The translations under genes and the position numbers were made by a program. Of a DNA stretch of 18,876 nt, positions 1-18,876 are shown in pieces; within the stretch, counting starts at the first letter, position 1, and every line of letters starts with the position of its first letter. The DNA is taken from NCBI GenBank assembly GCA_038858525.1, contig JAWCFL010000029.1, forward strand, positions 1-18,876. The letters are read 5' to 3'. Under the pieces are notes generated by a model. It ran no database searches. It had not been told where the DNA came from and was given only the letters and a program-made list of their open reading frames with translations. This stretch comes from Candidatus Jordarchaeales archaeon (GTDB lineage: Archaea; Asgardarchaeota; Jordiarchaeia; Jordiarchaeales; Freyrarchaeaceae).

Positions 1-657
1 GTTGAGGAGAGAAAGTCCGAAGGCGTGCTGGGCATCGATGTCAACGAGTGTAGTATAGATTTGGCTGTTGTGAAGCCGGGTAAGGTTAGGTTCATCAAGA
101 TAGATATAAGTGAGGCAAAACACGTTAGAGGCAGGTACTTCAGGAAGAGGAGGAGCATTCAGGGTAAGACCTCGGGGGAGACAAAAGCTGAGCTGTTATC
201 GAAGTATTCTGGGAGGGAGAGGCGGAGGGTAAACGACGTACTTCATAGGGCGGCGAAGATTGTAGCTGGTGTGGTTGCCGAGGAAAACGTTAAACCTGTA
301 ATGGAGGAGCTCACCCACATAAGGGAAAGAATACGGTATGGTAGGGTGATGAATAGGAGGCTCCACAGCATACCATTCAGAAGAATTCAGTTCTACATCT
401 CCTATAAGGGGATGGAGCATGGCTTTAAGCCGGAAACCGTTGACGCTAAGAACACCTCTAGGACATCGATGTGTGGCGAAATTAGTAAGCCGAATGGGCA
501 TGTCTTCAAATGCAGGAAATGCGGCTTCCAGGCGGACAGACACTTTGTTGCCGCTTGGAACATCGCCATGAAGCTCTTGATGTGCCGTCCTTTACCGTTG
601 GCGGCGAAAGCCACCGATGAATTTAAAGAGGTGGAACGGATAGTTATAAAAAGTTAA
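1..657 (+). CDS. tnpB: IS200/IS605-family TnpB (RNA-guided endonuclease-like), 5'-truncated by the window edge; RuvC-III and Zn finger altered
   Basis: Frame is open from base 1 (VEERKSEGVLGIDVN). It shows RuvC-I GIDVN (D at 37-39), a basic bridge region, RuvC-II VMEEL (E at 304-306), the Zn-ribbon region TSRTSMCG...CRKCG and a RuvC-III-like ADRHFVAAWNIA. Confidence 0.9.
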   Translation, partial: VEERKSEGVLGIDVNECSIDLAVVKPGKVRFIKIDISEAKHVRGRYFRKRRSIQGKTSGETKAELLSKYSGRERRRVNDVLHRAAKIVAGVVAEENVKPVMEELTHIRERIRYGRVMNRRLHSIPFRRIQFYISYKGMEHGFKPETVDAKNTSRTSMCGEISKPNGHVFKCRKCGFQADRHFVAAWNIAMKLLMCRPLPLAAKATDEFKEVERIVIKS

Positions 658-752
658 CTATCCGACAACGGTTGCAGGTTCTGCGCGGTCCTCGTGGGCG
701 ACACGAGGAAGCACAGACACTATTAGGCCCGGAATGGGCTTTTTTCAAAGCC
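596..752 (+). ncRNA. Candidate omega/reRNA scaffold and IS right-end region overlapping the tnpB 3' end
   Basis: Four hairpins: GAAA-tetraloop stem 596-619, perfect 10-bp IR 637-646/655-664, 8-bp IR 689-696/702-709 and 6-bp IR 737-742/747-752. TnpB RNAs are known to overlap this position. Boundaries are not determined. Confidence 0.4.
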
Positions 753-825
753 GACTTCAAAAACGGGTATGATATGCATGACTGCTGAAGACCCTCACTG
801 TGCCCTTGTTCACATATTCTCCAAA

Positions 826-863
826 TACGGTAAGCCTTAAATATGTCTTTACGGTAATGCTTA
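826..863 (+). promoter_or_regulatory. TATA box flanked by two 14-bp imperfect direct repeats; putative operator of the TA operon
   Basis: TACGGTAAGCCTTA (826-839) and TACGGTAATGCTTA (850-863) match at 12/14. TTAAATA lies at 837-843 and a GGTGG RBS-like motif precedes the ATG at 876. Confidence 0.5.
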
Positions 864-875
864 TGTGGTGGGTCT

Positions 876-1097
876 ATGGGTGTGAAGACGACCATTGTTC
901 TGCCGGACGATCTTTACAGGGAACTTAAAAGGAGGGCTGTTGAGGAGGGGAGACCGATGAGGGACCTGATCGTCGACGCCCTCCTGAATTACCTGTCAAG
1001 ACGGAGAGGGTTAAGTGTTAAGGATCTTATTTTGAAGCCTGTCGATGGCATGGAGCCTGAAGACCTTAGAGAGTATGAGGGAGAAGATATTGATTAG
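876..1097 (+). CDS. CopG/ribbon-helix-helix antitoxin
   Basis: KTTIVLPDDLYRELKRRAVEEGRPMRDLIVDAL fits the RHH pattern; acidic C-terminal tail; overlaps the downstream PIN gene. Confidence 0.85.
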   Translation: MGVKTTIVLPDDLYRELKRRAVEEGRPMRDLIVDALLNYLSRRRGLSVKDLILKPVDGMEPEDLREYEGEDID

Positions 1098-1569
1098 GGC
1101 CTTCGTCGATACGGAGGTCTGGAGCATAGCGAAGAAAAGACCCGCCATGGAAAAGTTTAGATCGAAGGAGGATTACGAGAGGGCCTTCAGGCTTCACGAG
1201 TCTTGCAAGAGGTTTTTCGAGGAGGAGTTTGAAAAACTCAGAACATATATGGCTTTGCACCAGGTTGCGGAGATCTTCCATGTTCTTGCCTTTAGAGGCT
1301 ACAGGGTTCCCCTAGATGAAGCCCTAAGAATCGTCGTGGGAATAATGGAAGACGACGGAATAGTAAAAATCCCGACGAGCCTAGGACACGTAAAGGAGTC
1401 TGTTGAAGCCTGCAAGGAGACTGGCATCCACGTGTGGGACTTCCTGTGCTTTATCCCGGTGAAAAACTACGTTAACGTGGTTTACTCACTGGACAAACAC
1501 TTCTTGACTATCGGGAAAAAATACAATGTTAAGGTCGTAAATCCCGCTGAAGAATGGCTCGAAATCTAA
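1075..1569 (+). CDS. vapC: PIN-domain toxin (VapC-like ribonuclease); start at ATG 1075 or TTG 1090
   Basis: PIN acidic tetrad motifs FVDTEV, VAEIF, VWDFL and SLDKHF; translational overlap with the antitoxin. Confidence 0.85.
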   Translation: MREKILIRAFVDTEVWSIAKKRPAMEKFRSKEDYERAFRLHESCKRFFEEEFEKLRTYMALHQVAEIFHVLAFRGYRVPLDEALRIVVGIMEDDGIVKIPTSLGHVKESVEACKETGIHVWDFLCFIPVKNYVNVVYSLDKHFLTIGKKYNVKVVNPAEEWLEI

Positions 1570-1723
1570 CCACAAATGAGTAGCCTCCACCCTCAACACA
1601 CCTACTTTCAGCAAACTGGAAGCACTTTTCTTGAGTTCGTTTTTTCAGGTTCCTGTCGCCGCCCCTTTCTATTGATGTTAACGGTATTTGTGTGGAAAGA
1701 GTAGCCATCCGTTAGAGGTGTTT

Positions 1724-3329
1724 GTGTTAGGCGTATCTGGCGAAGAATTATACCAAGTTGTGAAAGATTTATGTGGTTTCGGTTATAGGAAGGCGGGGAC
1801 GCCGCCAGCTGAAAAGGCTGAAAGGTACAATTTATGAGAAGTTGAAGGAGGCGGGGCTGCCGGAAGTTGCCCTTGAGTCCCTCAATTTTACGCGTTGGTG
1901 GTGGAGAGGTGCAAGGTAACTGTTCTGTAGTGGGACGCCCAGCGCTTCGCCAGACCATTCTGTTGAGGCGTTTCCGGTCTGGTTTAGTGGCTCAACGGGG
2001 CTTGACGGTGACCGCTGAGGTCGCATATGTCGGATGCGGGACGCCGGCGGGGTTTCGAGGCGATGGACGTTGAGGGAAAAATAGTCCTTATGGAGGAACA
2101 GAATAATACTTAACTTCCACCCGACCTTTCTCGTCTTCAACTAGCTTGGACCCGCAAAGATCAGGGTCCCTCGGCGCCATCATTTTCGGCGGAGCTCCAC
2201 TAGACGCGGCGCCGTACTTTTTCTTGGCGGAGGGGTTGGAGGGATGGGGGAGAGGCTGCCCGCGCTCGTGGTGAGCAACGATGACGGCAACTACCTTAAA
2301 GCCTCGCGGCGAGGGCGGCCTCACAGTTAGGCTACGAGGACGCGAGGACCGGGGAGGCGAGCAGCATCATAGTTGGAACACTGCCCGGGAGGAGCGACGA
2401 CATTTATACTCGTCGGCACACGTGGACGCACATTCACTGGGGGCGTGAATAACGCCGGCGCCAACGCAGGACTCATTGGGCTCGCAAAGCACTACGCTAA
2501 GGCTCCCCTTGAGATGAGGTAGAAGACCATGGTGTTCGCCGGCTGGACAAGGCACGAGGCAGCCTTTCTCGGAGCCAGGAAATTCGTGGAGATACACGGA
2601 GACCTACTGAGAAGGGTGGCAGCTTTCATAATGCTCGACGGATTCGGCTCAAAGGGGTACTACAACCAAGCTGATGGAAGCGTGGTCGAGACATGGATAG
2701 ACGAGAAGAGAGGACTTTTCATATTTGACAACCCGACGCTTATACCGCCGGTGATTGAGGCGGCGCTAAGGTACAGGTTGCTGCCGGCAGCGTACGTCTC
2801 AGCTAGGGCCCTGCCGGTGAGCGACCTAGGCCCATTCGTGAGAGCAGGAGTCCCGTCACTCATGATTATAGGTAAGCTGGTGTGGTATCACACTGTTTAC
2901 GACACCCCCGACAAGATGACTCCTGAACAGCTTGAGAGAAACCTAAAAGGACACATACACGTCATAGACAAGATACACGAAACCCCCGCCAGCGAAATAA
3001 GACGGGCGGACGGCAAACTGAAGGATATAAAGGAGTTCATAACGCGAAGGCCCGATGCCGCACCACCATCAGGGGACTTCACAGTCACGCCTAACCCGGT
3101 GGTTGAGGGATGCCCCGCAGTATTCCACGTCACCGTCTTCACGGCGCCCGAGAGCGTTGTGCTCGAAGTCTGCTGGGACTTCGGAGATGGATCCACCTCG
3201 GCATCACTTATAGGAGTCCACGTGTACCAGAAGGCGGGAACATACAAGGCAACTCTGAAAGTGGTGGACAGCAACGGCAACACGGCAACAACTAAGAGAA
3301 ATGTGAGAGTAATTAAGAAATCCAGGTAA
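1724..3329 (+). pseudogene. PA-domain M28-family peptidase with C-terminal PKD domain, disrupted in its 5' half
   Basis: GTG 1724 follows GAGGTG. Consecutive fragments lie in shifting frames: GYRKAGTPPAEKAERY / IYEKLKEAGLPEV / VEAFPVWFSGSTG / TAEVAYVGCGT / FEAMDVEGKIVLME / LPALVVSNDDGNYLK / IVGTLPGRSDD / IILVG...NNAG...LAKHYAK. An in-frame TAG follows at 2520-2522, then the intact C-terminal half. Confidence 0.8.
2529..3329 (+). CDS. Open 266-aa C-terminal remnant: half M28 peptidase domain plus PKD domain
   Basis: MVFAGWTRHEAAFLGA, IMLDGFG, SDLGPF and WYHTVYDTPD are M28-like. WDFGDG...HVYQKAGTYKATLKVVD is a PKD motif. Expression is unknown. Confidence 0.55.
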   Translation: MVFAGWTRHEAAFLGARKFVEIHGDLLRRVAAFIMLDGFGSKGYYNQADGSVVETWIDEKRGLFIFDNPTLIPPVIEAALRYRLLPAAYVSARALPVSDLGPFVRAGVPSLMIIGKLVWYHTVYDTPDKMTPEQLERNLKGHIHVIDKIHETPASEIRRADGKLKDIKEFITRRPDAAPPSGDFTVTPNPVVEGCPAVFHVTVFTAPESVVLEVCWDFGDGSTSASLIGVHVYQKAGTYKATLKVVDSNGNTATTKRNVRVIKKSR

Positions 3330-3372
3330 AACAGGGAAGCGCTAAAGACACTAACATTACAGATACTAACAT

Positions 3373-3402
3373 GGTTGCCTTAAGAAAAAGGTTGCCTTAA
3401 GA
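3373..3402. repeat. 13-bp direct repeat GGTTGCCTTAAGA x2 (period 17)
   Basis: Exact copies at 3373-3385 and 3390-3402; preceded by ACTAACAT x2 (3350-3357, 3365-3372). Confidence 0.8.
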
Positions 3403-3494
3403 CGAAGCGGGGGAGGAGACCAGCACACTGCGCTCGTCGCCCCTCAAGTATGGTGATTTCGCTCTCCTGTTTCGTAACAGGAGTTTGGAGCTGC

Positions 3495-3911
3495 CTAAAA
3501 CTCTTCAATCTCCCGGTGGAACTTTTTAATGTTCTCTGCGAGCTCCCTCAAATACTGCTTCACGTCTTCTAGGTCGCTCTTCAACCTTCCCATTATTTCT
3601 CTTATCTGAATGCGGGGGTATACGTGTGCTAGGATGTGGCGGAACTTAACCATGCCAGTCAGCTTCCCCCTCACCCCACTCGATATCAGTCCATGACTGA
3701 ATAGGATGTCGAATGCCTCAGCATAAGACTCAGGCGGGTCAAGTCTCAACTCGCTTATAACCTTTAGAGCCAAATCTATTGATCCCTGCACTGTGACGTA
3801 AAGGTACCAGAGGAGTGTACCCTGAAGCAGTTCGTCAACTAGGATCTCATCCCCTCTTTCAACAAGCCCCTCAAGAATACTTATTGCCCTCAGAATTTCC
3901 CTATACACCAT
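3495..3911 (-). CDS. hepT: HepT-like (DUF86) HEPN ribonuclease toxin
   Basis: LLWYLYVTVQGSIDLA, PPESYAEAFDIL and FRHILAHVY (RX4HXY motif). The likely ATG at 3911 overlaps the upstream MNT stop. Confidence 0.88.
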   Translation of the reverse strand: MVYREILRAISILEGLVERGDEILVDELLQGTLLWYLYVTVQGSIDLALKVISELRLDPPESYAEAFDILFSHGLISSGVRGKLTGMVKFRHILAHVYPRIQIREIMGRLKSDLEDVKQYLRELAENIKKFHREIEEF

Positions 3912-4284
3912 GGAGAACCCTCTCGGAAAACCTCTTAAGTATCCTCTCATAGGTCTCCTTGTACTCTAAGGCTTCGACGAGCGTCTCGTATATGAACCGC
4001 TTCAACACGCTTTCATCCTTAGCGAAAAGGATCTTCCCCTCCCTCAAAACCCTAAGCCTGAAGAGAGGCGGGGCGTTGTTCAGGATCTTCAAATCGACAA
4101 GCCTCTCAAGAAAGGGAATCTTGTCCATCAGCTCCCGGACGCTCAGGTCCCTTGAAACGTAAACTCCAACGTCCAAGTCACTAAATTTATGCATCCTCCC
4201 CCTACAGCTGGAGCCAAACCATATGGCGAACTCAACCCCATCAATACTCCTCAGGCACTCAGAAACAACATCAACATCACCCAA
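3901..4284 (-). CDS. mntA: Minimal nucleotidyltransferase antitoxin (MntA-like)
   Basis: FGSSCRGRMHKFSDLDVGV (GSx10DxD), VDLKILNNAPPLF and EGKILF. Probable TTG start at 4284 after GGTGGTGG, with a TTTTATAG box about 30 bp upstream. Confidence 0.88.
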   Translation of the reverse strand: MGDVDVVSECLRSIDGVEFAIWFGSSCRGRMHKFSDLDVGVYVSRDLSVRELMDKIPFLERLVDLKILNNAPPLFRLRVLREGKILFAKDESVLKRFIYETLVEALEYKETYERILKRFSERVLHGV

Positions 4285-4431
4285 AGCCACCACCAAGAAA
4301 AACCTGCACTGCAATCTATAAAAGAAGTTCGCACCATGAAAGAAGCAACACGTATAACCGGAAGCCACGGCAACCTAAAATACCCTGAAACGCCTAATTA
4401 ACCACAGTCGTCCTGCTAGTTGGTGGTTGCA

Positions 4432-4842
4432 TTGTCCCGATGGGAGGCTGAAGCTGAAAGGTGGCTTAGGGACGCTGTGGAGGACTTGGCCGTAGCTGAG
4501 GACCTCCTGAAAACCTTACACTACGCCGCTTCATGCTTCCACTCGCAGCAGGCGGCGGAGAAAGCCCTCAAATCCGCCCTATACAGGAAAGGCGTCGAGG
4601 CACGTAGCCACTCGGTTTACGCTCTTCTGCTGAGAACAGGGAAAACTTACAATGTGCAGGTTGACTCCTTCGAGTGGCAGGCTAAGCTGCTCGATAAGCA
4701 CTACACTCCGCCAAGATATCCAAACCTGCACCCGGGAATAGAACTCGCCGCCTACGAGCTATACGGAAAGGAGGACGCTGAGAAATGCCTGGAAGCAGCG
4801 AGGAACGTGATAGATTTCGTGATGAAGTTATCGAAGAGCTGA
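4432..4842 (+). CDS. HEPN-domain protein (PF05168-type)
   Basis: WLRDAVEDLAVAEDLL, ASCFHSQQAAEKALK, HSV and LDKHYTPPRYPN. Probable TTG start at 4432 after GGTGG (alternative 4420). Confidence 0.9.
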   Translation: MSRWEAEAERWLRDAVEDLAVAEDLLKTLHYAASCFHSQQAAEKALKSALYRKGVEARSHSVYALLLRTGKTYNVQVDSFEWQAKLLDKHYTPPRYPNLHPGIELAAYELYGKEDAEKCLEAARNVIDFVMKLSKS

Positions 4843-5291
4843 AGAGGAGGATGCGTGAGGTAAGATGCCTCATAGACCCGTTAGGAGGAAAGGTTAAGCT
4901 CATCGGAGTTGTCGGAAGCTTCGCAAGGGGCGACTGGCACCCCGGAAGCGACATAGACGTAATCCTAGTATACGAGGGGGTTTCGGGGCCGCACTGGAAA
5001 AGGCTTGACCTCCCACCGGTGATCATAAGGGGGCACAGCGTTGAGTACCACGTGTTATCACCTGAAGAGTTCAAGCTTCTATGTGAAGAAGCGAGAATGA
5101 CCGCATACGACCTCTTCAATGAAGGAATAATAATACACGCAGACAAACAATACCTGGATGGGGTTAGGAGGATGTTCGACGAGGCAGCCGAAAGAATGCG
5201 AGTAGCAAAAAAAGGAAGCTTCCTAATTAGAGAGAAACTATCTAACATGGGCGAAAATGATCATGAAGCCCGGCAACAACCAATAATCTAA
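4785..5291 (+). CDS. Minimal nucleotidyltransferase (MNT) partner of the HEPN protein
   Basis: VVGSFARGDWHPGSDIDVILV, SPEEF and EGIII; overlaps the HEPN gene. Start is uncertain. Confidence 0.87.
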   Translation: MPGSSEERDRFRDEVIEELKRRMREVRCLIDPLGGKVKLIGVVGSFARGDWHPGSDIDVILVYEGVSGPHWKRLDLPPVIIRGHSVEYHVLSPEEFKLLCEEARMTAYDLFNEGIIIHADKQYLDGVRRMFDEAAERMRVAKKGSFLIREKLSNMGENDHEARQQPII

Positions 5292-5352
5292 TTAGATGAG
5301 CCACTGTTAAATAAAATAACGTTGGTTTCTTAATCCAAGTTGGTGAACGTGG

Positions 5353-5652
5353 ATGGCGGAAAAAGCCCTTGACTCTATTTCGGAAGGAATGTTTGGTAGA
5401 CGAGTTACCCTGAGTGGCCTAGTTGTCAACTGCAAATCGGGCCCCTGCCTAAAGTTGAAGAATGGCATCGTTTACATTCCGGAATTGGAAAATCATGAAG
5501 AACTCGTGGGGAAAACCATTTACGTGACAGGGCTCCTTCTAGTGAAGAAAATAATCCCAGACCCACAAATCAATAATAGCGGAGCAGTAAGCACAGGAGC
5601 ATACGGCGACCAGCTAGTTCTGGAGAACATATCCGAAATAAAAATCGACTAG
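5353..5652 (+). CDS. Small hypothetical protein, beta-rich (possibly OB-fold-like)
   Basis: 99-aa ORF with its own TTAAATAAAA box (about 5309) and a GGTGA RBS; alternating beta-strand pattern (VTLSGLVVN, IVYIP, IYVTGLL). Confidence 0.7.
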   Translation: MAEKALDSISEGMFGRRVTLSGLVVNCKSGPCLKLKNGIVYIPELENHEELVGKTIYVTGLLLVKKIIPDPQINNSGAVSTGAYGDQLVLENISEIKID

Positions 5653-5744
5653 CAACACCACTAAAGGACCTCAACTCTCATGGAAGGCAAAAATAATCAT
5701 ACAAAAGCAATTGGTTTGCCGCTTAGAGGTTCTTTTGTTTTATC

Positions 5745-6902
5745 TTATTGTGGCGGCGCCAATACAGTTACCGTGGCTTTGGTGTCCGTCGTTGTTTTCC
5801 ATGTATTTAGTAGCTCCAAGCGCGCATACGATACTTTGGCTGGCGTGAATGAGGAATACGCTTTGGTCACGATTGGGAACGTGTTTGTACTCGTAACTGT
5901 GAATCTTTTGAGGGAGCTGTAAACCTCACCGTCAGGACCCAGACACAAAACCATGGCCGCAGGGTAATCTCCCGCCGAAAACGTCTCGGTGCTTCCAACC
6001 ACAACAATGTTCCCGTCATCGTCGACGGTAACGTCCTCAGCAAAGTCGTCGCCTTCTCCTCCATACGTCCTCTGCCATAGCGCATCCCCATACTCATTAA
6101 GCTTCAAAACCCAAACGTCACTTTTTCCAGCACCAAACGTCTCAGTGCTTCCAGCAACCACGATGTTTCTATCCTCATCAATAGCAACACTATGAGCTTC
6201 ATCGTTCTTTTTTCCTCCATAAGCCTTCTGCCAGACTATGTTCCCGTTTTCGTCCAGCTTCAAAACCCAGAAGTCTAAGCCGCCAGCACCAAAGGAGCCC
6301 GTGCTTCCAGCCACAATAATGTTTCTATCCTCATCAATAGCAACACTATGAGCTTCATCGTTATTTTTTCCTCCATACGCCTTCTGCCAGACTATGTCTC
6401 CGTCTTTGTCCAGCTTCAAAACCCAAACGTCTCTTTTTCCAGCTCCAAACGTCTCAGTGCTTCCAGCAACCACGATGTTTCCCTCACCATCAATAGCAAG
6501 ACAATTAGCCTCATTGTTACCTTTCCCTCGGCACGCCTTCTGCCAGACTATGTCTCCGTCTTTGTCCAGCTTCAAAACCCAAACGTCACTCTTCTTGCTG
6601 AAAGGAAAACGCTCGAGTCCAACAATCACGATGTTTCCCTCGTCGTCAACAGCAACCTTGCGAGCATCTTCATCCTCCTCTCCTCCATAAGCCTTCTGCC
6701 AGACTATGTCTCCGTCTTTGTCCAGCTTCAAAACCCAGAAGTCTAAGCCGCCAGCACCAAAGGAGCCCGTGCTTCCAGCCACAATAATGTTCCCTTCTTC
6801 GTCAAAGGCAACACTACCAGCAAAATCTACAGGAGCATTACGACGTCCTCCATATATTTTTACCCATTTATTTACAATACCCCCCCCACCAATTTTCACC
6901 AA
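5745..6902 (-). CDS. Beta-propeller repeat protein (six ~52-aa WxKxYGG...D..GNIVVAGST..FGAG..DxWVLKLD repeats) with a Thr-rich tail
   Basis: 385-aa ORF with six aligned repeats; AT-rich TATA-like element just upstream; no signal peptide evident. Confidence 0.88.
   Translation of the reverse strand: MVKIGGGGIVNKWVKIYGGRRNAPVDFAGSVAFDEEGNIIVAGSTGSFGAGGLDFWVLKLDKDGDIVWQKAYGGEEDEDARKVAVDDEGNIVIVGLERFPFSKKSDVWVLKLDKDGDIVWQKACRGKGNNEANCLAIDGEGNIVVAGSTETFGAGKRDVWVLKLDKDGDIVWQKAYGGKNNDEAHSVAIDEDRNIIVAGSTGSFGAGGLDFWVLKLDENGNIVWQKAYGGKKNDEAHSVAIDEDRNIVVAGSTETFGAGKSDVWVLKLNEYGDALWQRTYGGEGDDFAEDVTVDDDGNIVVVGSTETFSAGDYPAAMVLCLGPDGEVYSSLKRFTVTSTNTFPIVTKAYSSFTPAKVSYARLELLNTWKTTTDTKATVTVLAPPQ
5922..6866 (-). 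repeat. 156-bp period intragenic tandem repeats with identical sub-blocks
   Basis: CAGCTTCAAAACCCA recurs at 6255, 6411, 6567 and 6723. Identical blocks are 6252-6323 = 6720-6791 (72 bp) and 6163-6206 = 6319-6362 (44 bp). Confidence 0.92.
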
Positions 6903-7222
6903 AACTCACTGAGTATTTGAATCAAGAATAAAAATTTTGCGCTTAAAAAATAAACCAGTTTGTCCCTTAGTAACTATCCTTCGTTTTCTTGGTCGTCCTC
7001 CATCTGGTAGATGCAGTTAGAAACGCATCCTCTACCAAAACTCTAGACGTAAAAACCAGCACCGAAGAACCACTCAAGCAGAAAGATATCAAGGTTGCAC
7101 CGGAAAAGCTAAGACTCAGCACCAGCGATCCATACAATTAAAAACAAGGAAAAACACTGAATAGAACGCTAGAAGCGAAGAAAGAGATACACCTTAACCT
7201 AGAGCAAAAAGTTTGTGCCCGT

Positions 7223-7290
7223 TTAGCAAAGGTCGATTCCAACTGCCAAATTATAATACCGCACCCGAAATCCGCCAATCATGTTACGTC
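7223..7290 (+). pseudogene. Short remnant of an AbrB/MazE-type antitoxin
   Basis: LAKVDSNCQIIIP is followed in a shifted frame by PEIRQ, matching the KVDxxGxIxIPxEIR pattern. No intact start or full ORF. Confidence 0.4.
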
Positions 7291-7462
7291 GCCCCCCGAA
7301 CGCACTCCGACAATTAATCTATGAAGCAGGCAAAGAAAGGTAGGTTGACACCATATAGCTGACACAACGTATACCAAAAACCACAATGAATATAAGAAAA
7401 TAAGAAAAACAATATTATTATATTCCTTCGAAGATGCTGCTACGTGGGGGGGAATGTAAAGA

Positions 7463-8458
7463 TTGTTAACTTTCACTGTTCCCCTTAGTATAGAAGAATG
7501 TGTCGATATTTTGTCCAAGGAACTCAAACTCAAGTTTAGGCCCAGCGAAGATAAAGGTTACGCCGAAGTAGTTGTGGGCGCATTCCTCCTCTACATCTTC
7601 GGCATACTGTTCTGGTCACCAATGGTTCTCAGTTACTCCATAACATTATGGTCTTTTCTAGTATCCTTGGCCCATTCCATAGCTTTTAACATGACACCCC
7701 CATATGATACTATATTCTTTTTCTTATGCCTTGTCTTCGTAATCCCCATGACGCTCAGCAATGAAGTAATTTTTACATTCTGCTTTAAAGGAGCGATCGC
7801 AATTTTTATTGCCACACAAATGGTGGCTTGGTATCTTACAAGAAAAATTTTCCAGCATAACTTCTTATTCTTCAGTCTCATTCTTCTTTTTCTAGCATTT
7901 CTGTCCGGACTTTCACAGGTAGGGGGTGTAACCGGCGGCATACCCACACTCAATTACTTATTTCTCTCTTCGTACATTTCGGTTCTTAGGTCCGAATTCA
8001 CAGCTTTCCAGCTCCAATTATTCATGTTGGTCAATTTTTCCAATGAACTTTTTGCCTCCACAATGAGATTCACCTTATCCTCCTTTATTCCGCTATCCGT
8101 CGGGCTAAGGCTTCTCCACGCTGGAACCAAAAGTATATCAAACGTAATCGAAAAACACGAAAGAGGAGAAATCAATGAGTACAGAACATACGTCACTCTC
8201 GGAACGATAAAAATCGTTCCATTAGTCTTTCTAATGAATCCCAAATTCTCGATCACGCTTAAGAGGAAGAAGAAGGGCGGGACGGAGATAACCATAGAAG
8301 TTTGTTCTCTTTATGCATTCGGAATTGTAGGTCGTAGTCCTCATTACAGATACTCTCATCACCTTACTGATGAAATGAGTAATATTGCTTATGATATTAA
8401 GGTGGCGCTCGAAAGGTGGTACAGTAGTCGTTTGCCCGGTAAGCCGCCTTCTAAGTGA
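7463..8458 (+). CDS. Hypothetical multi-pass membrane protein, low GC
   Basis: 331-aa ORF with TTG start after a G-run. About 5-7 hydrophobic segments lie between soluble N- and C-terminal parts. Hand count gives 21/60 GC at 7681-7740. Confidence 0.75.
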   Translation: MLTFTVPLSIEECVDILSKELKLKFRPSEDKGYAEVVVGAFLLYIFGILFWSPMVLSYSITLWSFLVSLAHSIAFNMTPPYDTIFFFLCLVFVIPMTLSNEVIFTFCFKGAIAIFIATQMVAWYLTRKIFQHNFLFFSLILLFLAFLSGLSQVGGVTGGIPTLNYLFLSSYISVLRSEFTAFQLQLFMLVNFSNELFASTMRFTLSSFIPLSVGLRLLHAGTKSISNVIEKHERGEINEYRTYVTLGTIKIVPLVFLMNPKFSITLKRKKKGGTEITIEVCSLYAFGIVGRSPHYRYSHHLTDEMSNIAYDIKVALERWYSSRLPGKPPSK

Positions 8459-8872
8459 TCAGCTAGTGGGAGACCTGACATAAACCCGCCGCTATTTTTA
8501 ATACGTCTTTCAACGGTCCCCGAGTGCTGTCAGTAAAGGAGCCTATCGTCCCCTTAAGAGACCTTTGACGCTAACGTGAAATAATCTTTCGTCTAACCTT
8601 TACTTGGACATGTTCCTTCTCTAAATTGTCTCTAAATTGAAATGTTTCCGTTAGTTGCTTTGCTTGCCTGAGCTTCCTGCAGAGGCTTGCGAACCTGCCT
8701 TCATGAAGCTTGCTGGCGAGGACGAACTCGGTCATCGTCAGCCCAGCATGTTAAATTGCTGTGGAGCTTCTCTAACCAGCTCCCTCTACATCATCTCTGG
8801 AGAAATAAGAAAATTCAAGGAAAAAGAAGATCCTACGTCGGACTTTATTCTAAAGGTTTCTTCAATGGTGTG

Positions 8873-9139
8873 ATGGAAGTAAATATTGTGCTGGTGACGA
8901 AGGTTGCTTGCAACTATCAGATTGCGGTTCCGGCTTCCGTCACGAGATCCATCGAGATAAGAGAGGGTGGAATGCTCGAGGTCGAGGTGGACGGGATAGG
9001 GGTCTTGATAAGGAAACTGAACGAGGAAAGGAGGACGCTAAGGCTCGGAAGGAAGCTAAGTCCTGAAGAAATAGAGCGGTCGGTAGAGGAAGGGAATGAG
9101 CGGATGCGCGTGGTAATAGTCACAAACATCCTAATATGA
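8873..9139 (+). CDS. AbrB/MazE-type antitoxin, C-terminus fused by a frameshift to the start of the PIN gene
   Basis: VTKVACNYQIAVPASVTRSIEIREGGMLEVEVDG fits AbrB. Removing one G at 9092-9094 restores ...EEGMSGCAW* (TAA 9114-9116) overlapping the PIN ATG at 9104. Confidence 0.7.
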   Translation: MEVNIVLVTKVACNYQIAVPASVTRSIEIREGGMLEVEVDGIGVLIRKLNEERRTLRLGRKLSPEEIERSVEEGNERMRVVIVTNILI

Positions 9140-9351
9140 CATCTTTGAAGACCTCGACTTTCATGACGAGGCGAATCACATCGTGGACCTCCCATATCGC
9201 ACTTCAACGATGCATTGATCCTTTAATACGCCTCCTTAGGCAATACCCCCTGGCAACATTTGATAGGAAACTGAAAAAGCTGGCATCGAAACGAAACATA
9301 AAGCTGTACCTGAGGAGGGGAACGGGAACCCTTTTTAAAGGCCCCTCTTAA
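9104..9351 (+). pseudogene. vapC: VapC/PIN toxin pseudogene
   Basis: MRVVIVTNILI* has D->V at the first catalytic residue. In other frames follow DIFEDLDFHDEA, FNDALIL and PLATFDRKLKKLA. The middle of the domain is missing. Confidence 0.8.
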
Positions 9352-9482
9352 ACACGCACCGCATCGGCGGCTCTCAGGAGAAACCATCTTCCACCAGAGC
9401 TCGTGGGATTTCAACTAAGGCCCACTTCACCAACCACAAGCCTCACGTTTAGTCATCGCCGGCCTCAGCTCCACAAACCAAC

Positions 9483-10742
9483 CTACGGTTCCTTCAGCCA
9501 CTTCTTTATCTCTCCAACCCTATCCTTCGTCCAGCTCAAGTATATCTTGCCGCCTTTAACTTCAACCTCAGTACACTCCTTTAGCAATCCACTGTGGGCG
9601 AAAAAGTTCCTCTTAGCATCCGAGCTACCGCCAAGCCTGCCCTCCGCCTCACACCCAGCACTGTAAAGGTATAGAAGTCTCATCTTCCCTCTTATCTTCT
9701 CCTTCAGCTTCTCGATCATACGCAGCTCGTTGTCCAAGAAGTACTCGTTAACCGCAGCTCCAACACTCTTTTTCCTATATAGCTGCAGGAACACCCTGCG
9801 GATTTCCTCGATGCTCGGCTCGCTAAGTTCGCTCTTAAAGTTCTTGAATCCTCTGTAGAGCGCTATCGCGTAAAAAACATTCGAGACAGCCCTAAAGCTC
9901 AAAGGAATCCTCTTCCTCACAAAGCCATCGTCGGTCGACTCCAAAAGCTTGTTCAAAAACTCAATCACACCCCTCTCAACTTCATCCACATTCAAATCCA
10001 ACGTTAGGACTTCTTGAGTGTAGAAGGCGAGCGGAACATTATATTTAACAGCGTTGAAAGCCACTCGAAGCTCATCATACAACTTCCTAAAATCACTCTT
10101 AAAACCACTGTACTCTCTTCCGATAACCCCGGCTAACTTTCTGAACTCTTTATCAGCCTCCTCGTGAAGCAGCTTGTCAATGTCCGCCGTGGGAAGCAAG
10201 AAGAAAGCTCTTACAGAGAGCGGATGCAGCTCGATGCCAACCTCAGAAACACCCTTACCAATTGGGGGAGAAGAGGCAATCTCCACGCTAAACCCATCGC
10301 CCTCAGAAAGCTGCAAAATGTTCTCTAGCTCCCTATAAGTAGCATACCCCCTAGCCGCCTCAACCATAGCAACAACATACACGTTGTGACCAGTAGATAT
10401 GTCCACCACAAGACTATCAGGCCTCTTCCTCACGAAGCGAACGAAAATCGCGACAGCCACATCGTCAAACCCCGTCAAAAACCTCCTCCTAACCCCATTA
10501 ACATCATACTCCCCCACCGCTGGAATCAAAAACAACTCGAAATCCGTCAACCCCTTCCTCTCAACTCTCCCTCTAAAATCATTTAAATCGCTCACCAAGC
10601 TCTCAGGAGCAAGAAGCAAAACCTCTTCACCCAAAAACCTCCTTAAAGCCTCACAACTATAATACGTCTCCTCCACACGATCACCCAACCTATACCTCAC
10701 AGGACTATACTTATCCGGATCCCCCGAAACCTGAACTATCAC
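9483..10742 (-). CDS. csx1: Csx1-family CARF-HEPN ribonuclease (DxTHG-like), stand-alone in this window
   Basis: N-terminal SGDPDKYSPVRY, CARF motif VVDISTGHNVY and C-terminal HEPN KRNFFAHSG (RxxxxH). Probable GTG start at 10742 after GGGGGTG, with BRE/TATA-like GAAAGTTTATTTT about 40 bp upstream. Confidence 0.85.
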   Translation of the reverse strand: MIVQVSGDPDKYSPVRYRLGDRVEETYYSCEALRRFLGEEVLLLAPESLVSDLNDFRGRVERKGLTDFELFLIPAVGEYDVNGVRRRFLTGFDDVAVAIFVRFVRKRPDSLVVDISTGHNVYVVAMVEAARGYATYRELENILQLSEGDGFSVEIASSPPIGKGVSEVGIELHPLSVRAFFLLPTADIDKLLHEEADKEFRKLAGVIGREYSGFKSDFRKLYDELRVAFNAVKYNVPLAFYTQEVLTLDLNVDEVERGVIEFLNKLLESTDDGFVRKRIPLSFRAVSNVFYAIALYRGFKNFKSELSEPSIEEIRRVFLQLYRKKSVGAAVNEYFLDNELRMIEKLKEKIRGKMRLLYLYSAGCEAEGRLGGSSDAKRNFFAHSGLLKECTEVEVKGGKIYLSWTKDRVGEIKKWLKEP

Positions 10743-10907
10743 GACAACACCCCCAAACCCAAAAAAAAGAAACAAAGCAAAAAATAAACTTTCACCTAGA
10801 ATTACAAAAACAAGAAAACAACACTCAACCAGCAAAACAGGGCATAACTCACCCGAAAGAACGCTAAAAATTCAAGCGAAACCCAAACAACGCAAAAGCC
10901 ACGCCGC

Positions 10908-12212
10908 TCAACCCCCCACCTCGACCACTTCCACCCCCTGCTCCACCTCGCAGGCCTCCCTCAGCCTCTTGTCGCTCCTCAAACACACTATCACCGGCTT
11001 AGCTTTAACTCCACGGGTCTTAAAAAAGAAGTAGCGGTACGTCACCACCTGCCCTATCGCGTTATAATTAAGCTTCTCCTCAACCTCTACAATCCAAGTT
11101 TCGCAGTTCCTCCTATGCAAGACCGCGTCAGCCCTATAACCTTCCAACGGGTACTCCGTTGTAACCGAGTCGAACTCTTCCCCGTAAACGGAAAGAAATT
11201 TTTCGAATATCTCCCGCTCTTTCCCCCTCAAGGGGACATGGTGTGGTTCGGGCTTGAACCTTGACGCTTCGCAGACGTTCACAAGTGGGCAAAGGTGGCA
11301 CCTTGACTTCTCCAGCTCCTTAGCACAGTACCCCATTATTGAGACTCTGGAGAGCAGGTAATCATACTTCACAGGGTCATCCGGGTTCAACTCTCTCAGG
11401 AACCTTGTCGCATCGATGACGCCACGCCAGCTGAGCCCAACGTTAACCGAGAAAGCCCTCGACAACACCCTCCTCAAGCCATCATCCAGGGAAACGAGGA
11501 GGTGTCTTTTATCGATGAAGTTCCACAGGCTAAGATCGGGGTAGGGTCTAACCATCCACCTCATAAAAAGGTTTAAGCGTTTAAGGGCAGACGTGCACTT
11601 GACGGGGACTAGCGGTGGCCCACCACCATAACCGCTGAGTAGCTCTACAAGCCCAAAGACAACTCCCTCAACAGGCTCCTCTTTGCTCAATGAGTCCTCG
11701 TAAACTTCTTTTACGAAGGAGCCGAGTGAGCCTTTCTCCTCAATGATTCTCCTGAAAACTCTGAAAAGCTTGAATGTGTTGAAGCGCTTCTTAGGTCTAG
11801 AATACTCTTTCTCCTCAATGATTCTCCTGAAAACTCTGAAAAGAGAGACTACGTCGTCAAGCTTGACAAATCTATGCTTGAAACCTGTATTCCTGGCGCC
11901 TCCACCACTAACCCAGCTAAATCTGCCGAGCACCCTCCTAGCTAATCCATCATCATGAACAAGCTCAATGAACCTTAACCTCTTCTTCTCCATGAACTCA
12001 ACAAGCCCCATCAACATAGGTTTCAAGACGCCCATCACAGGCACCTGAAAATCCACCAACGCACAAAACAACACCCAAAACTCCCTGTCAACCTTGTTCT
12101 TGGCAGAGTAAATCCTAGCAGGGCCAAGAACGGATGACTCCAAATAGGAACCCTTCAAGCGCTCATAAGCTTCATCCAAAACTCCAACGATATATCCAAG
12201 ATCACCTTTCAT
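10908..12212 (-). CDS. DUF2400/TIGR02757-like (HhH-GPD-related) protein with CX8CX2CX5C motif, fused to a C-terminal PD-(D/E)xK nuclease-like domain
   Basis: SALKRLNLFMRWMVR, DLSLW, VSLDDGLRRV and LNPDDPVKYDY are family motifs. Cys motif at 11271-11327; EYP...RADAV...IVEVEEK...AIGQVVTY at the C-terminus. Confidence 0.8.
   Translation of the reverse strand: MKGDLGYIVGVLDEAYERLKGSYLESSVLGPARIYSAKNKVDREFWVLFCALVDFQVPVMGVLKPMLMGLVEFMEKKRLRFIELVHDDGLARRVLGRFSWVSGGGARNTGFKHRFVKLDDVVSLFRVFRRIIEEKEYSRPKKRFNTFKLFRVFRRIIEEKGSLGSFVKEVYEDSLSKEEPVEGVVFGLVELLSGYGGGPPLVPVKCTSALKRLNLFMRWMVRPYPDLSLWNFIDKRHLLVSLDDGLRRVLSRAFSVNVGLSWRGVIDATRFLRELNPDDPVKYDYLLSRVSIMGYCAKELEKSRCHLCPLVNVCEASRFKPEPHHVPLRGKEREIFEKFLSVYGEEFDSVTTEYPLEGYRADAVLHRRNCETWIVEVEEKLNYNAIGQVVTYRYFFFKTRGVKAKPVIVCLRSDKRLREACEVEQGVEVVEVGG
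11732..11843. repeat. Exact 37-bp direct repeat flanking a 38-bp unique insert (repeat-spacer-repeat), in frame inside the CDS
   Basis: CTTTCTCCTCAATGATTCTCCTGAAAACTCTGAAAAG occurs at 11732-11768 and 11807-11843. The insert CTTGAATGTGTTGAAGCGCTTCTTAGGTCTAGAATACT is at 11769-11806. Flanking bases differ on both sides. Confidence 0.95.
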
Positions 12213-13066
12213 ATGATTTGATATAAACCAGGTGAATGATAAATTAACTGTTTCGCGTAAGCCTGCTTCTAGCGCCCGGCTTCACCAGGCTTGAAAGGAA
12301 ACCATAATGGGCAGCGCGCCCTCCAAAGGGCCAATCCATTTCCTATAAAGAGGTTTCCATGAAGAGCGCGCGTCAACCATTCAGGTAAGCGCTTTTGGAG
12401 TGGCTTGCGGGTTGCTTGCTAGACGGATGCCGAAGATTTCTAGATGTGTTCCACGTTGAAAGAGCTAGTTTTAGATTTAATGGGTCTGGAAGGACTGCTT
12501 GTTTAGACATTGTGGGCGTTGTTCCTCCGGGTTTGAAGAAAATTCTCGAAAATTTGGTGACGTGCGCTTTGCTGGTTGCTTGATTCCGTGTAGGATGTTT
12601 TGGAAGGCACCAATGTTTGTTGCGCGTGTAGCCTCCTAGTAATGTTAATGTGATAGGTGTTTGGGGTCGGCGGGAATTGTCAGCCTGGATGCCTTAACTT
12701 TTGCTGGATGAGCTCTCATTGTGGGTTCGTCGTCCCTACGGCTTTCAAGTGAGGATGTTCCCCCGTTGGAACATTGCGTCTTGGCAATCAATGCTTAAGT
12801 TCTGTCAACACTGAAAGGTACGCTGTGAATTAGTCTCCCGGCGCTTCTTTTAGAGGCTTTCTGACGCCGCAGGGTGGTTGGAGGTGGCGCTGCCTGCTGG
12901 TCGACAAGTGTAAACTTGTTTGTCCTGCTCTAGATGCCGGAAAACCCCTATAGAACCCAATCCCCCTTCTGAATGGGAATGAAAAAATAAATTAAGGTTT
13001 AGGCTTTTTCGCGGCTTGCGAGGCTTTCAATGCTCACGGGTTTCTGTGTCTTGTTGCTTGGTTTTT

Positions 13067-13107
13067 AGGTTAACCTTTTATATCTGGGTTATCTAGGTTA
13101 TCTGGGT
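13067..13107 (+). promoter_or_regulatory. TA promoter: palindrome, TATA box and three tandem 9-bp repeats (putative operator)
   Basis: AGGTTAACCT palindrome 13067-13076, a TTTTATA box, TATCTGGGT/TATCTAGGT/TATCTGGGT at 13081-13107, and GGTGA RBS before ATG 13114. Confidence 0.55.
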
Positions 13108-13113
13108 GATTTC

Positions 13114-13386
13114 ATGGCGACTATTCTCATAAAGAATGTTCCGGAGGAGCTTCTTAGGGAACTTAGGAGGTTGAAGGTTGAGTTGGGTTGCAGGACGTGG
13201 GCTGAGCTTTTGGCCAAGTTGGTTCAGTTGAGGAGTGGGGTCTTGCTGGCCGAGGAGGATTTTGAGAGGATGAAGATGGGGGTGCAGGGCTTTCTGGGTC
13301 TTAGGGATGTCGTCTCTGAGCGGTGGAAAGGTGCACCATCGGTGCTTGAGGAAGTGAGGGGTTCTAGGCGCCATGAGAAAGCCTAG
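13114..13386 (+). CDS. Ribbon-helix-helix antitoxin
   Basis: MATILIKNVPEELLRELRRLKVELG...WAELL fits the RHH pattern; overlaps the downstream PIN gene. Confidence 0.85.
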   Translation: MATILIKNVPEELLRELRRLKVELGCRTWAELLAKLVQLRSGVLLAEEDFERMKMGVQGFLGLRDVVSERWKGAPSVLEEVRGSRRHEKA

Positions 13387-13819
13387 TCGCCTACTGACTC
13401 TGGACTCTAACGTTTTAATAGCTGCCCTGAAGGGGGATGAAAGATTCAGCGGTGAATGCGCAGGTATTCTTGGCAGGGTTCCGGGTCAATTTATCCTTGT
13501 TGAGCCTAGCATCGTTTACCAGGAAGTTTGCGGAACCCTGGCGAGGAGGGTCGGGGTCGATGTGGCTGATGAGGCGAGAACTTTCCTGGACCTGGTTATT
13601 CACCCAAAGCTGCTGGTTGACTGCAGCAGGGATTTTTGTGTTTCAGCATACCGCCTCTGCGCTCAATACGGCATTTACGCCATAGACGCGATGTATCTTA
13701 AAGTGGCGTTAGACGGCGGCGCGATCCTAGTATCCATAGACAAGGAAGATTTCATAGATAGATTGAAGGGGAGGAATTTACCTATTGAAGCATACCATGT
13801 GGCTGATTTTCCATATTAA
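13373..13819 (+). CDS. vapC: PIN-domain toxin (VapC-like)
   Basis: LDSNVLIA, IVYQEV, YAIDAMY and VSIDKEDF give an intact acidic tetrad. Confidence 0.9.
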   Translation: MRKPSRLLTLDSNVLIAALKGDERFSGECAGILGRVPGQFILVEPSIVYQEVCGTLARRVGVDVADEARTFLDLVIHPKLLVDCSRDFCVSAYRLCAQYGIYAIDAMYLKVALDGGAILVSIDKEDFIDRLKGRNLPIEAYHVADFPY

Positions 13820-14046
13820 AGTTCTTCCCCTCTTAAAACTCACCGCCGTCCTCTTTGTGTGGTGTCCTCCTTTTTCAGGCGGCTTCGTTAGGCTCCTTTG
13901 GATTTAAGGGGAACGTGTAGTTTTTAGTGTGGTTGCGTTTTGCGCCATCTGTTTGGCTGCCCTTTTTTCGTTTGATGAGAGGGTCTCTCAGGTGGCCGTC
14001 GGTTTTACTCGCGTTTGCATTGTCCAGCTAGCTAGATTACCCTGTG

Positions 14047-14089
14047 TTTAAAATATTTATATTTTTTAAATACTTTAAAGCTTAAAGTA
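14047..14089 (+). promoter_or_regulatory. AT-rich promoter and inverted repeat upstream of the acyl-CoA ligase
   Basis: An AT-only run with TATA-like boxes, then TACTTTA-N5-TAAAGTA at 14071-14089, about 20 bp before the start. Confidence 0.45.
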
Positions 14090-14109
14090 GTTGTGTGGCA
14101 GTCGCTTAG

Positions 14110-15786
14110 GTGGTTGGTTTGGTGGACGTTAGGAGGCTTTCTTATAGAATTGGTTTTCCCTCGCTCTATTATCCGAGAATTTCTCTGGGGGAATACTTGG
14201 ATAACGCCGTCAGGAAGTATGGCGAGAAGACTGCCTTGATATACGCTGAGCCGAGGTTTACGTTTGATTCGCCCGAGGTGATGACCTTCAACATGTTGGG
14301 TGAGCTGACTAATAGGCTTGCCAGCTCTTTGCTTCGTGTTGGGGTTCGTAGGGGGAGTAGGGTTGGCGTTATGCTTCCAAACTCGCCCGACTACGTTTTG
14401 GTCACGTATGCGAACTGGAAGCTTGGGGCGACGCAGGTTCCGATCAACCCTATGTATCGGGAGTACGAGCTTGAGCACGTTATGAGTGACGCCGAGGTTT
14501 CAACCCTCGTCATTCATAGCGACCTTTACCCGGTATTCCAGAACGTTGGAAGTAAAGTGCAGGTTGAGAGGGTTATCGTAGCTGGGGGCGACGTTGAGGG
14601 GGCATACAGGCTCAAGGAGCTTATTGAGAGCGGGGAGGAGAAGCCCGTGTCTGTTAGCGTCGACCCAGTGGAGGATGTAGCCACGATATGTTATACTGGC
14701 GGGACAACTGGGCCGCCGAAGGGAGCGATGCTCACACATTATAACCTTGTCGTGAACGCTATTCAGCTGGCTGCGGCGCTCGGGGTCAGCCACATGGATA
14801 CCCACGTGGGGAGCATGCCCATGTTTCACATGGCTGAGTTCGGCTTCTTCAACATTCTGCTTGGCGTCGGCGGCACCTACGTCATAATGGGCAGGTTCGA
14901 CTTGGAGAAGCTTGCAGAGAACATAGAGAAGTATCAGGCGACCATCTCTTGGGCTGTTCCGCCAGCTTACGCGCTACTCGTAATGTACCTTGAAAACACT
15001 GATAGAAGATACGACTGGAGGTACTTGAAGTGCTTCGCTACTGGAGCGTGGCCGATAGCTAGGACTCTAATAGATAGGATGAAAGAGGTAGCTGCCAGAA
15101 AGTGCAACAATCCAAATCTGCTCCACAATCAGGTTTGGGGGATGACCGAGGCAAGCCCCATGTGTACGACTAATCCAAATGCAAGGCTTGACAGGACAGA
15201 GAGGCAAGGGATACCCTTACCCGACATAGAACTAAAAATAGTGGACATAGAGACAAGCGAAGAGATAGAAGACGTCAACAAGAGTGGCGAGGTCGTTATA
15301 TCGGGGCCAAACGTTTTTAAGGGCTACTGGAAGAGGCCGGAGGAGGATGCTAGGGCGTGGTGGGTTGACCCGAAAACAGGGAAGCGCTTCTTTAGGACAG
15401 GAGACATAGGCTACGTAGACGAGGAAGGGTTCTTCGTGTTCCAGGACAGGATCAAGGAGGTCATAAAGTATAAGGGATACACCGTGGCGCCTTTCGAGCT
15501 CGAATCCCTCATCCTTAGGCATGAAGCCGTTCTCGACGTCGCGGTCATAGGCAAGCCTGACCCTGAGGCAGGAGAGATACCGAAGGCCTTCATCGTCCTA
15601 AAACCAGAATACAGGGGGAAAGTAAGCGCCGAGGAAATCATAGAGTGGGTGAAGGAAAGAATATCAGGCTACAAGAGGATAAGGGAAGTCGAGTTTGTGG
15701 ACAGCCTTCCAAGAACGCCCGCAGGCAAGCTGCTAAGAAGAGTTCTGAGAGAAAAAGAAATAGAGAAAATTAAGAAGGTAAGCTAG
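14110..15786 (+). CDS. Class I adenylate-forming enzyme; long-chain fatty-acid/aryl-CoA ligase-like
   Basis: YTGGTTGPPKG P-loop, WGMTEASP, RTGD, DRIKEVIKYKG and PRTPAGK. Substrate cannot be determined from the sequence. Confidence 0.95.
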   Translation: MVGLVDVRRLSYRIGFPSLYYPRISLGEYLDNAVRKYGEKTALIYAEPRFTFDSPEVMTFNMLGELTNRLASSLLRVGVRRGSRVGVMLPNSPDYVLVTYANWKLGATQVPINPMYREYELEHVMSDAEVSTLVIHSDLYPVFQNVGSKVQVERVIVAGGDVEGAYRLKELIESGEEKPVSVSVDPVEDVATICYTGGTTGPPKGAMLTHYNLVVNAIQLAAALGVSHMDTHVGSMPMFHMAEFGFFNILLGVGGTYVIMGRFDLEKLAENIEKYQATISWAVPPAYALLVMYLENTDRRYDWRYLKCFATGAWPIARTLIDRMKEVAARKCNNPNLLHNQVWGMTEASPMCTTNPNARLDRTERQGIPLPDIELKIVDIETSEEIEDVNKSGEVVISGPNVFKGYWKRPEEDARAWWVDPKTGKRFFRTGDIGYVDEEGFFVFQDRIKEVIKYKGYTVAPFELESLILRHEAVLDVAVIGKPDPEAGEIPKAFIVLKPEYRGKVSAEEIIEWVKERISGYKRIREVEFVDSLPRTPAGKLLRRVLREKEIEKIKKVS

Positions 15787-16014
15787 AATCCGCATCGCAC
15801 TCCTCCACTAGAGAGCACCCGGCTTAGTCGTCATCGAAATTCCAATTGGAAAGCAGTCACCCGCCACAATGGCCGTCTCCCACCTTGTCCCCCTCACTTA
15901 CGAGGAAGCCGCCTTTGAACGGGTTTGCATGCGTTTTCAAAAATTTATAGAAAGGTTAAATTAGGGAAGATGGAGGAAAGTTTTGATTGGTTCTTGCGCT
16001 GCCCGGAGGTTTTT

Positions 16015-17886
16015 ATGGTGATTCTCGGCTACCTATTGCTGGATGAGGGTGGGGCCCCTCTGGCTACTAAGGAGCTTGTTCGTGTTTTCTTGGAGTCTGA
16101 TCAAGCGCTTTTCTCCGGTGTCGTGGTGGCGATAGGTAATGTTGCCGAAGAAGTCTTCAAATCGAAGGTTAGGCACGTCGAGCTTGAGAGCCTGCACCTC
16201 TACTTTGCCTTCGGTAAGAAGTTTAACTTGGTCCTGATAAGCGATGTGAGGGACGACAGGCTTCTCGAGGTAAGCGACGAAGCCGTTAATCGGCTGGACA
16301 AGACTGACGTTGATCCGTCACGCATCCAGTTCGACGACGAGCTCAAAAGGCGAATTAGTGGAGAAGTTGAGAGAGTAGTTTTCAGGTCTCCTCCATCAAT
16401 TCTTTCTGTGAGGAAACTTGCTGAGGTTCTACTCGCAGGACTGGACGTCAATAAGGGGGTGAAGCTGGGCTTCATCGAGGTAAAACCTAAGACTTACAAG
16501 CCGGGGCTTCTGGGCAAGATAAGGAAGATCTTCATAGGCAGGGCGACGCTTGAAGGACTTGTGGATGCATACTATAAAGGGGAGCTTTCTAAGGTCGTCG
16601 ATGAGTCTCCCTCGCTTTTTGACGATGAGAAGAATGGAGACCTGGCAAGGATACTATATGCTAAGGCGGCGCTCACCCTGAACTCCTTCGACCCCAAGAT
16701 CGAGGCGCCGCCACTTGACGAAATAAACGCCGTGATAGAATCCATCAAGGACGAGGCGGCTAGGGATTACCTGAAGGCTGAGCTTGAATCCTTCCTCGTG
16801 CTGGGCGCCTACAATAGGAGGAGAGAGCTATTCGTTGAGAGGCAGATGGAGTTTTTTAGGGGGCTCGGTGGAGCTAAGGGTGACGTGTACGCTATCATGC
16901 TCACCCCGATACCGTACGGTCCGCTCCTAGATTTTCTCGAAAGGAAGCATAAGGGGAGGTCAAGCTACCTCTACGGGTTAACCGTTGAAGCAAAGCTCCT
17001 CCTCGATATACTGACTAAGAGGCCGAAAGATATCTCCGAAGTCTTCTCGCTTTATGGAAGGTTCAAAAGGGAGTTCGACGAGGCATATAATAGTAAGTCT
17101 CTCGAAGTCTACTCATACTTCCACGTTTTACAGTTCGTTTTGGTGTGGGGGCTACTGGAAAGGAGCATTCTGCCGGATGATGGAGTTAGACTCTTGAAGC
17201 AGCTCCTAGAACTGTTCGAGTCTTACAGAGACGAGCTAATTGACAGGGGGCTTTACTGTCCAAACAGACTTAAAGCCGTGAACCTTTACTTTGCGTTCAA
17301 CCTCATACTGAGGTTGTTGCTGGAGTTAGGAGACGAGTCTGTTAAGAGACAGCTCGACAGGTACTACAATTACGTTAAGAATAAGACCGAGTGGCTCATA
17401 GGCTTAGGGGAAACTCACAGGGTAATGCTTGACATGTATTACGTTTCACTCGCCGGCTCCCTCTCCACCCTATCGAGAATGGCGGCTGAGAAGGGCTCCT
17501 TCCTGTCTGACGTGCCGAACCTGGTAATGGAGCTGGCTAGCCCAGAAATGGAGGAGTTCTGGGACTTCAACGAGTACCACTTCGTCCATTACTACGTTGA
17601 CCTGCTTGAGGCCATAGGCAACACGGCCCTATTCGTGGAGTTCGAGCGCGTCAAGCAGAACCTGCTCATGCAAGTGGCTTACGGCATAGAATCCGCCGCA
17701 GAGCTCTTCAAGGACACCCCTGTCATACACGACGTCGAGCTCCTGAAGGCTGCCAGGTTCTACATGCTCAGCGGAACAAGTGAGGGAGTTGAGGCGGCGA
17801 AAAGCATAGTTAGAGAGCTAAGGGAAACCTCCTCGCCCTTCATAGCATCAATAGCAGAGAAGATAGTCACAAGCCATGGAGGATAA
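16015..17886 (+). CDS. Asgard-type longin-like N-terminal domain plus long alpha-helical (TPR-like) region
   Basis: ATG 16015 follows GGAGGT. YLLLDEGGAPL...DQALFSGVVVAI..VAEEVF...VRHVELESLHLYF...LVLISD matches the longin beta-beta-alpha-beta-beta-beta-alpha pattern. The remainder is helical. Confidence 0.7.
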   Translation: MVILGYLLLDEGGAPLATKELVRVFLESDQALFSGVVVAIGNVAEEVFKSKVRHVELESLHLYFAFGKKFNLVLISDVRDDRLLEVSDEAVNRLDKTDVDPSRIQFDDELKRRISGEVERVVFRSPPSILSVRKLAEVLLAGLDVNKGVKLGFIEVKPKTYKPGLLGKIRKIFIGRATLEGLVDAYYKGELSKVVDESPSLFDDEKNGDLARILYAKAALTLNSFDPKIEAPPLDEINAVIESIKDEAARDYLKAELESFLVLGAYNRRRELFVERQMEFFRGLGGAKGDVYAIMLTPIPYGPLLDFLERKHKGRSSYLYGLTVEAKLLLDILTKRPKDISEVFSLYGRFKREFDEAYNSKSLEVYSYFHVLQFVLVWGLLERSILPDDGVRLLKQLLELFESYRDELIDRGLYCPNRLKAVNLYFAFNLILRLLLELGDESVKRQLDRYYNYVKNKTEWLIGLGETHRVMLDMYYVSLAGSLSTLSRMAAEKGSFLSDVPNLVMELASPEMEEFWDFNEYHFVHYYVDLLEAIGNTALFVEFERVKQNLLMQVAYGIESAAELFKDTPVIHDVELLKAARFYMLSGTSEGVEAAKSIVRELRETSSPFIASIAEKIVTSHGG

Positions 17887-17889
17887 AGC

Positions 17890-18438
17890 ATGGGGAAACT
17901 CGAGGACCTAATGCTTGAAGGCATGCTCACAGAGCTGAAAGCAACCCTCCTATACGCGGAAGCAGAGAAAAGGGCGACAGACGAGGGGTACGCCAACGTA
18001 GCCAGAATGTTCAAAGCCCTCTCAGACGCTGAGAAAATTCACCTAAATCTCTTCTCTCGCCTTTACTACGGAAGGGACGCTACAGAGGAAGATGTTGAAA
18101 ACCTCAAGGGAAAAGTGGGGTTCAACGTCGGTACCACAAAGGAAAACTTGAACGTGTGCGCGGAGGTCGAGGACGAAACCAAACAGTACATTGACGCCGC
18201 AAACACTGCGATTGAAAACGGAAACCCCGGTGCATACGTGGTCTTCACACAGCTGGCTCAAGTTGGAGAAAGCCACGCTAACGCCTGCAGAAACGCGCTG
18301 AAGCACGTCGAAAAAGAAGAAGACATGCAGCCAGAGAAAATATACGTATGCCCAACCTGCGGCTACATACAAGTCGGAGAACCCCCCTATAGGTGCCCCG
18401 TCTGCGACGAGCCAGGAAAAAACTTCATCAAGTACTAG
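17890..18438 (+). CDS. rbr: Rubrerythrin-family protein with C-terminal rubredoxin-like domain
   Basis: E15/Y22, E48-x-x-H51, E94/Y100 and H129 are present, plus CPTC...CPVC. It starts 3 bp after the longin gene stop. Confidence 0.9.
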   Translation: MGKLEDLMLEGMLTELKATLLYAEAEKRATDEGYANVARMFKALSDAEKIHLNLFSRLYYGRDATEEDVENLKGKVGFNVGTTKENLNVCAEVEDETKQYIDAANTAIENGNPGAYVVFTQLAQVGESHANACRNALKHVEKEEDMQPEKIYVCPTCGYIQVGEPPYRCPVCDEPGKNFIKY

Positions 18439-18876
18439 CCACAAAACACCACAGAAGCCCTACGCTTAAACCGGAAACCGTGTTGATCTCACAAAAAATA
18501 AAACTCCACATTTTTGTAATCCATAACACCCAGCGGCATAAAGCGAGTGCGTAATTCGACCCCCTAAGTGCAATATTAGGGCAACTACTGCTCCGTAAAA
18601 AGCGATTTTCGGAATTAGAGGCGATGAAGGATATTAAAAGGGAAAATGACGAGAATTGAGGGCTGCTGAAAACGCTCCCAGTCGACGCAACGCTCAAAGG
18701 TTAACTTGCAAATAAAAGCTGGCTGCTCCGATTCTGGCAGCGTTTTAAGAACGTTTAGAAGCCATAAGTGGCCGTCCTTCGTCCACAAACCGACGTCGGT
18801 ATGGAAATCCATTATGTTGCCCCGTTAAGGGAGTCCACTTTCCCTCTCCTTCCTACTAAAGACATTTCTCAGCTCT

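Follow-up and report, generated by a model that had tools for sequence, protein, structure and literature searches.

How did an exact direct repeat with the length of a CRISPR repeat come to lie, around a spacer-sized stretch of unrelated DNA, inside an open protein-coding gene of a wild Asgard archaeon? The unit in question lies in a window (the whole stretch of DNA that was analysed, 18,876 bp) that constitutes the entire contig C29 of a draft genome comprising 63 contigs and 2.09 Mb. A first-pass annotation of this DNA had read the unit as the product of off-target integration by Cas1-Cas2. That reading is supported here by empty sites at the same position in relatives, by three sister scars elsewhere in the genome, by cas1-cas2-cas4 modules and CRISPR arrays of matching dimensions, and by the ends of the targets. 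From these lines of evidence we infer that the unit is very probably a scar that the host's own Cas1-Cas2(-Cas4) left in a single ectopic event of full-site spacer integration.

A repeat-insert-repeat unit within a DUF2400 gene

A repeat search in the one assembly identified two 37-mers that are 100% identical, spaced 75 bp apart, and separated by a 38-bp insert with no relation to the flanks; the complete unit spans 112 bp (11732–11843). The duplication measures exactly 37 bp, as the outer neighbouring bases of the two copies differ on each side, and an exact repeat of this length is not explicable by chance. The unit adds 25 codons, none of them a stop, to the minus-strand open reading frame at 10908–12212. 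Both the exact duplication around an unrelated insert and the in-frame gain of 75 bp had been claimed in the first-pass annotation, and the search recovered them at the same positions and with the same peptide; the neighbouring csx1 gene, which had been placed at about 1 kb, measures about 0.9 kb from the unit. The features concerned are as follows.

9483–10835, minus strand: csx1, encoding CARF and HEPN domains (PF09455, PF22230, TIGR01897)
10908–12212, minus strand: host gene, 434 aa, with a DUF2400/TIGR02757 domain fused at its C-terminal side to a NucS/EndoMS-like nuclease domain; the reading frame continues through the extra 75 bp
11732–11768: 37-bp target, copy 1; part of the original coding sequence of the DUF2400 gene, whose minus strand here encodes LFRVFRRIIEEK; single-copy in G002 and L022 (see below)
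11769–11806: insert of 38 bp, a spacer length; encodes EYSRPKKRFNTFK in the frame of the gene
11807–11843: 37-bp target, copy 2; 100% identical to copy 1

Related genomes carry the empty site

The orthologue in G002, a genome of the same genus, shares about 90% DNA identity with the host gene, contains a single 37-mer, and aligns to it with a clean 75-bp gap. A closer comparison is offered by L022, a contig of a different assembly (run SRR27170999) that is 99.0–99.5% identical to window positions 10491–12482 over 1.9 kb and that also carries a single 37-mer and no insert. Because scattered substitutions also separate L022 from the window, it represents another strain, as opposed to a second assembly of identical DNA. 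The protein encoded by L022, P0003, is the nearest homologue in the public collection; its 409 residues correspond to 434 minus 25, and it is 99% identical outside the insert. The second-nearest homologue, P0004, is 91% identical and is named Candidatus Jordarchaeales, which makes an Asgard archaeon of this group the probable host. When the homologues (394–450 aa) were aligned, residues 124–148 fell in a gap in 44 of 44 sequences, which are drawn from several archaeal lineages.

Given the empty sites in G002, L022, and the 44 homologues, the 75 bp represent a gain in this lineage and not a diverged ancestral feature. The first-pass annotation had proposed that the duplicated segment is native coding sequence and that orthologues would carry it once, with no insert; G002 and L022 are both of this form, and the 25 additional residues are absent from every aligned homologue. 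With the two copies still identical and a 99%-identical strain lacking the unit, the gain would appear to be recent.

Adaptation modules and CRISPR arrays of the host

The genome contains two adaptation modules, one on contig C33 and one on contig C50, each with cas1, cas2, and cas4; cas1 and cas2, on whose presence the off-target reading depends, are thus both represented twice. On C33, cas1, cas2, and cas4 lie ahead of type I-A genes (Cas7/Csa2, Cas5a, Cas3'), and on C50, cas4, two tandem cas1 genes, and cas2 adjoin the type III-B genes csx3, cmr2, and cmr3. The tandem cas1 open reading frames on C50 (8345–10229; L015:4346–6230) overlap; one matches Cas1 in full, the other weakly and in part. 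This pair is bordered on one side by cas2, csx3, cmr3, and cmr2, and on the other by cas4 and an A-rich run that continues to the contig end. Arrays were found at the following positions.

C33 and C34 (C33 1026–1515): 30-nt repeat, period 66
C33 1543–1802: 36/37-nt hairpin repeat, periods 76, 73, and 75
C49, very start: repeat of exactly 37 nt, periods 74 and 75, spacers of 37/38 nt

The two long repeats (36/37 nt and 37 nt) align with each other and form one family, and the spacers beside the 36/37-nt repeats measure 36–40 nt. The 37-bp duplication in the window therefore has the length of a host repeat (37 nt on C49, 36/37 nt on C33) and its 38-bp insert falls within the host spacer lengths, so that the correspondence in size that the first-pass annotation had left to be checked against this genome holds for both parts of the unit. 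Neither of the two 36/37-nt repeats was found in four relatives, and the arrays of those relatives were consequently unusable for fixing the repeat boundaries. A T-rich stretch at C33 1803–2200, located after the hairpin-repeat array and before cas1, reads on the minus strand as an A-rich leader. Contigs C49 and C50 probably join at the array start of C49, with C50 ending in an A-rich, leader-like run. Within C33 1026–1802 (L014), the 30-nt and 36/37-nt repeat families lie on one strand, 27 bp apart.

Three sister scars and the origin of the inserts

The whole genome (2.09 Mb) was scanned for direct repeats of all periods between 45 and 160. Singleton units with such a geometry numbered exactly four, with periods of 74, 75, 75, and 76 and none at any other period; the remaining matches were either CRISPR arrays or intragenic tandem repeats.

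C29, 11732: 37-bp duplication and 38-bp insert; the window's unit
C19, 18942–19053 (L011:2043–2154): 37-bp duplication and 38-bp insert
C34, 1919–2031 (L012:1919–2031): 37-bp duplication and 39-bp insert
C15, 37573–37685 (L010:2074–2186): 39-bp duplication and 35-bp insert

The scar on C15 leaves a Glu/Leu/Phe/Val dehydrogenase gene broken up into two reading frames and corresponds to a clean 74-bp empty site in G002. On C34, the scar occupies the 5' end of an MCM/AAA ATPase open reading frame, with a 30-nt-repeat array 1.4 kb away, and 5.8 kb separate the scar on C19 from another type I-A operon, the second in the genome (csaX, cas3'', cas3', cas5a). The C19 and C34 sites gave no alignment in the relatives, hence no empty-site comparison for these two. 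The observed duplication lengths of 37, 37, 37, and 39 bp are those expected if 37 bp were truly duplicated each time and the match ran on by chance at one of the sites; by our estimate, a true duplication of 36 bp fits them roughly 27 times less well.

The four inserts (35–39 bp) have no sequence in common, and no terminal inverted repeats were seen in them. The 38-bp insert on C19 is an exact copy of C50 9832–9869, a stretch within the genome's own cas1 with TTG and TGA as its two flanking triplets. This exact match to cas1 indicates that the inserts are probably captured, spacer-length fragments of DNA. An insert derived from cas1 is expected of a spacer-acquisition complex that samples the cell's own DNA, and neither a transposon nor replication slippage would readily produce one.

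For the window's 38-bp insert, the first-pass annotation had suggested a search for a source sequence with an adjacent PAM. No other copy was present in its own genome (blastn-short), no exact match in viral contigs, and no match in phage and plasmid collections (blastn, E up to 1); the insert was absent from 300 same-phylum genomes at up to three mismatches, and its 24-base core gave no match in JGI metagenome contigs. Across these own-genome, viral, phage, plasmid, same-phylum, and JGI sets, that search thus returned no protospacer or PAM match.

Two further loci were noted alongside these units. At C34 8275–8390, between unrelated flanks, the two copies of a 35-bp repeat differ by three mismatches and have a period of 72, with an insert of roughly 37 bp between them. 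This locus may represent either a mini-array or a scar old enough to have diverged. Another candidate, a unit of 72 bp on C40, was rejected as a scar: the repetition extends into its flanks, so that it is a plain tandem duplication. As to placement, three of the four scars lie less than 6 kb from a CRISPR-cas component (csx1, an array, and a type I-A operon, respectively), a post hoc count which may point to a preference for the surroundings of cas loci.

Ends of the putative integration targets

The last five bases of the three canonical repeats fit the pattern G[AC]AA[GC]. The 3' ends of the four targets compare with it as follows.

Window, minus strand: GAAAG; exact fit
C34: GGATTGAAAC; exact fit, and matching 9 of the 10 last bases of the hairpin repeat
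C15: GGAAG; not exact
C19: GGCAC; not exact

The ends on C15 and C19 are one or two changes away from the pattern. Two exact fits among four targets, counted in one orientation, would arise by chance with an estimated probability of about 4e-4, the pattern having been fixed beforehand from the arrays. Over its full length, the window's 37-mer is identical to the canonical repeats at 9–13 of 37 positions, which is within background, and the overall identity of all four targets likewise lies within the genome background.

Likeness to the repeat that is weak save at the target ends fits what is known of Pyrococcus furiosus Cas1-Cas2, which in vitro performs off-target full-site integration by paired attacks one repeat length apart, at sites that share few scattered positions with the repeat (43% identical at best) and for which a leader is not needed (PMC6698737). 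The two systems differ in that the P. furiosus attacks are 30 bp apart and were made on a plasmid in vitro, whereas the attacks proposed for this genome would be 37 bp apart, with their products fixed in the chromosome; moreover, what the targets share with the repeat here is, as far as shown, only a 3'-terminal GAAAG-like end, as opposed to the scattered positions of the P. furiosus sites.

Integration model and alternative explanations

In the model that we favour, one of the host's own Cas1-Cas2(-Cas4) integrases, loaded with a 38-bp prespacer, would have attacked the DUF2400 gene. Both strands would have been attacked 37 bp apart, which is the usual spacing of the complex across a 37-nt CRISPR repeat, and gap repair would then have copied the 37-bp target to either side of the spacer. 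With 75 bp being a multiple of three and the spacer containing no in-frame stop, the product would be a 25-residue insertion that consists of the repeated helix segment and 13 spacer-encoded residues.

The same repeat-spacer-repeat form would be expected of a working, newly seeded mini-CRISPR array (a neo-CRISPR locus) that is transcribed, cut by Cas6, and yields functional crRNA. The seeding of a new array had been put forward in the first-pass annotation, and it might also draw on the minus-strand end of the 37-mer, GAAAG, which resembles the end of the 3' handle of the hairpin repeat, and on the position of the unit inside a presumably transcribed gene with csx1 adjoining. The canonical hairpin repeat, however, folds strongly (−11.9 kcal/mol, z −4.3), whereas the window's 37-mer forms no stable hairpin on either strand (z 0.76 and −0.43), and its identity to the canonical repeats stays at the background level already described. 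The unit holds a single spacer, for which the searched sets contained no target, and no leader-like flank was seen beside it, unlike the A-rich leaders at the C33 and C50 loci. Because the 37-mer lacks the repeat hairpin and the unit has one spacer and no visible leader, we read it as a scar, in all likelihood an inert one; that it operates as an array is very unlikely, and the proposal of array seeding found no backing in these comparisons.

Besides spacer integration, the unit could have been made by the assembler and have no counterpart in the cell. The draft of 63 contigs does contain scaffold gaps flanked by duplicated stretches of 127–131 bp, and the near-identical contig L022, from another assembly, is without the insert. 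These known assembly artefacts nevertheless look different, being duplicates of about 127 bp around runs of N; the 112-bp unit is shorter than the 127-bp gap overlaps, which would make a join artefact unlikely; four units share one geometry, and it is that of the genome's own CRISPR arrays; and L022 is another strain by its scattered substitutions. We regard an assembly or scaffolding artefact as highly improbable. Direct repeats around inserted DNA would also be left by other routes in the cell: a tandem duplication whose copies later diverged, a miniature transposon that makes long target duplications, or an integrase of the casposon type. Against them, the 38 bp are wholly missing from the empty sites and hence there was no ancestral 75-bp tandem, the four inserts are mutually unrelated and show no terminal inverted repeats, and one of them is a plain 38-bp copy of cas1. 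Target duplications of insertion sequences span about 2–15 bp and those of casposons about 14–15 bp, so that 37 bp is too long for either. A mechanism of this group is extremely improbable, and ectopic spacer integration by the host's Cas1-Cas2(-Cas4) remains the reading that we adopt.

A wider exact-repeat scan, and only that scan, revealed about 30 pairs of exact duplicates of 127–135 bp that lie 227 bp apart around runs of about 100 N on many contigs (for example, C2:26920–27275). These period-227 duplicates are scaffold-gap artefacts, and their form suggests an assembly made with 127-mers.

Predicted effect on the encoded protein

The AlphaFold2 model of the 434-aa protein, built from 45 sequences, has an overall pLDDT of 90.2, which falls to 55–65 across residues 121–150 and below 50 at residues 140–144. 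In the model, the native helix (residues 149–160) is formed by the second copy of the duplicated segment, and the first copy together with the spacer-encoded residues gives a short, low-confidence helix and a loop. As modelled, the insertion is compatible with a tolerated surface excursion. We estimate the chance of an in-frame, stop-free outcome at roughly one in six; such a result is not improbable, and there is no need to invoke selection to account for it.

Relation to known off-target integration

Off-target integration by Cas1-Cas2 at repeat-length spacing, giving rise to 'neo-CRISPR' loci, is reported to occur in E. coli in vivo, with circumstantial natural candidates in two other species (Nivala, Shipman & Church, Nat Microbiol 2018). 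Whereas the process is well shown in the laboratory, its natural cases are few and circumstantial. The unit in the window resembles the loci described there in that a repeat-length duplication flanks a spacer-length insert, outside the arrays, in a genome that bears the integrase. It differs from them in belonging to a wild Asgard archaeon and not to an overexpression strain, and in being accompanied by others, with four events in a single genome, one spacer taken from the host's own cas1, and one event in frame within an open gene.

A second point of comparison is provided by the mini-CRISPR arrays and solitary repeat units carried by viruses and proviruses, whose repeats copy those of the host and arrive with the mobile element (PMC8616872, a review). 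Like these mini-arrays, the window's unit has one spacer between two repeats and lies away from cas genes; unlike them, its 'repeat' is the gene's own ancestral sequence, which occurs once in relatives. The scar in the window adds a natural example to a phenomenon that was already described, off-target integration by Cas1-Cas2. A de novo origin of mini-arrays by such off-target integration was reportedly proposed by Shmakov et al. in 2020.

What sets this genome apart is the combination of four clean events in one wild Asgard archaeon, a cas1-derived spacer, and an in-frame protein insertion. The outcomes extend from gene disruption to insertion into a protein, and empty-site alleles are known in close relatives. 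The four units constitute a natural data set on the targets that an archaeal integrase with a 37-bp ruler accepts and on the cost of sloppy adaptation to the host, and they also bear on possible origins of new arrays or of insertions in proteins. With the empty and filled alleles both in hand, substrates for an in vitro test are ready. A broader interpretation, which we put forward as speculative and rather doubtful, is that a bout of loose CRISPR adaptation left at least four scars in this genome, one of them from its own cas1, that proteins gain insertions in nature through spacer integration, and that the altered DUF2400-nuclease is still made and folded.

The host gene and its surroundings

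The host gene matches Pfam PF09674 (E 8.6e-25) and TIGR02757. Its DUF2400 domain is HhH-GPD-like and contains four conserved cysteines, three invariant and one nearly so, with the spacing of a glycosylase Fe-S loop. When the model was compared with known structures by Foldseek, 2vld, a NucS/EndoMS nuclease, proved similar to the C-terminal domain (E 3.6e-4), and the N-terminal part was weakly similar to MutY/OGG1. The whole 434-aa protein, taken as an exact sequence, has no record elsewhere in a look-up that may mask entries of its own genome, and a protein query of the genome-contig collection for related loci returned no relatives. A general association of the DUF2400-nuclease gene with CRISPR was considered and rejected, there being no cas neighbours at two distant homologues.

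Among the 12 window open reading frames that were scanned, csx1 is the only CRISPR-associated gene, a TnpB/Cas12f-like fragment aside; the ten others that were profiled besides csx1 and the host gene matched no cas family, save for the TNB domain of that fragment, at 1–657. The open reading frame at 1–657, with its Cas12f1/TnpB-like TNB domain, runs off the start of the contig and is probably a transposon-associated TnpB truncated there. Further into the window, a beta-propeller-repeat gene (5745–6902, minus strand) contains a 156-bp tandem repeat in four copies at 6100–6816.
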